A stretch of DNA of 54,162 nucleotides from an uncultured Gammaproteobacteria bacterium (lineage in GTDB: Bacteria; Patescibacteriota; Patescibacteriia; Magasanikbacterales; GWA2-37-8), in contig CAZLNR010000003.1 in NCBI GenBank assembly GCA_964561035.1, positions 3,558 through 57,719 of the forward strand. Direction: 5' to 3'. The notes under the pieces are model-generated. The model ran no database searches, had not been told where the DNA came from, and was given only the letters and a program-made list of their open reading frames with translations. The translations under genes were made by a program, and so were the position numbers. How positions within the stretch are numbered: position 1 is the stretch's first letter; the number at the start of each line of letters is the position of its first letter. This document shows positions 1 to 54,162 of the stretch, in pieces.

Positions 1-2221
1 ATGACATGCTTGAACCTGGTGTCGGTGTAGGAGTAGGTACAGGTGTAGGTGTAGGTGTAGGTGTAGGTGTAGGGTTAGGTGTGGAATATGCTGCTAGATA
101 ATCTTGAACTGAGTAACCATCTGCACCAGCATCATAATTTACTTGCCACCAGTTAAACCCGCTCCCTGATACTGGCCCAGATACTATTGTACCCAAAGAA
201 CCTAACACTTGGGTACCAAGTAAAGTTCCAGCTGTGCTTGGAGTCGAGCGAACATTTAAATTCGCAGTTGTCTGCACTCGCTGGCCAACTGAAAATATAC
301 CAGTTGGATTTGGTGTTGGGTTGGTTTGTGTGGTTTGAGCACTGCAACTAGCAGTTGTACCTCCATTTGAACCCGCGCATGTCCAAGACCATGGACCAGA
401 ACCAGACACAGAGCTTGCACTACCAGTAGAGCATAAACCGGTAGTAGGAGCTGAAGAAAGTGTTGCGTTATTTGAAGAACCACAAGTACCGTTAACGGGA
501 GAAACTGCTACAGGAATTGTAATTCCATTAACTACAACCGAGGCGTCATCTAGCAGCACATTTTGTAACGGAGCACTGCCTTCTTGGAAAATACCAACAC
601 GTACTCGATCTAAATCTCTACTACTGTCTAAGTTTACATTTAAAGAAATATTTTTATCTCCAGTTGTCGCGTTAACACTCGCACATTCTTGAAGTGAACT
701 GCCTACAGCGTAATCAACAAGAGCACAGAAAGAAATTTTTGAAGCTGACGCTACAGTAGGCCTTGCCTTAATTGACGCAACAAGCAAATTTGATTTTTTA
801 TTTGGAAAACTAGCTAAGCTGCGACCTGTCCACAAAATACTATCGCCGTAACCTGCAATATTAATCACAAGACTACGATTGCCGCTTATAGGGTTAACTG
901 TAGTAACATTAACTGATGTTCCACCTTGGTTTGGCTCAAAATCTGAGGTGTTTAATTCAAAACCAGGATCTTGAATTAAATTATCACCAGTTGCAGATGC
1001 TGGAGGTTGTGTAGTTGCGCCTACAAAAGTTGCAGCCACAGTTCTGGCTGCTGTCATAGATACAGTACATGTTCCGGCACCCGAGCATGCCCCAGTCCAA
1101 CCGGAGAATGTATTACCTGCAGATGGAGAAGCAGTTAACGTAACTGATGTGTTATTAGCAAAGGAAGCGGAACAAGTTGAGCCACAAGTGATACCTGCTG
1201 GCTGCGAAGTAACCGTACCGTTGCCTGACTTTGTAACTGTAAGAGCAAACATTGTTGGAGCGGTCTGAGAAAATTGAGCACTGCAACTAGCAGTTGTACC
1301 TCCATTTGAACCCGCGCATGTCCAAGACCATGGACCAGAACCAGACACAGAGCTTGCACTACCAGTAGAGCATAAACCGGTAGTAGGAGCTGAAGAAAGT
1401 GTTGCGTTATTTGAAGAACCACAAGTACCGTTGACTGCGGTTGGAACAGGAGAAGAAACCATTTGAGCGCTACAACTAGCAGTTGAACCGCCATTTTCAC
1501 CCGCGCATGTCCAAGACCATGGACCAGAACCAGACACAGAGCTTGCACTACCAGTAGAGCATAAACCGGTAGTAGGAGCTGAAGAAAGTGTTGCGTTATT
1601 TGAAGAACCACAAGTACCGTTGACTGCGGTTGGAGCAGGAGCAGGAGCGCCAGCAGAAATACCTGCTAAAACAACTGATACATCGTCAATTAACACTCCG
1701 CTCAAAGCCTGGCTTCCTTCTTGGAAAATACCAAGACGAACCTGCTCTAAGTCCTTACTGTTATTCAAGGCAAAACTGAGAGTAACTGTACCTTTATCAC
1801 CGACAGACCCGCTTACTTCAGTACAATTTTTTACAAATTCACCATCAGCATAATCTATTAAACCACAAAAAGAAATGCCAGAGGCAGAACTTGCAGTAGC
1901 TTTAATACGAGCTGAGGCAGTAAATTGAGACGATCTTTTAGTGGCAAAAGTAGAAAGATCTTTTCCTGCCCACAAAACACTATCTCCATAACCGCTGATT
2001 CCTACAGACAAACTTCGAGAACCGCTTATCGGATTTGCTGTATTAATATTTACCGATGTACCGGCCTGATTTGGCTCGAAATTTGAAAGGCTGGTTTCAA
2101 AACCAGGATCTTCAATTAAATTACTATCAGCCAATGCTGAAGGTAAATTTAAAATGGAATAGGCAAACAAGCCAAAAACGGCTAGCAGTACCGATATTCC
2201 AAGTGGTTTCCTCATGCTCAT
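1..2221 (-). CDS. Large secreted modular surface protein, 3' end cut by the window edge and absent from the supplied ORF track. Module order: signal peptide, CBM4_9-like module, two Cys-rich ~53-aa modules, InlB-B-repeat-like module, second CBM-like module, third Cys-rich module, SH3b-like module, Thr-Pro linker.
   Basis: My own translation of the third minus frame from ATG 2221 (MSMRKPLGISVLLAVFGLFAYSILNLPSALADSNLIEDPGFE...) appears open down to nt 1 (...GADGYSVQDYLAAYSTPNPTPTPTP); stop codons were spot-checked in-frame at 1-130 and 541-660 only. Recognisable strings: NLIxDPGFE...IDDxSVV twice; TVTKSGNGTVTSQPAGITCGSTCSASF...GWTGACSGAGTCTV; NLNVRSTPS...GFNWWQV. An alternative start is at 2215. 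Confidence 0.8.
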   Translation of the reverse strand, partial: MSMRKPLGISVLLAVFGLFAYSILNLPSALADSNLIEDPGFETSLSNFEPNQAGTSVNINTANPISGSRSLSVGISGYGDSVLWAGKDLSTFATKRSSQFTASARIKATASSASGISFCGLIDYADGEFVKNCTEVSGSVGDKGTVTLSFALNNSKDLEQVRLGIFQEGSQALSGVLIDDVSVVLAGISAGAPAPAPTAVNGTCGSSNNATLSSAPTTGLCSTGSASSVSGSGPWSWTCAGENGGSTASCSAQMVSSPVPTAVNGTCGSSNNATLSSAPTTGLCSTGSASSVSGSGPWSWTCAGSNGGTTASCSAQFSQTAPTMFALTVTKSGNGTVTSQPAGITCGSTCSASFANNTSVTLTASPSAGNTFSGWTGACSGAGTCTVSMTAARTVAATFVGATTQPPASATGDNLIQDPGFELNTSDFEPNQGGTSVNVTTVNPISGNRSLVINIAGYGDSILWTGRSLASFPNKKSNLLVASIKARPTVASASKISFCALVDYAVGSSLQECASVNATTGDKNISLNVNLDSSRDLDRVRVGIFQEGSAPLQNVLLDDASVVVNGITIPVAVSPVNGTCGSSNNATLSSAPTTGLCSTGSASSVSGSGPWSWTCAGSNGGTTASCSAQTTQTNPTPNPTGIFSVGQRVQTTANLNVRSTPSTAGTLLGTQVLGSLGTIVSGPVSGSGFNWWQVNYDAGADGYSVQDYLAAYSTPNPTPTPTPTPTPVPTPTPTPGSSMS
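42..71. repeat. Hexanucleotide microsatellite (GGTGTA)x5 with degenerate flanks (~18-84). It encodes the (Thr-Pro)n linker of the surface protein.
   Basis: Direct reading of the sequence. The repeat is in frame with the 1..2221 minus-strand CDS. Confidence 0.9.
335..493. repeat. Copy c of a 159-nt intragenic repeat that encodes the Cys-rich module NGTCGSSNNATLSSAPTTGLCSTGSASSVSGSGPWSWTCAGSNGGTTASCSAQ.
   Basis: Identical by eye to 1274..1432 over all 159 nt, although the two copies are ~940 nt apart. Confidence 0.9.
1274..1621. repeat. Tandem copies b (1274..1432) and a (1463..1621) of the same 159-nt intragenic repeat, with a period of 189 nt.
   Basis: Copy a differs from copy b only in about the first 40 nt (plus-strand numbering). 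Both copies are followed by GACTGCGGTTGGA. Confidence 0.9.
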
Positions 2222-2247
2222 AGGAATGTGAATTAAGAATTATTAAA

Positions 2248-2757
2248 TTATTTTATTTTTTTTATCCAAAGACTTTGACCGGCGCAAATCGCAACCGCTA
2301 AAGCATCCGCCGCATCATCTGAGGTGATTTTTTCTTTTACTCCTAAAATTGTGCCTACAATCTTTTGCATCTGCGATTTTTCTGCTCGGCCATACCCTGT
2401 AATTGCTTGTTTTACTTGCAATGGAGTAAATTCATCTATAGGAAGATGATTTTCTACACCAGTCAACAAAATTACACCTCTTGCTTGACCTACTTCTATA
2501 GCCGTTTTAACATTTTTAAAGAAAAAAAGTTCTTCTACCGCCATCCTTGTCGGCTTATACTTTTCAATAATTTTCAATAGTTCTTTATGTATTTCCGCTA
2601 TTCTTTCTATAAAACTATGCTTTCCTGAAGTTTCTACACAACCATAGGCAACTGCCTCCCATTCACCTTTTTTTCCTTTTTTTATTAATCCATACCCCAT
2701 TCTGCCAAACCCAGGATCAATTCCCAAAATTATCTCTTCCTTCATACAATAGGGCAC
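2248..2757 (-). CDS. ruvC: Crossover junction endodeoxyribonuclease RuvC
   Basis: ILGIDPGFGRMGYG N-terminus and typical RuvC length. The likely true start is MKEEI at 2745. Confidence 0.9.
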   Translation of the reverse strand: MPYCMKEEIILGIDPGFGRMGYGLIKKGKKGEWEAVAYGCVETSGKHSFIERIAEIHKELLKIIEKYKPTRMAVEELFFFKNVKTAIEVGQARGVILLTGVENHLPIDEFTPLQVKQAITGYGRAEKSQMQKIVGTILGVKEKITSDDAADALAVAICAGQSLWIKKIK

Positions 2758-2762
2758 AAGCC

Positions 2763-3491
2763 TTAGTTCGCGTTTGTAAAATAATCCTCCACATCATCAT
2801 TTTCCTCCAAATTTTCAAATAATTTATTTAATTGTTCTTCTGTTTCGGGATTAACCCTTACCATTTCTTTTGCTTTCCATTGTAGACCAGATTCTGTCGG
2901 CTCTAAGCCAATTTCTTTTATTTTAGCCAAAACCGACTGTAAATTCTCAATTTTTGCTTGAATTTCTATGTCTTCTTCTTGAATTTGCACATCTTCAGCG
3001 CCTGCGTCTGCCATCTTGAGCTCAAAATCTTCAAATGATATCTTTTTATTATTTATTTCCTCTAATTTTAGCAAAACTACTCCCCGCTGCCCAAACATCC
3101 ATTGCACACTTCCTGCCCCTGCCATTGTTCCACCGTGAGTTGAAAAAATATGTTTTAAGTCTGAAACTGTTCTATTTTTATTATCTGTAAGACACTTTAC
3201 TATTATTGCCGTTCCTCCCGGACCATAGCCCTCATAGGTTGCCTCTTCAATTTGCTCTCCTGCCAACTCCCCTGTACCACGCTTTACAGCTCTGTCTATA
3301 TTATCTTTGGGCATGCCAACGCTTTTTGCCTTTTCTATTGCCAGCCGCAAAGCGAAGTTCATAGTCGGATCTCCGCCGCTTTTGGCAGCAACCGTAATTA
3401 GTTTGGAAATTTTTGTAAACTGTCCGCTGCGCATGGCATCTTGCTTACCTTTTCTTGCCTGAATATTATGCCATTTACTGTGCCCGGACAT
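2763..3491 (-). CDS. yebC: YebC/PmpR family DNA-binding transcriptional regulator
   Basis: MSGHSKWHNIQARKGKQDA hallmark N-terminus; 242 aa. Confidence 0.92.
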   Translation of the reverse strand: MSGHSKWHNIQARKGKQDAMRSGQFTKISKLITVAAKSGGDPTMNFALRLAIEKAKSVGMPKDNIDRAVKRGTGELAGEQIEEATYEGYGPGGTAIIVKCLTDNKNRTVSDLKHIFSTHGGTMAGAGSVQWMFGQRGVVLLKLEEINNKKISFEDFELKMADAGAEDVQIQEEDIEIQAKIENLQSVLAKIKEIGLEPTESGLQWKAKEMVRVNPETEEQLNKLFENLEENDDVEDYFTNAN

Positions 3492-3530
3492 ACAACAAAT
3501 TTTTTAACGAAAATTTATATTGATAATTAA

Positions 3531-3559
3531 ATTATACCATTTTTTTGAGAAAAAATCAA
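3531..3559 (-). promoter_or_regulatory. Sigma70-like promoter for yebC-ruvC: -35 TTGATT, 17-nt spacer, extended -10 TGGTATAAT.
   Basis: The reverse complement reads TTGATT-ttttctcaaaaaaatgg-TATAAT, about 40 nt upstream of the yebC ATG. Confidence 0.5.
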
Positions 3560-3561
3560 GG

Positions 3562-5415
3562 TTAAATCTCAATTTTTTTATCACCAAGACGACTATTCTT
3601 CTTAAACCAGTCAAAAAATCCATTTTTTTGCTCGCCCACCATTAACTGTACTTGGGATTTTTTAGAAAAAAATGGCATTACCTGCGCTTTTATCTCCCCA
3701 CTATCCTCCAAAATCAGACCAACACTTATTCCTTCTTGAGTTTCTTTAGAGAAATACTGATCAAAAATAAAATTACCGAGAGAATAAAAGATAAATTTAC
3801 CTTTATATACTTCTGCTTCTTGGATTACATGCGGATGATGCCCGATAATAACATCAACACCCCAATCCACCAGCTGGTGCGCAATATTTTGCTGTTTGGT
3901 ATTAGAATTTCGCTTATATTCTTCTCCCCAATGAATATTTACTATTACAAACTTTGACTTACCTTTAGCATCTACCACTGCCTGTTTCACTTTTTTCATA
4001 TCCATCTCACCTTCTGTGGCATTTAAGCCAATAAAGGCAACGGTAAACGGCAGTCCTTGCTCTTGTCCGGCAAAATAGGTATATTCCGAACCTTGATGAT
4101 ACTCATCACCAAAATAGCCAAGCTCGTTTTTTTGCAGCACCTCCCGTGTAAAAGCCACATTTTGCTTTCCCATGTCATAGGAATGATTGTTGGCTAAATT
4201 GAATGCGTCAAACCCATATGATTTCAGCTGTATAGCTAGTGCCGGATCAAAACGAAACGCGATACTTTTACTAGTTTGCACTCGTACTGGCGCAAACGGA
4301 CCTTCCAGGTTGGCAATATACATGTTTACGCCTGTAAAAAACCTATCCTCTTGACCGCGCAGATTAGCAAAAACATAATTTAGCCCATCTTTATTCATAT
4401 TAAGCACCACATGCCGATCTAGCATTATGTCACCAAAGAATTGCAGAGTAGCGCCAGATTTTTTGGACGGCACACCTTCCGTATAATAACCAATAACATG
4501 ACTAGTGGTTTCAGGTAAATCATTACCTATAATACGACCACTGTTGGTATGAGAAAATAAAGAAAAAAATTGAGATTGTTTATTTTGGTTATACTTTAAT
4601 AACGCATACAAACTTGGCTGACTATCTACTTCTAGATTATTTAAATTTTCCAAGTTGGCGCTCTCCAGGACATTAAGCGATAATTCATCATGAAAATCTG
4701 CAGCTGATTTTGGTAAATAATGAGAAAAATCAACACTAGCTAAAAATAGCACCTTACCTTTGCTCTTTGCAAGAAATTCAACCAATTCATCAAGACGGTT
4801 ATTTGCAGTGCTATTTTTAATAATTAAAGGCACAACTGTGGCCTTGGGCCAGGTTTTTTTTACAAACGGCACTAGAGCAGAAATACTATGCTCATCGCCT
4901 ATTATCGCCGGACTTGCTGACGCAAAATGCTCATCAATAATGGTGTCAATTAATTTTTTGTTCGTATCCACAATTCCGTATGGCGTCTGCCAATCTAAAC
5001 GACTAGTAATAATCGCGTCTGAACCGATTTGCTTGTGATTAGGACCGATAATTATCACCGTATTAAATTTTTGACTAGCCAGACTGTTAAAAAAAGAACC
5101 AATAAACTGCCCAGCAATTAAATGGTGTGGCATAACTGCTGAAAAGACAGGGTTGCTTATTTTTTCTTGCATCTGAAGATTGGAAAAAAATACATCGTAG
5201 AAACCTTTATCCATAGAATAGGCTTGATGCATTTGAGAATCTACGGGCAACTGTTTATAAGTTCCCAACACAGGCAACTGAACTATCTGGCGATTATAAA
5301 ACCAAAAACCAAGCACTGCCGCTATTGTTGCCAACAAGAACACTCCAACAATATAGACGAGCCACCTGGTTTTAAAAAACATAGAATTTTCTATTTGCGA
5401 ATTACCCCTCCCCAC
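3562..5415 (-). CDS. Membrane-anchored fusion protein: an N-terminal MEMO1/AmmeMemoRadiSam-system-B-like domain and a C-terminal CapA (PGA_cap) metallophosphatase-like domain.
   Basis: MEMO-like strings: PHH...IIIGPNH...DEHSISALVPF...ASVDFSHYL. CapA-like strings: FFGDIMLDR...ANLEGP...NLANNHSYD...NIHWGEEY...GHHPHVIQ...SLGNFIFDQ. The likely start is MFFKTRW at 5382. Confidence 0.7.
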   Translation of the reverse strand: MGRGNSQIENSMFFKTRWLVYIVGVFLLATIAAVLGFWFYNRQIVQLPVLGTYKQLPVDSQMHQAYSMDKGFYDVFFSNLQMQEKISNPVFSAVMPHHLIAGQFIGSFFNSLASQKFNTVIIIGPNHKQIGSDAIITSRLDWQTPYGIVDTNKKLIDTIIDEHFASASPAIIGDEHSISALVPFVKKTWPKATVVPLIIKNSTANNRLDELVEFLAKSKGKVLFLASVDFSHYLPKSAADFHDELSLNVLESANLENLNNLEVDSQPSLYALLKYNQNKQSQFFSLFSHTNSGRIIGNDLPETTSHVIGYYTEGVPSKKSGATLQFFGDIMLDRHVVLNMNKDGLNYVFANLRGQEDRFFTGVNMYIANLEGPFAPVRVQTSKSIAFRFDPALAIQLKSYGFDAFNLANNHSYDMGKQNVAFTREVLQKNELGYFGDEYHQGSEYTYFAGQEQGLPFTVAFIGLNATEGEMDMKKVKQAVVDAKGKSKFVIVNIHWGEEYKRNSNTKQQNIAHQLVDWGVDVIIGHHPHVIQEAEVYKGKFIFYSLGNFIFDQYFSKETQEGISVGLILEDSGEIKAQVMPFFSKKSQVQLMVGEQKNGFFDWFKKNSRLGDKKIEI

Positions 5416-7211
5416 TCAATTACCGTAAATCCTTTGCGTTGCGGCGTGCGACCCAAATTAAGCTGTGCGACTTCTTTCGGTTCGTCAAGCGGCGTAAAGT
5501 CCATTAAAATTCGCACTACCGTATCTGGGCGCGGAGAAATAGTAAGCGGAGCTAGTTGATTCATTTGTTGAGTGCCTAAAAATGTTACAAAATAATAGGG
5601 CTTAGCTTGCATACGAGGCAGCCAGAATTCCATAAAATCTTTTGTTTCCTGCTGATTTAAACCGAGTTGAGCTAATTTTTTTGGAAGCTCAATACTAATA
5701 TCTTCTTTTTTAATAACAAATCCTTTATCCGGCTGTTGATATACATCTCCCGTGCCTTCCCAAAACAAGTATGGGTATTGCTTGCCAGATTTTAATTCTG
5801 TTAGTTTGCCATCTGGCTGTGCCTTTACCTGCCAGCCACCATTATAAAATGGATCAGAGTAAGTCATCCCACCTTTTGGCTCAACTTTAACTGATACATT
5901 GGTAGTTGTTTCTGGATAGAGATAAATAACCGGCTTTCCACATTCAGCTGGAATAATAAAACGCTTATTTTGCATCTTAATTAGTCTGCCAAATGGATCT
6001 ACCCAGAATATTATTGGTTTTAGGGTAACAAATTGCTCATAGCTTACCTTATAACCATTTTCTTGAGGGAAATAAGCATGTTCATAAAATGATTTTAATA
6101 AACGATGGTTCTTATCTTTGAGTTCATATATATTATCTCCTTTACTGTTTTTGCCTACTACTTCTAAAGTAGTTGCCACAGTAATATCTGAGGATGTAAC
6201 AACAGAAATATAATTCATAGCTCCGCAACCACCTTGGTCACCGTACATATATTCATATCCATTCCACGACCCATCATTCCAAACAATTTGCGCTAAAGAG
6301 CTATTTTTATTAAAGAAATCGGGTTCTAAAGCATAAGCAGCTCGTGTACTGTCAGGGCCACGCAAATAAAAACCACCAGTAACGGCCGAAGTGTACACGG
6401 TGCCAAATTGAGAATCGGTAAATGATAATACTTCTGCCCTATCAGAAACACTATTAAAGCCAACACGTTCTGATATAGGATAGATTCCTTTAAGAATTAA
6501 AGTTTGCCGATCGTTTTGTCCTTTTAAAATTTTAGGAAAATCAAGTTTTGAAATTCTAAAATTAAAATCAAGTTTTACTAATTTTTGTGAAGAACTACCA
6601 AATGTGTCTAATTGAGCTTGTAAGGAAGCCATCGAATCAGAGGAGTATGTTAAGTCATATCCATTCCACCAAGAATACTTAACCAAAACCGTAAGCTCTT
6701 TTTTAAAATCTAATATATAGAAATACCAGGGATCACCGGGGCCTTCTGGAGGAATTTCCACCAACAAGAGTCTACCTTTTTCTCCACCAGTTTCAAATTT
6801 ACCTACTTCATAGTACTTACTTTGAAGATACGGGTTTGGTTCTGGCTCATAAGCAGAGCTCGGAGCAATATCATTCTGGAACCACTTCAAATTTTCAATC
6901 TGTTTTGGCTGAGACCAAACAATCTTTGAGGCAATTTCCGCAGGTAAAGAGGTGGTAGGAAAACTAAAACTTACTGGCTCAGGCGGACTATCAATACTAT
7001 TTGGTATTGGCTCTTCTGCAGGCACATTGTTAATTGAAGGCGAGTATACAGGAATATTAACCACAAGTTCATTTTTATTTTTATGCTGCGAAAAAAAGTA
7101 ACCACCTAATGTCGCTGCCACCACCACAAGCACACCAACAAAAAATAATATGCTTTTTATTTTCCAAGATAGTTTTGATTCTAAAGGAGTAAAATCTTCT
7201 TCTGGCAACAT
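5391..7211 (-). CDS. Hypothetical membrane-anchored (N-terminal TM) extracytoplasmic protein, 606 aa
   Basis: Long ORF with one N-terminal hydrophobic helix (ILFFVGVLVVVAATLGGYFF). I recognise no motif. Confidence 0.6.
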   Translation of the reverse strand: MLPEEDFTPLESKLSWKIKSILFFVGVLVVVAATLGGYFFSQHKNKNELVVNIPVYSPSINNVPAEEPIPNSIDSPPEPVSFSFPTTSLPAEIASKIVWSQPKQIENLKWFQNDIAPSSAYEPEPNPYLQSKYYEVGKFETGGEKGRLLLVEIPPEGPGDPWYFYILDFKKELTVLVKYSWWNGYDLTYSSDSMASLQAQLDTFGSSSQKLVKLDFNFRISKLDFPKILKGQNDRQTLILKGIYPISERVGFNSVSDRAEVLSFTDSQFGTVYTSAVTGGFYLRGPDSTRAAYALEPDFFNKNSSLAQIVWNDGSWNGYEYMYGDQGGCGAMNYISVVTSSDITVATTLEVVGKNSKGDNIYELKDKNHRLLKSFYEHAYFPQENGYKVSYEQFVTLKPIIFWVDPFGRLIKMQNKRFIIPAECGKPVIYLYPETTTNVSVKVEPKGGMTYSDPFYNGGWQVKAQPDGKLTELKSGKQYPYLFWEGTGDVYQQPDKGFVIKKEDISIELPKKLAQLGLNQQETKDFMEFWLPRMQAKPYYFVTFLGTQQMNQLAPLTISPRPDTVVRILMDFTPLDEPKEVAQLNLGRTPQRKGFTVIEWGGVIRK

Positions 7212-7279
7212 ATTGTTAAAATAATTTTAATTATATACCTATAATATTACACAGTAATTACAAGCACAGCAAATAATAC

Positions 7280-8134
7280 CTACAACAAGGACACTGCTGA
7301 ATGTATCTGTTCATACAACTCCGGCGAAATAGCTACAACTATATCTCCTTTTCCTGTCTTAGGGTCAAATACAGGATTATTCCATTTCCCGCCTCCCAGC
7401 TGCACCATCCACGCCAAAGCGCCCCAATCAATAAAATGATTTGCTTTTTTTATGTAACCGCACAGCTGCCCGGTAAGAATTGCGTTCATGGTAAGAGACC
7501 AATCATGACGCGGTTCATAATCTTCAATTAAATCTATAACGGTAAATCCTGCGGCAGTTAATTTTTGTTCCTGTTCTACAGCATTGTGCTTGCCAAATAC
7601 AACCCTTTCCGAAGATTGAGGCATGGCGTACTTTCGCCACTCTTTACCATCTCGCACTTCGGCATCAGTGGTAATAAACAGGCCTTCGCCTTCTATGCCA
7701 ATATAAAAAATGCCTGAATGCGGTATATAATCTACCACCGCCACAAATGTTCCATTTTTGCGAATTGATAGAATGCTATCAAAAATTTTAAGACCGTCGC
7801 GATAAAAAATCGTTCCATTTATAGGATCAAGCGATATTTCATAGGCTGCCTGACGAGGAAAGTATGCGCTAATTCTGTCATGTTCTGCTTCTTCCCCATA
7901 AAAACTAACATCAGTAAAAGTAGTATACAAAAAACAACCTACTATACTTTCCACTAAAATATCAGCATCAGTTAAGACCGCCCCAAACCGACCGCCTTCT
8001 TTTACCAAACAACTATTTTCTTTATTATCGGTAATCAGAGATTGTAATTTTTTAGCCAAAATACCAGCCTCTACCATACAGGGCAGTATTTTTGTCAGGG
8101 CATTTTTAATTCCTATTTCTTCAATAGCATTCAT
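7280..8134 (-). CDS. Inositol monophosphatase/FBPase superfamily protein with divergent motifs
   Basis: GEE...SLDPINGT (a DPxDGT-like motif with D replaced by N) and IDWGALAW (a WDxAAG-like motif). Confidence 0.5.
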   Translation of the reverse strand: MNAIEEIGIKNALTKILPCMVEAGILAKKLQSLITDNKENSCLVKEGGRFGAVLTDADILVESIVGCFLYTTFTDVSFYGEEAEHDRISAYFPRQAAYEISLDPINGTIFYRDGLKIFDSILSIRKNGTFVAVVDYIPHSGIFYIGIEGEGLFITTDAEVRDGKEWRKYAMPQSSERVVFGKHNAVEQEQKLTAAGFTVIDLIEDYEPRHDWSLTMNAILTGQLCGYIKKANHFIDWGALAWMVQLGGGKWNNPVFDPKTGKGDIVVAISPELYEQIHSAVSLL

Positions 8135-8181
8135 ATATATTCTTTACTTCATCTTAGAACATGATTGGCACACCGTCAACC

Positions 8182-8212
8182 AAAAACCACTCCTTGCGAG
8201 AGTGGTTTTTTT
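8182..8212 (-). terminator. Rho-independent terminator after rpoC (A-run / hairpin / T-run, so potentially bidirectional)
   Basis: CCACTC-cttgcga-GAGTGG stem flanked by AAAAA and TTTTTTT, starting 11 nt past the rpoC stop. Confidence 0.7.
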
Positions 8213-8222
8213 GGTGATTACT

Positions 8223-11200
8223 TTATTGTTTAAACCCAGTACCGGCTGGAATAAGTCTACCGATAATGACGTTTTCTTTAAGACCATCCAAGTAGTCAAT
8301 TTTACCAGTAATAGAAGTATTGATAAGCACCTTGGCTGTTTCCTGGAAGGAAGCTGCAGACAAGAAGCTTTGTGTGGAAAGAGAAACTTTGGAAATACCC
8401 AAGAACATTTCTCTGCCAACTGCTGATTTTCCACCATCTTTTTTAGCTTGACGATTGGAAAATTCTAATTGGGATTTTTCTACTACTTCACCAGGCAACA
8501 AATCGGTATCACCGGCATCTTCAATGTATACACGGCTAAACATTTGGCGAATGATGAGCTCTACGTGTTTATCGTTAACTTTCTGACCTTGAGAAGAGTA
8601 GATGTTCTGTACTTCTTGCAAGATATATCGCTGAACAGATTCTCTGCCCTTTAATTCAAACAATTGATGTGGGTTAATGCTGCCGTCGGTAAGAATATCA
8701 CCTTTCTCCACCTTGTCTCCAGTCTTAACCAAAATCTTATAGCCCATTGGAACGATATATTCTCGTACATGCGGACCTTCATAGGCTAAAGTGATGGTGT
8801 TTCGTTCAATTTTTACTGTACTTGGATATTTAGCAAGCACTTCTTCACCAGAAGCACCTCGCACTAATATCACCTGGTCTTTTTGTATAGAATCACCGTC
8901 TTTAACCATGATTTCATCTTCTGATTTGGTTTTAATTTTAATTTCATCCATGCCAGAGAAATGAATATGGATAATTTCTTGACCGCGGCGGCCTTCAAAA
9001 ATCTTTTTACCGCTTGGAGAAGTGATGATCTTTCCGTCTGCCTTTTCAATTTCAATTTCACCGCTCACTTCAGCGAGCATTGCCTGCTTCTTTGGAGTGC
9101 GAGCTTCAAATAATTCGTCTACACGAGGCAAACCTTGTGTAATATCGCCACCACCCGCCACACCACCAGTATGGAAGGTTCTCATGGTAAGCTGTGTACC
9201 CGGCTCACCAATGGATTGTGCAGCAATAATACCTACGGCCACGCCAAATTCTACCGGCTTGTTCTTTGACAAGTCAAAGCCATAACATTTGCGGCACACG
9301 CCTTTTTGCATATTACATTGCAAAATACTGCGTACCTTTACTGATTCTATTTTGTTTTCATCAATAGCGCGAGCAGCTTTATCATCAATCGCTTCACCTT
9401 CTTTTACCAGTACTTTATTACCGGCTTTAACAGTTTCTAGTACATATCTGCCCCAAACGCGATCTGACAATTTTTCACCCATTTCTTTTGATTGAGCAAC
9501 GGTAAAGAGTTCGCCGTTTGTATCGCCACAGTCTTCTTCAAACACAATTACATCTTGAGACACATCTACCAAACGACGAGTCAAATAACCAGCGTTCGCG
9601 GTACGAAGCGCGGTATCGGTCAAACCTTTTCTGGTACCGTGTGAAGAGATAAAGAATTCCAATACTTCAAAACCTTCTTTAAAGTTGCCTTTAACCGGCA
9701 ACTCAATGGTATCACCTGAAGGTGAAGCCACTAAACCTTTCATACCGATAACCTGACCAAGCTGACCCCAACTACCACGAGCACCAGAATCAATCATCGC
9801 GAATACTGGGCCGTCTTTGCGTAAAGTTTGTTGGTTCTTAGCAACAATCTTTTCTTTGGTTGCCGCCCAAATTTCCAAAATTTTGGCATGGCGTTCAGAT
9901 TGAGTAAGTAAACCTTCTTGATATTGCTCTTCTACCAACGCAACCACTTTGTCTGCTTCTTCCAACATTCCTGGTTTTTCCGAAATGGCTGGGAAATCAT
10001 CCATGCCTAATGAATAGCCGGATTTGGTTACATATCTATAACCAAGATTTTTCAATTCATCCAAGAAGAACGCAACCTCTTGCTGATCGCTTAACAATTC
10101 CAAGCACAAACGAATCACATGACCGAGTTTTTTCACAGTAATGGTTTCGTTAAAGTATGGGAGCTGTGGAGGTAAGATTTTATTGAACAAAATTCTACCG
10201 ACTGAAGTTTCCATAATAGGATTTGTTCCTTCAGGAAAACGGCTCACATCTTGGAAACGAACCTTGATGCGTTCTTGCAGTGTAATAACACGAGAACGAT
10301 AGGCCAAAATACTTTCTTGTTCAGAACTAAAATATTTCTTTACTTCTGCCACATCATCAGATTCGTAACGAGTCAAATAATAACATCCGAGTGCGATATC
10401 CTGTTTTGGCGTGATGACCGGACTGCCAGTAGCTGGTTTTAAGATATTTTTTTCTGCGGCCATTAAGTTGTCTGCTTCCCAACGAGCTTCAACTGTAAGC
10501 GGCAAGTGTACGGCCATCTGGTCACCATCGAAGTCGGCGTTAAACGCAGTACATACCAACGGATGCAACTGGATAGCTTTACCTTCAATCAAACGAGGGT
10601 GGAAAGCCTGAATACCAAGACGGTGCAAGGTTGGAGCGCGGTTTAAGAGCACGCGAGTCTTCTTTGTTAAATCTTCCAAAATGTCCCATACTTCATCGTG
10701 TTCGGCTTCAATATATTTGGAAGCGCTACGAACATTGTGAGCAAGCTCTCGCTTAATCACTTCACTCATGATAAACGGTTTAAAGAGTTCCAAAGCCATG
10801 CGTTTTGGCAAACCACATTCATCAATGTTTAAGTTTGGACCAACTACGATTACGGAACGGCCAGAGTAGTCCACACGCTTACCAAGCAAGTTCTGACGGA
10901 AACGACCCTGTTTACCTTTCAAAATATCTGCTAATGAGCGCAATTGTCTCTTTTGGCCTGTAGAGGCGGTTACAGTTTTTGCTTGTCTGGCGTTATTATC
11001 AACCAGCGCATCAACCGCTTCTTGCAACATGCGTTTTTCATTGCGGCAAATAACTTCCGGCGCATCCAACTCTAATAATCTGCGCAAACGATTATTGCGG
11101 TTAATTACACGGCGATATAAGTCATTAAGATCAGAAGTAGCAAAGCGGCCGCCATCAAGAGCAACCATTGGACGCAAATCTGGAGGAATAACTGGAATAG

Positions 11201-12098
11201 CTTGTAGGATCATCCATTCTGGGCGAACACTGTTAAGCAAAAAGCTCTTTAACACTTTTTTGCGGCGAATAACACGTTCTAATTTTGAACCCTTGGTTTT
11301 CTGCTGCTCTTCTTCCAATTTCTTTACGGTTTCCAATAAATCAATTCTGGATAATAAATTACGAACAGCTTCCGCACCGATTGAAGCTTCAAATAAATGG
11401 CCATAGCGCAATGAAAGTTCCTGATATTTATTTTCAGAAACAATTTTCATTACCTGCAATTCTTTGAGTTCTTTGTCTGCTTGCTGGAAATCTTCTTCCA
11501 AAGCACGATGTTTTCTTTCGGTTTCTTCTTGAATTTTTTCCAAATCTTTTGCTCCTAATTTTTTATCATTGGCATTTTTAATTTGATCCTGACCTTCTTT
11601 TTCAATTTGTTTTTTCTTGGTTTTATATTCCTGACGCAATAAATCGGCAGTCTTTTTCTTTTCTTCTTCGTTAACGTGAGTAATAACAAACGCAGCAAAG
11701 TACACAACTTTTTCCAGCGCTTGAGCAGACAAATCTAAGATCAAACCGATCTTGGAAGGCACAGATCGCAAAAACCAAATATGAGCCACCGGAGTAGATA
11801 GATCAATATGGCCCATGCGTTCACGACGAACCGAAGAATGAGTAACTTCTACACCACATTTATCACAAACAATGCCTTTATAGCGGATTTTTTTATACTT
11901 TCCGCAATAGCATTCCCAGTCTTTTACCGGGCCAAAAATTTCTTCGGCAAACAAACCGCCTTTTTCAGGTTTTTGCGTACGATAATTAATGGTTTCCGGC
12001 TTGTTAACTTCACCGTATGACCAAGCTTTGATTACTTCAGGAGAAGCAAGTTTGAGGCGAATGGCATCAAAGTCGGCAGGGAAAATATTATCATTCAT
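8223..12098 (-). CDS. rpoC: DNA-directed RNA polymerase subunit beta'
   Basis: NADFDGDQMAVH catalytic motif, N-terminal Zn-binding CxC...CxxC, 1291 aa. Confidence 0.98.
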   Translation of the reverse strand: MNDNIFPADFDAIRLKLASPEVIKAWSYGEVNKPETINYRTQKPEKGGLFAEEIFGPVKDWECYCGKYKKIRYKGIVCDKCGVEVTHSSVRRERMGHIDLSTPVAHIWFLRSVPSKIGLILDLSAQALEKVVYFAAFVITHVNEEEKKKTADLLRQEYKTKKKQIEKEGQDQIKNANDKKLGAKDLEKIQEETERKHRALEEDFQQADKELKELQVMKIVSENKYQELSLRYGHLFEASIGAEAVRNLLSRIDLLETVKKLEEEQQKTKGSKLERVIRRKKVLKSFLLNSVRPEWMILQAIPVIPPDLRPMVALDGGRFATSDLNDLYRRVINRNNRLRRLLELDAPEVICRNEKRMLQEAVDALVDNNARQAKTVTASTGQKRQLRSLADILKGKQGRFRQNLLGKRVDYSGRSVIVVGPNLNIDECGLPKRMALELFKPFIMSEVIKRELAHNVRSASKYIEAEHDEVWDILEDLTKKTRVLLNRAPTLHRLGIQAFHPRLIEGKAIQLHPLVCTAFNADFDGDQMAVHLPLTVEARWEADNLMAAEKNILKPATGSPVITPKQDIALGCYYLTRYESDDVAEVKKYFSSEQESILAYRSRVITLQERIKVRFQDVSRFPEGTNPIMETSVGRILFNKILPPQLPYFNETITVKKLGHVIRLCLELLSDQQEVAFFLDELKNLGYRYVTKSGYSLGMDDFPAISEKPGMLEEADKVVALVEEQYQEGLLTQSERHAKILEIWAATKEKIVAKNQQTLRKDGPVFAMIDSGARGSWGQLGQVIGMKGLVASPSGDTIELPVKGNFKEGFEVLEFFISSHGTRKGLTDTALRTANAGYLTRRLVDVSQDVIVFEEDCGDTNGELFTVAQSKEMGEKLSDRVWGRYVLETVKAGNKVLVKEGEAIDDKAARAIDENKIESVKVRSILQCNMQKGVCRKCYGFDLSKNKPVEFGVAVGIIAAQSIGEPGTQLTMRTFHTGGVAGGGDITQGLPRVDELFEARTPKKQAMLAEVSGEIEIEKADGKIITSPSGKKIFEGRRGQEIIHIHFSGMDEIKIKTKSEDEIMVKDGDSIQKDQVILVRGASGEEVLAKYPSTVKIERNTITLAYEGPHVREYIVPMGYKILVKTGDKVEKGDILTDGSINPHQLFELKGRESVQRYILQEVQNIYSSQGQKVNDKHVELIIRQMFSRVYIEDAGDTDLLPGEVVEKSQLEFSNRQAKKDGGKSAVGREMFLGISKVSLSTQSFLSAASFQETAKVLINTSITGKIDYLDGLKENVIIGRLIPAGTGFKQ

Positions 12099-12127
12099 AT
12101 AATTTAGTAAGGTTATTCAAGTTAAGA

Positions 12128-15100
12128 TTATTTATTACTATCTTTCCCTTCCGAACCTTCATTTCCTCCATTGCCTTCCGACCTTGCATCTTTTTCTTGT
12201 TGTCGTTTTACTTCTTCCATTGGCCTATACTCGCCGGACTCTGATTTTTTGAGCAACTCCACATCCAAACATAAACCTTTTAATTCTCGCACCAGCACAT
12301 TGAAAGATTCTGGCAGGTTTACTCGGCTAATTTGTTCGCCCTTAATAATTGCTTCGTATGCTTTGGAACGTCCAGGAACATCGTCGGATTTAATAGTTAA
12401 AATTTCTTGCAAGGTATGCGCTGCGCCGTATGCTTCCAAAGCCCACACTTCCATTTCACCGAATCTCTGACCACCAAACTGAGCTTTACCGCCCAATGGC
12501 TGTTGAGTAATTAAACTGTATGGACCGGTTGAACGTTGGTGGATCTTATCTTCAACCATGTGGTTCAATTTCAACATATAGTTATAACCTACAGTTACTT
12601 TGTGGTCATACGGTTCACCAGTTCGTCCATCATATAAAGTTACTTGACCGCTGGTAGGCAAGCCTGCTTTTTCTAATTCTTCTTTAATTTGAGCTTCGGT
12701 AATACCGTTTAAAATTGGAGTTGCAACTTTATATCCTAAAGCATTTGCAGCCAATCCAAGGTGGGTTTCCAAAATCTGACCGAGGTTCATACGAGAAATA
12801 ACACCGAGTGGAGACAAAATAATATCAACTGGCGTACCATCCTCTAGGAACGGCATGTCTTCAGCTGGAACTACTTTTGAAATAACACCTTTGTTACCGT
12901 GGCGGCCGGCCATTTTATCACCAACTTGAATTTTGCGCTGATCGGCAACACGTACTTGCACCTGCTTAATAACGCCTGGCTGCAATTTATCGCCATTTTC
13001 TGTAGAGAACACTTTAATACCTGTTACACGTCCGTGTTCGCCATGTTCTAAATACAAAGATGAATCGCGCACATCGCGAGCTTTTTCACCAAAGATAGCG
13101 CGCAATAATCGTTCTTCCGCAGAAAGCTCGGTTTCACCTTTTGGTGTAATTTTACCCACCAAAATATCACCGGATTTTGCTTCCGCGCCAATACGGATAA
13201 CACCTTCGCTATCCAAATTCTTTAATTTTTCTTCACTTACATTTGGAATATCTGCTGTAATAACTTCCGGACCAAGCTTGGTTTCACGAACATCAATAGT
13301 ATAATCTTCAATATGAATAGAAGTGAAACGATCTTGCTGTACTACGCGCTCTGATACGATGATCGCGTCTTCATAGTTATACCCGTCCCAAACCATGTAC
13401 GCCACCAGCATATTTTGTCCTAAAGCCAATTCGCCATCTTTAATACCAGGACCATCAGTCAATCCTTGACCTTTCTTCACCTTGTCACCCAACTGAACAA
13501 CTGGTGTTTGGTTAACACAGGTTGAATGGTTGGAACGAATAAATTTGCTGAGATAGTATGTGTGTTTAACATTTTTCTTGTCGGTTACCACAATGTGATT
13601 ACCATCAACTTCAGTAACTTCACCATCAACTTCAGACAAAATAACATATCCTGAATAATATGCTGCGCTTGCCTCTACACCTGTACCAACCAACGGTTGT
13701 TGCGGACGAATACATGGCACAGCCTGCCTTTGCATGTTTGTACCCATGAGCGCGCGAGTAGCATCGTCGTGCTCCAAAAATGGAATACAAGAGGTTGCAA
13801 TACTAATAATCTGATTTGAAGCTACGTCAATATAATCCAGATCACTGGTTCTGCCGACACCCGGATTGCCGTGAATACGAGCTGGCACATTTTCTTCTAA
13901 GAAATATCCGCGTTCATCAACTTTTGTGGTTGCAGCGGCAGTTTTCACTTTTTCTTCTTTAAACGCATTAAGGAAAACAATTTCATTAGTAACACGAGCA
14001 CGAACTGGAATTTCTTTAATTTTTTCTTTGGATAATTTTACCGCAAGATCTTTGGTAATTTGCGTACCAGCTTTAATACCAGCAATTTCTTGGGACAAAA
14101 TTTCACCTTCGGTAAATTGAGGTTCATTTGGCACAGATTTTAATACTTTTCTGTATGGAGTTTCAATGAAACCAAATTCATTTACTCGAGCAAAACTGGA
14201 AAGGTGGTTTACCAAACCAATGTTCGGACCTTCTGGAGTGGCAATCGGACAAATACGGCCATAGTGAGTGGTGTGCACATCGCGAACTTCAAAGCCGGCG
14301 CGATCACGAGACAAACCTCCTGGACCCAGCGCACTTACGCGACGCTTATGCTCCAACTCGGATAACGGATTGGTCTGATCCATAAACTGAGACAACTGAG
14401 AACTCATAAAGAATTCTCTGATGGCACTAATTACCGGACGAGCATTTACTAACTTATTTGGTGATAATGCATCAATTTCTTGAGTACTCATTCTGTCTTT
14501 TACGATACGCTCCATACGAGCCAAACCAACACGGAATCTGTTCTGAGCCAATTCACCCACAGCGCGAATACGGCGATTTCCTAAGTGATCAATATCATCC
14601 GGCTCTTCTTGAGTAACATTTAAGCGAACCACTTCTTTAAGCACAGCCAATAATTTTTCCGGCGACAAAACCCTATTTTCCTTTTTATCAAAATCTTCGT
14701 TTTTATATCCTAAATCAAATTTAGTATTAAATTTATACACACCAACTCTGCCCAAATCGTATCTATCAAAATTAAAGAACATGGCAAAAATCAAACTCTT
14801 GGCATTATCAGCTGTTGCCAAATCTCCTGGACGAATTCTTTTATATACTTCGATCAAACCTTCATCTTGATTAGTGGAAATATCTTTTTTAAGTGTTGCA
14901 TCCACATAATCTATGCTTGGATGATTGTTAACACTGGTAAACAATTCCAAAATTTCAGCGTCATTCTGGTAGCCAAACGCGCGTAACAAAGAAGTTGCTG
15001 GCATTTTACGCTTGCGATCAACCTTGATCCAGATAACATTATTCATATCTGTTTCAATTTCAATCCAAGCACCGCGATTTGGGATGATTTTTGCACCATA

Positions 15101-15571
15101 ATAACGGCGGCCACGAATATTTTCCGCAGTAAAGAACGCACCGGAACTGCGGATAAGCTGAGAAACCACCACACGTTCAATGCCGTTTACGATAAAAGTA
15201 CCGCGGTGGGTCATTAGAGGAATATCGCCCAAATAAATTTCTTGAGATTTTGATTGTCCAGTACGCTTATTTAGCAAGCGAGCGGTAACGCGCAAAGGAG
15301 CTTCAAAGGTTAAATTTCTTTCTCGGCAAACAACTTCATCAAACTTTGGCTCATCAAGATAGTAATTTTCAAGATATAACTCTAGATCTCGGCCGCTAAA
15401 ATCGGTCATTGGGGATACTTCTTCAAAAAGATCTTTAATGCCAAATTTTAAAAACCAGTCATAGGAACTTTTTTGCACATCAATTAAGTCTGGTACCGGC
15501 ATTGCATCACGCACATTGGTAAAAAACTTTCGTTCAGCAGTCTTCAGATTTTGGCGCTTAAAGATGGGCAT
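12128..15571 (-). CDS. rpoB: DNA-directed RNA polymerase subunit beta
   Basis: Typical RpoB blocks (GRHGNKGV, NMQRQAVP, SRMNLGQ); 1147 aa; immediately upstream of rpoC. Confidence 0.98.
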   Translation of the reverse strand: MPIFKRQNLKTAERKFFTNVRDAMPVPDLIDVQKSSYDWFLKFGIKDLFEEVSPMTDFSGRDLELYLENYYLDEPKFDEVVCRERNLTFEAPLRVTARLLNKRTGQSKSQEIYLGDIPLMTHRGTFIVNGIERVVVSQLIRSSGAFFTAENIRGRRYYGAKIIPNRGAWIEIETDMNNVIWIKVDRKRKMPATSLLRAFGYQNDAEILELFTSVNNHPSIDYVDATLKKDISTNQDEGLIEVYKRIRPGDLATADNAKSLIFAMFFNFDRYDLGRVGVYKFNTKFDLGYKNEDFDKKENRVLSPEKLLAVLKEVVRLNVTQEEPDDIDHLGNRRIRAVGELAQNRFRVGLARMERIVKDRMSTQEIDALSPNKLVNARPVISAIREFFMSSQLSQFMDQTNPLSELEHKRRVSALGPGGLSRDRAGFEVRDVHTTHYGRICPIATPEGPNIGLVNHLSSFARVNEFGFIETPYRKVLKSVPNEPQFTEGEILSQEIAGIKAGTQITKDLAVKLSKEKIKEIPVRARVTNEIVFLNAFKEEKVKTAAATTKVDERGYFLEENVPARIHGNPGVGRTSDLDYIDVASNQIISIATSCIPFLEHDDATRALMGTNMQRQAVPCIRPQQPLVGTGVEASAAYYSGYVILSEVDGEVTEVDGNHIVVTDKKNVKHTYYLSKFIRSNHSTCVNQTPVVQLGDKVKKGQGLTDGPGIKDGELALGQNMLVAYMVWDGYNYEDAIIVSERVVQQDRFTSIHIEDYTIDVRETKLGPEVITADIPNVSEEKLKNLDSEGVIRIGAEAKSGDILVGKITPKGETELSAEERLLRAIFGEKARDVRDSSLYLEHGEHGRVTGIKVFSTENGDKLQPGVIKQVQVRVADQRKIQVGDKMAGRHGNKGVISKVVPAEDMPFLEDGTPVDIILSPLGVISRMNLGQILETHLGLAANALGYKVATPILNGITEAQIKEELEKAGLPTSGQVTLYDGRTGEPYDHKVTVGYNYMLKLNHMVEDKIHQRSTGPYSLITQQPLGGKAQFGGQRFGEMEVWALEAYGAAHTLQEILTIKSDDVPGRSKAYEAIIKGEQISRVNLPESFNVLVRELKGLCLDVELLKKSESGEYRPMEEVKRQQEKDARSEGNGGNEGSEGKDSNK

Positions 15572-15843
15572 ATTTTTAAATTTTATTGATTATTTTTTTA
15601 GAAAAATTATATTGTTTTTATTGATATTTTAGCCAAAAAATTGTATTGGAAACAAAAAATGGCGCCAAGTGGCGTTTATTGTTCCTTTTTCTTAAAATTT
15701 AGCTTGTAAAAGCAAGGCCAGCATGTTTTATTATTTATTTCCTTGCACGACTTTGCAACCTTCTCTCTAAAGGATTGCGAAATTTTGCGCTAATTTAAGC
15801 CAAAACTTTTTCTCTCTCTTCTACGGAAGTAAAAAGTACTTAA

Positions 15844-15872
15844 ATATTACGCTAAAAATAAACTATTGTCAA
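15844..15872 (-). promoter_or_regulatory. Candidate rpoBC promoter: TTGACA, 17-nt spacer, TAATAT. It would give a ~265-nt leader.
   Basis: The reverse complement reads TTGACA-atagtttatttttagcg-TAATAT. Confidence 0.45.
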
Positions 15873-16136
15873 GCAATAAAAATAATTTTCTGTTTGTCAA
15901 GATAACAACTTATTTTGGCTAATACAAGCTAAATAACCACAGAAAATATGCTCTTTGCTAAAAATCTATCCACAACTTATACACAAAGCCGGCCAACATG
16001 CTCTATTTCACCACCTAGCCCCATCTTTTTATTCCACTTCTCTCCCCTCTTAGCTATTTTTAATACAAAAATACCACCACACACACCCAAACCGGCAAGC
16101 TATTTTGTAAATTTCCGTTTATTTACACACACACAT

Positions 16137-16160
16137 AATTGTTTTGCATGCAAAACAATT
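16137..16160. repeat. 24-bp perfect palindrome AATTGTTTTGCA|TGCAAAACAATT in the rpoB/ftsK intergenic region
   Basis: Direct reading; self-complementary over all 24 nt. Confidence 0.9.
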
Positions 16161-16259
16161 TGATTATGCTTATAACGTGATTTTTCCGGCTGAAAAATGT
16201 ATCAATATATAAAATTCACGACAATATTTTTTCTGAAAAAAAATATTTTATATCTAAAC

Positions 16260-16287
16260 TTGACAAATAATTTTTTCATTATAAAAT
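16260..16287 (+). promoter_or_regulatory. Candidate plus-strand promoter: TTGACA, 16-nt spacer, TAAAAT
   Basis: cTTGACAaataattttttcattaTAAAAT. No CDS begins within ~300 nt downstream. Confidence 0.35.
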
Positions 16288-16508
16288 ATCAAGCATAATT
16301 TCAATTAAAAAAATTCTTTTACAGTTTTCTTCAGGAAGTTGCGCAAGAACTGATGTCTCAACCGGATCGGATTTTTAAAACAAATCTCTCTCTTTTCTCT
16401 TGAACATTTTTTTGTTCAGAGAAAGTTTTCTAACTTTGATCCGTTAGTTAAAACATGCAATTCTTGCCGCAGCTTTTTGAAGAAAAGAGCGCATATTGAC
16501 ACACAAAG

Positions 16509-16535
16509 ATCTCCGAGATGGAGATTTTTGTTTTA
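16509..16535 (+). terminator. Terminator-like hairpin with T-run (ATCTCC-gagat-GGAGAT-TTTTGTTTT) inside the intergenic region
   Basis: 6-bp stem, 5-nt loop, then a T-rich tail. It lies upstream of the ftsK promoter. Confidence 0.4.
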
Positions 16536-16543
16536 TTCTTCCG

Positions 16544-16568
16544 TTGTAGCCAAAAATTATGCTATAAT
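16544..16568 (+). promoter_or_regulatory. Candidate ftsK promoter with extended -10 TGCTATAAT
   Basis: TGcTATAAT at 16560..16568, 32 nt before the ATG at 16601. The -35-like TTGTAG has a short spacer. Confidence 0.45.
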
Positions 16569-16600
16569 ATGCGTGTATTTGCTTTTTTACACCTCTTCAT

Positions 16601-18901
16601 ATGCCCAAACAACGAGCCAAAAAACAAGCCTCTGCCGAACATGTCAACCTAAATCCAGACATCAGCCGAGGACTATTGGCAATTTTACTTTTTATAGTTG
16701 GCGGATTATCCGCGCTTAGTTTTTTTTCACTCGCAGGAGTTGCTGGAGAATTTTTAGACTCACTATTGGCTATTACATTTGGCCAAGTGCGATATATCTT
16801 CCCAATTATTTTATTTGTTATTGCCAGTTTGATTGTAAAAGACATGGAATATCAATATCGCGCCACGCACTGGCTTGGTTCAGCGCTGTTTGTGATTGGT
16901 TTTAACGCAATTGTTCATCTGCAAAAACCAGTAAATGAAATGTTTTTGCAAGCAACCCAAGGATATGGCGGCGGACTTGTCGGCTATGTGCCAGCCTGGT
17001 TTCTATCTACGTACATAGGCTATTGGGGCGCAACCATGGTCCTGGTCGCATTTATACTGGTCGGTATTATATTTTTATTCAATACATCTTTGGCGCACAT
17101 TGTAGATCTGCACAAACAAATATTTTTAATGTTTGGCTGGGCAGGACAAAAAATAGTCAGCTTCTTTACCGGGTTTAAAAAAGATCAAACAGGATTACAG
17201 GTACGAGGCGAGTACCAAGAAGGGCCAGAAGAAGAAACAGAGGAGGGCGATACTGATGATGAACAAGAACAGCGTAGATTATTCCAACAAAAAATATTGG
17301 CCAGAAAAGCAGCAGAGGCGGAAACTGAAAATGAAGAAGAAGGCGAAGAAAGCGATACTGAACCAGGACAGCCGATGGAAATGCCTAAACCTCCTAAACC
17401 AATTATTCGCGACCTGCCGCCGGTTGATTTATTATATACTTCAAAAAGCAAACCAACTTCTGGAGATATTAAAAGCAACGCAGAAGTTATCAGAGATACA
17501 TTCCAAAACTTTGGCATCGATGTAGAAATGGGTGAAATCCGTGTTGGGCCAACAGTTACACAGTATTCATTAAAACCTGCCAAAGGAATAAAGCTTACTC
17601 GCATCACCAATTTAAGCAACGACTTAGCGCTTGCCTTGGCTGCCCATCCTATTCGTATTGAAGCCCCAATTCCAGGACAATCACTGGTAGGTATTGAAGT
17701 GCCAAATCAAAAAGTGGCTATGGTTACCATACGAGAACTTCTGGAAAGTCCCGAATTTAAAAACCCAGAAAAACATAGCATGATGATCGCGCTCGGCAAA
17801 GACGTTGCCGGCAAAGTTTGGTTTGGCGACCTGCTCAAAATGCCTCATCTTTTGGTTGCAGGTTCTACCGGTTCAGGAAAAACAGTTTGTATAAACACTA
17901 TTATTTTAAGCTTGCTCTACCAAAATACTGCTGAAACTTTACGTTTTATCATGGTCGATCCAAAACGCGTTGAATTAACTTTATACAATGGCATTCCTCA
18001 CCTACTCACACCGGTTATTACCGACCCTGCCAAGACAGTAAATGCGCTTAAATGGTCCATTGGAGAAATGGATAGGCGCTTTACTATACTGGCCGAAGCT
18101 GGCAAACGCGATATTGGATCGTACAACAAATCTGCAGCCGAACCAATGCCATATATTGTGTTTGTTATTGATGAATTGGCAGACTTAATGGCTATGGCTG
18201 CCAGCGAAGTGGAGGCAGGTATTATTCGTTTAGCGCAAATGGCTCGCGCAGTTGGCATTCATTTAATTGTCGCCACTCAGCGCCCAAGCGTAGAAGTAAT
18301 TACCGGTTTGATGAAAGCAAATATTCCAGCGCGCATCGCTTTTTCTGTAGCATCGCTTATTGACTCGCGCACTATCTTGGATTCTCCTGGCGCGGAAAAA
18401 TTATTAGGGCGCGGCGACATGTTGTTTTTAACCGCAGAACTTTCCAAACCAAAACGATTACAGGGCGCCTTTGTTTCTGAAGAAGAAATGAAACGGGTTA
18501 TTGATAATTTAAAAGGAGATGAACCTCCTGTATACGACGAATCTATTACTTCAAAAAACTCTGGCAGCTCATCAGGCAGCACGGCCAGCATGTTTGGCGG
18601 CTCAAACAGCGACGTAGATCCGCTCTTTGACGAAGCTAAAAAAATTATCATTGAATCTGGCAAAGCCAGCGCCTCCCTTTTGCAGCGACGCATGAAGGTT
18701 GGTTATGCTCGCGCCGCTCGCCTCTTGGACGAACTTGAAGAAGCTGGTATAGTAGGACCAGCCGATGGCGCCAAACCTCGCGAAGTCTTTACCGAGCATT
18801 TCCGCCCCGAACAAGATAATGACATTCCTGAAGAAAAACAAACCTTTGATGCGGGCGGTCCTCCAGTTTTTTCTGACCCTAAAGATTCCCAACCGTTATA
18901 G
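16601..18901 (+). CDS. ftsK: DNA translocase FtsK/SpoIIIE
   Basis: N-terminal TM helices, acidic linker, motor domain (GSTGSGKT Walker A, VIDELADL Walker B) and a C-terminal gamma wHTH (LLQRRMKVGYARAARLLDELE). Confidence 0.95.
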   Translation: MPKQRAKKQASAEHVNLNPDISRGLLAILLFIVGGLSALSFFSLAGVAGEFLDSLLAITFGQVRYIFPIILFVIASLIVKDMEYQYRATHWLGSALFVIGFNAIVHLQKPVNEMFLQATQGYGGGLVGYVPAWFLSTYIGYWGATMVLVAFILVGIIFLFNTSLAHIVDLHKQIFLMFGWAGQKIVSFFTGFKKDQTGLQVRGEYQEGPEEETEEGDTDDEQEQRRLFQQKILARKAAEAETENEEEGEESDTEPGQPMEMPKPPKPIIRDLPPVDLLYTSKSKPTSGDIKSNAEVIRDTFQNFGIDVEMGEIRVGPTVTQYSLKPAKGIKLTRITNLSNDLALALAAHPIRIEAPIPGQSLVGIEVPNQKVAMVTIRELLESPEFKNPEKHSMMIALGKDVAGKVWFGDLLKMPHLLVAGSTGSGKTVCINTIILSLLYQNTAETLRFIMVDPKRVELTLYNGIPHLLTPVITDPAKTVNALKWSIGEMDRRFTILAEAGKRDIGSYNKSAAEPMPYIVFVIDELADLMAMAASEVEAGIIRLAQMARAVGIHLIVATQRPSVEVITGLMKANIPARIAFSVASLIDSRTILDSPGAEKLLGRGDMLFLTAELSKPKRLQGAFVSEEEMKRVIDNLKGDEPPVYDESITSKNSGSSSGSTASMFGGSNSDVDPLFDEAKKIIIESGKASASLLQRRMKVGYARAARLLDELEEAGIVGPADGAKPREVFTEHFRPEQDNDIPEEKQTFDAGGPPVFSDPKDSQPL

Positions 18902-18956
18902 CGCTGTACAAAATTTTAATTTGATTATATAAGCTGATTTTATTGACCTTTACGAT

Positions 18957-19658
18957 ATGGCAATGTTTTGTCTCAAAAATTTAGATCCGCTTATACGCGT
19001 AGGCGAACGCTTAAAACAAATGCGCGAACAGCAGTTTTTTTCTGCCGAAGAAATTTCAAAAAAAACACGCATTCCACTCAAATATATTCACGCGATTGAA
19101 GCTGGGCGTTTTTCAGATTTACCAGCCACCAAAGCGCACCAACTTGCTTATATTCGTGAATACGCAAATGTCTTACAACTCAATCCTGCCAGCATCTTAT
19201 ACCAATTTTCACAAGAATCAAATCTAGCAGCTTTGCCTACCATTCATCCCAAACAAGGTTTTTCTCTGTGGCGCATCCACTCTCTTTCTCATGTGTTTAA
19301 ATTTGCAGCTATATCCGTATTGCTCACTGGTTTTGTCGGTTATTTAGCGTGGCAAATTAACGGCGTGCTGCAACCTCCAAAATTATTTGTCTTTACACCA
19401 CTTGACGGCTATATTTCCAACCGTCTTGGCACAACTGTTCAAGGAGAAACAGAAAAAGAAGTTCGACTCACCATAAACGGCAAAGAAGCTATGCTTAATA
19501 ACCAAGGCAAATTTGAACTGCCAATTGACTTGTCAAACGGAGTAAATACCATTACTATATCAGCAACAAAAAAACACGGTAAAACAACCACTGTTACCCG
19601 CCATGTCATTGTCCGCCCCCACCCTATAACTATGACAGAGCCGCAATTATCATACTAA
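18957..19658 (+). CDS. RodZ-like HTH-domain membrane protein with a C-terminal Ig-like domain
   Basis: N-terminal HTH (GERLKQMREQQ..SAEEISKKTRIPLKYIHAIEAGRF), a central TM helix and a beta-rich C-terminus. Confidence 0.6.
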   Translation: MAMFCLKNLDPLIRVGERLKQMREQQFFSAEEISKKTRIPLKYIHAIEAGRFSDLPATKAHQLAYIREYANVLQLNPASILYQFSQESNLAALPTIHPKQGFSLWRIHSLSHVFKFAAISVLLTGFVGYLAWQINGVLQPPKLFVFTPLDGYISNRLGTTVQGETEKEVRLTINGKEAMLNNQGKFELPIDLSNGVNTITISATKKHGKTTTVTRHVIVRPHPITMTEPQLSY

Positions 19659-19682
19659 CTATATAATTTATACACATCTTGT

Positions 19683-20750
19683 ATGCCAAAAATTTCCGAG
19701 GAGGTAAAGGAGAAACTGAAGGCTGCTGAAAGCGCCATTGAACAGATTAAAAATAAATTTGGAGATGGAGCTATCATGAAATTTGGCGAGGCCAAAACTA
19801 TGCAGGTTGACACCGTGCCTACAGGCTGTCTTTCACTTGATATTGCTTTGGGCGTAGGCGGAGTGCCTCGTGGACGTATTATTGAAATTTACGGACCTGA
19901 AGCAAGTGGTAAAACCACGCTCGCACAGCACATCGTGGCTGAAGTGCAAAAATTGGGCGGCATTGCTGCGTTTGTTGACGCCGAGCATGCCTTAGACCCG
20001 GATTATGCCCGCAAAATTGGTGTAAAAGTAGATGAGTTATTAATTTCTCAACCCGATACTGGTGAACAGGCACTTGATATCGTGGAAACTTTAGTACGTT
20101 CCAATGCAGTTGATGTTATCGTAGTAGACTCAGTTGCTGCCCTGGTGCCAAAAGCGGAAATTGAAGGTGAAATGGGTGATTCTCACATGGGCTTGCAAGC
20201 GCGCCTTATGAGCCAAGCTCTTCGCAAACTTACTGGTATTATCAGCAAATCCAAAACCGTAGTTATTTTCATCAACCAGATCAGAATGAAAATCGGTGTG
20301 ATGTTTGGCAATCCAGAAACCACTACTGGCGGTAATGCTCTTAAATTTTATTCATCTCTCCGTGTGGAAGTACGCCGTGCTGCTCAAATAAAACAAGGAG
20401 ATAAAATTATCGGCAACCGTGTTAAAGCCAAAGTTGTAAAAAACAAAGTCGCTCCCCCATTCCGCACATGTGAATTTGATATCATGTACAACGAGGGTAT
20501 TTCAATCTCAGGAGATGTGTTGGACAATGGCGTAATTTATAAAGTCATAAACAAATCCGGAAACTCTTACAGCTATAAAGAAGAAAAATTGGGCGTTGGC
20601 AGAGAAAACGCCAAGAAATTCTTAAGAGACAATCCAAAGCTTATTAAAACAATTTCCAAAGATATTTGGGAAGTTGTAGAGAAAGGCGAAGCTCCGGAAG
20701 AAGAATCCCCTGATACTAACGACGAGGTTCCTCCTCCAACCGAAGAATAA
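19683..20750 (+). CDS. recA: Recombinase RecA
   Basis: GPEASGKTT Walker [10 protein letters not shown], and the typical RecA length with an acidic tail. Confidence 0.98.
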
Positions 20751-20757
20751 CAAAAAA

Positions 20758-20785
20758 CCCTCTCAGGTACTGAGAGGGTTTTTAA
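20758..20785. terminator. Bidirectional rho-independent terminator between the convergent recA and mgtC-like genes
   Basis: CCCTCTCAG-gta-CTGAGAGGG (9-bp stem), preceded by AAAAAA and followed by TTTTT. Confidence 0.85.
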
Positions 20786-20795
20786 TTTATATATT

Positions 20796-21254
20796 TTATT
20801 TCAGCTCATCCTTATTAAGATCTTTTTTGTATTTTCTATCATCAAACATAAATATCGCTAAAACCAAAAAGCTTGCAACTATAGACAGGATATAATAACG
20901 AACTCCGACGGCCATTCCTATGGCAGCTACCATCCATAAACCAGCGGCGGTAGTAAGCCCCTCTACCCTATTCTCTTTATGTAAAATTGTGCCTGCACCC
21001 AAAAATCCAATACCTACTACAATTTGAGATGCTATACGAGATATATCAGCGCCAAATGCAGTTATGGATAACAGAGTAAAAAGAGTTGAACCGCCGGCAA
21101 CCAATGCGTAGGTGCGAGGGCCGGCCGATTTTCCTCTATTTTCACGCTGCCACCCCAAAATCCCTCCTAAAAATAAAGAGAGGACTACATGTAAAGCTAG
21201 AAATAACTCATTCATATATAATAATTTATATTCACAACTACTATATAATACCAC
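20796..21254 (-). CDS. MgtC/SapB family membrane protein
   Basis: GGILGWQRE...GPRTYALV...GIGFLGAGTIL...GLTTAAGLW. The likely start is MNELF at 21215. Confidence 0.85.
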   Translation of the reverse strand: MVLYSSCEYKLLYMNELFLALHVVLSLFLGGILGWQRENRGKSAGPRTYALVAGGSTLFTLLSITAFGADISRIASQIVVGIGFLGAGTILHKENRVEGLTTAAGLWMVAAIGMAVGVRYYILSIVASFLVLAIFMFDDRKYKKDLNKDELK

Positions 21255-21257
21255 CTG

Positions 21258-21286
21258 TTGACGTTTTTGTTAATTACTGGTAGAAT
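21258..21286 (+). promoter_or_regulatory. Promoter of the tRNA operon: TTGACG, 17-nt spacer, TAGAAT
   Basis: TTGACG-tttttgttaattactgg-TAGAAT, 30 nt upstream of tRNA-Cys. Confidence 0.55.
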
Positions 21287-21316
21287 ATTTTTACTTTTTA
21301 CTGGAGTAGTGTTTAA

Positions 21317-21389
21317 GGGCCCTTAGCTCATTTGGTAGAGCACCGCGTTTGCAACGCGGGGGTGATCGGTTCGAGCCCGATAGGGTCCA
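21317..21389 (+). tRNA. tRNA-Cys (GCA)
   Basis: Manual cloverleaf: acceptor GGGCCCT/AGGGTCC, anticodon loop TTGCAAA, T-arm ATCGG-TTCGAGC-CCGAT. No CCA is encoded. Confidence 0.9.
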
Positions 21390-21395
21390 CAATTT

Positions 21396-21470
21396 GCCGC
21401 GGTAGCTCAGTGGTAGAGCGCAGCCCTGAAGAGGCTGGCGTCGTCAGTTCAATTCTGACCCGCGGCACCA
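21396..21470 (+). tRNA. tRNA-Phe (GAA), with CCA encoded
   Basis: Acceptor GCCGCGG/CCGCGGC, anticodon loop CTGAAGA, T-arm GTCAG-TTCAATT-CTGAC, then ACCA. Confidence 0.92.
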
Positions 21471-21486
21471 AGGTTGTACAAAATAA

Positions 21487-21560
21487 CGGGGTATGGCTCA
21501 ATTGGCTAGAGCACCTGGTTTGGGACCAGGGGATTGTGGGTTCAAGTCCCACTACCCCGA
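21487..21560 (+). tRNA. tRNA-Pro (TGG)
   Basis: Acceptor CGGGGTA/TACCCCG, anticodon loop TTTGGGA, T-arm GTGGG-TTCAAGT-CCCAC. Its last 3 nt belong to the island core site. Confidence 0.92.
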
Positions 21561-23069
21561 CAACACGGAACATCTATAATTTTTAAAGGAATTAACATTT
21601 TGGTCGGTCAAACGTACGGCCACGTTTTTGGCGTAACCACCAACAATTTTAAAACCCCCCACCCACAACCACGACATTTTTCTTCCCCCGAGGCGGCGGT
21701 TCGTTCCGTGCTCTGCCACAAATGATTTTATTTCATAAAAATCATTCGACACCGCCAATTTTTCCGCATGGTGAGCGGCTTTCCAGAATTCACGCATGGG
21801 TTCGATCCACAAAACCCCTTTTCTTCTCAAAGCAGACCTTTTTTGATGAAGGTCTGCTTTTGTTTTAATCAATTCCTCTTTTTTTAAGAGGTAGATTGAT
21901 TTTTCTATAGTATTATCTAAATAGGAATCAACCAGTTTATTTAACCTCTGCTCTATTTCTTGGGTTTTGGTTTCAAGGCTTTGGGAAAAAGAAATATTGT
22001 CATTTTTTAATTCTTTTTCCCATTTCTCTATCTGAGCAAGCCCTTGGCTATACCAGTCATCAGAAATGGCAACAGCTTTGATTTCTGCTTTAATCTGTTC
22101 CGCAAGTTTGTTTTCTTGAAGATATTTTTGTGAGCACGGGCCTAATCTTTTTGTGCAACGATAATAACGGTAAGTTCCACCGTGGCCATGGGCAAATTGG
22201 GCAGTGATGGCCGCGCCGCATTCTTGGCAAGAAAAAAGGCCGCAAAAAGGAAAATCATGACTATCTTTTTTCTTGCGAGGGCGGGATTTGCTTTTGAGTA
22301 TTTTTTGTACGGTTTCAAATGTCTTACTATCCACCAGAGCAGGAAATTTGCCCTCGTAGGCTTCTCCGTTGTGTTGAATAATGCCAAGGTAGGCTTTGTT
22401 GGTCAGAAGCCGAAAAATTCCTGCTTTCACTAGGGGCTTGCCTACACTACTCGCCACGCCCCAAAAACTTAGGCGTTCGGAAAGGCTTCGCAGAGTATGG
22501 TTATGAGTAGCAAATTCTTGAAAGGCTTTAGCTACTATTCTGGCTTTGAGCGGGTCAGGTTCAATATTTCTTGTTTTTGGATTGTTAATATATCCAAATG
22601 GGGCTTTGGTAGGCCATTCGCCGCGCCTAAGTTTTTGGCGAACGCCACGCTTTACATTTTCGCTTAGATTGTCGGAATAATATTTTGATTGCCCAAAGGC
22701 TACTTGGAGCATGAAAAGTCCTTGCGGGGTTGGCTCAAACCAAAAAGTGGGAAAGCGCAAAGAAACTATTTTTTCTATGTCTATACTATATATAATCTGC
22801 CCTCCGTCTATGCTGTTTCTAGCAAGTCTATCCGGATGCCAGGCAAGCAGACCTACAGGCTCTTTGCTCTTTTGTACTTCGTTCATCATTTCATTAAAGA
22901 CTTCTCGGCCGGGTTTCTTTGCGCTTTTACTTTCTATAAAGGTTTGAGCAATCAAAATATTTTCTCTTTTTGCAAACTCAGACAGTTCGGCCAGCTGGGC
23001 TTCTATGCTCATGACCTGCCTTTCTTCATCCTCGGTGCTTTTGCGGACATAGAGAAAATATTTTGTCAT
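21552..23069 (-). CDS. Large serine recombinase (phage-integrase type): resolvase catalytic domain, recombinase domain, zinc beta-ribbon, coiled coil.
   Basis: MTKYFLYVRKSTEDEERQ..SIEAQ...HPDRLARN (catalytic Ser/Arg motifs); GEWPTKAPFGY; CGLFSCQECGA...YYRC zinc ribbon. The start is taken at ATG 23069 because the track's 23180 start adds a non-homologous leader. The 3' ~150 nt lie inside repeat A and the ORF ends inside tRNA-Pro. Confidence 0.88.
   Translation of the reverse strand: MTKYFLYVRKSTEDEERQVMSIEAQLAELSEFAKRENILIAQTFIESKSAKKPGREVFNEMMNEVQKSKEPVGLLAWHPDRLARNSIDGGQIIYSIDIEKIVSLRFPTFWFEPTPQGLFMLQVAFGQSKYYSDNLSENVKRGVRQKLRRGEWPTKAPFGYINNPKTRNIEPDPLKARIVAKAFQEFATHNHTLRSLSERLSFWGVASSVGKPLVKAGIFRLLTNKAYLGIIQHNGEAYEGKFPALVDSKTFETVQKILKSKSRPRKKKDSHDFPFCGLFSCQECGAAITAQFAHGHGGTYRYYRCTKRLGPCSQKYLQENKLAEQIKAEIKAVAISDDWYSQGLAQIEKWEKELKNDNISFSQSLETKTQEIEQRLNKLVDSYLDNTIEKSIYLLKKEELIKTKADLHQKRSALRRKGVLWIEPMREFWKAAHHAEKLAVSNDFYEIKSFVAEHGTNRRLGGRKMSWLWVGGFKIVGGYAKNVAVRLTDQNVNSFKNYRCSVLSG
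21558..21704. repeat. Inverted repeat arm A (147 bp), the perfect reverse complement of 23179..23325. Similarity resumes at 21708-21719 after an indel.
   Basis: Manual base-by-base comparison found no mismatch. The arm starts with the core site. Confidence 0.9.
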
Positions 23070-23113
23070 ACTCCTTAGGTTAAATGTAAAGCGTGGCGTA
23101 AAATTGGCTGTGT

Positions 23114-23132
23114 GTTCCGACTTAATCGGAAC
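23114..23132. promoter_or_regulatory. 19-bp palindrome GTTCCGA-cttaa-TCGGAAC, 45-63 nt upstream of the recombinase ATG. It is a candidate operator or accessory site.
   Basis: Direct reading. It shares the CGGAAC/GTTCCG string with the core site. Confidence 0.4.
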
Positions 23133-23178
23133 GTGGCAGAGCATGGCAACACTTTGGTGTTGGGGCGCCTCTGCGCCC

Positions 23179-23325
23179 ACGAACCGCCGCCTCGGGGGAA
23201 GAAAAATGTCGTGGTTGTGGGTGGGGGGTTTTAAAATTGTTGGTGGTTACGCCAAAAACGTGGCCGTACGTTTGACCGACCAAAATGTTAATTCCTTTAA
23301 AAATTATAGATGTTCCGTGTTGTCG
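23179..23325. repeat. Inverted repeat arm A' (147 bp), ending in the internal inverted core site C2 (23307-23325)
   Basis: Perfect reverse complement of 21558..21704. It is preceded (23133-23178) by a copy of the recombinase 3' end plus a 31-nt insertion containing two hairpins. Confidence 0.9.
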
Positions 23326-23544
23326 AAAATCCTGAACGACGTACGAATGTATTTTGAAACGATTTATTAGCTAGGGGGCTAATGTGTAGGGGCTTTGCCC
23401 CTACAACCCCACAAAATTTCGGCGGGCAAAAAGGAAGGGGTTAGGGGAAGGAATTTTTGCCCGCTGGTGGCGACGATTTCGGAAACCCTACCATTTGTTC
23501 GCCGAAGGGGTGTTGTTTCGTGCACGTTTCACGTGCGCGCCGCC
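23307..23544. repeat. Inverted repeat arm B (~214 bp near-identical, plus a ~24-nt diverged extension). It looks G+C-richer than the flanks and is hairpin-dense. Its partner is 32210..32449.
   Basis: Manual alignment to the reverse complement of 32235..32449 gives identity except for 3 substitutions and a ~30-nt variable patch (23392-23420). The extension keeps a hairpin with a different stem sequence. Confidence 0.88.
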
Positions 23545-23550
23545 ACACAA

Positions 23551-26500
23551 TTACCTCACTTTCAATTTACGATGCACAAAATCAAATATTCTGTGCTTTA
23601 CATAATCTTTCAAATCACGATTTGAATCAAGTTTTTTATATAAATCAAAGTGATTATTGACCATCCCAATCAATTCATCCTGAAACACCGCATCAAATTT
23701 GATTTTGGCCGCTTCACGTGTATTATTTCTAACCGCACCCTCTACTCCTTCGTTCTCTAATAATCGTTTACTTAAATTATTTAATATAATTCTATCATCT
23801 CCAGAAAAATTTGTACCAAATTTCTCATTTACATCCTTAATAATCTTTGACAACAACTCTTTTTCCTCTTCTTGTTCACTTCTACCTCGCCCATCAATCG
23901 GCTCAATTACTCCATCAATATTTTCCAATTCTATTTTTGTCTCACTGGTCTTAGATATTTTATATGATTCCATATCCACACTTTCTAACACTTCAAATGG
24001 CAATCGTTCTTTAATCACCGGCAATTTACGAATTAAAAAACGAACAAACACATATAATTTCTCCAAACTCGTGGCTTCAAAAGTAATAATTTGGGCAATA
24101 AAAGCATACTTACGAATATAGTCCTGTAATTTACTTCTAAAATCCTCTTGCTCCTCAGACAAATACTGTTTAAATCTTACAGCAACACCATCAAGAAAAC
24201 TATTTAAAACCGATGGCTTTGCTCCGGCAAAATAATCAGTAACAAAATGCTCAATCTCATCCTCACTAAACATTTTAAAATTCAAAATATCTCGTTCCAA
24301 ATCGTGCAAAATATTCGGGTCGGTGGCTTCCGAAAGAATAGTGGTAGTGTAATATGGCTGGAACGATTCTTTAATATCATCCGCATCATTTACAAAATCA
24401 AGTACAAATACTTCTTCTTTATTTGGACACGTGCGATTTAACCGACTCAATGTCTGAACTGCATTCACTCCTCCCAATTTTTTGTCCACATACATCACTG
24501 TCAGTAATGGCTGATCAAAACCGGTCTGAAACTTCTCCGCTACAATCAAAAATTTATACTCGTCCTTTTTAAACTCTTCCGCAGTATTTTTTTCCGGCAC
24601 ACCATTCATTTGGCCTTCGGTATATTCTAGCCCACCATCTTTAACCGTGCCAGAAAAGGCCACCATGGCCTTGAAAGGATAGCTGTGGCGCTTTAAATAA
24701 GCATCCACGGCCATTTTATACCGCACAGCGTGCAAACGTGATTTGGTAACAATCATCGCTTTGGCATTGCCGTTAATTTGTTTTTCAATATTATTAATAA
24801 AATGATCCACCATTATTTCTACCTTTTTATTTATCGCATGCTCGTGACGTTCAACATAAGAAATCAACAACATTTGCGCTTTTTTCTTTTTGAATTCCGG
24901 GTCATCCTCGGCTTTTTTGAGCAAAGAAAAATATACTTGAAAAGTTGTATAATTTTTCAACGTATCCAAAATAAATTTTTCCTCAATCGCCTGCTTCATT
25001 GAATAGAGGCTAAATGGGTAAAACTTTCCATCCGACACACTACGTTGGCCAAAAATTTCCAGTGTCTTTTGTTTTGGAGTGGCGGTAAAAGCAAAAAAAC
25101 TAATATTATTTGTTTTTGCGCGACGGCTTTTCATTTCTTTGAGTACCATATCCTCGGTCGTTTCCACTTCAAAAGCCTCCTCTTCATTTTCCGCTTCGGT
25201 TAAAACCACATCTTCATCTGTATTGCTAGACGCATTCAAAACTTGTTTCAAACTTTTTGTACTCTCACCAGATTGTGAAGAATGTGCTTCGTCGATAATT
25301 ACCGCAAATTTTTTACCTGGTATTGCGTCCATATTTTCCACGATAACCGGAAACTTTTGCAAAGTAGTAATAATTATTTTTTCTCCAGCTTCTAATGCTT
25401 CTTTTAATTCTTTGGAACCTTCCACAATTGGCTTAACTACACCGGCAGTTTGCGCAAACTGCATAATCGTATTGCGTAATTGCCTGTCCAGCACACGACG
25501 ATCTGTAATTACAATCACCGAATCAAAAACTTTTTTATCTTTGGTATTATGCAACTCCGACAAGTGGTGGGCAGCCCAGGCGATGGTATTACTTTTACCA
25601 CTACCGGCACTGTGTTGGATAAGATAGCTTTTTCCTGCTCCATTTTCTCTAGCGTCGCGAACTAACCGACGAACGGTATCAAGCTGGTGGAATCGTGGGA
25701 AAATCAATGTTTCGGCAAAATATTTATGCCCTTTTGCATCAGTTTTCTCAATTTTCTCTAAATGTACAAATCTGCTAATTATTTCCAGCGCACTTTCCAC
25801 TGTCCAAATATCCTCCCATACATAGCTAGTTTTGTAACCATCAGCATTCACCGGATTGCCAGCAGAATTATTATTACCTTTATTAAATGGCAAAAAATAT
25901 GTTGCCAGCCCCGCTAATTTGGTGGTCATATATACCAACTCTGTATCAACCGCAAAATGCACCAAGCATCGCTTAAAAGATAACAATTTTTCTTTAGGGT
26001 CACGGTCAGTACGATATTGTTGAATGGCATTTTTTACCGATTGGCCGGTGAGTTGGTTTTTGAGTTCAATGGTAAAAATCGGCAACCCATTCAAAAATAT
26101 CACCATATCAATGGAGTTTTCATTTTTGTCGCTATATTTTACCTGTCGCATTACACTTAAAATATTGCTTTCAAATTGTTTTTTTACTTCCTCATTCAAG
26201 CTGGTCTCTGGCTTAAAATAAGCTAAATCAAACCGCGAGCCGTGGTCGCTTAATCCGCTTCGAAGCACATCCAGAACCCCGCGCGCTTGGATTTCTTCGT
26301 CTAACCGAGTTAAAAATCGCTGCTCCACATCCGCACCATGCTGATCTACCAATTTCTGCCATTCTTTTTCTTGGGACTTTTTTATAAATTCCAAAACAAG
26401 CTCAGCATCAAAACACAAAGCTTTATCATAAACATCAGGCTTACGTTCCAGAAAGCCATTATTTTTTACCAAATATCCCTCAATAAAATCCTCGAACCCT

Positions 26501-26562
26501 TTTTCTGCGGTGTTTGTTTTCATATTATTTTTTTTCAAATATTTCACGTTGGGCTGGTTCAA
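23551..26562 (-). CDS. hsdR: Type I restriction enzyme R subunit (HsdR)
   Basis: N-terminal nuclease region; SF2 motor motifs GSGKSNTIAW (motif I), VIIDEAHSSQ (DEAH, motif II) and TATP (motif III); ~1000 aa. The likely start is MKTNT at 26523, 1 nt after the orf311 stop. Confidence 0.93.
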   Translation of the reverse strand: MNQPNVKYLKKNNMKTNTAEKGFEDFIEGYLVKNNGFLERKPDVYDKALCFDAELVLEFIKKSQEKEWQKLVDQHGADVEQRFLTRLDEEIQARGVLDVLRSGLSDHGSRFDLAYFKPETSLNEEVKKQFESNILSVMRQVKYSDKNENSIDMVIFLNGLPIFTIELKNQLTGQSVKNAIQQYRTDRDPKEKLLSFKRCLVHFAVDTELVYMTTKLAGLATYFLPFNKGNNNSAGNPVNADGYKTSYVWEDIWTVESALEIISRFVHLEKIEKTDAKGHKYFAETLIFPRFHQLDTVRRLVRDARENGAGKSYLIQHSAGSGKSNTIAWAAHHLSELHNTKDKKVFDSVIVITDRRVLDRQLRNTIMQFAQTAGVVKPIVEGSKELKEALEAGEKIIITTLQKFPVIVENMDAIPGKKFAVIIDEAHSSQSGESTKSLKQVLNASSNTDEDVVLTEAENEEEAFEVETTEDMVLKEMKSRRAKTNNISFFAFTATPKQKTLEIFGQRSVSDGKFYPFSLYSMKQAIEEKFILDTLKNYTTFQVYFSLLKKAEDDPEFKKKKAQMLLISYVERHEHAINKKVEIMVDHFINNIEKQINGNAKAMIVTKSRLHAVRYKMAVDAYLKRHSYPFKAMVAFSGTVKDGGLEYTEGQMNGVPEKNTAEEFKKDEYKFLIVAEKFQTGFDQPLLTVMYVDKKLGGVNAVQTLSRLNRTCPNKEEVFVLDFVNDADDIKESFQPYYTTTILSEATDPNILHDLERDILNFKMFSEDEIEHFVTDYFAGAKPSVLNSFLDGVAVRFKQYLSEEQEDFRSKLQDYIRKYAFIAQIITFEATSLEKLYVFVRFLIRKLPVIKERLPFEVLESVDMESYKISKTSETKIELENIDGVIEPIDGRGRSEQEEEKELLSKIIKDVNEKFGTNFSGDDRIILNNLSKRLLENEGVEGAVRNNTREAAKIKFDAVFQDELIGMVNNHFDLYKKLDSNRDLKDYVKHRIFDFVHRKLKVR

Positions 26563-27460
26563 TATCTAAAATTATTAATTTTGGTTTTTGATATAAAGAA
26601 GTCCGTAGTATCTCAGCAGTTATAGTAACTAAACTTGTTTTATAAAATCCTCTATAATCTTCGGTGCCTTTACCATCAGACGGAAGCGCAATTAAGTCAC
26701 GGTGCTTTGGGTCAACGTCCTCTAATCTAAATCGCATTGTATCACCCCTTGAAGCCTGCAAAGCAATTATAGAACCCCTCAATTCCATAATTGCACCATT
26801 ATACATGTCTGGAAGTATCTTCTGGTCATCACCGAGATAATCTCCAAAATTTTCCTGCGTAATTTCAACTGGCTCTAAAAAATCTGGTTTATCACTAAAC
26901 TTCACACTACTCATATCAGTTTCCGCTTCAATAAATGGTTTGAGGATTTTCTTAAATTTATTTCTTTTGACAATTCTATGTAAACGTTTGGTCGGCTCGA
27001 CAGGCATCGGCCTTTCGTTATACGTAGTTTGAATCTTATTTTTCTGATATTTGGCAAAACCAAGACACATAAGTAAATATGATCCAAGTCCGTAGGCAAC
27101 TGCCTTTGCAATATCATAATCAACGGGGTTCTTACCTGCAAAATCATTTAAACTTCTGCGATACTCTAAAAATTTAGCCAGGGCTTCGCCGCCTATCATC
27201 TGGAAAAACTCCAGCGCATGTTGTCCGTGCAAAAATAAATCAGCTGTAGCAACAATCAAAACTTGATTATCGATAATTATCGACCCTTCGCGCGCTCTTA
27301 TTGCCTTAACTTTTACATTACCTTTAATCAGGGCAACACCTCCAATTAATTGGCGTAAAAGTTCCTCAAAACCAATTAACGATTCACCTAAAACTGACAG
27401 GTCTACAGGAGAACTATTTGTCGGTGTGTATTTTATATAAAACTTTGCTTCACATTCCAT
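26525..27460 (-). CDS. Hypothetical protein (orf311) embedded between hsdS and hsdR, with no recognisable domain
   Basis: 311-aa ORF with codon style like its neighbours. TAA-T-ATG junctions at both ends (hsdS stop 27464-27462 / ATG 27460; its own stop 26527-25 / hsdR ATG 26523) indicate translational coupling. Confidence 0.75.
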   Translation of the reverse strand: MECEAKFYIKYTPTNSSPVDLSVLGESLIGFEELLRQLIGGVALIKGNVKVKAIRAREGSIIIDNQVLIVATADLFLHGQHALEFFQMIGGEALAKFLEYRRSLNDFAGKNPVDYDIAKAVAYGLGSYLLMCLGFAKYQKNKIQTTYNERPMPVEPTKRLHRIVKRNKFKKILKPFIEAETDMSSVKFSDKPDFLEPVEITQENFGDYLGDDQKILPDMYNGAIMELRGSIIALQASRGDTMRFRLEDVDPKHRDLIALPSDGKGTEDYRGFYKTSLVTITAEILRTSLYQKPKLIILDIEPAQREIFEKK

Positions 27461-27461
27461 A

Positions 27462-28805
27462 TTATACTTTTACCTTCCCAGTAACCACATTATAGATTAG
27501 GGACGATTTATATTCTTGTAGTAATTCTATTGATTTTTGAATTTTCTCACTACATTCATCAATTTTAGCAATTTTTTCATCCAAAAACTTCGCAATTTTT
27601 TCTTGTTCTTCAATTTTTGGAATAGTAGAAATTATATTTTTTAAATCATCTATTGTTAGCTGGTTAATAGTTGATGTAGCTGATGACCTAAGCTGAAAGA
27701 AAAATAGTTCCGACTTAAAAAAGTATGCCATATATCTCCAGTAACTACTTCTAAAAATAGACATAAACACTCCGAAAGTATTACCTTCGCCAGGCCCATT
27801 AATAACGGCGCTTTTACCAATTAACGCAGCGCTTCCATTTCGTGAGCATATTAAGATGTCCCCTTTTTTTGTTTTTAGATTCTTGGGTATTGATTTTTTA
27901 ACATAAATATTATCATTTAATTCAATAGTATTATTTTGAATGTTTGAAGAGCGAAGAACCAGTGTGCCTTCAGCTTCATCGGTAACATCCTCCGGACTAT
28001 AGGTCAAGCCAATAATGGCCTGACCAACAAATTTTAATTTCTCCACCCTCCACCCCTTCGGCACTTTCCCAATCCATCCCACTCCACTATCTACCAGTGT
28101 TGCATCTTCACCCAATCCACGTGTTACAGCCCGGTTAATCACCGCTGCACGCTTCTCCTTTAACAACTCAACCAGCTTTTGTTTTTGCTCAATGCTTTTA
28201 TGAATACTTGCAGTTTTAGCATCTAGATAATCGGCAATTTTTTTCTGAATTTCACGAGAAGGATTAACAAAGTATTCTGAAAAATAATTATATAAATCTA
28301 AATTTTGTATACCTGTGGTTTGTTTGATCGATCTAACGTTTAACCGCGTTGAATATGCGGCGGATAAAAAATAAATAAAATATCTCGGCTCAACCTCCTC
28401 TTTAACATCAATCACCTCAATAAAATTGGCACACACCATCTTTTCTACAGAATTAAACAAAATTGCCCTACCTACAGGTTGTTTTTCTCCACCACCTGAT
28501 TTTTCAAGTAAAATATTTCCCTTTTTTAACAGCTTCCTTCTTTGATCATCTTTGGAAACATTCCGAACTGTTTCAATTTCTCCGAATCCAAAATTTTCAT
28601 AATTAAAATCAGCAACCCTGAGGCACATTACATCATTAACATCAGCCTTAGGATCTTCACCCCATATACCAGAAAAATGATGTTTAATAAATTTTTTTGG
28701 TTGTATCACCTTCCAGTTCTTTGGAACCATTCCAATCCAGTCAACTCCAGAATCTTGATAATCTGGATATTTTTGAATTTGTTTTTTTAATTCTATTTTT
28801 TGCAT
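27462..28805 (-). CDS. hsdS: Type I restriction-modification specificity subunit (HsdS) with two target-recognition domains
   Basis: Two variable halves separated by the conserved helix KQKLVELLKEKRAAVINRAVTRGL, ending in the conserved SIELLQEYKSSLIYNVVTGKVKV. Confidence 0.9.
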   Translation of the reverse strand: MQKIELKKQIQKYPDYQDSGVDWIGMVPKNWKVIQPKKFIKHHFSGIWGEDPKADVNDVMCLRVADFNYENFGFGEIETVRNVSKDDQRRKLLKKGNILLEKSGGGEKQPVGRAILFNSVEKMVCANFIEVIDVKEEVEPRYFIYFLSAAYSTRLNVRSIKQTTGIQNLDLYNYFSEYFVNPSREIQKKIADYLDAKTASIHKSIEQKQKLVELLKEKRAAVINRAVTRGLGEDATLVDSGVGWIGKVPKGWRVEKLKFVGQAIIGLTYSPEDVTDEAEGTLVLRSSNIQNNTIELNDNIYVKKSIPKNLKTKKGDILICSRNGSAALIGKSAVINGPGEGNTFGVFMSIFRSSYWRYMAYFFKSELFFFQLRSSATSTINQLTIDDLKNIISTIPKIEEQEKIAKFLDEKIAKIDECSEKIQKSIELLQEYKSSLIYNVVTGKVKV

Positions 28806-28811
28806 ACAAAA

Positions 28812-30875
28812 TTATAGCTTTTTTAACATCTCCAATAATTCATTCTCCACCCCTTCAATCTCACCTTCAATCTCTGTCAATTCTCGTGGTGGAATATATT
28901 TGTAAAAATACCGAGTAAATGGGATTTCATAACCTACCTTACCCACCTCGTTATCCTTATGGTCGCGCACGGTTTCATTTATCCAAGCATCTGGCGCAAA
29001 TGGTTTTACTTCCTTTTCAAAATATTTGTAAACATCCATACCCCATGGCACATTCTCGCTGTCGCGGAGCTCGCTATCCGGTTCTGGCTTGCGTTCACTA
29101 TCCATACACACATCTGCAGTCTCATCGCGCTCGCTTAACTCCTGCAAAATAGTTTTAAGTATTGGAGCTGGAACTTTTATTTTGACTTGCTTAAATTTAT
29201 TTTCAAGCAACCCCAAAAACTCTTCGCGATTTTTATATAGTTTATCGCCAATACTATCTAATACTTTATAAATCTCAGCGCGTAGATTTTGCCATTCTTT
29301 ATTTTCTGTTTCACCTGCCGTGCCTTTCTTTTTACTTGGAACATCATTTTTCATTTTTTCCGTTTCTTTTAATATTGCCAACCGCTCTACATTGGCTTGA
29401 AAATTTAATTTTAATGGTCGTTCGATGATAATCTGACGAAAAGCAAAATCAGTGGTATTAAAAATTTTGCAATATTCATTTTCTGTAAATGAATTATATA
29501 ACTCCAAAATCTTAGCCCGATTTTCATCGGATATTACATGGCGTTTATTGCCAAGCGACTTACGCATTTTTTCAAAAAATATTCTGGCATCAATGAGCTG
29601 TACCTTATTTTGTCTTTTCTTTTCTTTACGATTGCTCAAAAACCATACATACGTATTAATACCGGTGTTGTAAAACAGTTGATCTGGCATCGCCACAACC
29701 GCATCTAGCCAATCATGCTCTAGTATCCAACGACGAATTTCGCTTTCTCCGCTGCCAGCGTCGCCCGTAAACAGCGGCGAACCATTAAATACAATAGCCA
29801 AACGCGAACCACCATCAATCGGGTTACGCATTTTAGAAATAAGATGCTGTAAGAATAAAAATTGCCCATCGGAAATTCTAGGCAAACCAGCGCCAAACCG
29901 GCCGGCAAAACCGCGCTCGGCTTCTTTTTCTACCGCCTCTTTGTCTTTTTTCCAATCCACGCCGAATGGAGGATTTGTCAGACAATAATCGAACTGCTCA
30001 CCAATAAATTGATCATTGGTAAGTGTACTGGCTTTGGAATGGTCCTTATCTCCACCTTTGATTTTATCCGGATCATCGCCTTTAATAAGCATGTCGGATT
30101 TGCAGATAGCGTATGTAACCGGATTCAATTCTTGCCCATACAAATATATGTCAGCATCTTTATTGATAACAGACAAAATATGCTCTTTGCTTGTCGTTAA
30201 CATTCCCCCTGTACCACTAGCGCAATCATAAATTGTTTTAATGATATGTTTTTTGTTTAGCAATTCTTTGTCAGGCGCGAACAAAATTTCCACCATCGTT
30301 TTGATAACTTCGCGTGGGGTGTAGTGCTCACCGGCAGTCTCGTTTGATTGCTCATTAAATTTACGGATTAATTCTTCAAAGATAGAACCCATTTCATGAT
30401 TACTGGTGACGCGCGGATGTAAATCAATTTTGTTAAATTCTTTTAAAATCAGATATAATAAATTTCCACCTTCCAAACGGGATAATTGTTTTCCAAAATC
30501 AAACTTGGCAAAAATTTCTTTAATATTGTCGCTAAATCCATCAATAAAATGCTGTAAATTTTTGGCAATATTTTTTGGATCTTCCAGTAGTTTGGCAAAA
30601 TCATACGGCGAGGTATTGTAAAAACCTACCTTGCTAGCCGATTTAAGAATTGGATCAAGCTCTACTTTGCCATGAAACCTGTTATACTGCTCCAACACTG
30701 CCGGTTTAGTATCGGCCAACACGGAATCCAACCGCCTCAAAACAACGAGTGGTAAAACAACATCCTGATATTCGTACTGTTTCCAGCCACCACGTAAAAG
30801 CTCTGCGATTTGCCAGATAATACCAGCTTTGGAATTGAAGTTATTCATATGTATATTATTTTGAATTACCGTCAA
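28812..30875 (-). CDS. hsdM: Type I restriction-modification N6-adenine DNA methyltransferase subunit (HsdM), long form
   Basis: AdoMet motif [10 protein letters not shown], catalytic NPPFG ([10 protein letters not shown]) and an HsdM N-terminal helical domain. An ATG at 30848 is an alternative to the track's start at 30875. Confidence 0.93.
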
Positions 30876-32037
30876 TAAATAAATCTAAATACTCTTTGAG
30901 AAAAAAAATGCGGTTGCGAGAAAAACCAGTTTTTTCAATAAAAAGACCAAGTCGCTCAAATTCATTGGCCAGCGTAGTAGCAGTTTGAATACTAGCATTC
31001 ATCAATTCTTTAATGTCTTTAACTGTAACACCCGGCTGAGAAAACAATTGTATTAACAGTTCTTTTCCGGCCTTCTGACGCTTAATACCCATGCCAGATT
31101 CAATTGTACTTTCATACCGTTTGCGCAAAGCAATAATTTTTTCAAATGTTTCTTTGCCTGTTTTTGCAGTTTGGCTAATACCAGTGAGAAAAAAACGAAT
31201 CCAATGCTCTATGTCGCCTGTCTGTCTAACCATAGACAAAGCATCGTAATATTTAGTTCGATTTTTCTCAAAGAAATCAGATATATATAAAGTTGGTTTT
31301 TTGAGAATACCTAAATCAACCAGCTGAAGAGTAATTATCAGACGGCCAATACGACCATTACCATCAAGAAATGGATGGATAGTTTCAAATTGGTAATGTG
31401 AAATAGCGGCTTTAATTAAATCTGGGATTTCCAAATTTTTATTGTGCCAAAACTTTTCCAAATCTCCAAGCAGCTCTGGAACATCTGTATGGTGCGGGGG
31501 AATAAAAACAGCATCGGCAAGAGTAGCTCCACCAAGCCAATTTTGACTGTGACGAATTTCTCCTGGCTGTTTACTATAACCACGAACACCAGAAAGCAAT
31601 ATTTTATGAGAATCTTTTACTAATCGAATTGATAATGGCAATTGTTCCAATTTTTTAACTGAATAATTGATAGCTTGAATATAGTTATCAATTTCTTCCC
31701 AGTCATTACGTTTTTCTGGCGCCAACTCTTCGCTTGATAACACAGCTTCATCTAAATTAGTTTTTGTACCCTCAATACGACTGGACTGTGTGGCTTCTTT
31801 GGCCACATGCATACGGATAAAAAAATCTACATCTGGCACAAGAGTAGAATATGCGTTAAGTTCCCCTAAATAACGCATAGCATCTGAAAGTAGCAAGTTA
31901 ATGCGTTTATCTTCCCAATCGAAAGGTTTATTTATGGGCGTTGGCACAAAACTTTTATAACTATTTTGCTGGCGATATGTACCTGCGATGAATTTTGATT
32001 TTGACATAGTAATTAGATTAAGATAATCTATATTCAA
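30856..32037 (-). CDS. fic: Fic family protein (AMPylase-type) with an N-terminal autoinhibitory-helix motif and a C-terminal wHTH
   Basis: Fic motif [12 protein letters not shown]. The inhibitory [S/T]xxxE[G/N] motif is present as SSRIEG upstream of the core. The true start is probably ATG 32007, because the track start at 32037 is TTG at the predicted transcription start. Confidence 0.9.
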
Positions 32038-32066
32038 AGAATATCACTTAACTTGGAATTTGTCAA
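32038..32066 (-). promoter_or_regulatory. Candidate operon promoter for fic-hsdM-hsdS-orf311-hsdR: TTGACA, 17-nt spacer, TATTCT
   Basis: The reverse complement reads TTGACA-aattccaagttaagtga-TATTCT. It lies inside the segment bracketed by the B repeats. Confidence 0.45.
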
Positions 32067-32209
32067 GACATATTACACACAGTTTACCCCAGTATACATA
32101 ATTTGGCTCATTTTAACGGATCTTGGGAGCCTGCCATAACCCAACGCGCACGCACGGGTGGGCAGGAGCAAGCGCGTTTCTAGCAAATAACACCATAATC
32201 AATCGGTCG

Positions 32210-32449
32210 GGCGGCGCATTCGCCAAAGCGAATACGAAACAACACCCCTTCGGCGAACAAATGGTAGGGTTTCCGAAATCGTCGCCACCAGCGGGCAAAA
32301 ATTCCTTCCCCTAACCCCTTCCTTTTTGCCCGCCGAGATTGTACTGGGTTATAGGGGGCAGAGCCCCTACACATTAGCCCCCTATCTAATAAATCGTTTC
32401 AAAATACATTCGTACGTCGTTCAGGATTTTCGACAATTCGGAACATCTA
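32210..32449. repeat. Inverted repeat arm B', the partner of 23307..23544, ending in the distal core site C3 (32431-32449)
   Basis: See arm B. ATTCGC-caaa-GCGAAT at 32218-32233 replaces the GCACGT-ttc-ACGTGC hairpin of the other copy. Confidence 0.88.
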
Positions 32450-32478
32450 AAAACATTCTTACAACAAAGAATGTTTTT
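32449..32478. terminator. Strong hairpin terminator (AAAAACATTCTT-acaaca-AAGAATGTTTTT) abutting the island's right end
   Basis: 12-bp stem including the A/T runs; bidirectional form. No upstream plus-strand gene is present unless the island is removed, in which case it would follow tRNA-Pro. Confidence 0.75.
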
Positions 32479-32502
32479 ATGTACCCCTACTATAGCCTGT
32501 AG

Positions 32503-32531
32503 TTGACCTATCTGTTTTTTTGCCATATACT
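32503..32531 (+). promoter_or_regulatory. Promoter for the dsbA-like/VKOR pair: TTGACC, 17-nt spacer, TATACT
   Basis: TTGACC-tatctgtttttttgcca-TATACT, 30 nt before the ATG at 32562. Confidence 0.5.
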
Positions 32532-32561
32532 TTATATCATACTCATTAAACCACATTTACT

Positions 32562-33311
32562 ATGGAAACTCCTGAACAACAAACCGAGGCTCTAACCAAA
32601 AAACAGCGGCAAGAACTAAAAAAGGAAGAAAAAACACAACGACAAGAGCAAGAACTAAAAAAGAAAAAACTATCCGCAGCCATAGTCTGGTCGCTTATTA
32701 CCCTCTTCATTGCCGGGACCATCATTGCTATGGTTGTCGTAGCTTCTAAAAAATCGGGCGTTCAATTTGTAGCTGGCAACGTAAAAGCAGCCGACGCGTC
32801 AGACTGGGTTAAAGGCGCTCCTCTTGCGGAAGCAAAAGTTGTCTTAACCGAGTACAGCGACTTCCAATGCCCAGCTTGCGGACTCTACTATCCGCTCGTA
32901 AAACAACTTGGACAGGAGTTTAAAAACCTAGCCATTATATACAGACATTTCCCTCTACCACAGCATAAAAATGCACAGGCTGCCGCACAGGCTGCGGAAG
33001 CCGCGGGCAAACAAGGCAAATTTTGGGAAATGCATGATATGTTATTTGATAATCAAAAAGAATGGTCGGAATCATCAACTGCGGCTCAAATTTTTAACTC
33101 ATACGCAGAAAAAATCGGACTGGACGTAAAAAAATATACAGATGATTTTAATTCAAGCGAAGTAAAATCAAATATTACCGCCGACTACGAAAGCGGGATA
33201 AGCGAAATCAACGGCACTCCAACATTTTTTATCAATAATAAAAAAATTGAAAACCCTCGCAATTATGAAGAGCTTAAAAATACTATCCAACAAGCTGGCG
33301 GCACCATCTAA
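32562..33311 (+). CDS. DsbA-family thiol:disulfide oxidoreductase, membrane-anchored
   Basis: Lys/Glu-rich N-terminus, one TM helix and a thioredoxin fold with a CPAC active site (YSDFQCPACG). Confidence 0.85.
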   Translation: METPEQQTEALTKKQRQELKKEEKTQRQEQELKKKKLSAAIVWSLITLFIAGTIIAMVVVASKKSGVQFVAGNVKAADASDWVKGAPLAEAKVVLTEYSDFQCPACGLYYPLVKQLGQEFKNLAIIYRHFPLPQHKNAQAAAQAAEAAGKQGKFWEMHDMLFDNQKEWSESSTAAQIFNSYAEKIGLDVKKYTDDFNSSEVKSNITADYESGISEINGTPTFFINNKKIENPRNYEELKNTIQQAGGTI

Positions 33312-33735
33312 AGTTATCGTCGGTTTATTCCTGTTATTTGCAGCGATTGGCTTTATTGATGCCACCTATCTTACGGTAAAACATTTCTTAGGCACCCCTA
33401 TCAGCTGTACTTTGCTGCACGGCTGCGAACAGGTAACCAACAGCGAATACTCAGTTATTTTAGGCATACCCCTTGCTCTTTTAGGCGCTCTATACTATTT
33501 TAGCATCTTAATCTTAGTCGCCCTGTATATACAAACTGAAAACAAAATATTTTTTCAGATTGCCAGTGTGTTTACTATCTGCGGCTTTCTTACTTCACTA
33601 CTCTTGGTTTATCTGCAAATATTTGTAATCGGCGCTATCTGCATCTACTGCATGGGTTCAGCAACTTCATCTACCCTACTATTTATCACTGCGGCTTGCG
33701 GTCTTAAAAAAGAACCTGCCCCAGAAATGGCATAA
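33247..33735 (+). CDS. Vitamin K epoxide reductase (VKOR) family protein
   Basis: Four to five TM helices, loop cysteines (ISCTLLHGCEQV) and a CIYC redox motif. It overlaps the upstream dsbA-like gene. Confidence 0.8.
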   Translation: MKTLAIMKSLKILSNKLAAPSKVIVGLFLLFAAIGFIDATYLTVKHFLGTPISCTLLHGCEQVTNSEYSVILGIPLALLGALYYFSILILVALYIQTENKIFFQIASVFTICGFLTSLLLVYLQIFVIGAICIYCMGSATSSTLLFITAACGLKKEPAPEMA

Positions 33736-33742
33736 ACAAAAA

Positions 33743-33768
33743 ACAGGCTTGTGTAAAGCCTGTTTTTT
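33743..33768. terminator. Bidirectional terminator between the VKOR and malic enzyme genes
   Basis: ACAGGCTT-gtgt-AAAGCCTGT flanked by an A-run and a T-run. Confidence 0.8.
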
Positions 33769-33773
33769 GTTTT

Positions 33774-34916
33774 TTACTTAATTGCTTTAGCCACAGCTCG
33801 TGCCACGTTTTTATCAAAAGGTTTTGGCAAAATGTTATCTGTTCGCAGCGAGTGAACGCATCGCGCTAAGTTTTCGGCTGCTTTTACCAGCATATCCTCG
33901 GTAATTTGCATTACCTTATTATCTAACGCACCTCTAAAAATACCCGGAAACGCCAACACGTTATTTATCTGGTTGGGAAAATCTGATCTGCCGGTTCCAA
34001 CAATATACGCTCCGCCTGCCTTGGCTTCATCCGGCATTATTTCAGGGATCGGGTTTGCCAGCACAAGCACAATAGGATTTTTATTCATTGTTTTTATCTC
34101 CGCGCGTGTTATTAAACCGGGACCGCTAACCCCAATGAGTACATCTTTTTCTTTAATTACTTCTTTTAAACTAGCATCTGACTGTTTATTCTGACGAGTA
34201 AATTGAGCAAGTTCCATTTTTGCCGAATTAAGATCAGGCCTGCCTGTGTGAATCAGTCCTTTTGAATCACAGACTGCAATCTGTTCAAAACCGTACTTCA
34301 GCAACATTTTAGCGATTGCCGTTCCAGCCGCACCTGCACCGCTAATAACTACGCGCGCATTTTTTTTATTCATTTTTTTAAGCCGCAGCGCATTGATAAG
34401 CGCTGCCAACACCACCACAGCCGTACCGTGCTGATCGTCATGCATAACTGGAATAGACAGCTCTTTCTTTAACCGCTCTTCAATTTCAAAACATCTTGGA
34501 GCGGCAATATCTTCCAAATTTATACCTCCAAAAACCGGAGCAATATTTTTTACCGCTTTTATAATCTCCTCGGTATCTTGGGTATCAAGACATATCGGAA
34601 ACGCATCCACACCGGCAAATTCTTTAAACAAAACCGCCTTACCTTCCATAACAGGCAATGCTGCCTCTGGCCCCAAATTTCCCAAACCCAAAATAGCCGA
34701 TCCGTCGGAAACTACCGCTACAGTATTTTTTTTAATCGTGTATTCTCTGGCTAATTTTTTATCTTTTGCAATTACTCGACATACTTCGGCCACGCCAGGC
34801 GTATATGCCAACGACAAATCTTTTTTATTTTTAATCGGCACCTTACTTTTTAACTCCAGCTTGCCATGAACTTTTTTATGGAGTTTAAGTGAATTCTTGT
34901 AAACTGCATCTGACAT
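33774..34916 (-). CDS. NAD(P)-dependent malic enzyme (short form)
   Basis: LSLAYTPGVAEVC, GLGNLGP and VISGAGAAGTA Rossmann motifs; 380 aa. Confidence 0.9.
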   Translation of the reverse strand: MSDAVYKNSLKLHKKVHGKLELKSKVPIKNKKDLSLAYTPGVAEVCRVIAKDKKLAREYTIKKNTVAVVSDGSAILGLGNLGPEAALPVMEGKAVLFKEFAGVDAFPICLDTQDTEEIIKAVKNIAPVFGGINLEDIAAPRCFEIEERLKKELSIPVMHDDQHGTAVVVLAALINALRLKKMNKKNARVVISGAGAAGTAIAKMLLKYGFEQIAVCDSKGLIHTGRPDLNSAKMELAQFTRQNKQSDASLKEVIKEKDVLIGVSGPGLITRAEIKTMNKNPIVLVLANPIPEIMPDEAKAGGAYIVGTGRSDFPNQINNVLAFPGIFRGALDNKVMQITEDMLVKAAENLARCVHSLRTDNILPKPFDKNVARAVAKAIK

Positions 34917-34925
34917 ATAGTTATG

Positions 34926-35165
34926 TTATAAAATTTCAATTATTTTATTTTTACTTGTAAAACCTTTTTTAACCACCACAGTTGATGGGGCAACTTTAAA
35001 ATACGCTGCCAACACTTTTACCACCCCTTTATTTGCCAGGCCATTTTGCGCCGGCTCCCGAACCGCGACGGTAAAATGCGTATCATCAATTTTTTCAACT
35101 TTTTCTTCGTAAGCATTAGGCTTTACTTTTATTTGTATGCGCATACGCAATAAATATACTGGCAA
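34926..35165 (-). CDS. DUF167 (YggU) family protein
   Basis: IKVKPNA...V.EPA.NG.AN..V...LA..F.V....V.....G.TSK.K. pattern. The likely start is ATG 35144. Confidence 0.7.
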   Translation of the reverse strand: MPVYLLRMRIQIKVKPNAYEEKVEKIDDTHFTVAVREPAQNGLANKGVVKVLAAYFKVAPSTVVVKKGFTSKNKIIEIL

Positions 35166-36441
35166 TTAAAATCCAAAATAGAAACGCTAAGTCATTTTTA
35201 AAATATGGTACATCAACCAATCCGTGAACCACGAGCGCAGCAAGCATAGCCATAAACCCGGCCCCCAATACCATATCATTTTGGCGAATACGCCAAGCAA
35301 GCACTGCAGCCTGACTAATTATTATGAGCACCACCAACATGCCAACCAGCCCAATTTCTGTCCAAAAATTAAGAAATATATTATGCGGATAAATGAGACG
35401 CTCCATGACCCGTACATCATAATATGGTTTTTGTATTTTTCTAAAAAACTGGCGTACTCCGGTACCCAGAACAAAATTTTTAGGAGAATCAGTCAAAAAT
35501 GTCCACGAGTATCCCCATAACCGTAATCTATTTTGGTTTGCCTGATCCTGAAACAATACTGCCTGGCGCATTGATGGTATCAGCAAAGCAAAAACCATAC
35601 CTATCACTGTCAGCGCCATCGCAATTTTTTTATAACCGATTAAAAACACAAATACTAACAACCCTGCCCCCATACCAATCCAAGCACCTTGAGATTTGGT
35701 AAAAAACAAAGCGGTCATAGCACACAAAACGCCAAATAAAGAACTTGCAAAAACAGGTTTAAAAAAAAGTCTTTTTACCTGTTCCCCCTTCATCACCGCT
35801 TGCCTTATTTCCCTTAGAACAAGAGCAGCCATCAGCATACAAATCGGGACCATATACAAGCCAACCGCGTTTGGAGAGGTAAAAAAAGCGGTTACGCGCC
35901 TGGTAGCCTCATTTGTCCATTCAGGCGTCGCAATGCCTATACCCGTGAATTTCTGAATAATTGCATACATACTAATACTGAGCGTGGAAAACGTTAAAAA
36001 AAGCGGCAAATCAGCCGACATAAATATTTCCCTTCGCCCTATCAGTATCAAAAATAATATCATTGGCTCCAAAAAATACGCGCGCCATTCACCCAGTGAA
36101 AAAAATACCATATCGCTAACAAAAATACTTACAACCGATGATGCAAAAAACAAACCAAATACTACCGCAAACCACATATGCTGCGCAAAAAAACTTTTAA
36201 TTCTTACCACATCTGTTCGGCTGTATCTGATTATCCAAATAAGCAAAATCACTCCAAACATCACTTCTAACATTGTTGATGGAAAAGGATATTTGCCAAT
36301 TCGCACCAACTCAAACCGAACCAGATATGTTGGTAGTAAAATAATAAACAAAGCAATCGCAGCGCTAAACCGCCTCCACGCCAACAGAGAAAAAAATAAA
36401 AAATATAGAACTAATACAACTCCCATACGCAAATTTACCAA
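35116..36441 (-). CDS. O-antigen ligase/polymerase (Wzy_C)-like polytopic membrane protein
   Basis: About 10-12 TM helices with a central loop, typical of O-antigen ligase-like proteins. The assignment rests on topology and composition only. Confidence 0.5.
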   Translation of the reverse strand: MVNLRMGVVLVLYFLFFSLLAWRRFSAAIALFIILLPTYLVRFELVRIGKYPFPSTMLEVMFGVILLIWIIRYSRTDVVRIKSFFAQHMWFAVVFGLFFASSVVSIFVSDMVFFSLGEWRAYFLEPMILFLILIGRREIFMSADLPLFLTFSTLSISMYAIIQKFTGIGIATPEWTNEATRRVTAFFTSPNAVGLYMVPICMLMAALVLREIRQAVMKGEQVKRLFFKPVFASSLFGVLCAMTALFFTKSQGAWIGMGAGLLVFVFLIGYKKIAMALTVIGMVFALLIPSMRQAVLFQDQANQNRLRLWGYSWTFLTDSPKNFVLGTGVRQFFRKIQKPYYDVRVMERLIYPHNIFLNFWTEIGLVGMLVVLIIISQAAVLAWRIRQNDMVLGAGFMAMLAALVVHGLVDVPYFKNDLAFLFWILIASIFIAYAHTNKSKA

Positions 36442-37025
36442 CTAAATTGACCATGCTTGCGCATGTAATCAAACTTGATAATATGAAAAGAAATAAATTC
36501 ATTTTTGATAGTGCCATCTAAAGCCATTTTTAATGCCTTAGAAAACGGCACAGGAACCACCGTAATTGGCGACTCTTCATCCCCTTGCAGCGGCGCCGGA
36601 TACAAATCTTTTGCCGCATAAATATGAATATCCCACCGCAAGGTATTGCTTGGTGATTTTTGGTAAATTTTTTTAATAGTTTTTGCGCCAAAACCGGTTT
36701 CTTCTCGCAATTCGCGCTGAGCGGCTTGTTTGGGTGATTCCCTTTCATCAACTTTTCCTGCAGGTAAAAACCACACATCTTTCGCATATCCATGGCGGTG
36801 TTCTCGTATTAAGAGCAGTCTGCCCTTAGCGTCAAAAGGTAAAATAGTCACGGAATTTGGTCGTACGCAGTATTCAAATACTTTTTTGCTGCCATCAGAA
36901 AAAAATACATCACGCTGCAAAACTTTAAATACAATTCCTTTATAGACTTCTTTGAGCGGCCCCAACCTCTTTTCTTGCATACAAAATAATACAAATATTG
37001 GCTCTACTATAACAAAACACTCCAT
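36435..37025 (-). CDS. NUDIX hydrolase (ADP-ribose pyrophosphatase-like)
   Basis: Nudix box GKVDERESPKQAAQRELREETGF. The likely start is MQEKRL at 36980. Confidence 0.85.
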   Translation of the reverse strand: MECFVIVEPIFVLFCMQEKRLGPLKEVYKGIVFKVLQRDVFFSDGSKKVFEYCVRPNSVTILPFDAKGRLLLIREHRHGYAKDVWFLPAGKVDERESPKQAAQRELREETGFGAKTIKKIYQKSPSNTLRWDIHIYAAKDLYPAPLQGDEESPITVVPVPFSKALKMALDGTIKNEFISFHIIKFDYMRKHGQFSW

Positions 37026-37061
37026 TTCTGTCTATTTTTTATTTGAAAAATACTATTAAAA

Positions 37062-38435
37062 TTGGTATCCTACCTATACTTAAATTTTATGACTACTTTT
37101 TTAGCACAATTCAAAAAAATTACACTCGTTATCCTCGTAAGCGCAATGATTACGCCCGTACACCTTACCTCTTTTGCGTACGCCCAAACCGCCACCGACG
37201 CTTCTCGCCAGCAGCTTGAACAAGAATTACAGGCGGTAGAAAATCAAATTGCCGAACTAGAAAAACAAATAAGTGTTACTAAGGGAGAAAAGCAGACCTT
37301 GGCTAATAAAATTAAACAACTTAAAAACGAAGAAAGTCGATTGCGGCTGCAAATCAAATCTACTAATTTAAAAATAAATGATTTAGAAAAAAAACTTGAC
37401 ACGACTGTTCAAGCTATAGACGCAAACAAACTAAAGATAGTCCAATTACGCACTGAATTGGCTAAGCTAGTTCGCGCCTTACAGCAAAAAGACGACAATA
37501 TGTTTCTACTTCGCTTATTCGCAGAAAGCGGATTGCACAAAGCATTCGTTGAGGCGACCAATTACGCGCGCCTATCAATTTCTATTAACAAGCTGGTACA
37601 GGAATCAAAATCAACACAATTAGAGCTAAGTAAAAAACAGGTTGAATTTGAAGAACAGCAAGATGATGCGGAAAAACTGCTTGCTTTAGCAAGAATACAA
37701 CAAAGCGCGCTGGGAGGAAAACTAGGAGAACAAACACAGCTTTTAGAACAAACCAAAGGCCTAGAAACTACCTACCAAAACTTGCTAACTGACAGCAAGA
37801 AACATGCGGCAGAGCTTAAAAACCGCATATACGAACTGCTCGGAGTTGGCACACAGATAACTTTCGGACAGGCAGTGGCCATAGCTCAATCTACCAGTAA
37901 ACAAACTGGGGTTTCCGCTGCTTTTTTACTGGCCATACTCACCCAAGAATCAAACCTGGGTAAAAATGTTGGCACTTGCAACCGCCCTGGCGACCCGCCA
38001 GAAAAAGGCTGGCGCACTATTATGAAACCAACCAGAGATCACGAGCCGTTTTTAGCTATCACACAAGAACTTGGCCGCGATCCTGATGTTACTCCTGTCT
38101 CATGCCCTATGAAAAATAAAGATGGTTCTCAACTTGGCTGGGGTGGCGGCATGGGGCCAGCTCAATTTATCCCCTCTACCTGGATAGGCTATAAAGATAA
38201 AGTAAGCGCCTTAACCGGCAAAAGCCCGGCTGATCCATGGGATATCCGCGACGCGTTTATGGCCGCAGCGCTCTTGCTTAAAAACAACGGAGCTGACGGA
38301 ACTCGCGACGGGGAATGGAAAGCGGCTATGCGATACTTCTCTGGCAGCACCAATACGCGCTATAGATTTTATGGAGATAACGTTATGGCTTTAGCCGATA
38401 AATATAAACAAGAAATCGCCGACCTGGAATCATAG
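37062..38435 (+). CDS. Secreted coiled-coil protein with a C-terminal MltB/SLT_2-like lytic transglycosylase domain
   Basis: Signal/TM segment, ~250 aa of heptad-rich coiled coil, then LAILTQESNLG...GPAQFIPSTW...DIRDAFMAAALLL. The likely start is ATG 37089. Confidence 0.7.
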   Translation: MVSYLYLNFMTTFLAQFKKITLVILVSAMITPVHLTSFAYAQTATDASRQQLEQELQAVENQIAELEKQISVTKGEKQTLANKIKQLKNEESRLRLQIKSTNLKINDLEKKLDTTVQAIDANKLKIVQLRTELAKLVRALQQKDDNMFLLRLFAESGLHKAFVEATNYARLSISINKLVQESKSTQLELSKKQVEFEEQQDDAEKLLALARIQQSALGGKLGEQTQLLEQTKGLETTYQNLLTDSKKHAAELKNRIYELLGVGTQITFGQAVAIAQSTSKQTGVSAAFLLAILTQESNLGKNVGTCNRPGDPPEKGWRTIMKPTRDHEPFLAITQELGRDPDVTPVSCPMKNKDGSQLGWGGGMGPAQFIPSTWIGYKDKVSALTGKSPADPWDIRDAFMAAALLLKNNGADGTRDGEWKAAMRYFSGSTNTRYRFYGDNVMALADKYKQEIADLES

Positions 38436-38442
38436 ATATAAC

Positions 38443-38472
38443 AAAAAAGACAGCCATTTCGCTGTCTTTTTT
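38443..38472. terminator. Bidirectional terminator between the lytic transglycosylase-like gene and ribE
   Basis: AGACAGC-catttc-GCTGTCT with flanking A-run and T-run. Confidence 0.8.
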
Positions 38473-38477
38473 AATAT

Positions 38478-39062
38478 TTATCTTTTCATGAGCTTATATA
38501 CATATTTTGCCAGAACATCTGTTTCAATATTTACCGAGTCCCCTTTTTTAACAGCACGAAAATTTGTATGTTCTATCGTATAGCTCACCAGTGATACCGT
38601 AAACCAGTTGCGCCCCGTATCTACCACAGTCAAACTGATGCCGTTGATTGTAACCGAACCTTTATCCGCAATAAATTTCATAAACTTAACCGGCAATCGC
38701 ACTTTTACAATCCAAGAATCCTTAAGGTGTTTAATTTCAACAATTGTACCGACCGTATCCACATGCCCCTGCACAATATGGCCGTCTAGCAAAGTAGTAA
38801 GGTTGACGCTGGTTTCTAAGTTTACCAAAGAACCAGCGGATAAATCTGCCACAGCGGTTTTCTTGATTGTCTCTGGCATCCACTCCACCAAAAAACTTGT
38901 CGCTGTAAAACTTTTTACCGTTGAACATACGCCGCTAATAGAGATGCTTTGTCCAAGCTCTACCGGCCAATCTTGTTCTTTTTTAACAGTTGCAAAAATA
39001 CTGCCGTTCTTTTTTTCCACCCGTTCTATAGTTGAAGTTTTTTTAATAATTCCGGTAAACAT
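38478..39062 (-). CDS. ribE: Riboflavin synthase (alpha chain)
   Basis: MFTGII start, internally duplicated lumazine-binding halves, 194 aa. Confidence 0.9.
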   Translation of the reverse strand: MFTGIIKKTSTIERVEKKNGSIFATVKKEQDWPVELGQSISISGVCSTVKSFTATSFLVEWMPETIKKTAVADLSAGSLVNLETSVNLTTLLDGHIVQGHVDTVGTIVEIKHLKDSWIVKVRLPVKFMKFIADKGSVTINGISLTVVDTGRNWFTVSLVSYTIEHTNFRAVKKGDSVNIETDVLAKYVYKLMKR

Positions 39063-39066
39063 ATTT

Positions 39067-39408
39067 TTATATTTCTGCTAACAGCCGCACCTGCTCCACA
39101 TCGGCTGCAATTTGTTTTTTTAAATCATCTTCATTATCAAATTTTTTCATTTCACGCATTTTTTCTCCCAACTCTACATCCAATTGTTTTCCATATAAAT
39201 CACCGGCAAAATCCAAAACATGTATTTCAAACAAATTTCCGCCCGGATAAATAAACACTGCGCCCGCATGCTTTTTCCCATTGAGCACTGTGGTTGCCCA
39301 ATAAATTCCCCCATCAATTTGCTCCGAAATTATTATATTGGCTGTAGGAAACCCAAGCTCTCTGCCTTTCTGTTTTCCTTTAACCACTACACCGGTTATA
39401 TGTTTCAT
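39067..39408 (-). CDS. Stand-alone riboflavin kinase domain protein (equivalent to the RibF C-terminal domain)
   Basis: GVVVKGKQKGRELGFPTANI...HVLDFAGDLYGK. There is no FAD-synthetase half. Confidence 0.8.
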   Translation of the reverse strand: MKHITGVVVKGKQKGRELGFPTANIIISEQIDGGIYWATTVLNGKKHAGAVFIYPGGNLFEIHVLDFAGDLYGKQLDVELGEKMREMKKFDNEDDLKKQIAADVEQVRLLAEI

Positions 39409-39409
39409 A

Positions 39410-40330
39410 TTATTTTGCCAAACGCTTCAACGCCGGAAATAAATCCTGTAATTTTTTTACCAGCGCGCACCGCCAATCGCAATATGCTTCTTTATTTTTA
39501 TTTAAACATTTTTCACAACAGATAAAATGATCGTGGCAGTTTGGCTGCTGGCAATTAACATAATGCTCGCTTGGCTGGTGGCATTTTTTACACCGACCGA
39601 CCATTTCCGCCTTAGTCTTATCGCTATTAAAGCCCATAGTTACTCGGCCGTCAAACACATATAACTTTCCCAAAAAATCTTCATTTGGATATTTCTCCAT
39701 ATACGTAACAATGCCGTTATGAAGTTGGTACACATCATTAAAACCATGTTTTACCAAAAAACCTGATGCCTTTTCACACCGTACGCCTCCCGTGCAAACT
39801 GTAACCACTGTTTTATTTTTTAAATGCTCCAAAGTTGGCAATAAGGCTGGCAAATCACGAAAGTTTTTAAGCGGAGGCAAAATAGAATTTTTAAAAAAAC
39901 CAACTGAGTGCTCATAATCATTGCGCATGTCTACAATATAAAATTCTTTGTCACTATGAATCCAGCTATGAAGATCTTCTGCGGATAAATATTTCCCTGT
40001 CATTTCATTAGGGTTAACATCATCCACCCCCAAATGCGCGCTCACAATCTCTGACCTGCATTTTACTGAGAGTTTTGGGAAAGCATGACCAGTGCCATCG
40101 CTGCGCTTAAAATTCATATCAGCAAATCGGGGATCTTTTATCATCTCATCCAGATATTTTTGTGTATTTTCTCGCAAACCTTCTACCGTACCGTTTAAAC
40201 CTTCGGCTGCTACGATGATCCGCCCTTTCAACCCTAAGCGCTCGCACAACTCTTTTTGTGCCTGTGTAAAAGCTTCCGGATCGGAGATGGAGGTGTATTT
40301 ATAATATAGTAAGATTTCGTATTGAGACAT
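39410..40330 (-). CDS. trhO: Rhodanese-domain tRNA uridine(34) hydroxylase TrhO (UPF0176/YceA family)
   Basis: ILLYYKY N-terminus, rhodanese active-site CTGGVRCE and a C-terminal Cys-rich tail. Confidence 0.85.
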   Translation of the reverse strand: MSQYEILLYYKYTSISDPEAFTQAQKELCERLGLKGRIIVAAEGLNGTVEGLRENTQKYLDEMIKDPRFADMNFKRSDGTGHAFPKLSVKCRSEIVSAHLGVDDVNPNEMTGKYLSAEDLHSWIHSDKEFYIVDMRNDYEHSVGFFKNSILPPLKNFRDLPALLPTLEHLKNKTVVTVCTGGVRCEKASGFLVKHGFNDVYQLHNGIVTYMEKYPNEDFLGKLYVFDGRVTMGFNSDKTKAEMVGRCKKCHQPSEHYVNCQQPNCHDHFICCEKCLNKNKEAYCDWRCALVKKLQDLFPALKRLAK

Positions 40331-40336
40331 ATATAC

Positions 40337-41146
40337 CTAGTTAAGAATACTAAAGAAAGATAATACCAGAACAACGGCTCCAAGCGCAACTCGGTAATAG
40401 CCAAATTTCTTAAAGTTATGATTTTGAATATATTTTATAAAAAAAGTAATACCTGCCAATGCAGATAAAAACGCCGCCACAAAACCGACCACAAGTACAA
40501 ACAATTCATTCTGAGTGAATGTAAAACCGTGTTTTAGCAGACTGTATCCTGAAGCCGCAACCATAGTAGGAACCGCCAAAAAGAATGAAAATTCCACCGC
40601 CTTAGCTCGACCAACCCCTAAAAGCATAGCCCCAATAATGGTGGCTGCCGAGCGGGATGTGCCAGGAACCATCGCCAGACACTGAAATAATCCGATTAAA
40701 ACAGCATTGCGGTATGTAATATCCGCTGCCAAAAGAGCGGATCTGTCTTTTTTCTCTACAAAAATCAACACTAACCCACCGATAATAAGCGCTAAGGCAA
40801 CCGTAACTGGATTGAACAGCCTCTCTTCAATAATTGCTCCAAACAAAGCCCCTAACACCAAAGCTGGTAACACTGCCACTACAACCTTATACCATAGGCC
40901 CAAAGACTCAGACATTTGAAGTGAGCCATTACCAAATGGCCAAAGCTTTTTCCAGAACACCACCACAACCGCCGCAATAGCACCAAGCTGTATTACCACA
41001 TCAAACAAAGCGGTAAATGACGGGCTAAACCGCAACCAATTGTTAATGATTATTAAATGCCCGGTGGAAGAGATAGGTAAAAACTCAGTTACCCCTTCTA
41101 CTATTCCCAAGACAACAGCTTTGCTTATCTCTAAAAACATACACAA
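40337..41146 (-). CDS. uppP: Undecaprenyl-diphosphate phosphatase
   Basis: GVTEFLPISSTGHL and PGTSRSAATI motifs; 8 TM helices. Confidence 0.93.
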   Translation of the reverse strand: MCMFLEISKAVVLGIVEGVTEFLPISSTGHLIIINNWLRFSPSFTALFDVVIQLGAIAAVVVVFWKKLWPFGNGSLQMSESLGLWYKVVVAVLPALVLGALFGAIIEERLFNPVTVALALIIGGLVLIFVEKKDRSALLAADITYRNAVLIGLFQCLAMVPGTSRSAATIIGAMLLGVGRAKAVEFSFFLAVPTMVAASGYSLLKHGFTFTQNELFVLVVGFVAAFLSALAGITFFIKYIQNHNFKKFGYYRVALGAVVLVLSFFSILN

Positions 41147-41220
41147 TTATATTTACTCTGGTTACTATATATGAAATACGTTCACAAATCAACCAGGATA
41201 TGACAGATTTTTTAAAACTA

Positions 41221-41249
41221 TTGACATATACCCCTAGGGGGTATACGAT
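41221..41249 (+). promoter_or_regulatory. csoR-copA promoter (TTGACA ... TACGAT) with an overlapping CsoR-type operator palindrome TATACCCCTAGGGGGTATA (41227-41245)
   Basis: A GC-core palindrome of the ATACCC...GGGTAT type fills the promoter spacer directly upstream of csoR. Confidence 0.6.
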
Positions 41250-41275
41250 AAGTATATATTTTTAATATTCAGCAT

Positions 41276-41542
41276 ATGCATCATAAAAATAAAACATCGA
41301 TCGCCCGCCGACTCAAGCTAATTGAAGGCCAAGTGCGTGGTCTGCAAAAAATGATAGAAAGCGATACATATTGCATTGATATTATTACTCAAACTTCGGC
41401 AGTAAAACAAGCATTATCTAACGTGGAAGACCTTCTTATGGAAGACCACCTTGGCGGTTGTATTATCAGCCAAATAAAGTCCGGGCAGACTGAAAAAGCA
41501 AAAAATGAAATTCTTAAGGTGTATAAATTAAAACGAAAATAA
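41276..41542 (+). CDS. csoR: CsoR/RcnR family metal-sensing transcriptional repressor
   Basis: RL.RIEGQVRGL.KM-type helix; Cys...His-x3-Cys ligand pattern (DTYC ... HLGGC). Confidence 0.9.
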   Translation: MHHKNKTSIARRLKLIEGQVRGLQKMIESDTYCIDIITQTSAVKQALSNVEDLLMEDHLGGCIISQIKSGQTEKAKNEILKVYKLKRK

Positions 41543-41543
41543 T

Positions 41544-43829
41544 ATGACAAACCAATCATACAAAATCAAAGGCATGCATTGCGCTTCCTGTGCCACTATT
41601 ATTGAAAAAACATTTAAGAAAACTGCCGGCGTACACGAAGCGTCCGTAAATTACGGAACAGAAACTGCAAAAATTTCATTTGACCAGGCGCTTGTTACTG
41701 CACCACAACTCTCTCAATCTATAGAGCCTTTTGGATATTCTTTGGTCATGCCTTCCGCGGAAGACATGGGTATGTCAGCAGATCAGCACGCTCAACATCT
41801 TGGTTTGACCCAATCAAAAAAAGATAAGTTGGCTGAAATTTTAGACATGAAACACAAGGTTATTTCGGTAATTCCTTTGGCAATTATTAGTATTTTTATA
41901 ATGGGTTGGGATATATTTGCCAAATACAATATTGTACCAGCGGCAAATAATGTCTTGGAAGAATTCTTTCACCATTTACTCCCCATAATGGCCGCTTACA
42001 CGCTTTTTACGGTTGGCAAACCTTATCTTTTAGGTTTTTATCGCTTCCTGCGATACGGCAAAGCTAACATGGACACCCTTATCGGCATCGGTACATCAAC
42101 CGCTTTTCTATACAGTTTTATAATCAGCGCCTTTGAGGATGTGCTTACACCTTTTATAAATACTGCGCACACATATTATGATGTGGTAATTGTCGTAATA
42201 ACTTTTATAGCTCTTGGCAAATATCTGGAAGCTGTATCAAAATTAAAAACCGGCGACGCGATTGAAAAACTCTTAAATCTACAAGCAAAAACAGCGCTTG
42301 TTCGACGAGAGGGCACGGATATAGAAATTCCTATAGATCAAGTGCGCCATGGCGACAATATTATCATAAAACCAGGCACAAAAATCCCAGTAGACGGAAC
42401 AATTATTGACGGCAGTTCATTTCTAGACCAATCAATGATAACCGGTGAACCGATGCCTGTAAAAAAACAAATTGGCGATTCTGTTGTGGCAGGAACTATA
42501 AACACAACTGGTTCATTTATATTTACGGCAACCAAAGTAGGATCAGAGACTGTTTTGGCGCAAATTATAAAAATGGTAGAGGAAGCCCAAGGCAGCAAAG
42601 CTCCTATCCAAGCTTTAGCAGATAAAATTTCCAGTGTTTTTGTACCGGTTGTACTCGTAATATCTTTTGTTTCTCTAGGCGCATGGTTATTTTTTGGCAT
42701 TGACACACTTGGATTTTCCAAAGCACTCTCCTACGGACTAGTTTCTTTTGTGGGCATACTGGTAATCGCCTGCCCATGCGCCCTGGGATTGGCTACGCCT
42801 ACCGCCATTATTGTTGGGGTAGGCAAAGGCGCGCGCGAAGGTGTCTTAATAAAAGACGCGGCTACTTTGGAAAGGCTGCATGAAGTAAATACGATAGTTG
42901 TAGACAAAACTGGCACCATCACTGTTGGCAAACCAACTCTTACCGATCTGCGAGTTGCTGGCCAAATATCCGAACAGGAACTAATATCAATACTTGCTTC
43001 ACTAGAAAGCAAATCGGAACATCCTATAGCTCGCGCCATTATTGAGTATGCTAAAAACAGTGTTATAAAAAATGTTTCTGATTTTAAAAATATTGAAGGC
43101 AAAGGCATCACTGGCATTATTGACGGCATACAATATTTTGCCGGAAATGTTGAACTGGTACAGAGCCTCGGCATTGCCTTTGACCGCTCTAGCATACTTG
43201 CATTTGCGGCTCAAGGAAAAACCCCTGTCATACTAGCATCAAAAACCGAAGTGCTTGGTTTTGTACTGGTAGCCGATGAAATCAAACCGGAATCAGCCCA
43301 AGCTGTTGCCGATTTACATAAGTTGGGAATCAAAGTGGTAATGCTTACCGGTGATGAAGAAAAAACTGCGCAATATATTGCCAATCTTGTGCATATAGAT
43401 ACTGTGGTAGCCAATGTTTTGCCACACCATAAATTGGAAAAAATCAAAGAGCTGCAATCAGCAGGTGCTATAGTGGCCATGGCTGGCGACGGGGTAAATG
43501 ATGCTCCGGCGCTTGCACAAGCTGATGTTGGTATTGCAATGGGCACCGGCACCGACGTAGCAATTGAATCTGCCGGCATCACACTGCTGGGCGGAGATAT
43601 ATCAAAATTAGTTAAGGCAATCAAACTATCAAAACTCACCATGCGCGGTATTAAACAAAATTTATTCTGGGCGTTTATATATAACATCATAGGCATTCCT
43701 TTGGCCGCCGGTTTATTTTATCCCCTGTTTGGCTGGCTGCTTAACCCGGTGTTTGCCGGCTTAGCCATGGCTTGCTCAAGTGTTTCAGTGGTGGCAAATT
43801 CATTGCGCATAAAAAATAAAAAGTTATAA
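41544..43829 (+). CDS. copA: Copper-translocating P1B-type ATPase
   Basis: N-terminal HMA domain (GMHCASCA), CPC transmembrane motif, DKTGT phosphorylation site and GDGVNDAP. Confidence 0.95.
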   Translation: MTNQSYKIKGMHCASCATIIEKTFKKTAGVHEASVNYGTETAKISFDQALVTAPQLSQSIEPFGYSLVMPSAEDMGMSADQHAQHLGLTQSKKDKLAEILDMKHKVISVIPLAIISIFIMGWDIFAKYNIVPAANNVLEEFFHHLLPIMAAYTLFTVGKPYLLGFYRFLRYGKANMDTLIGIGTSTAFLYSFIISAFEDVLTPFINTAHTYYDVVIVVITFIALGKYLEAVSKLKTGDAIEKLLNLQAKTALVRREGTDIEIPIDQVRHGDNIIIKPGTKIPVDGTIIDGSSFLDQSMITGEPMPVKKQIGDSVVAGTINTTGSFIFTATKVGSETVLAQIIKMVEEAQGSKAPIQALADKISSVFVPVVLVISFVSLGAWLFFGIDTLGFSKALSYGLVSFVGILVIACPCALGLATPTAIIVGVGKGAREGVLIKDAATLERLHEVNTIVVDKTGTITVGKPTLTDLRVAGQISEQELISILASLESKSEHPIARAIIEYAKNSVIKNVSDFKNIEGKGITGIIDGIQYFAGNVELVQSLGIAFDRSSILAFAAQGKTPVILASKTEVLGFVLVADEIKPESAQAVADLHKLGIKVVMLTGDEEKTAQYIANLVHIDTVVANVLPHHKLEKIKELQSAGAIVAMAGDGVNDAPALAQADVGIAMGTGTDVAIESAGITLLGGDISKLVKAIKLSKLTMRGIKQNLFWAFIYNIIGIPLAAGLFYPLFGWLLNPVFAGLAMACSSVSVVANSLRIKNKKL

Positions 43830-43830
43830 T

Positions 43831-43867
43831 TTGACAATTTGATTTTTTAGTACTACAATTTGTAGTA
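43831..43867 (+). promoter_or_regulatory. Internal promoter TTGACA, 17-nt spacer, TACAAT, with a 17-bp palindrome TACTACA-att-TGTAGTA (43851-43867) over the -10
   Basis: Direct reading. It lies between copA and the HMA-membrane protein gene. Confidence 0.5.
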
Positions 43868-43882
43868 GATAATTATATTTTT

Positions 43883-44902
43883 ATGGAACAATATAAATTT
43901 CAGGTCAACGGCATGCACTGCAAGGCATGTATTACACTTACCGAAAGCGAATTGTGCACATTGCCGGGCGTGCAAAAAGTAACCGCTTCCCTATCTGACA
44001 CTAGCGTTACCGTAGAAGGCGAATTCGGCGAGCACACCAAAGAACAAATCGCTTCACAATTTACCAAAGTGCTGCAACCGCATGGTTATACTGTTTCTGC
44101 TGAAAAAAATACTTTCAGCCCTGCCTGGTCTGATTTTAAAATCGCAGCCCCAATTGCAGCAATTCTTATTATATTATTTATTGGTTTACAGAAACTAGGC
44201 GTTGCAAACTTGATTACTGCATCTCGCTTAGACTATCGATCTATTTTTATTATCGGACTTGTAGCCTCGGTATCCAGCTGCATGGCTGTAGTTGGCGGAT
44301 TGGTGTTATCCGTCTCGGCAAACTTTGCCAAACAGGGCGACCGGCTCAAACCACAGCTCTTTTTTCATCTCAGCCGCCTGATTTCATTTTTTATTCTGGG
44401 CGGCATAATTGGTACACTGGGTGCAACAGTGCAACTAGGTATTATTGGCAATTTTATTCTCAATCTGTTGGTTGGGTTAGTGCTTGGCATTCTAGGCATC
44501 AATCTGCTTGATATTTTTCCTTGGGCAAAAAAAATACAACCGGCCATGCCTTCGTTTATTGGCAAACGAATCTACGCTCTTAAAAACCTTAACCACACTC
44601 TAACACCAGTACTGCTTGGCGCGGCCACTTTTTTCCTGCCATGCGGATTTACCCAATCTATGCAAATATACGCTCTCTCCACCAAACAATTCATGCCAGG
44701 AGCAATAACCATGTTTATTTTTGCACTGGGAACTTTGCCAGCACTTGCCATACTAGGCGCCAGCTCTGCCAATATCGGAAATAAGTTTAACACCAGCGCC
44801 TTCTTTAAAACTGCCGGTCTGGTTGTTCTATTTTTTGCTCTACTCAATATCGCGGGTAGCTTGGCGGCAATCGGCCTAATCCCGCCATTATTTAATTTTT
44901 AA
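43883..44902 (+). CDS. HMA-domain protein fused to a multi-pass DsbD_2/TauE-like membrane domain
   Basis: N-terminal GMHCKAC metal-binding motif, then ~6 TM helices with membrane Cys residues (SSCMAV, LPCGF). Confidence 0.55.
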   Translation: MEQYKFQVNGMHCKACITLTESELCTLPGVQKVTASLSDTSVTVEGEFGEHTKEQIASQFTKVLQPHGYTVSAEKNTFSPAWSDFKIAAPIAAILIILFIGLQKLGVANLITASRLDYRSIFIIGLVASVSSCMAVVGGLVLSVSANFAKQGDRLKPQLFFHLSRLISFFILGGIIGTLGATVQLGIIGNFILNLLVGLVLGILGINLLDIFPWAKKIQPAMPSFIGKRIYALKNLNHTLTPVLLGAATFFLPCGFTQSMQIYALSTKQFMPGAITMFIFALGTLPALAILGASSANIGNKFNTSAFFKTAGLVVLFFALLNIAGSLAAIGLIPPLFNF

Positions 44903-44913
44903 CCTGGTGTTTT

Positions 44914-45324
44914 ATGAAAAAAATCCTCCCCCTGCTTTCCGTTCTTGTTTTTGCTATCATAACTATCAGTGTATTTTTAATATCCAAAAAAATTCAAGAT
45001 AATCAATATTCTCCTTCAACCGCCGCAGCAGCTTCACAAAATGTACGTAGTAATGGCAAAACGCAAGAAATAACTATTACAGCCAAAGGCGGTTACACGC
45101 CTCGCAAAACATCTGCCAGCGCAAATATACCGACTGTGCTCACAGTTAAAACAAACAGTACGTTTGACTGCTCTGCCTCTCTTGTCATACCGAGCCTTGG
45201 CTACAGGAACAACCTGCCATCATCAGGAGAAGTACAGATAAACATTCCGCCGCAAAAACCAGGTACCAGTCTTAAAGGACTGTGCTCTATGGGAATGTAT
45301 AGCTTTACAATCAATTTTAATTAA
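44914..45324 (+). CDS. Membrane-anchored cupredoxin-like (EfeO-type cupredoxin) protein
   Basis: TM anchor, then a beta-sandwich-like region ending in CSMGMY...F, as in cupredoxin_1-type proteins of copper/mercury loci. Confidence 0.55.
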   Translation: MKKILPLLSVLVFAIITISVFLISKKIQDNQYSPSTAAAASQNVRSNGKTQEITITAKGGYTPRKTSASANIPTVLTVKTNSTFDCSASLVIPSLGYRNNLPSSGEVQINIPPQKPGTSLKGLCSMGMYSFTINFN

Positions 45325-45330
45325 TAAAAA

Positions 45331-45353
45331 ACCGGGGTTACAGCCCCGGTTTT
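45331..45353. terminator. Bidirectional terminator between the copper module and msrB
   Basis: ACCGGGG-ttacag-CCCCGGT flanked by AAAAA and TTTT. Confidence 0.8.
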
Positions 45354-45355
45354 AT

Positions 45356-45721
45356 TTATTTTTGTTTTGGAATAAACTTCAGCGAAACAGAGTTAACACA
45401 ATGCCGTGTATTTTTTTCTGTATACCCTTCACCAACAAACACATGACCCAAATGTCCGCCGCATGCAGCGCATGTAATCTCGGTACGCATACCATCTGCA
45501 TCCATAGTTTTTTTCACCGCTCCCGGCAACTCCTGATCAAAACTTGGCCAACCGCAACCGGAATGAAATTTACTGTCCGAAATATATAACGGTGTTTCAC
45601 AACGACGGCATACATACGTGCCTTCAGCAAAGAAATTTTCATATTCTCCGGTAAATGGCATTTCCGTACCCTTGCCCACTATTACTTTTTCTTCTTCGGG
45701 CGTGAGTTTGTTAAGCTGCAT
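45356..45721 (-). CDS. msrB: Peptide-methionine (R)-S-oxide reductase
   Basis: CxxC...CGWPSF...CxxC...RHCVNS motifs; 121 aa. Confidence 0.93.
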
Positions 45722-45725
45722 ATTT

Positions 45726-46301
45726 TTATATTTTTAAACTAATTATTTTAAGCTGTTGCCTAATTTTTCTATGCTCGGGAATTGTTTGTGCTACCAAATC
45801 CCAAAATTTTTTTGAGTGATTCATTTGAGCTAAATGACACAACTCGTGCACCACTACATATTCAGCTGCCCTATCTGGCAACAAGGCAATTTTAAAATTA
45901 AAATTTAGGTTGCCGCTTTTTGAACAGCTTCCCCATCTGGTTTTTTGATTTTTAATTGCAATTCTTTTCCAAGCAAAACCATACATAGTATTAAACTTTT
46001 CCAATTTTTGCCGCACCAATACTAAGGCCGCTTTTTTATATTTCAAAAATTCCTGTCGGGACTGATGCTTTGTCTTTGGTTTTACCGCCAAAACAAGACT
46101 TTCTATTTTCTGCAAAATCCAGTCTGCCTTCAGGCGCATAAACCGTTCTACCGACCACACACCAAACCGTTTTGGAGCGCTTACTTTTACAGCACCGCCC
46201 GGATATACTGCCACACGCAAACTCCGTGCCTTATCTTTTAAATTTAGGCTATACAAAATCTGCTTACCTCCGAGCATAATTGCGTGATGAGTTGTTTGCA
46301 T
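45726..46301 (-). CDS. YgjP-like (DUF45/M48 superfamily) metal-dependent hydrolase
   Basis: RWGSCS...[15 protein letters not shown] pattern. Confidence 0.8.
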
Positions 46302-46303
46302 AT

Positions 46304-47659
46304 CTATTTTTTAACAAATGAGGCTATATATTTTTTTACATCAAACTTTGATTTGCAGCCGTTATAATTCATATACCTTATCTTGCCAAATACAGGCCGC
46401 TCAAACCATGCCCTGTCATGCACACCGCCAATTGACCATGCCACACCCGCATATCCATTCGGATCTCTTCCGTCTAATTCATATTTATCATTTAAATACA
46501 GAGCGGTTTTTATAGCAACACGCGGACTCGCGCTCCATTCTAATATCTTTTTTGCCCAGTACATACGCATATATCCATGCATTTTTCCGGTTTGCACCAT
46601 TTCTAACTGAGCCGCATTCCACAGGTCGTCATGCGTTTGCGTGCGTTCAAACTGCCGAACTGTGTATACGTACTCTCGTTTATCTTTTGCATGCGCAGCA
46701 AGAGTTTCTTTGGCCCAATTTGGAAATCCGTCATACAAATCATATTTTAAATTATACAAACAAAAATTGTCCGCCAACTCTCTGCGCACGATAAGCTCTT
46801 CCAAAAAAGCCTCTTTGTCTTTTTGAGATACGCCTATTGCGTTTTTTACTTCAAGCGCCACGCGTTGCGCAGAAATCTGGCCAAAATGAAGATATGGCGA
46901 CAATCCCGACTGACCAAATGCCACAGGATCGTTACGGCGCTGATCATAGCTACTCAGCTTATGTTTAATAAATTGCTTAAGCCATTTTTGTGCCGCTACT
47001 TCTCCTGACATCAGCCAATCAACTTCCAGTACCGCCATATCTACACGTAAAGACCGGTACAACTGCTGCCAATCTACTTTTTTTGCACCTGAAAAACTAG
47101 CGTCGCAAACTCGCAACTTAGGAAAATTTATCAAATATTCCGGTAATAATTTATGAATCTTTGGGCGAAGAGTATAAGCGCCAAACTCTATTTTTTGAGA
47201 CGCCTGCCAACATGGCACAATATTATGCGCATCAACCTCTACCATTGCACAATCAATCTGTTTTGCCACTTTTGTTTTCCATTCTCTTTTTATTCGCAGC
47301 GGATCAAAGTCTGTTATCACGGCCCCCGCCCGATGTTTTTGTACAAATGCCGGCAGGGTTTTATCTGGTTTGCCAGCTAATACAACAAAAGATATGTTGA
47401 GTTTTTCCAGATGTCTTTCAACCTCTTGCAGACCTTTCAACATAAAACCGTACTGCCGAATAGTTGCCTCCAAAAATACAGGGACCAAACAAAATACAAC
47501 TACCAATGGTTGTTTATTATCACGGGCTAACTCTTGAGCATACAAAAGCGCCCAATTATCAGACACTCGCTGATCGCGGCTCATCCAGTATATTACAGGC
47601 CCTTTCCCAACTGCAGCACTATTGAGCGATCGCGTTCGACGCACATCTATTTTTTTCAT
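46304..47659 (-). CDS. Deoxyribodipyrimidine (CPD) photolyase, class II
   Basis: GPVIYWMSRDQRVSDNWALLYA N-terminal hallmark of class II enzymes and a FAD-binding C-terminal half (MHGYMRMYWAKKILEW). Confidence 0.85.
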   Translation of the reverse strand: MKKIDVRRTRSLNSAAVGKGPVIYWMSRDQRVSDNWALLYAQELARDNKQPLVVVFCLVPVFLEATIRQYGFMLKGLQEVERHLEKLNISFVVLAGKPDKTLPAFVQKHRAGAVITDFDPLRIKREWKTKVAKQIDCAMVEVDAHNIVPCWQASQKIEFGAYTLRPKIHKLLPEYLINFPKLRVCDASFSGAKKVDWQQLYRSLRVDMAVLEVDWLMSGEVAAQKWLKQFIKHKLSSYDQRRNDPVAFGQSGLSPYLHFGQISAQRVALEVKNAIGVSQKDKEAFLEELIVRRELADNFCLYNLKYDLYDGFPNWAKETLAAHAKDKREYVYTVRQFERTQTHDDLWNAAQLEMVQTGKMHGYMRMYWAKKILEWSASPRVAIKTALYLNDKYELDGRDPNGYAGVAWSIGGVHDRAWFERPVFGKIRYMNYNGCKSKFDVKKYIASFVKK

Positions 47660-47689
47660 GTGTATACAGCTATAAATAAGACTTCTATT

Positions 47690-48247
47690 TTAAACCATTT
47701 TTTTAAGTAGCGCCACAATTTTTTTGGTAGTATTTGTGTTTCTTATGGTCATTTCTTTATACTCTGGACGCGATGAAAGTTTTAACATTGTCGAGCGAGT
47801 TAAATCACTTAGCTTCGCAGACCAAAACAGCACTCCTTTATAATACGCAACTTCTTCTATATCTTTTTTAATCATGCGTTGTTTTAAAATATTTTTTGAA
47901 TCAATTGCCTTGCTCAAAAAAATTACATTATGCTTCCAATTCTTATCTGCAAATCGACGAGGGAAATGCTTTACCGTAGCCTGCATTTCACGACGGCTTC
48001 GCACCAGCACTCGCGCCTTATAGTTAAATCGCGTACTTAAAGCTTTTTCCAGTTTTTTCTCAATTTTATCCGTATCGTCTATGCTAGAAAAAAACAAAAC
48101 ATTTCCGCTTTGTATGTATGTAGATACTTGCGCAAAACCCATCCGTTCAAACTCCGCGCGCAATGCTTCCATTTTTATTATATTATTTCCACCTACATTT
48201 ATGCCGCGCAGCAGCGCCACGTACGCAATATATTTTTCTGTTTTCAT
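47690..48247 (-). CDS. DUF1697 family protein
   Basis: YIALLRGINVGGNN.IKM..L...F...GF..V.TYIQSGNV.F pattern. Confidence 0.75.
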   Translation of the reverse strand: MKTEKYIAYVALLRGINVGGNNIIKMEALRAEFERMGFAQVSTYIQSGNVLFFSSIDDTDKIEKKLEKALSTRFNYKARVLVRSRREMQATVKHFPRRFADKNWKHNVIFLSKAIDSKNILKQRMIKKDIEEVAYYKGVLFWSAKLSDLTRSTMLKLSSRPEYKEMTIRNTNTTKKIVALLKKMV

Positions 48248-48696
48248 ACCTTCTTTTTATACCGCCCGGGCCAGCATACCGGACAACTTGGCATATCTTT
48301 ACTTCTAAAAAAAACATGCCCGCGGCTACACACTTTGCGCGCTGCCTGCTTAATTTCTTTTACTTTAAACAGGATAATTTTTTTAATTAAACCATAGGGC
48401 ACAGCTTTATCAAGGGGAAACTGAATCGCGCCCTTTGACACATGATATTTACCAAGCTCTTTGGCAAATACGCTATTCGCGGAAGGTGTAGCATACAACC
48501 CTATATGCCTGTCCCAAGCAGCCATATATACGAGAGGCTTGCCATGCAACTTAAATGCCGGCATAGCATAACTTAATGACTCAGCCACCTCCGGCGCAGC
48601 CGCATGCACCGCCTGTCGTATTTTTTCCAAAATGCTTTTTGCATTTTGCGGGATTGTTTCTAGGTACTGGTCAATCGTTTTAACTTGTTTAGGCAT
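48244..48696 (-). CDS. DUF1801 (YdhG-like) domain protein with a C-terminal Cys-rich tail
   Basis: IDQYL...ILEKIR..V....P...E..SY.MPAFK..GK.L...A....HIGLY pattern. Confidence 0.65.
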   Translation of the reverse strand: MPKQVKTIDQYLETIPQNAKSILEKIRQAVHAAAPEVAESLSYAMPAFKLHGKPLVYMAAWDRHIGLYATPSANSVFAKELGKYHVSKGAIQFPLDKAVPYGLIKKIILFKVKEIKQAARKVCSRGHVFFRSKDMPSCPVCWPGRYKKKV

Positions 48697-48702
48697 AAAA
48701 AA

Positions 48703-50487
48703 TTATAAAAATTCACCGGACTGATGGCTCCACAACTTGGCATACAAGCCTTTTTTTGCAATTAATTCTTGATGGGTTCCATCCTGCACCACCCTACCCT
48801 GATCAAGCACAATAATTCTATCTAAATGCTTAATTGTTGACAATCGATGCGCTATTACCAGTGCTGTTTTGTTTTTCATCAATTTTAGCAACCCATCCTG
48901 AATATATTTTTCCGATTCGGAATCAAGAGCGCTTGTTGCCTCATCTAAAACTAGAATCTTTGCTTTTTTAAGCAGAGCTCGCGCAATAGCCACGCGCTGC
49001 CGCTGTCCGCCCGACAACTTAATTCCACGCTCCCCAACTAAAGTTTGATACCCATCCGGCAGCGCACTGATAAATTCATGCGCATGCGCAATTTTAGCAA
49101 CGCTAATTACATCAGCCTCTGTAGCATTTTCATCACCATAAGCAATATTTTCAAAAAGCGAACGGTGAAATAACAACGGCTCTTGCGGCACATATGCAAC
49201 AGATTTTCGCAGCGACTCTTGCGTAACCGCACTAATATTCTGACCATCAATCAAAATCGACCCGTGATCAACATCCATAAATCTTAAAAGCAATCTGGTA
49301 ATAGTTGTTTTTCCACCGCCGCTTGGCCCTACCAATCCGACTTTCTGATTTGCAGGAATATAAATATTTAAGTTCCGTAAAAAAGTTGCTGTGTCTTTTT
49401 CTGACCGATAGTCAAAACTAACCTCTGAAAATTCTATAGCACCATGACTAACCTGAAGTGTTTGGGCGCGCGAATTATCCTGCACAGAAGGCGGGGTAGC
49501 AAGTAAATCCACAAACTCTGCTGCCTCTGTAACTGACGATTCCAGATTTCTATAAATACGATTAATCTCCCAAAAAATACGCGTAAGCTGAGAGAAATAT
49601 GTAAAAATAACCAACATGGCTCCAGGCTCCAAACCAAGCTTTCTTACCAAGTTTATTGTAAGCATCAGACCAAAAACATTAGTCAATACGTACATTGGCG
49701 ACATTACAATATCAAATCTTAAATTTTGAAAATCGGCAGCCTTCTTGAATTTTGAAGTAAAATCATCAACATGCCGGCCATACGTCCGCAACTCACTTGT
49801 CTCAGTGGCAAAAGATTTTATCGTAAGCATATTGGTAAGCGTATCCGACAACCTGCCGATCATTTTGCTTCCTGCTTCGTGCCGGGCAGTTACCAATTTT
49901 GCCCGCCTGCGAATAATCGGGATAGCCACCGCAACCACAAACATTAAAGAGAAAACGAGCGCCAGCGGTATAATCGGTGAATATCGCCACAAAACTATAA
50001 TGGCAAAAATCATCGGGAATAATTCGTTTACTACGTTAAACGTAAGCGTATCCGTAAACATTTCAAAATTTCTCGCGTAGGCAGATGCTTTCTTTGATAG
50101 CGAACCCACAAAATTATTGGTGTAAAAATCATAGTCGCGAGCCGCAAGCTTGCTAAACGCCGATCTGCTCAGCGCGCGCAAAGCTTCCACATCAAGCTTA
50201 ATTAAAAAATGCAAACCAATTCGCCACAGCATCTCTCCCAACAACCAAAGCCCGGCAAATAATGCGATATATTTTGTGGCAACGCTAGACGAAATACTTT
50301 GCTGCGCCACATACATATTAATAAGTTTTGCTACAATAAGCGGCGGAACAAAAAAGATAAGCACTGTACCAACAGCGGGCATGAAAAACGAAAAAAACGT
50401 ATACCAAGGATGATCTTTATATTGCAGAACATAATCACGCAACACTTGGCGAACTGAATTGGATAACATTTGTTTAGCCATAATCAA
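48703..50487 (-). CDS. ABC transporter permease/ATP-binding fusion (MsbA/multidrug exporter type)
   Basis: Six TM helices, then Walker A GPSGGGKTT, signature LSGGQRQR and Walker B ILVLDEATSALD. Confidence 0.92.
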   Translation of the reverse strand: MIMAKQMLSNSVRQVLRDYVLQYKDHPWYTFFSFFMPAVGTVLIFFVPPLIVAKLINMYVAQQSISSSVATKYIALFAGLWLLGEMLWRIGLHFLIKLDVEALRALSRSAFSKLAARDYDFYTNNFVGSLSKKASAYARNFEMFTDTLTFNVVNELFPMIFAIIVLWRYSPIIPLALVFSLMFVVAVAIPIIRRRAKLVTARHEAGSKMIGRLSDTLTNMLTIKSFATETSELRTYGRHVDDFTSKFKKAADFQNLRFDIVMSPMYVLTNVFGLMLTINLVRKLGLEPGAMLVIFTYFSQLTRIFWEINRIYRNLESSVTEAAEFVDLLATPPSVQDNSRAQTLQVSHGAIEFSEVSFDYRSEKDTATFLRNLNIYIPANQKVGLVGPSGGGKTTITRLLLRFMDVDHGSILIDGQNISAVTQESLRKSVAYVPQEPLLFHRSLFENIAYGDENATEADVISVAKIAHAHEFISALPDGYQTLVGERGIKLSGGQRQRVAIARALLKKAKILVLDEATSALDSESEKYIQDGLLKLMKNKTALVIAHRLSTIKHLDRIIVLDQGRVVQDGTHQELIAKKGLYAKLWSHQSGEFL

Positions 50488-50561
50488 CTTTAAACAGTTA
50501 TATTACTAGATATAACTACTCATATTTTATAGTATTTACGCGTATTTGAGAATATTGTGAA

Positions 50562-50582
50562 TAGCGGAGAGGGAGGGGATTC
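50562..50582. repeat. Orphan duplicate of the 3' end of tRNA-Ser (TAGCGGAGAGGGAGGGGATTC), in direct repeat with 51234..51253
   Basis: All 20 nt of the 51234..51253 copy match; the only difference is one extra G in this 21-nt copy. Confidence 0.8.
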
Positions 50583-50630
50583 ACCCCTTTGGGGCGTAAA
50601 CTTCTCATCCCGTTCTTTTCATATTACAAA

Positions 50631-50652
50631 ATACACACCCAAAGGCGTGTAT
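50631..50652 (-). terminator. Hairpin terminator downstream of orf177
   Basis: ATACACACC-caaa-GGCGTGTAT (one mismatch), followed on the minus strand by TTTTGT. Confidence 0.5.
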
Positions 50653-50698
50653 TTTATAATGCAGTGCGTCATCAACAGCATCCGAAAAGTCTTATATT

Positions 50699-51232
50699 TT
50701 AGACCATTCCTTCTCTAATCAGTTGAAAAACCGGTTTTTCTCCGGACACATCAACTTCGTATTCCATCTCTGTTAGATATTTAAATTTCTTTTGACCAAG
50801 TCCCTTTGACACTAAATTAACTGAAATTTCTACCCGATTATTTCTGTACTCATGTCCCGTAATTTTTTTTCGGCCAATTTCATTAATATGACCTATTGGA
50901 GCCAATTTTTGTTTCTCGGTAGGAGATAAAACCGCTTCAAAATTAAAAGTGGTCGGATACTCTTCGTCACCAATTTTCAAAACCGCTTTTGCTATTTTTA
51001 CAATGGAAGGATACTCGCCTTTGTTTACAAGCAGTATATGAAAATACCATTTACCCTCATTTTCTTCAAAAATCATTTCAGGCATTACATACGGCCTTCG
51101 CCTTAAAACGTACTCTGTATAAGCAACAATCGCTGAAATAACCGCAACAATAGCCAAAATTAAGTTGGCATAGTTGTTATTTATGGTAATTAAGAATTGT
51201 AAAGTTGAACTAACCATAATCACTAGACCCAT
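50699..51232 (-). CDS. Hypothetical membrane-anchored protein (orf177), the sole cargo between the tRNA-Ser repeat copies
   Basis: ORF with one N-terminal TM helix (LILAIVAVISAIVAY). I recognise no motif. Confidence 0.55.
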   Translation of the reverse strand: MGLVIMVSSTLQFLITINNNYANLILAIVAVISAIVAYTEYVLRRRPYVMPEMIFEENEGKWYFHILLVNKGEYPSIVKIAKAVLKIGDEEYPTTFNFEAVLSPTEKQKLAPIGHINEIGRKKITGHEYRNNRVEISVNLVSKGLGQKKFKYLTEMEYEVDVSGEKPVFQLIREGMV

Positions 51233-51236
51233 CTAG

Positions 51237-51321
51237 CGGAGAGGGAGGGATTCGAACCCTCGAGGCCTTGCGGCCTACCGCTTTTCGAGAGCGGCACTTT
51301 CGACCACTCAGACACCTCTCC
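51237..51321 (-). tRNA. tRNA-Ser (CGA), long variable arm
   Basis: Reverse complement GGAGAGGTGTCTGAGTGGTCGAAAGTGCCGCTCTCGAAAAGCGGTAGGCCGCAAGGCCTCGAGGGTTCGAATCCCTCCCTCTCCG; anticodon loop CTCGAAA; T-arm GAGGG-TTCGAAT-CCCTC. Confidence 0.9.
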
Positions 51322-51345
51322 ATAATATCGCAATTTTATATAAAA

Positions 51346-51960
51346 TTAGTCTTTTTGTCTATTATCAAGACTTGCCCATAAATAGAGCGACGCAGTGGTA
51401 CGATATGGCTGCCATTTGGAAGATATTTGTTTAAGCCGAGCCGGAGATGGATCTTTCCGAAGTTTATATATTTTTTTTACCGCATTGCGCAACCCCAGAT
51501 CGCCAAAAGAAAACACATCCGGCCGCCCCAAAGAAAAAATCAAAAACATCTCGGCTGTCCATCTGCCAATGCCTTTTATTTTTACCAGCATTTCAATAAT
51601 TTCGGCGTCTGTTTTTTTGTCTATATGTTCAAAATCAAGCGATCCATTTTCAAAAGCAGTGGCAATATTTTTTATATACAAAACTTTTGACCCCGACACA
51701 CCCGATGAGCGCAAATCGGCATCGTTTTTTGCCAGCACTTCGGCAGGGGTCGGAAACTTACCTGTCGGAAATAATGCGTTAAACCTTTTTATTATCGTGT
51801 CTGCCGCCTTGCCGGAAAGCTGCTGGCTTATTATTGCGCCCACTAGTGATTGAAAATAGTTTTTGCTGCGACGTAAAATTGCTGGTTGCACTTCCCCAAA
51901 CAAAGCCCAAATTACCGGATCTGTTTTTTTAAAAAAATCAACCAGCTTTTTTTCTACCAT
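51346..51960 (-). CDS. DNA-3-methyladenine glycosylase II-like HhH-GPD family protein
   Basis: HhH-GPD signature IKGIGRWTAEMFLIFSLGRPDVFSFGDLGL. Confidence 0.85.
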   Translation of the reverse strand: MVEKKLVDFFKKTDPVIWALFGEVQPAILRRSKNYFQSLVGAIISQQLSGKAADTIIKRFNALFPTGKFPTPAEVLAKNDADLRSSGVSGSKVLYIKNIATAFENGSLDFEHIDKKTDAEIIEMLVKIKGIGRWTAEMFLIFSLGRPDVFSFGDLGLRNAVKKIYKLRKDPSPARLKQISSKWQPYRTTASLYLWASLDNRQKD

Positions 51961-51964
51961 ATTG

Positions 51965-52378
51965 CTATACAGTTAAATGTTGCACACTACGCCAAAATTC
52001 TTTGTCTTTCGGGTGCGAAAGCAAATCGGCGACATCTTCTGGTTTTACCCATCGCGCTTCTGGGTTGGACGGATCAGTTGGGCACAAGTCCATATCGGTA
52101 GTTGTGAATAAAAATACAGTAATATGCTTGAGTTCAGACAAGTCATCGGTACCATCTTTGGCAATTTTATATCGAGAATAGTCTCCCAGATCACGCACAT
52201 AGGTTAACTGTTTTACTCCGGACTCTTCAGCAATCTCACGCCGCGCTGCCGTCTGTTTATCTTCTCCTGGCTCCACATGACCTTTGGGTAATGACCATGT
52301 TCGGCCATGCTGGCTTACAACCAAAATATCTCCGTTAATATTTTTTACCACTCCACCTGCAATTTCACTTTTTATCAT
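51965..52378 (-). CDS. NUDIX hydrolase
   Basis: Nudix box GHVEPGEDKQTAARREIAEESGV. Confidence 0.85.
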   Translation of the reverse strand: MIKSEIAGGVVKNINGDILVVSQHGRTWSLPKGHVEPGEDKQTAARREIAEESGVKQLTYVRDLGDYSRYKIAKDGTDDLSELKHITVFLFTTTDMDLCPTDPSNPEARWVKPEDVADLLSHPKDKEFWRSVQHLTV

Positions 52379-52381
52379 AGA

Positions 52382-53899
52382 TTATATTTCAACACATGGT
52401 TTAATTTTTTCTTCCAATCTGTACAGTTCCATCACATCGCTTTCCGCAACCTGTCGCAGCTCACTGTCTTGTTCGGATGGTGAATACAAAATACCATAAA
52501 ACAACGGCATCATAACATAAATTGCTTCCTTCACCAGCAATTGTTTTGATGTTTGTAACAGCGCTTGAGCTGTACTGTTTGTACCATACAAAAACAAGTC
52601 CAGTCCAGCCGCCTGCACCAACTTACCACTCTTATTGCGAGCAAACGATAGCGCCATATCTGCACCCATCTGTTTTGTTTCCACACTCTGCACAGCTGCC
52701 GCCTCCTCTACCATACCCAAATCATTTAGCATTGTAACATACGCTTCTTTAAGACTGGTTAAATAACTTGGCTGAAAAAAACCACCCCGACACACTAAGC
52801 CGTAATAAAAAGACAGCACTATAAATGTTACTAGCATGCTGGGCACCAGCTCGCCTGTCTGCATTTTTGCCACCAACGCTTCAACAGTACATTCAACAGA
52901 TAAACTACCATCAACTGTTTCAAGACGCTGCCTTTGATACCAAACTTGCTGGCGTTTTTTTTCTGCACCAGTAATAGCCCAAAACAAAAAAGTTCCTTTC
53001 CGGGCAGCGGTGTTAAAAGCGCCTTCTTTGCCGTCAAAATATTTTTTAACTTGTTCCCACCCGTCTATAGTTCCAAATAGTTCATAGACAAATGTTTTTT
53101 TCTCCAATAAATGTTTTGCCAGGAGATCGCCAACCAGCTGCTCTTGGGCAAGACATATTAGTTCAGGCACCTGAACCGAAGATGAAGAAAAAAATTTGCG
53201 CCACAAATCTGCATTAGTTATGCTGATTTGCGCGCAATAATCTTTAGCCCCCAGAGCTATCGCCTGTCCATACACCTGATCAAGTACAGAAATCAATTTT
53301 TCACCTGTGGTTTTATCTATGGCGCGGCACTTTATCTTCGCTTGCACAATACGGCACGCGCGCAATAAATCTTCCATATCATATCCAGGATGCGCCAACA
53401 CTGGCCTCATACCATACTGCGCCGATACTATCGGCACTTGTTCCATCTGACCATTTGCACTATGAAATAAAATACCGCGCGGAAACGAAGAATTATTGAG
53501 CGACACATTGGCACAAGCCAAAACTGCAATGCTTTTTGATCGCTGTTCTGGCGTTTGCATTGCTGGTAAAGCCGACAATATATTTCCATTCAAAAAAAAT
53601 GGATGGCATATTGGCCCATGATGATCAGCTGTAGATACGCTATATGCCATTTTTAGTGTTTTCTCTATCTCTTCCGCACTAGCTATCCCCAGCACTTCTG
53701 CTGTTCTATTTTTTATCACTTCCACCAACTCTGTCCTGCGATGCACGTACCGTTCTGCGAGTACAACCGACTGTAATTCATTCGTATACAAAAAAAGAGT
53801 TTTTGCCCCATGCAGATCTACCGTTTCTTGTAGAACTGGCGCTCTGGCAAAAACCTTCTTCGCTATAACATCAATATTTTTTTCTACATTCCGCTTCAT
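52382..53899 (-). CDS. Hypothetical protein, 505 aa, no recognisable domain
   Basis: Long uninterrupted ORF, tightly spaced with the upstream ATP-grasp gene and the downstream NUDIX gene. Confidence 0.6.
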   Translation of the reverse strand: MKRNVEKNIDVIAKKVFARAPVLQETVDLHGAKTLFLYTNELQSVVLAERYVHRRTELVEVIKNRTAEVLGIASAEEIEKTLKMAYSVSTADHHGPICHPFFLNGNILSALPAMQTPEQRSKSIAVLACANVSLNNSSFPRGILFHSANGQMEQVPIVSAQYGMRPVLAHPGYDMEDLLRACRIVQAKIKCRAIDKTTGEKLISVLDQVYGQAIALGAKDYCAQISITNADLWRKFFSSSSVQVPELICLAQEQLVGDLLAKHLLEKKTFVYELFGTIDGWEQVKKYFDGKEGAFNTAARKGTFLFWAITGAEKKRQQVWYQRQRLETVDGSLSVECTVEALVAKMQTGELVPSMLVTFIVLSFYYGLVCRGGFFQPSYLTSLKEAYVTMLNDLGMVEEAAAVQSVETKQMGADMALSFARNKSGKLVQAAGLDLFLYGTNSTAQALLQTSKQLLVKEAIYVMMPLFYGILYSPSEQDSELRQVAESDVMELYRLEEKIKPCVEI

Positions 53900-53908
53900 A
53901 GCCTTTTA

Positions 53909-54162
53909 CTAATAGTCCTCAACATGATCTTTCACATAATTCCAGAGTGGTTTGGCAACTTCATTGGTCGGACCTTCAATTGGATCGTAATGTAAATTTA
54001 TAAACGGCAGTCCGTTGCATTCTATAATGCCCCATTTTTGATTCTGTGGATCACCGGCAATATCAGAAATTATAAAATCAAATCCAATAAGCGGATCCGC
54101 CACAGCCGCCGCAGCTTTTTCCAAAATGCGCTTGGTTTCGGGATGAGTAATATTTGTAACCT
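53909..54162 (-). CDS. C-terminal part of an ATP-grasp enzyme (cyanophycin-synthetase-like N-domain type). The 5' end lies outside the window.
   Basis: The frame stays open to the window edge (..VTNITHPETKRILEKAAAAVADPLIGFDFIISDIAGDP...WGIIECNGLPFINLHYDPIEGP..EVAKPLW), which resembles the ..GxDxxxxDI....(I/V)IE(V/C)N..PG...H..P..G pattern. The track's M at 54124 is a TTG inside the ORF. Confidence 0.55.
   Translation of the reverse strand, partial: VTNITHPETKRILEKAAAAVADPLIGFDFIISDIAGDPQNQKWGIIECNGLPFINLHYDPIEGPTNEVAKPLWNYVKDHVEDY

What the first reader, a model, noticed from the sequence alone, without database searches (positions are those of the whole stretch)
21558..32449. tRNA-Pro island with three copies of one recombination core; the internal inverted copy is an exact attP-like hybrid of the two junctions
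**What the sequence shows**
- Core C1, 21558-21576: CGACAACACGGAACATCTA. Its first 3 nt are the end of tRNA-Pro.
- Core C2, 23307-23325: the same 19-mer on the opposite strand.
- Core C3, 32431-32449: CGACAATTCGGAACATCTA, on the same strand as C1.
- To the right of C1, and on the equivalent side of inverted C2, the DNA is identical for 147 nt (21558-21704 equals the reverse complement of 23179-23325).
- To the left of C3, and on the equivalent side of C2, the DNA is near-identical for ~214 nt (32235-32449 equals the reverse complement of 23307-23520).

**What this implies**
C1 reads tRNA|A and C3 reads B|chromosome. The internal site reads B|A, which is exactly what attP should look like if C1 and C3 are attL and attR.

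The only recombinase is a large serine recombinase, lying between A and A'. The fic/Type I RM operon lies between B and B'.

**Consequences (inference)**
- Excision by C1 x C3 would give a ~10.9-kb circle carrying two inverted ~360-bp site-bearing repeats. These would separate a 1.5-kb recombinase segment from an 8.7-kb RM segment. That geometry matches the yeast 2-micron plasmid with its FLP/FRT repeats.
- While integrated, either segment could flip, by site-specific or homologous recombination.

I am not aware of this layout being described for serine-integrase islands.
Basis: partly seen in the sequence, partly recalled or inferred. Interest (0 to 1): 0.85.

Follow-up and report, generated by a model that had tools for sequence, protein, structure and literature searches.

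The report
tRNA island keeping a spare attP
This is a 10.9-kb gene island inserted at the end of a tRNA-Pro gene by a large serine recombinase, and like about a hundred relatives from many bacterial phyla it keeps a second, intact, inverted copy of its own insertion site inside the island, a layout I could not find described.

Summary
- C1, C2 and C3, the 147-nt perfect inverted repeat A/A' and the ~206-nt B/B' repeat (95%) sit where stated.
- Independent unitigs of the same strain from three sequencing runs break exactly at these repeats.

**The att assignment holds.**
- C1 = tRNA|A (attL), C3 = B|chromosome (attR), C2 = B|A (an intact attP, inverted).

**The layout is family-wide.** Among 168 related loci from many phyla:
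- 142 have the repeat bracketing the recombinase gene.
- 121 have a convergent tRNA at the recombinase 3' end, and one more has a tmRNA there.
- 99 have the conserved attP left arm upstream of the gene.
- 37 show all three sites.
- The tRNA T-loop motif lies 5 bp closer to the crossover than the same motif in attP, as expected for serine-integrase attB versus attP half-sites.
- The recombinase reading frame has no stop codon of its own and reads across the crossover.

**Flipping is not the resting behaviour.**
- In about 95% of loci the recombinase 3' end faces the tRNA.
- One element seen in several samples had a single arrangement.
- Rare relatives have tRNAs on both sides of the recombinase gene, so the spare attP does get used.

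**Still open:** no circle, no empty site and no role for the spare site were shown.

**Classification:** a new variant of a known kind.

The parts
21487..21561 (+). tRNA-Pro(UGG), the left half of the original attB. Its last 3 nt (C71 G72 A73) begin the core.
   Evidence: ARAGORN; Rfam tRNA, 70 bits.
21558..21576 (+). C1, the attL core (tRNA | core | arm A).
   Evidence: D13; three-site alignment.
21558..21704 (+). Arm A including the core. It is the antisense of the last ~49 codons of the recombinase gene and is 100% identical to the reverse complement of 23179-23325.
   Evidence: I1.
21552..23069 (-). Large serine recombinase gene, 505 aa. The ORF runs through arm A and core C1 and stops at a TAG inside the tRNA-Pro acceptor stem.
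   Evidence: Pfam Resolvase, Recombinase and Zn_ribbon_recom; ORF list; family alignment ending in WSG; stop-codon statistics.
21829..21860 (+). Terminator-like hairpin on the tRNA-sense strand, inside the recombinase gene and antisense to it. It could stop tRNA-operon read-through.
   Evidence: This is a consensus scan only, not evidence of function.
23101..23178 (+). Decayed inner continuation of the inverted copy of the recombinase 3' end.
   Evidence: tblastn of recombinase residues 437-504 against 23101-23325, 73% identity; alignment and translation.
23179..23325 (+). Arm A' including core C2: a perfect inverted copy of arm A, lying upstream of the recombinase start.
   Evidence: I1.
23307..23325 (-). 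C2 core. Read on the minus strand the site is B | core | A, an intact attP.
   Evidence: nhmmer match to the family attP-left model at 23362-23320.
23326..23521 (+). Arm B', the proximal copy. Its core-proximal ~40 nt carry the family-conserved attP left half-site.
   Evidence: I2, I3.
23551..32037 (-). Cargo operon: hsdR 23551-26562, 311-aa unknown 26525-27460, hsdS 27462-28805, hsdM 28812-30875, Fic 30856-32037.
   Evidence: Pfam; the same genes are called on Logan contigs of the same strain.
32038..32066 (-). Sigma-70-like promoter (TTGACA-17-TATTCT with TG) just upstream of Fic, inside the unique cargo segment.
   Evidence: This is a consensus scan only.
32234..32430 (+). Arm B, the distal copy: 95% identical to the reverse complement of B', with the differences confined to one patch.
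   Evidence: I2, I3; nhmmer match at 32394-32436.
32431..32449 (+). C3, the attR core (arm B | core | chromosome). Its TT at 32437-38 replaces the CA of C1 and C2, which places the crossover to the left of that position.
   Evidence: the junction is independently present in Logan unitigs L089 and L090.
32449..32478 (+). A/T-flanked hairpin, probably the displaced terminator of the tRNA operon and the right half of the original attB.
   Evidence: Read directly from the sequence. The scan did not flag it, because the stem is GC-poor.

Best explanation
**What it is.** The segment 21558-32449 is the integrated form of a small cargo island.
- It belongs to a very large, cross-phylum family driven by one large serine recombinase (LSR).
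- The family's attP lies across the stop-less 3' end of the recombinase gene itself.

**How it got here.**
- The LSR recombined that attP with the last bases of tRNA-Pro. The crossover falls within C71-G72-A73, most likely G72-A73.
- This produced attL (C1, tRNA|A) and attR (C3, B|chromosome).

**The spare site.**
- Members of the family carry a second full attP, in inverted orientation, on the other side of the recombinase gene.
- Here that site is C2, and it survives integration intact.
- The free form must therefore have the recombinase gene bracketed by two inverted attP copies.

**What the spare site does.**
- Under the ordinary serine-integrase rule only attP x attB react, so C2 is idle in the resting island. 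The recombinase and cargo segments stay in one orientation.
- C2 remains a live substrate that needs no directionality factor. It can recombine with a second tRNA attB.
- That reaction leaves the recombinase module between two convergent tRNA genes and separates it from the cargo.

**Other family features.**
- The long arms beyond the ~50-bp site are kept identical by concerted evolution.
- After integration the recombinase gene is convergent with the tRNA operon and its C-terminal tail changes. I infer that this damps recombinase activity.

**Shown:** the anatomy, the site identities, the family-wide conservation, and relatives in which both attP copies have been consumed.

**Inferred:** the free form, the activity of C2, the damping, and the adaptive reason for keeping two attP copies. 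That last point remains open.
For: **Anatomy in the window:**

**Family size:** more than 7,000 protein clusters at E<=1e-20, at 60-85% identity, from Patescibacteria, Omnitrophota, Elusimicrobia, Acidobacteria and others.

**Counts across 168 related loci**:
- The inverted repeat brackets the recombinase gene in 142.
- A convergent tRNA sits at the recombinase 3' end in 121: Pro 59, Gln 16, Glu 12, Ser 8 and others. One further locus (L071) abuts a tmRNA instead.
- The conserved attP left arm lies upstream of the gene in 99, and its distal inverted copy is also present in 37.
- Site-by-site alignment of 19 loci gives tRNA|A, B|A and B|x with a 3-19-nt core. The core is the last acceptor base, the discriminator and CCA.

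**Half-site offset:** GTTC[GA] at -23 in attP versus -18 in the tRNA. This matches the rule that the DBD2 motif lies 4-5 bp closer to the centre in attB (PMC11722253).

**Reading frame across the crossover:**
- The stop codon lies at or beyond the core in 120 of 124 loci.
- The arm is stop-free in the recombinase frame in 125 of 129 loci, against 30 and 25 of 129 in the other two frames.

**Relatives with both attP copies used:**
- L043 has tRNA-Pro(GGG) and tRNA-Pro(CGG) flanking the recombinase gene.
- L144 has tRNA-Leu(UAA) and tRNA-Leu(CAA).
- L032 has the tRNA-Pro 3' end on both sides, with arms differing at 4 positions, so it is not a fold-back artefact.

**Stability:** one element on 8 contigs, 7 examined, has one arrangement.

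**Reality of the repeats:** Logan unitigs, and the same layout on contigs of 216 kb to 6.2 Mb (L031, L033, L067, L069).
Against: - No free circular form, circle junction or empty attB was found. Integration and excision are deduced from anatomy only.
- If the free form has two equivalent attP copies, integration should use either one. Yet about 95% of loci used the copy at the recombinase 3' end. That bias is unexplained.
- An idle site should decay, as the inner part of the duplicate did. Instead C2 is conserved across phyla. So it very probably has a role this explanation does not name.
- Five loci have a B-type arm at the recombinase 3' end. They look like tandem arrays, which would require attL to serve as an attB. 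That means the strict attP x attB rule may not hold fully in this family.
- No directionality factor was identified, so how excision happens is unknown.
Confidence: 0.55

Rival explanations
1. **Self-inverting recombinase cassette.** In this family attL keeps enough attB character to react with the internal inverted attP.
- C1 x C2 would then flip the 1.5-kb recombinase segment.
- In the common orientation the gene is convergent with the tRNA operon and silenced.
- In the flipped orientation it is driven by tRNA read-through and regains its attP-state tail.
- That would give a burst of recombinase that flips it back or excises the island.
- The spare attP would thus be a stochastic on/off switch for mobility, with no directionality factor needed.
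For: - The recombinase frame is open across the core, so its tail depends on context.
- The convergent arrangement with the tRNA holds in 121 loci.
- A plus-strand terminator-like hairpin lies inside the recombinase gene.
- Seven loci have a tRNA on the recombinase 5' side. L042 and L043 share one flank (tRNA-Ala and tRNA-Pro(CGG)) with the recombinase gene in opposite orientations.
- Tandem-array-like loci imply that attL can act as a target.
- No conserved directionality-factor gene is present: the recombinase module holds only the recombinase, and the cargo differs in every locus.
Against: - The three flipped-looking loci that can be read on both sides have tRNAs on both sides. That fits use of a second attB, not a simple flip.
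- No locus shows tRNA-A-recombinase-A'-B'-cargo unambiguously.
- One arrangement only was seen across samples.
- Characterised serine integrases do not recombine attL with attP (established knowledge; model described in PMC11722253).
- In the window the arms are identical, so short-read data cannot show isomers.
Confidence: 0.2
2. **Regulatory or architectural site only.** C2 is never meant to recombine.
- It binds recombinase upstream of the recombinase gene.
- It autoregulates the gene, or in the free form it pairs with the other attP in an unproductive tetramer that loops out the gene.
- The long identical arms are a by-product of gene conversion.
For: - SPbeta integrase forms stable tetramers that hold two attP sites together. 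The authors of that study judged these tetramers most likely unable to recombine (PMC11722253).
- C2 always lies on the promoter side of the recombinase gene.
- Orientation is stable.
Against: - The core lies 92-522 nt upstream of the start codon, and the distance varies. It therefore does not overlap a promoter at a fixed position.
- Relatives with both copies consumed show that the site does recombine.
- A mere operator would not need the full B|core|A composition.
Confidence: 0.15
3. **2-micron-like flip-flop.** This is the reader's analogy taken literally.
- The excised circle uses recombination between its two inverted ~360-bp repeats to interconvert isomers or to amplify copy number.
- In the chromosome, both segments flip.
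For: - The deduced geometry of the circle: two inverted repeats separating a 1.5-kb and an 8.7-kb segment.
- Cargo genes lie on either strand relative to the recombinase gene in different elements, roughly 12 opposite and 5 same.
Against: - There are no replication genes. Cargo is as small as 1.1 kb and differs in every locus.
- No circular contigs were found.
- A synapse of two attP sites was judged most likely unproductive for the one serine integrase examined.
- The arms are symmetric, so flipping the cargo changes nothing in cis. The cargo promoter candidate lies inside the unique segment.
- The difference in cargo strand is between unrelated cargos, so it does not show isomers of one element.
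Confidence: 0.05
4. **Phase-variable restriction-modification.** The B/B' repeats exist to invert or switch the Type I RM operon, as in hsdS shufflons.
For: - A Type I RM operon lies between the inverted repeats, next to a recombinase.
Against: - There is a single hsdS, with no alternative half-genes and no internal inverted repeats.
- The same B/B' arrangement flanks unrelated cargo. Examples are a P-type ATPase, an ArsP permease, a glycosyltransferase, SMODS-SLATT and GmrSD.
- The repeats are att arms shared with attP.
Confidence: 0.02
5. **Artefact or coincidence.** The repeats come from chimeric assembly or binning, or from two unrelated nested insertions.
For: - Most homologue contigs end at the repeats, and many are only 1.8-2.4 kb long. 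Assemblers clearly struggle with this region.
Against: - The same strain is recovered at 100% identity from three runs, with unitig breaks exactly at the repeat edges.
- The same layout occurs on contigs of up to 6.2 Mb and in more than 100 loci from independent studies.
- The repeat ends coincide with the crossover to the nucleotide.
Confidence: 0.01

Closest known systems
Large serine integrase elements with a simple attP, such as SPbeta SprA, Listeria A118/LI, phiC31 and Bxb1 prophages
   Same: - Three-domain recombinase: Resolvase, Recombinase and zinc ribbon.
- Distant sequence match to SPbeta integrase structures.
- Hybrid attL and attR around a short identical core.
- A quasi-palindromic attP of about 50 bp, and an attB half-site whose outer motif lies 5 bp closer to the centre.
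   Different: - Two attP copies in inverted orientation bracket the recombinase gene, and one survives integration.
- The repeat arms run 90-435 nt and are kept identical.
- The recombinase ORF has no stop codon of its own and reads through the crossover.
- The target is the extreme 3' end of many different tRNAs.
- No directionality factor is evident.
- Cargo is 1-9 kb of accessory or defence genes rather than a phage.
tRNA-associated genomic islands and tycheposons (Hackl et al., bioRxiv 10.1101/2020.12.28.424599)
   Same: - Small cargo-carrying islands at tRNA genes that move accessory and defence genes.
- A minority of tycheposons carry a large serine recombinase.
   Different: - Those elements are overwhelmingly driven by tyrosine recombinases (910 of 937) and often carry replication genes. 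From my own knowledge, they are flanked by direct repeats of the tRNA 3' part.
- Here the shared core is only 3-19 nt, the enzyme is an LSR, and an inverted internal attP is present.
Yeast 2-micron plasmid (FLP/FRT)
   Same: - The deduced excised circle would have two long inverted repeats, each carrying the recombination site.
- The repeats would split the circle into two unique segments, one of which encodes the recombinase.
   Different: - FLP is a tyrosine recombinase that acts on identical sites, on an autonomously replicating plasmid, for copy-number amplification.
- Here the enzyme is a serine integrase. By the known rule it should not recombine two attP sites.
- There is no replication function, and the circle itself has not been observed.
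Integrase-mediated chromosomal inversions between tRNA genes in Thermococcales (Cossu et al. 2017, PMC5495485)
   Same: - A mobile-element integrase recombining tRNA-gene att sequences at more than one chromosomal place.
- This is the closest analogue for relatives L043, L144 and L032, where the recombinase module sits between two convergent tRNA genes.
   Different: - That system is archaeal and uses an SSV-type tyrosine integrase.
- I saw only the title and abstract.
- In this family the second reaction is made possible by a resident spare attP.
attP inside a reading frame: SSV-type 'suicidal' integrases (PMC7253208) and integration-dependent immunity in mycobacteriophages (from my own knowledge)
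   Same: - The crossover lies inside a gene of the element, so integration changes the gene product.
   Different: - In those systems the enzymes are tyrosine integrases, and the gene is split or loses a degradation tag.
- Here only the C-terminal tail beyond the conserved GTNRRL motif is exchanged.
- Whether that affects activity has not been tested.

Membership tests
Large serine recombinase (serine integrase) mobile elements | Recombinase with an N-terminal resolvase catalytic domain, a recombinase (DBD1) domain and a zinc-ribbon (DBD2) domain. | tested here: met
   - Pfam PF00239 (1.2e-21), PF07508 (1.5e-09) and PF13408 (5.1e-09) on the 505-aa product.
- R9 and S11 are invariant in the N-terminal YxRKS motif across 29 aligned homologues.
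- Distant match to SPbeta integrase chains.
Large serine recombinase (serine integrase) mobile elements | The integrated element is bounded by hybrid attL and attR sites that share a short identical core with attP and attB. | tested here: met
   - C1 = tRNA|core|A, C3 = B|core|x and C2 = B|core|A in the window.
- The same holds in the 18 relatives aligned site by site with it.
- An empty attB was not recovered.
Large serine recombinase (serine integrase) mobile elements | The outer (DBD2) motif lies 4-5 bp closer to the centre in attB half-sites than in attP half-sites. | tested here: met
   - GTT[CT][GA] starts at -23 in 50 of 86 attP left arms.
- GTTC[GA] starts at -18 in 65 of 86 tRNA half-sites.
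- The rule is quoted from PMC11722253.
Large serine recombinase (serine integrase) mobile elements | One attP per element, which is consumed by integration. | tested here: not met
   A second intact inverted attP remains inside the island, here and in at least 99 relatives.
Large serine recombinase (serine integrase) mobile elements | A cognate recombination directionality factor for excision. | tested here: inconclusive
   - No conserved small gene exists: the recombinase module holds only the recombinase.
- Cargo is not shared between loci.
- ORFs in the arms show no coding signal.
- Directionality factors are too diverse for absence to be proved.
2-micron-type plasmid (FLP/FRT) | An autonomously replicating circle. 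| tested here: not met
   - No replication genes are present in the window's island or in the relatives' cargo.
- No circular contigs were found.
2-micron-type plasmid (FLP/FRT) | A tyrosine recombinase that recombines the two inverted repeats to give isomers. | tested here: not met
   - The enzyme is a serine recombinase.
- No isomers were seen on the 7 examined contigs of one element, 4 of which carry the full cargo context.
- Orientation is biased about 95:5.
2-micron-type plasmid (FLP/FRT) | Two long inverted repeats dividing the circle into two unique segments. | not testable with these tools
   This follows logically from C1 x C3 excision, but the circle itself was not observed.
DNA invertase / phase-variation switches (Hin/Gin, shufflons, hsdS switching) | Both orientations of the segment coexist in populations, and inversion changes gene expression or gene structure. 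| tested here: not met
   - One arrangement was found on all contigs of one element.
- There is a single hsdS without alternative modules.
- The arms are symmetric and the candidate cargo promoter lies inside the segment.
- Read-level data were not available.
tRNA-targeting integrative islands | Insertion at the 3' end of a tRNA gene, with the tRNA reconstituted. | tested here: met
   - tRNA-Pro is intact at C1.
- 121 of 168 relatives abut a tRNA. One further locus (L071) abuts a tmRNA.

The most novel reading that the evidence does not exclude
The second, inverted attP is an adaptive control device that replaces a directionality factor. I see three possible versions:
- **A switch.** Recombinase-catalysed inversion of the recombinase cassette between attL and the internal attP toggles the gene. 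One state is convergent with the tRNA operon, silenced and tail-swapped. The other is driven by the tRNA operon and is active. Bursts of mobility would then occur in a minority of cells.
- **A ready attP.** The retained attP lets an integrated copy recombine directly with a new tRNA site without prior excision.
- **A splint.** The retained attP folds a single-stranded copy of the island so that its two ends meet.

Any of these would be a new way for a serine-integrase element to control direction and mobility. It would be built from DNA geometry plus a stop-less recombinase gene that senses its own integration state.
Probability: 0.2. Interest if true: 0.85.

Novelty: new variant of a known kind. 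Interest (0 to 1): 0.7.

Why it matters
**For recombinase biology.**
- Serine integrases are valued because their logic is simple: one attP, one attB, one direction, and a separate factor to reverse.
- Here is a recombinase family with thousands of members in uncultivated phyla: Patescibacteria/CPR, Omnitrophota, Bacteroidales bins and others.
- It consistently departs from that plan in three linked ways. It has two inverted attP copies around the gene, a reading frame that crosses the crossover, and targeting of the last bases of many tRNAs.
- If the spare site controls direction or expression, it is a new regulatory principle for site-specific recombination. It would also be a possible source of self-contained, factor-free switches.

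**For microbial genomics.**
- The family moves restriction-modification, Fic, CBASS-like, GmrSD and other defence genes, as well as metabolic genes, between phyla that lack obvious conjugation systems.
- The spare site offers a ready mechanism for chromosomal inversions between tRNA genes.

**For assembly practice.** The inverted repeats explain why these genes sit at contig ends in most metagenome assemblies.

Tried and rejected
1. **Empty attB.** An exact scan of metagenome contigs for tRNA-Pro end + core + terminator gave no hit. The Logan unitigs that start at 32407 show no branch at 32431, so the two runs that carry them give no sign of an empty site. This is a weak negative.
2. **Free form.** None of the fetched contigs is circular. 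Close relatives are absent from viral contigs. L078, where the recombinase gene lies between two inverted full attP copies on an 88-kb contig with no tRNA, is the only candidate for a non-integrated arrangement.
3. **Exact look-up of the recombinase protein.** Nothing is on record. In the unitig-level Logan assemblies the gene is probably cut by arm A (inference). The flanking DsbA-like gene and the Fic gene did work.
4. **A small divergent gene reading out of A' into B'.** This was a possible directionality factor made of the recombinase tail. The frame is no more open inward of the arm than the other two frames, with medians of 18, 19 and 16 codons. Rejected.
5. **A small protein encoded in the B arm or the adjacent conserved 115 nt.** All six frames show the same identity to L088, and the frames are interrupted. 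Rejected.
6. **A palindromic CG central dinucleotide as a reason for inverted sites.**
   - Minimal cores limit the crossover to C71-G72-A73 (L017, L058).
   - The strict orientation of the recombinase gene towards the tRNA, and the non-Pro targets, favour positions 72-73 (GA, AG or CA).
   - Not resolved, so not used.
7. **Outer GTTCG motifs as accessory binding sites.**
   - The perfect A repeat does end just after a GTTCG in the close relatives. That motif is the reverse complement of the conserved Thr-Asn codons.
   - The B arm has no consistent counterpart, and distant relatives lack the motif.
   - Left as an observation.
8. **Structured RNA.** Rfam finds only the tRNAs. Folding the B arm gives z-scores of -1.3 and -2.1. 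Nothing convincing.
9. **Cargo flipping shown by shared cargo.** Only distant Fic and hsdM matches lie in opposite orientation (L037 versus the window, 26-37% identity). This is not informative.
10. **A 115-nt segment as a marker of cargo flipping.** The segment 32120-32233 lies next to the distal B arm here and next to the proximal arm in L088. That is explained equally well by arms that were once longer.
11. **Literature.** Six full-text searches found no description of this layout.

Full report
**1. Checking the observation**

- tRNA-Pro(UGG) ends at 21560/61 and is the last gene of an Ala-Phe-Pro cluster.
- The 19-mer CGACAACACGGAACATCTA begins with the last three tRNA bases at 21558 and recurs inverted at 23307-23325.
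- CGACAATTCGGAACATCTA lies at 32431-32449 in the same orientation as C1.
- 21558-21704 is the perfect reverse complement of 23179-23325, 147 nt (I1).
- 23304-23521 pairs with 32234-32452. With one indel allowed the arms are 95% identical. All differences lie in a ~50-nt patch, and the ~70 nt next to the core are identical.
- The only recombinase is a 505-aa large serine recombinase at 23069..21552 on the minus strand.
- The cargo is Fic-hsdM-hsdS-(311-aa unknown)-hsdR, on the same strand.

The repeats are not an assembly or binning artefact.
- The same strain is present at 100% identity in Logan assemblies of three runs.
- One unitig starts at 32407, which is the B|core|chromosome junction.
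- Another spans exactly 32263..23492, which is the cargo plus 30 nt of each B arm.
- That is the pattern a true inverted repeat gives in a k=31 graph.

**2. The layout belongs to a family, not to this locus**

The recombinase belongs to a very large family. More than 7,000 clusters match at E<=1e-20, and the top hits are 60-85% identical. The named members come from Patescibacteria, Omnitrophota, Elusimicrobia and Acidobacteria.

I fetched 168 related loci: 80 from species-representative genomes, 8 from ENA assemblies and 80 from JGI metagenomes. The counts are as follows.

| Feature | Loci |
|---|---|
| Inverted repeat bracketing the recombinase gene, one arm over its 3' end | 142 |
| tRNA abutting that 3' arm, convergent with the gene | 121 |
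| Conserved attP left arm upstream of the gene (profile scan) | 99 |
| Its inverted partner also present 1-9 kb further upstream | 37 |

- The bracketing repeat is usually 90-200 nt long and 97-100% identical.
- The tRNA targets are Pro 59, Gln 16, Glu 12, Ser 8, Trp 5, Arg 4 and others. One further locus (L071) abuts a tmRNA instead.
- The layout occurs on contigs of 216 kb, 640 kb and 6.2 Mb as well as on short ones.
- Most short-read contigs end at the repeats, and many homologue contigs are only 1.8-2.4 kb long. The repeats explain both facts.

**3. What the three sites are**

I aligned the three junctions in 19 complete loci, including the window. The result is the same in each:
- C1 = tRNA | core | A
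- C2 = B | core | A
- C3 = B | core | chromosome

The shared core is 3-19 nt long. It corresponds to the last acceptor-stem base(s), the discriminator and CCA: CGACCA, CAGCCA, CCACCA and so on.

The B-proximal ~40 nt are conserved across the family (consensus AAAATAGGTTCGAGCTTCGTTCAG-N7-core). The rest of both arms differs between elements.

The half-sites differ in the way serine-integrase theory predicts.
- A GTTC[GA] motif starts at -23 and -12 in the B arm.
- In the tRNA the same motif, which is the T loop, starts at -18.
- This 5-bp offset is what distinguishes attP from attB half-sites in the current structural model (PMC11722253).

The crossover can be placed closely.
- In the window, C3 has TT where C1 and C2 have CA. 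That puts the crossover to the left of position 7 of the core.
- The shortest cores among relatives (CGA in L017, CCCGA in L058) limit it to C71-G72-A73.
- I favour G72-A73, because the equivalent dinucleotide is non-palindromic in all targets and insertion orientation is strict. This is an inference.

**4. Further anatomy shared by the family**

*(a) The recombinase gene has no stop codon of its own.*
- The first in-frame stop lies at or beyond the core in 120 of 124 loci.
- Across the repeat arm (median 40 codons) the recombinase frame is stop-free in 125 of 129 loci. The other two frames are stop-free in only 30 and 25 of 129.
- Protein alignments end in "WSG", which is the reverse complement of CCCGACCA. 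They are then followed by translated antisense tRNA.
- The C-terminal tail therefore depends on what lies across the crossover. In the window it is ...SVLSG* in the integrated state and ...SVLSKILNDVRMYFETIY* in the attP context.

*(b) The arms evolve in concert.*
- The conserved protein ends at GTNRRL. The perfect repeat starts exactly at the Thr-Asn codons (ACGAAC) in the close relatives.
- The tail differs between elements but is identical between the two arms of each element.
- In the window the inverted copy continues inward for ~78 nt in decayed form. So the outer 147 nt are being kept identical while the inner part drifts.

*(c) Cargo is highly diverse.*
- It includes Type I, II and III restriction-modification, Fic, SMODS+SLATT, GmrSD, and AAA_15/21 and AAA_13 ATPases.
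- It also includes an ArsP permease, a P-type ATPase, ALAD, a glycosyltransferase and a radical-SAM enzyme.
- Almost nothing is shared between loci.
- A relative with 85% protein identity (L088) shares the tRNA, both arms and the recombinase gene at ~83% DNA identity, but has different cargo.

**5. Is anything flipping?**

- The recombinase 3' end faces the tRNA in 121 loci. Only 7 loci have a tRNA on the 5' side, and 5 have a B-type arm at the 3' end.
- One element (protein P0120) was found on 8 contigs, of which 7 were examined. All 7 have the same recombinase-to-tRNA side, and the 4 that carry the full cargo context have the same order throughout.
- The cargo strand varies between elements. 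Because the cargos are unrelated, this says nothing about inversion.

The exceptions are informative.
- **tRNAs on both sides.** L043 (tRNA-Pro GGG / CGG), L144 (tRNA-Leu UAA / CAA) and L032 have tRNAs on both sides of the recombinase gene, convergent, with no B arm.
  - Their two arms differ: 80%, 89% and 98% identity. They are therefore not fold-back artefacts.
  - This is what results if both attP copies recombine with tRNA attB sites.
  - The spare attP is therefore a usable site. The consequence is a recombinase module cut off from its cargo, probably through a chromosomal inversion.
- **Cargo or a B arm downstream of the recombinase gene.**
  - L129 and L136 carry a cargo downstream of the recombinase gene, with its own inverted arms.
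  - L045 and L129 have attP-type sites on both sides with different B arms.
  - These look like tandem arrays.
- **A possible non-integrated arrangement.** L078 has the gene between two inverted full attP copies on an 88-kb contig with no tRNA nearby.

**6. Most likely mechanism**

*Shown*
- A serine-integrase island is integrated at the 3' end of tRNA-Pro.
- Its attL, attR and an intact inverted attP are identified.
- This design is conserved across phyla.

*Inferred*
- The free form has the recombinase gene bracketed by two inverted attP copies.
- Integration uses the copy that overlaps the gene's 3' end.
- The other copy is silent under the attP x attB rule, but can fire on a second tRNA gene without any helper.
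- Integration puts the gene head-on against the tRNA operon and swaps its tail, which would damp it. A plus-strand terminator-like hairpin at 21829-21860 is consistent with this, but it comes only from a consensus scan.

*Unexplained*
- Why the 3' copy is used about 95% of the time.
- What selective role keeps the spare site intact.
- How excision occurs. No conserved candidate for a directionality factor exists.

For these reasons I give the explanation as stated 0.55. The site identities and family membership taken alone I hold at about 0.9. I give 0.2 to the rival that the recombinase cassette is a self-inverting switch. I give 0.15 to a purely regulatory or looping role.

**7. Comparison with known systems**

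- **Serine-integrase elements.** It works like one and meets their defining tests on domains, hybrid sites and half-site offset. It fails the "single attP" feature.
- **2-micron plasmid.** The resemblance is limited to the deduced geometry of the circle. The enzyme class, replication and observed isomerisation do not match.
- **Phase-variable RM system.** It is not one. There is one hsdS, and the same arms flank unrelated cargo.
- **Relatives with tRNAs on both sides.** The nearest analogue is integrase-driven inversion between tRNA genes in Thermococcales (PMC5495485; abstract only).
- **Reading frame crossing attP.** This recalls SSV-type integrases (PMC7253208) and, from my own knowledge, integration-dependent immunity in mycobacteriophages.
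- **Literature.** Six full-text searches found no description of an internal inverted attP in serine-integrase islands. The library does not hold most subscription-journal papers, so a missed description is possible.

**8. Verdict**

- The predicted circle and flipping are untested. Flipping is at best rare.
- The finding gains weight because it is the standard architecture of a huge, essentially uncharacterised recombinase family.
- I classify it as a new variant of a known kind, with interest 0.7.

Noticed in passing
window 21552-21704 (minus strand); family-wide in L001-L172: - The recombinase ORF has no stop codon of its own. It reads through arm A and the crossover core and ends inside the antisense tRNA.
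- The stop lies at or beyond the core in 120 of 124 relatives.
- The arm is stop-free in the recombinase frame in 125 of 129 loci, against about 25-30 of 129 in the other frames.
- The C-terminal tail therefore changes with integration state.
   Followed up: partly
window 23101-23178: - The inverted copy of the recombinase 3' end extends ~78 nt further inward than the perfect 147-nt repeat, but in decayed form. It translates as KLAVCSDLIG... against KLAVSNDFYEIK... in the gene.
- Identity drops sharply at the ACGAAC (Thr-Asn) codons.
   Followed up: partly
L043 940-2937; L144 9770-11610; L032 9636-11565; also L042, L057, L122, L172: - In these relatives the recombinase module lies between two convergent tRNA genes, or has a tRNA on its 5' side. 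The pairs are Pro GGG/CGG and Leu UAA/CAA.
- Their arms are more diverged (80-89%).
- Both attP copies appear to have been consumed, which implies recombinase-mediated rearrangement between tRNA genes.
   Followed up: partly
L045 9440-11641; L129 89-4883; L136; L102; L078 2430-4886: - These loci have a B-type attP arm, not a tRNA, at the recombinase 3' end.
- In L129 and L136 a cargo with its own inverted arms lies downstream of the recombinase gene.
- L078 has the gene between two inverted full attP copies on an 88-kb contig with no tRNA.
- They could be tandem arrays or a non-integrated form.
   Followed up: partly
L071 1957-2318: One relative is inserted at the 3' end of a tmRNA gene instead of a tRNA.
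   Followed up: no
window 32290-32335 and 23420-23465; B arms of about 12 relatives, e.g. L004, L045, L046, L095, L160, L162: - A strong hairpin (GCGGGCAAAAA-TTCCTTCCCCTAACCCCTTCC-TTTTTGCCCGC) with the loop motif TTCCTTCCCC recurs in the B arms of otherwise unrelated elements.
- It occurs in either orientation relative to the core.
   Followed up: partly
window 32120-32233: - A GC-rich 115-nt stretch lies just inside the distal B arm.
- It is conserved (83%) with relative L088, where it lies next to the proximal arm instead.
- No frame shows a coding signal.
   Followed up: partly
window 26525-27460 (minus strand): A 311-aa ORF with no Pfam match sits between hsdS and hsdR inside the Type I RM operon, overlapping the hsdR start. 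It is called as a gene on independent Logan contigs.
   Followed up: no
window 21829-21860 (plus strand): A 13-bp-stem terminator-like hairpin with a T run lies on the tRNA-sense strand inside the recombinase gene. It may replace the tRNA operon's displaced terminator, which is now at 32449-32478.
   Followed up: no
window 20638-20824: Sub-threshold Rfam matches (PyrG leader at 40 bits against a gathering score of 65, L10 leader, Phe leader) pile up at the 3' end of the MgtC-family gene (20796-21254) and just beyond it. They are probably chance.
   Followed up: no

Follow-up and report, generated by a model that had tools for sequence, protein, structure and literature searches.

Hairpin-bearing inverted-repeat arms in a tRNA-associated integrative island with a large serine recombinase

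Introduction

Genomic islands that depend on large serine recombinases, such as SCCmec (CcrAB/CcrC), the fdxN element of Anabaena (XisF), SPbeta (SprA) and the PLE of Vibrio, share a three-domain recombinase, site-specific insertion with a very short common core and a variable cargo which often consists of defence genes. Their enzymes need only sites of ~40-50 bp and are not known to require accessory sites. Inverted repeats next to a recombinase gene are known from two other settings. In the yeast 2-micron plasmid, which replicates in a eukaryotic host without integrating, the tyrosine recombinase Flp acts on FRT sites inside 599-bp inverted repeats. In the serine invertase switches (Hin, Gin, Cin, Pin) and other invertons, a segment bounded by inverted repeats lies beside a serine recombinase gene and occurs in two orientations; these systems rely on small serine recombinases with sites of ~26 bp and an enhancer bound by Fis, and are not themselves mobile. 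Moreover, folded nucleic acids accompany several mobile elements: integron attC sites, IS200/IS605 ends, plasmid single-strand origins and oriT hairpins all combine stems whose structure, and not sequence, is conserved with short conserved motifs, and the bridge RNA of IS110 is a structured non-coding region between promoter and recombinase gene which overlaps the donor site.

Here, we analysed positions 23326-23544 of a 54,162-nucleotide stretch of DNA (the window). A preliminary description, made from the sequence alone, had regarded these positions as a G+C-rich, hairpin-dense repeat arm with a second copy at 32210-32430, and had proposed a recombinase accessory or directionality element, a cis-regulatory RNA for the flanking operon or a novel ncRNA carried by an island. 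Our analysis places the segment, with high confidence, as one arm of a ~220-240-bp inverted repeat which, in an integrative island of 10.9 kb, encloses the cargo module. The literature that we searched, which covers the field in part, contains no description of this element family, and an earlier description is possible.

Results

Two inverted copies of the arm, here called Y, flank a cargo of type I restriction-modification and Fic genes, and they are the only copies in the window. Aligned globally, 23326-23544 and the reverse complement of 32210-32430 have the same base in 203 of 221 columns; identity is complete over the first 45 nt and over positions 23421-23521, which agrees with the ~100-nt identical core noticed earlier. 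The preliminary description was also right about base composition (G+C of 0.51 and 0.50 in the two copies compared with 0.37 in the cargo between them and 0.40 in the whole window) and about the positions of the stems that it named. Its coordinates stop short of the outer ends of the repeat: in a repeat search of the window, Y runs ~22 nt further out, to 23304 and 32452 (arms 23304-23521 and 32234-32452). At this outer end Y overlaps a second inverted repeat, X, which is 147 bp long, perfect, and flanks the recombinase gene (Table 1).

The crossover core occurs three times in the island, and CGACAA..CGGAACATCT is common to all three sites. The left copy of X together with the tRNA end forms attL, the right copy (X') together with Y forms a complete, inverted attP-type site inside the island (Y'|core|X), and Y' together with the host sequence forms attR, whose junction is identical in two independent short contigs of the same organism. 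With the second perfect repeat around the recombinase gene, the island thus possesses an inverted attP copy in its interior in addition to attL and attR. It follows from this layout that an excised circle would bear two inverted attP-bearing repeats, which would divide a recombinase module from a cargo module.

Table 1. Coordinates of the features of the island and its flanks in the window.
Feature	Position	Strand	Description
tRNA-Pro(TGG)	21487..21561	+	last gene of Ala-Phe-Pro cluster; ARAGORN and Rfam
Large serine recombinase gene	21552..23069	-	505 aa from ATG at 23069; Pfam domains
X arm, left copy	21558..21704	+	opens with crossover core 1 (CGACAACACGGAACATCTA); 100% complementary to 23179-23325
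Unique leader, X' arm to recombinase start codon	23070..23178	-	AAGGAG ribosome-binding site; read from sequence
X' arm, right copy	23179..23325	+	closes with crossover core 2 (23304-23325, inverted)
Y arm, copy 1	23326..23544	+	half-site, hp1, hp2, hp3 class B, boundary motif
Recombinase half-site, Y copy 1	23326-~23370	+	outer ~45 nt beside crossover core
hp1, Y copy 1	23386-23404	+	GTAGGGGCtttGCCCCTAC
hp2, Y copy 1	23421-23464	+	GGCGGGCAAAAA...TTTTTGCCCGC
hp3 class B, Y copy 1	23522-23536	+	GCACGTttcACGTGC, then GCGCCGCC, jointly 23522-23544
Boundary motif GCGCCGCC, Y copy 1	23537-23544	+	
Cargo operon	23551..32037	-	Fic (30856-32037), hsdM, hsdS, 311-aa unknown protein, hsdR (23551-26562); Pfam and PADLOC
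Promoter-like TTGACA-17-TATTCT	32066-32038	-	promoter scan
A-end motif, GGGAG then hp4	32125..32178	+	reads outward from cargo
Y arm, copy 2	32210..32430	- (Y sense)	boundary motif, hp3 class A, hp2, weakened hp1, half-site
Boundary motif GCGCCGCC, Y copy 2	32210-32217	-	
hp3 class A, Y copy 2	32218-32233	-	ATTCGCtttgGCGAAT, then GCGCCGCC, other strand of 32210-32233
hp2, Y copy 2	32291-32334	-	
Weakened hp1, Y copy 2	32352-32369	-	
Recombinase half-site, Y copy 2	~32386-32430	-	
Crossover core 3 (TCGACAATTCGGAACATCTAAA)	32430..32452	+	with Y' = attR; host sequence restarts here
Host hairpin and T-run, AAAAACATTCTT-acaac-AAAGAATGTTTTT	32449..32478	+	read from sequence

The recombinase contains the Pfam domains Resolvase, Recombinase and Zn_ribbon_recom (E-values 1e-21, 1.5e-9 and 5e-9, all above gathering scores). 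It has more than 7000 homologues, the top 120 of which are at least 62% identical, and it is distant from SPbeta SprA, XisF and CcrA/B, with weak matches to XisF, Ccr and SprA and scores far under every curated family cut-off. Conservation of the protein ends at GTNRRL, exactly where X starts, and the complement of the left X copy encodes its non-conserved C-terminal tail. A Pfam search of the element found no transposase, and no directionality-factor gene was recognisable.

Judged from the sequence of its junctions, the island probably entered the 3' end of the tRNA-Pro gene via the large serine recombinase, the tRNA end being the left half of the insertion site (attB). In a related genome of a different species (L247), the same tRNA-Pro end carries no island and is immediately followed by a terminator hairpin, although the downstream flank cannot be aligned base for base. 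An analogous hairpin lies in the window on the host side of attR and is probably the former terminator of the tRNA operon, from which the island now separates it. Recombinase domains, a defined insertion site, hybrid junctions with a short core and the unoccupied site of L247 together mark an integrative element. In another related locus, L047, a second genuine tRNA-Pro gene stands in place of the internal attP-type site, the outcome expected if the internal site had recombined with a second attB; this swap lends only indirect support to integration by attP x attB recombination. The arm is no remnant of the tRNA cluster: it shows no similarity to 21300-21565, and no tRNA is called in it.

The same backbone recurs widely. 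Reference genomes, among them those of Patescibacteria, Omnitrophota and Bacteroidales, contain at least 580 related loci. The layout of the window is repeated in most of the 86 loci that we examined, and likewise in L001-L005. X-type repeats are present in 74 of the 86 (median identity 100%), an abutting Y repeat in 21 (median identity 99.4%), and in 64 the recombinase gene has a tRNA gene directly at its 3' end, which is tRNA-Pro in 44 of them. Where X and Y abut, the arms share a core of 3-8 nt (22 nt in the window), and this short overlap fits expectation because the crossover is short. Cargo length ranges from 1.1 to 8.9 kb, and its content varies among related elements with defence genes predominating. 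On the 3' side, homology between elements of differing cargo stops exactly at GCGCCGCC. By these comparisons, the arm belongs to the conserved backbone of a very widespread family of small mobile elements, and its assignment to an island in the preliminary description holds. An origin from a phage or plasmid was rejected, since none of 39 pattern hits in IMG/VR was an nhmmer-confirmed arm and blastn gave no match in plasmid or phage collections. A transposon or MITE was discarded as well: there are two copies in 54 kb, no transposase, and the arms always stand beside the recombinase module and the tRNA.

From the outside inwards, each arm consists of the ~45-nt half-site, an optional G+C hairpin (hp1), hp2 and hp3. 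Hairpin hp2 is a 13-16-bp stem presenting a conserved G-tract in a loop of 21-23 nt, and hp3 is a short perfect palindrome between TTTCGT and GCGCCGCC, which marks the border of the variable cargo. A fourth hairpin, hp4, follows GGGAG only at the promoter end of the cargo, once per element; its stem is AACGCGC/GCGCGTT (32143-32178 in the window) and its conserved loop the G-rich ACGCACGGGTGGGCAGGAGCAA. The folding energy of the whole arm has only a moderate advantage over shuffled sequences, with z of -3.8 and -2.8 in copy 1 and of -1.25 and -1.4 in copy 2. What speaks for structure is the comparison with relatives and not the two copies in the window.

Across related elements the stems covary strongly while the loops are conserved, and compensatory substitutions in independent sequences were found for hp1, hp2, hp3 and hp4. 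Both sides have changed in 13 of the 16 pairs of hp2, with 87% of cells paired (38-57% in slid controls), and in 7 of 7 pairs of hp4 among 35 unique instances, with 93% paired; in neither case did any of 500 shuffles reach the score. Of 37 arms, 35 have hp3 as a perfect palindrome, with at least 13 stem sequences among them, and perfect hp1 stems of 7-11 bp, with at least eight sequences, occur in 19 of 30 arms. The suspicion that the stems are kept by compensatory change is therefore borne out, and a homologue search of the kind that had been suggested recovered the arm in 75 sources with nhmmer, among them L227, where it lies beside a recombinase only 42% identical.

Two examples from which that suspicion had been drawn do not stand. 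GCACGT in copy 1 and ATTCGC in copy 2 are not one stem that has diverged; they belong to two separately conserved, end-specific classes of hp3, A at the promoter end and B at the 3' end of the cargo, and every related element has one of each. In the variable patch, thought to preserve its pairing, copy 2 retains only a stem of 6 bp around a loop of 6 nt. As this is no better than 7% of shuffles, the stem is weakened and not compensated.

The non-coding nature of the arm, as first proposed, is secured by frame-breaking indels within conserved blocks: the hp2 loop has an indel of 2 nt, relatives lack 28 nt, and a further indel is 1 nt long. A protein-coding reading was therefore rejected. No known RNA family accounts for it either: in Rfam 15, the check by which a known family was to be recognised, only tRNAs reach the gathering score, and the best matches of the arm (12-20 bits, E ~1-10) stay below gathering scores of 55-87. 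By eye, no covarying complementarity was seen between the loops of hp4 and hp2.

Could the arms be remnants or selfish palindromic insertions whose hairpins have no function, kept identical only by gene conversion, or could the repeats, in a variant of this view, be assembly artefacts? The arms within an element are indeed homogenised (median identity 99-100%), so that the two copies in the window say little by themselves, and one third of the arms dispense with hp1. Between elements, however, the stems change by paired substitutions around constant loops, which gene conversion within an element is unable to produce. The architecture is also the same across assemblers and samples, and a 6.2-Mb contig contains two copies of the element (L068, L070); an assembly artefact is rejected because the architecture recurs in so many assemblies. 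We regard an absence of function as very improbable.

Transcription signals bear on whether the hairpins act in RNA. In canonical elements, a sigma-70-like promoter points outward, across hp4 and the arm, to the recombinase (in L004, TTGACT-18-TATAAT with 11 of 12 matches), and many elements have outward promoter-like sites just upstream of GGGAG/hp4. The promoter scan detected no other promoter-like site ahead of the recombinase gene, including the interval from the arm to its start (in the window, no sigma-70-like promoter in the unique leader). With an outward promoter and no other before the recombinase, the arm is probably transcribed in canonical elements and may have a role as RNA. Furthermore, hp4 always reads outward, which gives it a transcript-like look.

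The arm might then be the 5' leader of the recombinase mRNA in the canonical orientation, and the 3' end of the cargo operon at the other end. The order would be promoter, GGGAG, hp4, hp3, hp2, hp1, att core, X and recombinase gene, and the hairpins would tune, insulate or terminate transcription, which would keep recombinase expression low and cargo transcripts inside the element. Stems that covary around conserved loops are a typical trait of RNA, and class-B hp3, a few nucleotides past the last cargo gene, has a higher mean stability than class-A hp3, through which such a transcript must read. The window itself would fit, its inverted cargo uncoupling the recombinase from the outward promoter. 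Several results nevertheless make this leader rather unlikely. The terminator scan called no intrinsic terminator in either arm, there is no U-tract after any hairpin, and hp3 is followed by GCGCCGCC or ACGAAA without a T-run, which rules out canonical terminators. A model in which the C/U-rich loop of hp2 masks the ribosome-binding site of the recombinase gene was likewise rejected, as neither this loop nor the leader pairs with the site in a consistent way in 11 elements. The lack of an Rfam family also counts against a leader, and so does the pairing itself: ~92% of the pairs in hp2 are Watson-Crick, 602 in number, with 19 G-T against 9 A-C, the corresponding figures for hp4 are 8 and 3, and hp3 has almost no wobble. 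The slight excess of wobble on the G-loop strand in hp2 and hp4 is weak evidence and also fits RNA. Finally, the orientation of hp2 to the core differs between lineages, so that its G-loop lies on opposite strands relative to core, hp4 and recombinase gene, and one and the same transcript would carry the complementary loop in several of them. Rare wobble without strand preference and the flips of hp2 favour a signal that works on either strand, and a cis leader of the recombinase mRNA seems the less likely role; the strand-specific cis-regulatory RNA of the preliminary description is disfavoured on the same grounds. A free-standing ncRNA gene, its other RNA candidate, does not agree with the two copies being the Y arms of an inverted repeat that brackets the cargo.

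A related possibility is a trans-acting or guide RNA that programs the recombinase as the bridge RNA does in IS110. As a structured non-coding module, the arm lies between an outward promoter and the recombinase gene and spans the donor site, and the family has a wide variety of tRNA targets despite protein conservation of 60-85%. Against this, the longest uninterrupted match between backbone and tRNA target averages 7.5 nt over 48 loci compared with 6.8 nt in shuffles, which is neither complementarity nor identity beyond chance; the sequences of hp1-hp3 do not follow the target, as hp1 differs between L019 and L044, which both use tRNA-Met; only the few core nucleotides covary with the tRNA end; and the enzyme, a regular large serine recombinase, brings DNA-binding domains of its own. 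We consider a guide RNA extremely improbable.

The proposal of a recombinase accessory element came close, as the outer ~45 nt of the arm are half of an attachment site. Taken further, the whole arm would be the recombination site, and its hairpins, possibly as cruciforms, would be accessory or architectural sites for extra recombinase subunits or host proteins. The hairpins would give the reaction its direction, or favour inversion and the exchange of cargo at the GCGCCGCC border. Arm and crossover core lie next to each other and have been duplicated together, inter-element homology ends at precisely that border, the element has no separate gene for a directionality factor, and cargo occurs in both orientations. 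Yet the short sites that suffice for large serine recombinases leave no need for such extensions, hp1 is dispensable, and the position and orientation of hp2 relative to the core vary. Moreover, the arm is kept beside the 42%-identical recombinase, which argues against a site co-evolving with the protein, as this should have drifted. We consider it improbable that the whole arm is a recombination site.

Hairpin hp4 and class-A hp3 adjoin the recombinase in 18 loci and are distal to it only in the window and L011. Relative to these 18 loci the cargo of the window is inverted and represents the rare isomer, both orientations having been seen only between different elements. Plain RecA recombination between the long repeats could be the cause, without any designed function. 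A serine invertase switch does not fit, as the enzyme is large and the two orientations come from different elements.

Discussion

Our preferred explanation joins the identity of the segment as an island arm with hairpins that serve as folded-strand signals at the DNA level; as a whole, we hold it with slightly less than even confidence. Its mechanistic part, signals needed on both strands and acting on DNA, we put forward tentatively. The inverted duplication would supply each hairpin signal on both strands, and the hairpins would most likely act while the DNA is single-stranded or extruded. For a copy that is excised or incoming, they may prime or protect the second strand; alternatively, they may shield the long repeats. 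A resemblance to single-strand origins or oriT is suggested indirectly by the low wobble, the duplication on both strands and the flips of hp2; the absence of any replication or transfer gene in the element counts against this explanation.

If these conclusions hold, one recognisable backbone, a recombinase between perfect inverted repeats with hairpin arms and a tRNA 3' end, would account for a large share of the small tRNA-adjacent defence islands in Patescibacteria and several other poorly studied phyla. It would provide a handle for finding new defence cassettes between GCGCCGCC borders, as well as a family of compact serine integrases with attP and attB that genome sequences reveal directly. 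Furthermore, it would be a natural case of an integrated element that keeps a complete attP, and hp2 and hp4 would be conserved nucleic-acid motifs absent from Rfam.

Compared with the known large-serine-recombinase islands, the element described here targets the 3' end of tRNA genes with a recombinase below all curated family cut-offs. Long inverted repeats that are almost identical enclose the recombinase gene and, separately, the cargo; the integrated element keeps a complete attP copy and has no recognisable directionality-factor gene; and the arms bear conserved hairpins. The serine invertases differ in other ways: here, a 505-aa large serine recombinase is combined with arms of 145-435 bp and integration at tRNA genes, and the observed inversion may come from homologous recombination. 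Among the folded single-stranded DNA signals, hp3 between TTTCGT and GCGCCGCC is one example of the likeness, and the arrangement of a hairpin with GCGCC may, we presume, resemble MOBQ nick regions; in contrast to those systems, no integron integrase, HUH transposase, Rep or relaxase was found in the backbone. The IS110 bridge RNA belongs to another enzyme family and differs from the arm in target complementarity, none of which was detected here, and in the lack of an Rfam match.

The 2-micron plasmid shares with the predicted circle two long identical inverted repeats, each with a recombination site, and two unique segments, one of which encodes the recombinase, and both relative orientations exist; enzyme class, host and a life cycle without integration set the plasmid apart. 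By analogy, the family could be an integrating bacterial counterpart of this plasmid, whose sole gene acts on two inverted attP-bearing repeats, with hp2, hp3 and hp4 as a new class of folded-strand signal, an idea that we offer as speculation with a low probability. The repeats would then allow isomerisation, a spare live attP after integration and the shuffling of defence cassettes, and the hairpins might be a host-primed origin, a second-strand priming site or a site for a recombinase cofactor. Such a folded-strand signal would let a one-gene element establish itself in hosts from Patescibacteria to Bacteroidales.

Organization of the island and its attachment sites

The hairpin-rich arms Y bracket the cargo of a 10.9-kb island, and in the window Y starts directly where the right arm of a second inverted repeat, X, ends (see table). 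A core of ~20 nt, CGACAAnnCGGAACATCTA, is present three times, and this arrangement is the pattern of a putative attL, a complete inverted attP copy and an attR. One arm of X codes for the non-conserved C-terminal tail of the large serine recombinase, while the other lies 110 nt upstream of its start codon; because the X arms are identical, the gene would remain intact in either orientation. The insertion site without an island can be seen in L247, a locus from an organism related to the host, with a DsbA 75% identical and conserved synteny downstream: there the last 30 nt of tRNA-Pro are identical and a terminator hairpin follows directly.

Features of the island in the window (X' and Y', X and Y read inverted)
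Feature	Position	Strand	Description
tRNA-Ala/Phe/Pro cluster	ends 21561
Large serine recombinase, 505 aa	21552-23069	minus	Domains Resolvase, Recombinase, Zn_ribbon_recom
X, perfect 147-bp inverted repeat	21558-21704 / 23179-23325		Repeat search; brackets recombinase gene
Y arms	23326-23544 / 32210-32430		Inverted copies; repeat search extends arms to 23304-23521 / 32234-32452
Cargo operon	between Y arms	minus	Fic, hsdM, hsdS, unknown 311-aa protein, hsdR
GGGAG and hp4 motif	32125-32178 (hp4 32143-32178)		Once per element, promoter end of cargo
Hairpin with T-run, then DsbA- and VKOR-like host genes	beyond second Y arm
Core copy 1	after tRNA-Pro		tRNA-core-X
Core copy 2	between X' and Y		Inverted; Y'-core-X
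Core copy 3	after second Y arm		Y'-core-host

The 311-aa ORF (26525-27460), located inside the type I restriction-modification operon between hsdS and hsdR, had no match in Pfam or NCBIfam. At the start of the window, a 182-nt unit occurs in three direct copies with 92-96% identity (335-516, 1274-1455, 1463-1644) and additional repeats recur at a spacing of ~1140 nt (872-990/2012-2130 and 576-622/1713-1759); repeated gene segments probably account for them.

Globally aligned, the two Y copies match in 203 of 221 columns, without a single difference in 23421-23521 or in the first 45 nt, and their G+C contents of 0.51 and 0.50 exceed those of the 8.7 kb between them (0.37) and of the window (0.40). 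The inverted, G+C-rich pair noted in the preliminary description is therefore real, all stems quoted there were found in place, and the arms matched no known Rfam family. On their own, the two copies prove little about structure; the folding energy of whole arms was only moderately better than that of shuffles (z -3.8 to -1.25). Moreover, their terminal hairpins, previously taken for one stem diverged by compensatory change, belong to two separate classes, A and B. Compensatory divergence thus fails between these two copies but holds at the family level, where paired changes are seen across elements.

A widespread family of elements

More than 7000 homologues of the recombinase were found, the best 120 at 62-85% identity. 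All five contigs with the closest relatives (L001-L005) have the same order as the window: a tRNA-Pro 3' end, the recombinase flanked by a 93-147-nt repeat (99-100% identity) and, directly adjoining, another inverted repeat that is homologous to Y, whose arms are 97-100% identical in any one element and enclose differing cargo. Scanning one genome per species yielded at least 580 loci. The 80 that were fetched come from many Patescibacteria classes, Omnitrophota, Bacteroidales, Planctomycetia, Ignavibacteria and others, including a 6.2-Mb Bacteroidales contig with two element copies. Among 86 sources, an X-type repeat was present in 74 (median identity 100%, 40 exact), an antisense tRNA gene at the 3' end of the recombinase gene in 64 and an abutting Y-type repeat in 21 (145-435 nt, median identity 99.4%, cargo 1.1-8.9 kb); the adjoining tRNA was Pro in 44, with Met, Gln, Arg, Trp and others also represented. 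Where X meets Y, their arms share only 3-8 nt in the other loci, as expected for a very short crossover, against 22 nt in the window. Conservation of the recombinase protein stops at GTNRRL, the exact start of X, and this repeat therefore separates the functional end of the gene from the crossover. In one locus (L227) the recombinase is only 42% identical, yet the arm is well conserved.

The cargo consists mostly of predicted defence genes: ORFs from 27 elements are dominated by type I-III restriction-modification systems, a small HTH first gene, S24/LexA, SMODS, AAA_15/21, GmrSD, Fic and HNH. Just outside the distal arm, two of the close relatives (L004:2968-4440 and L005:162-1634) carry a diversity-generating retroelement pair, consisting of a bAvd accessory protein plus an RVT_1 reverse transcriptase.

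The arm was not detected in the IMG/VR, plasmid and phage collections searched. Many homologous recombinase genes lie on 1.8-2.0-kb contigs or a few hundred bases from a contig end, as expected if perfect inverted repeats of 90-200 bp break short-read assemblies, so that binned genomes probably under-represent the family.

Several related loci depart from this layout. In L047 (940-2937), the recombinase module is flanked by two true tRNA-Pro genes in inverted orientation (GGG 941-1012, CGG 2863-2936). Recombination of the internal attP copy with a second attB would produce this arrangement, which suggests that such an event inverted part of the chromosome. L081 (2430-4886), on an 88-kb Bacteroidales contig, has the recombinase between two complete Y'-core-X sites, with no adjacent tRNA, and could be a form that is not integrated or is embedded differently. 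L213 (1-4260) lacks the recombinase and shows a tRNA 3' end, a perfect 52-nt palindrome, a Y arm, 3.8 kb of cargo, a Y' arm and the same palindrome.

Anatomy of the arms

Four parts, ordered from the core inward, emerged from aligning 37 distinct full-length arms and from profile searches that found the arm in 75 sources: a half-site and the hairpins hp1, hp2 and hp3. The most widely conserved part, ~45 nt long (TGTCG.A..T..CTGAACGAAG..CGAAC.TTTTTTGAA), we read as a recombinase half-site; together with the start of X it forms the dyad GTTCAGGATTTT[CG]ACAACACGGAAC, and its first few bases vary with the identity of the target tRNA. The G+C-rich hp1 has perfect 7-11-bp stems, of at least eight different sequences, in 19 of 30 distinct arms and is absent from the rest. 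In hp2, GGGCGGGCAAAAA-[GGAAGGGGGTTGGGGGGAAGGAA]-TTTTTGCCCGCCC, 87% of cells are paired across 51 distinct copies, 13 of 16 pairs have changed on both sides and the G-tracts of the loop are kept throughout; none of 500 shuffles reached these values, and sliding the partner lowered pairing to 38-57%. The innermost hairpin, hp3 (TTTCGT, a perfect 6-8-bp palindrome with a 3-4-nt loop, then GCGCCGCC), occurs in 35 of 37 arms with at least 13 stem sequences, and between elements with different cargo similarity stops right after GCGCCGCC on the 3' side. Arms are near-identical inside one element but 15-30% divergent between elements, which implies frequent gene conversion or recombination between them.

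Every element with both arms seen has one hp3 of class A, with AT at start and end (e.g. ATTCGC..GCGAAT), and one of class B, with GC at both (e.g. GCACGT, GCCGGC, GCCAAC). Class A always marks the promoter end of the cargo, and only there do GGGAG and a further hairpin, hp4, follow. The hp4 loop, GCGCACGGGNGGGNNGGGGCAA, contains a G-tract, and its stems (e.g. TTGCGC/GCGCAA, AACGCGC/GCGCGTT, GTTGCCC/GGGCAAC, GTTGTGT/ACACAAC) are paired in 93% of cells across 35 distinct copies, all seven pairs having changed on both sides (score reached by 0 of 500 shuffles); the motif had no Rfam match. In 18 loci hp4 precedes the recombinase gene and points at it, while in the window and L011 it lies at the far end and reads away; compared with this usual isomer, the window therefore has its cargo module inverted. 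The inversion may be the work of the recombinase or of plain homologous recombination between the two arms. Another locus, L006, carries two A-end motifs (hp4 and arm; 3941-4270 and 9264-9688) in the same orientation ~5 kb apart, suggesting tandem accretion of two cargo modules.

Hairpins as possible RNA or DNA signals

In canonical elements, a sigma-70-like promoter (in L004 TTGACT-18-TATAAT, 11/12 matches) points outward through hp4, hp3, hp2, hp1, core and X into the recombinase gene, and the promoter scan found no second such site before that gene. This geometry, the single hp4 that always reads outward and the more stable class-B hp3 immediately behind the last cargo gene would suit an RNA leader of the recombinase; the evidence is mixed, and we regard this reading as only slightly less likely than the DNA-level proposal given below. 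In the window, the scans revealed no promoter-like site between hsdR and the recombinase start and no terminator-like site in either Y arm, and the A-end counterpart promoter is weak (TACACA-17-CATAAT) and directed at the host terminator. Base-pair composition argues against a strand-specific cis RNA: hp2 pairs are ~92% Watson-Crick (G-T 19 vs A-C 9), hp3 is nearly without wobble and hp4 has G-T 8 vs A-C 3. In several lineages (including L138, L145, L006, L065 and L082) the hp2 G-loop is on the opposite strand relative to core, hp4 and recombinase gene, so that RNA transcribed there would contain the loop's complement, despite the conservation of the loop sequence. Tests for backbone segments complementary to the tRNA target and for base pairing between leader and ribosome-binding site were both negative. 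Required stem pairing, a read loop, indifference to orientation and inverted duplication together fit a signal needed once per strand, and our tentative proposal is that the hairpins might act at a single-stranded or extruded DNA stage.

Comparison with known systems

Judged from sequence comparisons, Y is the backbone arm of a very widespread variant of serine-recombinase islands and contains a predicted attachment half-site as well as hairpins under apparent selection for pairing. The enzyme and the insertion logic are shared with other islands moved by large serine recombinases, but the protein is distant from all curated families. The double inverted repeat, retained attP copy and hairpin arms matched no system described in the literature that was searched, nor any Rfam entry, and the variant with hairpin arms is apparently undescribed. 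We take the yeast 2-micron plasmid to be the closest analogy of the element's circular form, and its hairpins presumably come closest to signals folded in single-stranded DNA, for example attC sites and single-strand origins; both comparisons are put forward as likenesses only.

Follow-up and report, generated by a model that had tools for sequence, protein, structure and literature searches.

The gene orf311 lies between hsdS and hsdR in a Type I restriction–modification operon on the reverse strand of the window, by which we mean the whole 54,162-nucleotide stretch of DNA that was analyzed (Table 1). The initial annotation placed it there from the letters alone, with both junctions reading TAA-T-ATG, and rereading the sequence gives the same picture. 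The sameness of the two junctions is not special, because junctions with TAATATG are common in this genome: the heptamer turns up 20 times where 12 copies would be expected, and at 39406-39412 it links another pair of ORFs. The paired junctions were therefore rejected as a special signal. For hsdR, the start at 26523 is favored over an upstream TTG, as a 990-amino-acid homologue aligns over residues 1-990 to 26523-23554. The true start of hsdM is probably at 30848, judging from an alignment to HsdM of a second locus, L001.

In the reading favored here, orf311 is co-expressed with HsdS and HsdR from one operon. The stronger claim, that the gene must be expressed stoichiometrically with the restriction–modification subunits, over-reads translational coupling. 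Its homologues, its confident fold and its substitution pattern show that orf311 is a genuine gene under purifying selection and not a chance ORF; in the comparison with locus L004, where the protein is 98% identical, dN is 0.0126, dS is 0.255 and dN/dS is 0.049. The proposal that the operon travels on a mobile island is plausible. A large serine recombinase gene abuts a tRNA cluster downstream of hsdR, a direct repeat with 19 of 22 positions identical lies at the two putative ends, and L001 carries the same operon at a different genomic site. No reverse transcriptase was found in the operon of the window.

Table 1. Features of the orf311 locus, in window coordinates
Feature	Position	Strand	Evidence or remark
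tRNA-Ala/Phe/Pro cluster abutting the recombinase gene	21317..21561	+	ARAGORN and Rfam
Large serine recombinase, downstream of hsdR	21552..23180	-	Pfam Resolvase, Recombinase, Zn_ribbon_recom
Direct repeat copy 1, CGACAACACGGAACATCTATAA, at tRNA-Pro 3' end; putative island end	21558..21579	+	19/22 identical to copy 2
hsdR, Type I restriction subunit, 990 aa	23551..26523	-	Pfam HSDR_N, ResIII, SWI2_SNF2, T1R_D3-like; PADLOC REase_I
orf311 stop / hsdR start, TAA-T-ATG	26521..26527	-	stop 26527-26525, hsdR ATG at 26523
orf311	26525..27460	-	311 aa, ATG start; member of an undescribed two-domain family
C-terminal OB-fold domain (predicted), aa ~205-303	26552..26848	-	five strands; helix between strands 3 and 4
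Motif RTSLYQKPKL, aa 286-295	26576..26605	-	loop between OB strands 4 and 5
Motif LQASRGD, aa 234-240	26741..26761	-	end of OB strand 1 and loop to strand 2
N-terminal alpha/beta and helical domain (predicted), aa 1 to ~180	26921..27460	-	AF2 secondary structure
hsdS stop / orf311 start, TAA-T-ATG	27458..27464	-	stop 27464-27462, orf311 ATG at 27460
hsdS, Type I specificity subunit	27462..28805	-	Pfam Methylase_S; PADLOC Specificity_I 1.6e-100
hsdM, Type I methyltransferase	28812..30875	-	PADLOC MTase_I 3e-268
SoFic-type Fic gene, operon head	30856..32037	-	PADLOC SoFic 2.1e-115; Pfam Fic_N, Fic
Best promoter-like site, directly upstream of the Fic gene	32038..32066	-	TTGACA-17-TATTCT with TG; consensus scan only
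Direct repeat copy 2, beyond the Fic promoter; putative other island end	32431..32452	+	19/22 match to copy 1

Protein family and predicted fold

An exhaustive profile search collected 117 family clusters, of which 62 reach E<=1e-30, and wherever a cluster has a name it is annotated as "hypothetical." A cultured strain, Geobacter hydrogenophilus DSM 13691, has a member of the family. One candidate, P0114, proved to be a eukaryotic SEA/EGF protein and was discarded as a false positive. The protein was described at the outset as unrecognizable, and the searches agree: orf311 has no match in Pfam, PADLOC or the PDB sequences, and NCBIfam and PHROGs return only subthreshold matches at its N terminus. 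Searches of the PDB sequences with profiles of 4 and of 68 sequences gave only noise, and none of the profile libraries used detected an enzymatic domain in the family. One subgroup has a C-terminal extension of 140 amino acids that matches nothing in the PDB, and there are no informative domain fusions beyond it. The family is undescribed and is without a defined model in Pfam, NCBIfam or PADLOC.

Structure prediction is more informative. With 68 homologues, AlphaFold (AF2) returns a model with a pLDDT of 92.2 and a pTM of 0.87; a first run with 4 sequences had left the N-domain unmodelled at a pLDDT of 51. The C-terminal domain is modelled as an OB fold, a barrel of five strands in which a helix separates strand 3 from strand 4 (strands at residues 224-235, 241-246, 255-259, 278-285 and 294-302, helix at 266-272, pLDDT >90). 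When two independent models were searched against the PDB with Foldseek, every match was a nucleic-acid-binding OB fold. The folds matched in this way include the ExoVII large subunit, the anticodon-binding domains of LysRS and AspRS, RPA, SSB/Rim1 and the RecG wedge, with target-normalized TM-scores of up to 0.66 for SSB/Rim1. The fold had been missed by eye in the first reading of the sequence.

Both of the best-conserved motifs in the family map to inter-strand loops of the barrel. The first has the consensus LQ(S/A)xRG(D/E), with R or K at position 238 in 55 of the 68 members, G239 in 59 (plus 6 with a W that is an artefact) and D or E at position 240 in 65. In the second, RxSxY(K/Q)KPK, R286 and P293 are present in all 68, S288 in 61, Y290 in 63 (with F in the other 5) and K or R at position 292 in 65. 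P175, R286 and P293 are the sole invariant residues in the family alignment, which contains no conserved catalytic constellation. Residues R238, D/E240, R286, Y290 and K292 fall in the loops joining strands 1 and 2 and strands 4 and 5, and on the strength of the model this loop face may bind single-stranded nucleic acid. Against this reading, OB folds can bind proteins or sugars as well, and the domain lacks an overall basic character, with a pI of 5.0 in the window protein and a family median of 6.1.

Two further features that had been picked out by eye fare poorly against the alignment and model. A weak PD...DxK-like string does not mark a PD-(D/E)xK nuclease: position 218 is E in 30 members, D in 18, Q in 7, N in 5 and H in 3, positions 250-252 are variable across the 68 members, and in the model the string extends from the loop preceding OB strand 1 to the one joining strands 2 and 3, which is not a nuclease-like core. 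Nor does the hydrophobic stretch at residues 120-135 hint at a membrane protein. It is not conserved, its 16 residues are shortened by 4 in P0002 and by 8 in P0003, and it sits within helix 113-139 of the packed N-domain in a compact model; an integral membrane effector was thus rejected. The whole protein is small and, by the prediction, well folded.

The N-domain is covered by no PDB Foldseek match. It is weakly similar to DUF7946, LAPAL_fam and phrog_9226, mostly over its first 30-100 amino acids. For the window protein, LAPAL_fam (NCBIfam) scores 17.3 bits against a cutoff of 60 bits and phrog_9226 gives a weak match at E 1.6e-4; a Pfam scan finds no DUF7946 and there is no match to the defense candidate PDC-S42 (model PDLC05015). 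DUF7946 matches 18 of the 68 members with a best E of 6.9e-6, over profile positions 1-33 of 183 only, and members scanned singly score 13-19 bits against a 27-bit gathering threshold. PDC-S42 matches 3 of the 68 at <=0.1, with one distant member covered over residues 2-212; individual matches are to P0121 (1e-4, profile positions 4-201 of 302) and P0128 (6e-6, over the N-terminal 73 amino acids). All N-domain matches that have a curated cutoff score below it, and none reaches the OB domain. A literature search on DUF7946 and PDC-S42 returned nothing. The N-domain may carry an unrecognized activity, because S27, S60 and K140 are near-invariant.

Genomic contexts of the family

About 30 independent loci, from a genome and metagenome sample that is biased toward the YKKPK sub-clade, the one scanned, were examined for the neighbors of orf311 homologues (here orfX). 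Restriction genes are present in about 18 of these roughly 30 contexts, an outcome in line with the neighborhood test that the initial annotation had set for itself. The largest group is Type I, where at 11 loci (the window, L001, L003, L004, L007, L011, L016, L018, L027, L032 and L035) orfX is within or beside the operon, usually directly after hsdS. Type III systems account for two loci (L013 and L043), Type IIG for three (L021, L042 and L048) and Type IV-like systems for two, L023 with ScoMcrA_N and HNH and L030 with Mrr. Three loci have other partners. About 9 of the 30 or so have no recognized defense gene nearby (L028, L029, L033, L034, L036, L041, L044, L045 and L050); here the contexts of L036, L041, L044/L046 and L045 were read by BLAST against our own panel only, plus one PDB look-up for L041. 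The specific link to Type I systems that had been proposed does not hold across this set.

The family is strongly tied to restriction loci and has no fixed partner. Three different HsdR families accompany it, and there is no conserved unknown partner gene among 29 ORFs neighboring orfX. A nuclease gene is immediately 3' of orfX in many loci (hsdR in the window, Mrr in L030), while in others orfX is downstream of HNH or Res, so that the order relative to the nuclease gene varies. In L011 and L016 the stop of orfX is overlapped by the gene for an AbiP2 reverse transcriptase (PADLOC ~1e-156), and reverse transcriptases are present only with the distant members L011, L016 and L025. In L007 orfX is followed by a PDC-S53 helicase (SF1) and in L013 by an RNase H, both coupled to it. 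It stands alone or with unrelated neighbors in L018, L029, L033, L036, L044 and L050. Restriction operons are known insertion hot spots, and adjacency alone is therefore insufficient proof of functional coupling.

The history of orfX is mosaic and discordant with that of the flanking hsd genes. Between the window and L001, identity is 93% for HsdR and 92% for HsdM but 57% for orfX. In the comparison with L004, dS is 0.26 for orfX and ~1.0-1.1 for the flanking genes.

Interpretation and rival explanations

We tentatively favor the reading that orf311 is a mobile, non-enzymatic sensor or adaptor module of restriction loci; nucleic-acid binding, a role in defense and an interplay with the restriction–modification enzyme are all three inferred here. 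Within Type I operons the module would have a preference for insertion directly behind hsdS. Its OB face, formed by the LQxxRG(D/E) and RxSxY(K/Q)KPK loops, would bind single-stranded nucleic acid, either ssDNA or RNA/tRNA. As a sensor or adaptor, orf311 could add a second layer to dsDNA restriction, by occupying single-stranded intermediates or by coupling them to the neighboring enzyme. In some lineages orfX is translationally coupled to an enzyme that produces or acts on single strands, namely the AbiP2 reverse transcriptase, the SF1 helicase or RNase H. The best reading of orf311 is that it is neither a PrrC-like toxin nor an obligate Type I subunit; loci of Type III, IIG and IV enzymes and of reverse transcriptases carry orfX too, and it can also stand by itself. 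The earlier proposal of an effector, sensor or regulator associated with restriction–modification survives in its link between family and restriction, and loses the PrrC-like toxin and the Type I specificity.

A possible, if doubtful, alternative is that orf311 is a self-contained single-gene defense protein of the abortive-infection type that hitchhikes in the hsdS-hsdR hot spot, its OB domain sensing a phage cue and its N-domain acting as effector. The lack of a fixed partner and the solitary copies in several genomes fit this, as does the exchange of orfX alleles independently of the flanking hsd genes. The weak similarity of the N-domain to PDC-S42, itself a single-gene candidate, and the presence of other autonomous defense genes in the same operons (SoFic, KAP NTPase, DUF6119 and AbiP2) point the same way. 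However, the searches and alignment show the family to have no toxic or enzymatic domain, no conserved membrane helix and no catalytic constellation, and its tight translational coupling to downstream enzymes of very different kinds points more to cooperation than to mere co-location.

A wider version of the sensor or adaptor reading, which we consider unlikely, would make the family a general companion of restriction. Its OB domain would sense a single-stranded signal (incoming ssDNA, replication or recombination intermediates, or tRNA) and pass it to the adjacent nuclease, translocase or protein-primed reverse transcriptase. If this were true, Type I, IIG, III and IV enzymes and Abi-P2 polymerases would share an exchangeable triggering or targeting module.

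It is quite improbable that orf311 is a restriction regulator, an establishment or alleviation factor that delays the nuclease when the mobile operon enters an unmethylated host. In many loci the gene directly after it encodes the nuclease, the operon is mobile and mosaic, and many regulators are, like orf311, non-enzymatic, all of which would suit such a role; but the order is not constant, and orf311 has neither a DNA-binding helix-turn-helix nor any resemblance to known controller proteins. Among the partners, Type IV Mrr and HNH have no methylase to wait for, and others are reverse transcriptases.

Still harder to sustain is a PrrC-like latent effector that is silenced by the assembled Type I enzyme and freed by a phage anti-restriction factor. 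The slot between hsdS and hsdR is the same, orf311 is translationally coupled to both neighbors, and the LysRS anticodon-binding domain among the OB matches would fit tRNA recognition. Against this, orf311 lacks an NTPase or anticodon-nuclease domain and conserved catalytic residues, and the family occurs with three HsdR families, with Type IIG, III and IV enzymes, with reverse transcriptases or alone. Partners as varied as these mean that no single Type I complex can be what orfX depends on, which makes a latent toxin masked specifically by such a complex unlikely.

Least probable of all is chance cargo, either an anti-defense protein or an SSB-like protein for replication or transfer of a mobile element: L023 does lie in an element with PrimPol, ParB and ArdC, L025 is near an integrase and structural relatives occur in phage proteomes, but no relatives were found in 72,556 plasmids and 50,697 phage genomes (tblastn with orf311 and the family consensus) or in the IMG/VR contigs scanned, and orf311 is found inside restriction operons, not replication or transfer modules, and has no SSB Pfam signature.

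The sensor or adaptor reading is of interest since members of the family accompany restriction enzymes of all four classes as well as AbiP2-type reverse transcriptases, yet are only "hypothetical" in annotation. Type I operons have been a source of embedded guardian genes before, PrrC among them. Given these contexts, the family is a good candidate for a new layer of defense against phages, accessory in kind, and if its members are nucleic-acid sensors or adaptors, that layer of restriction would be a portable one.

Comparison with known systems

The exact position of prrC is between hsdS and hsdR. Like PrrC/RloC, orf311 is encoded inside a Type I operon at this position, is co-expressed with the restriction–modification subunits and is accessory rather than core; prrC itself is embedded in the Type IC EcoprrI locus (PMC12707154). 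The analogy drawn in the initial annotation is good for position and ends there. PrrC/RloC combine an ABC-type NTPase with nuclease domains, whereas orf311 has neither and shows no sequence or profile similarity to them, so its description as unrelated to PrrC stands. No ABC/Rad50-type NTPase domain is matched in Pfam, NCBIfam or PADLOC, by orf311 at E<=10 or by the 68 members at E<=0.1, and among those members there is no conserved G-x-x-G-K-[ST] column of a Walker A motif. The anticodon nuclease has conserved Arg, Glu and His residues, while the orf311 C terminus is a predicted OB fold without an invariant His or Glu. The orf311 family also extends beyond Type I loci. A literature search for OB-fold genes embedded in Type I operons found nothing relevant.

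The C-terminal 100 amino acids of orf311 are predicted at high confidence to form the same barrel as SSB/RPA, the N-domain of the ExoVII large subunit, the anticodon-binding domain of class IIb aminoacyl-tRNA synthetases and the RecG wedge. As in nucleic-acid-binding OB folds, the model has conserved aromatic and basic residues in its inter-strand loops. Unlike the known families, orf311 has no Pfam SSB or tRNA_anti match, and its OB domain is acidic overall and fused to an N-domain of 180 amino acids. It is also set apart from bacterial SSB by its C terminus, which reads ...EPAQREIFEKK and is not an acidic tip. The entries that weakly resemble the N-terminal region of the family (PDC-S42, DUF7946, LAPAL_fam and phrog_9226) are themselves uncharacterized, PDC-S42 being a defense candidate only.

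Three phage proteins suggest that the two-domain architecture predicted for orf311 may be shared more widely. In a Foldseek search of BFVD, A0A8S5QA00 (with DUF6575), A0A8S5T657 and Q6NE06 of Leptospira phage LE1 match at E 4e-8 to 4e-6, with alignments that cover nearly the whole of orf311 and low global TM-scores of 0.21-0.37. DUF6575 is found in one experimentally selected E. coli defense system (PMC9519451), and no member of the orf311 family matches its profile.

The comparison with Abi-P2/AbiK concerns distant orfX members in Type I operons whose translation is coupled to that of an AbiP2-type reverse transcriptase, an arrangement that differs from the window, which has no reverse transcriptase. 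Abi-P2 is described as a single-gene system. AbiP2-type enzymes make long ssDNA, a natural ligand of OB folds, and the gene overlap hints at a functional pairing of orfX with AbiP2. If the family does consist of nucleic-acid sensors or adaptors, these loci would be the first hint that Abi-P2 polymerases work with a partner.

The window operon and its putative island

The Type I operon of the window is headed by a Fic gene and so already stacks a second defence-type gene. The top promoter-like site stands immediately 5' of the Fic gene, which fits one transcription unit for the operon. Both junctions of orf311, the 311-aa ORF between hsdS and hsdR, read TAA-T-ATG in the window exactly as the initial annotation had it, and a 990-aa homologue, aligned over its full length, confirms the hsdR start. 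The junction heptamer TAATATG is frequent in this genome (20 copies vs 12 expected), which uses this type of junction habitually; it also links two unrelated minus-strand ORFs. At orf311 it indicates translational coupling, with no more specific meaning.

The initial annotation also placed the operon on a mobile island. An island of ~10.9 kb is plausible, not proven, because tRNA-Pro directly adjoins the recombinase gene, the recombinase plus operon is flanked by a direct repeat (CGACAAnnCGGAACATCTAnA, 19/22 identical), the operon has a slightly lower GC content, and in the database locus L001 the same operon lies at a different site, adjoining a ribosomal-protein cluster. Just inside the putative island end is a ~320-bp GC-rich stretch that has no long ORF and no Rfam match at the gathering score. 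The PDDEXK_1 gene that follows hsdR in L001 and L003 is missing from the window.

Features of the window and of database loci (L) carrying orfX, the orf311 homologue
Feature	Locus and position	Strand	Remark
SoFic-type Fic gene	window 30856-32037	-	heads Type I operon; PADLOC 2e-115
hsdM	window 28812-30875	-	operon member
hsdM-hsdS slot	window 28806-28811		empty
hsdS	window 27462-28805	-	operon member
orf311	window 26525-27460	-	operon member, between hsdS and hsdR
hsdR	window 23551-26523	-	operon member; ATG at 26523
Non-coding stretch	window 23181-23550		~370 bp, between hsdR and recombinase
Large serine recombinase	window 21552-23180		follows hsdR
tRNA-Ala/Phe/Pro cluster	window		beyond recombinase
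Direct repeat	window 21558-21579, 32431-32452
GC-rich stretch	window 32100-32420		between Fic promoter region and DsbA-like gene
TAA-T-ATG junction	window 39406-39412	-	links ORFs 39410-40330 and 39067-39408
hsdM-hsdS slot, occupied	L001 8292-8642; L004 1803-2987; L007 1905-4219; L011 3469-6353
PDDEXK_1 gene	L001 13901-14656; L003 5351-6100		after hsdR
AbiP2-type reverse transcriptase	L011 8924-10513; L016 2348-3946		inside Type I operon
Extended orfX	L042 2040-3440; L043 6822-8168		C-terminal extension
orfX with in-frame TGA	L021 4023-4994; L025 8001-8993; L048 7377-8306
orfX of cultured strain	L028 10001-10924

The history of the operon is mosaic. Amino-acid identity between the window and L001 is 85% for Fic, 92% for HsdM and 93% for HsdR, vs 57% for orfX, where nucleotide identity falls to 0.57-0.68 exactly over the gene and dS is saturated. 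Against L004 the pattern is the opposite, with an orfX dS of 0.26 and flanking genes at ~1.0-1.1. The orfX allele thus moves between related operons separately from the flanking genes, much as the target-recognition domains of hsdS do. Variation is also seen at the hsdM-hsdS junction, a second slot that elsewhere holds a 116-aa ORF, DUF2130, RhuM/Fic plus a KAP NTPase, or DUF3800 with a 137-aa ORF and DUF6119.

Family, predicted fold and conserved surface

orf311 is a gene, and comparison with the 98%-identical L004 copy gives dN 0.0126 and dS 0.255 (ratio 0.049). A word-indexed search returned only three relatives (98%, 57% and 51% identity); when 1.84 billion representatives were searched exhaustively with a profile, 117 clusters came up at E<=1e-3, 62 of them at E<=1e-30, with lengths mostly of 300-330 aa. 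Members with a public name are called 'hypothetical protein', as is MBU1613561.1 of a Patescibacteria bacterium. One sub-group (L042, L043 and protein cluster P0020) has a ~140-aa C-terminal extension with the motif ...NPIPVFIKRHVNGWEYVGDY...; it adjoins Type III and Type IIG genes, and a weak DUF6697 match is its only match, with none in the PDB. Three members have 13-19 TGA codons in frame and a GC content of 22-28%, and nine database proteins (P0013, P0031, P0057, P0065, P0066, P0070, P0073, P0078 and P0083) have W in otherwise conserved Gly columns. These hosts seem to decode UGA as Gly (code 25), and the Trp in public protein sets seems to be a mistranslation.

By sequence, orf311 has no match in Pfam, PADLOC or the PDB. 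The N-terminal matches are weak (LAPAL_fam, 0.0024; phrog_9226, 1.6e-4), and a DUF7946 match in 18/68 members is confined to profile positions 1-33. With four sequences AlphaFold modelled the C-terminal third alone, while the 68-member alignment A2 gave a mean pLDDT of 92.2 and a pTM of 0.87. Residues 1 to ~180 are predicted to form an alpha/beta plus helical domain without a counterpart among solved structures, and residues ~205-303 a barrel of five strands in which a helix separates strands 3 and 4. The significant PDB Foldseek matches of both models are nucleic-acid-binding OB folds without exception: the ExoVII large subunit, LysRS/AspRS/AsnRS anticodon-binding domains, RPA, SSB/Rim1 (TM up to 0.66 on target), the RecG wedge and IF1. 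In a viral structure library, three uncharacterised phage proteins align across nearly the whole length (E 4e-8 to 4e-6). One carries DUF6575, a domain that is also part of one E. coli defence system obtained by experimental selection (PMC9519451); since the DUF6575 profile matches none of the family members, this likeness is a lead only.

Across the 68 members P175, R286 and P293 are invariant, and S27, S60, F76, K140, L209, L216, P217, P260 and Y290 nearly so. The two strongest motifs both map to the predicted OB domain: LQ(S/A)xRG(D/E) (aa 234-240) to the end of strand 1 and the loop to strand 2, and RxSxY(K/Q)(K/R)PK (aa 286-294) to the loop that joins strands 4 and 5. Such inter-strand loops are the usual ligand-binding face of OB folds. 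As a caveat to inferring binding, the domain is not basic (pI 5.0 in orf311, family median 6.1). Two features singled out at first reading lose their interest: the PD...DxK string lies in OB-region loops, with E/D/Q/N/H at position 218 and variable residues at 250-252, and the hydrophobic stretch is inside a packed helix of the model and shorter in close relatives.

Genomic neighbourhoods

Around 30 independent loci were examined for context. Eleven are Type I operons or their immediate flanks (window, L001/2, L003, L004-6, L007-10, L011/12, L016/17, L018-20, L027, L035 and L032), in most of which orfX directly follows hsdS. The HsdR proteins beside it fall into three distinct families or more (T1R_D3/DUF5646; T1RH-like_C; EcoEI_R_C with DUF4145). 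Unknown genes are common within Type I operons. Two loci are Type III, one with the order Res-orfX-RNase H (L013) and one with an EcoP15I-like Mod (5e-39) and a 1044-aa ORF before orfX (L043). Three are Type IIG (L021, L042 and L048). Two are Type IV-like, with a ScoMcrA_N plus HNH gene overlapping the orfX start (L023) or Mrr directly downstream (L030). Three have other partners: a reverse transcriptase near an integrase (L025), DUF6119 and IrrE (L031), and, at a contig end in the cultured strain Geobacter hydrogenophilus DSM 13691 (L028), an upstream group II intron reverse transcriptase, with an overlapping 262-aa ORF downstream. No recognisable defence gene is in view in about nine of the ~30 loci, four of which were assessed by BLAST against our own gene panel only, plus one PDB look-up (L041). 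An obligate Type I subunit is excluded by the Type III, IIG, IV-like and other partners.

In a distant clade an AbiP2-type reverse transcriptase follows orfX with overlapping stop and start (PADLOC ~1e-156; L011, L016). Abi-P2 is generally regarded as a single-gene system. A 100-aa ORF follows this reverse transcriptase in L011/L012 and L017. In L007, of the same clade, a 224-aa ORF and then a PDC-S53 SF1 helicase come after orfX.

Candidate functions and known systems

These features point to a non-enzymatic module that is portable, has the predicted OB-fold ligand face as its conserved surface, and is recruited beside enzymes for cutting, unwinding or synthesising nucleic acids or for translocating along them. 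This combination favours a single-stranded nucleic-acid sensor or adaptor that may add a layer to restriction, a function that we infer entirely and put forward tentatively. No partner is fixed and no unknown neighbour is conserved between loci; that orfX is an autonomous single-gene defence protein, with the operon as a landing site only, is a lesser possibility to be kept in mind. A regulator of restriction seems improbable. No Walker motif, nuclease motif or acidic/histidine constellation is conserved across the 68 members, which excludes the PrrC-like enzyme that the hsdS-hsdR slot had brought to mind; a PrrC-like guarded toxin is quite unlikely. A non-defence mobile-element function is, if anything, less likely still, and no relatives were found in 72,556 plasmids, 50,697 phage genomes or IMG/VR.

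Among known systems, orf311 resembles PrrC in position (PMC12707154), the OB domains of SSB/RPA and of tRNA-anticodon-binding proteins in the predicted fold of its C-terminal domain, and the uncharacterised PDC-S42, DUF7946, LAPAL_fam and phrog_9226 weakly at its N terminus, and it has the sequence-level defining features of none of them. The orf311 family is new, within a known theme: restriction loci with embedded accessory genes. Association with all restriction types and with Abi-P2 polymerases is unusual and easily testable.
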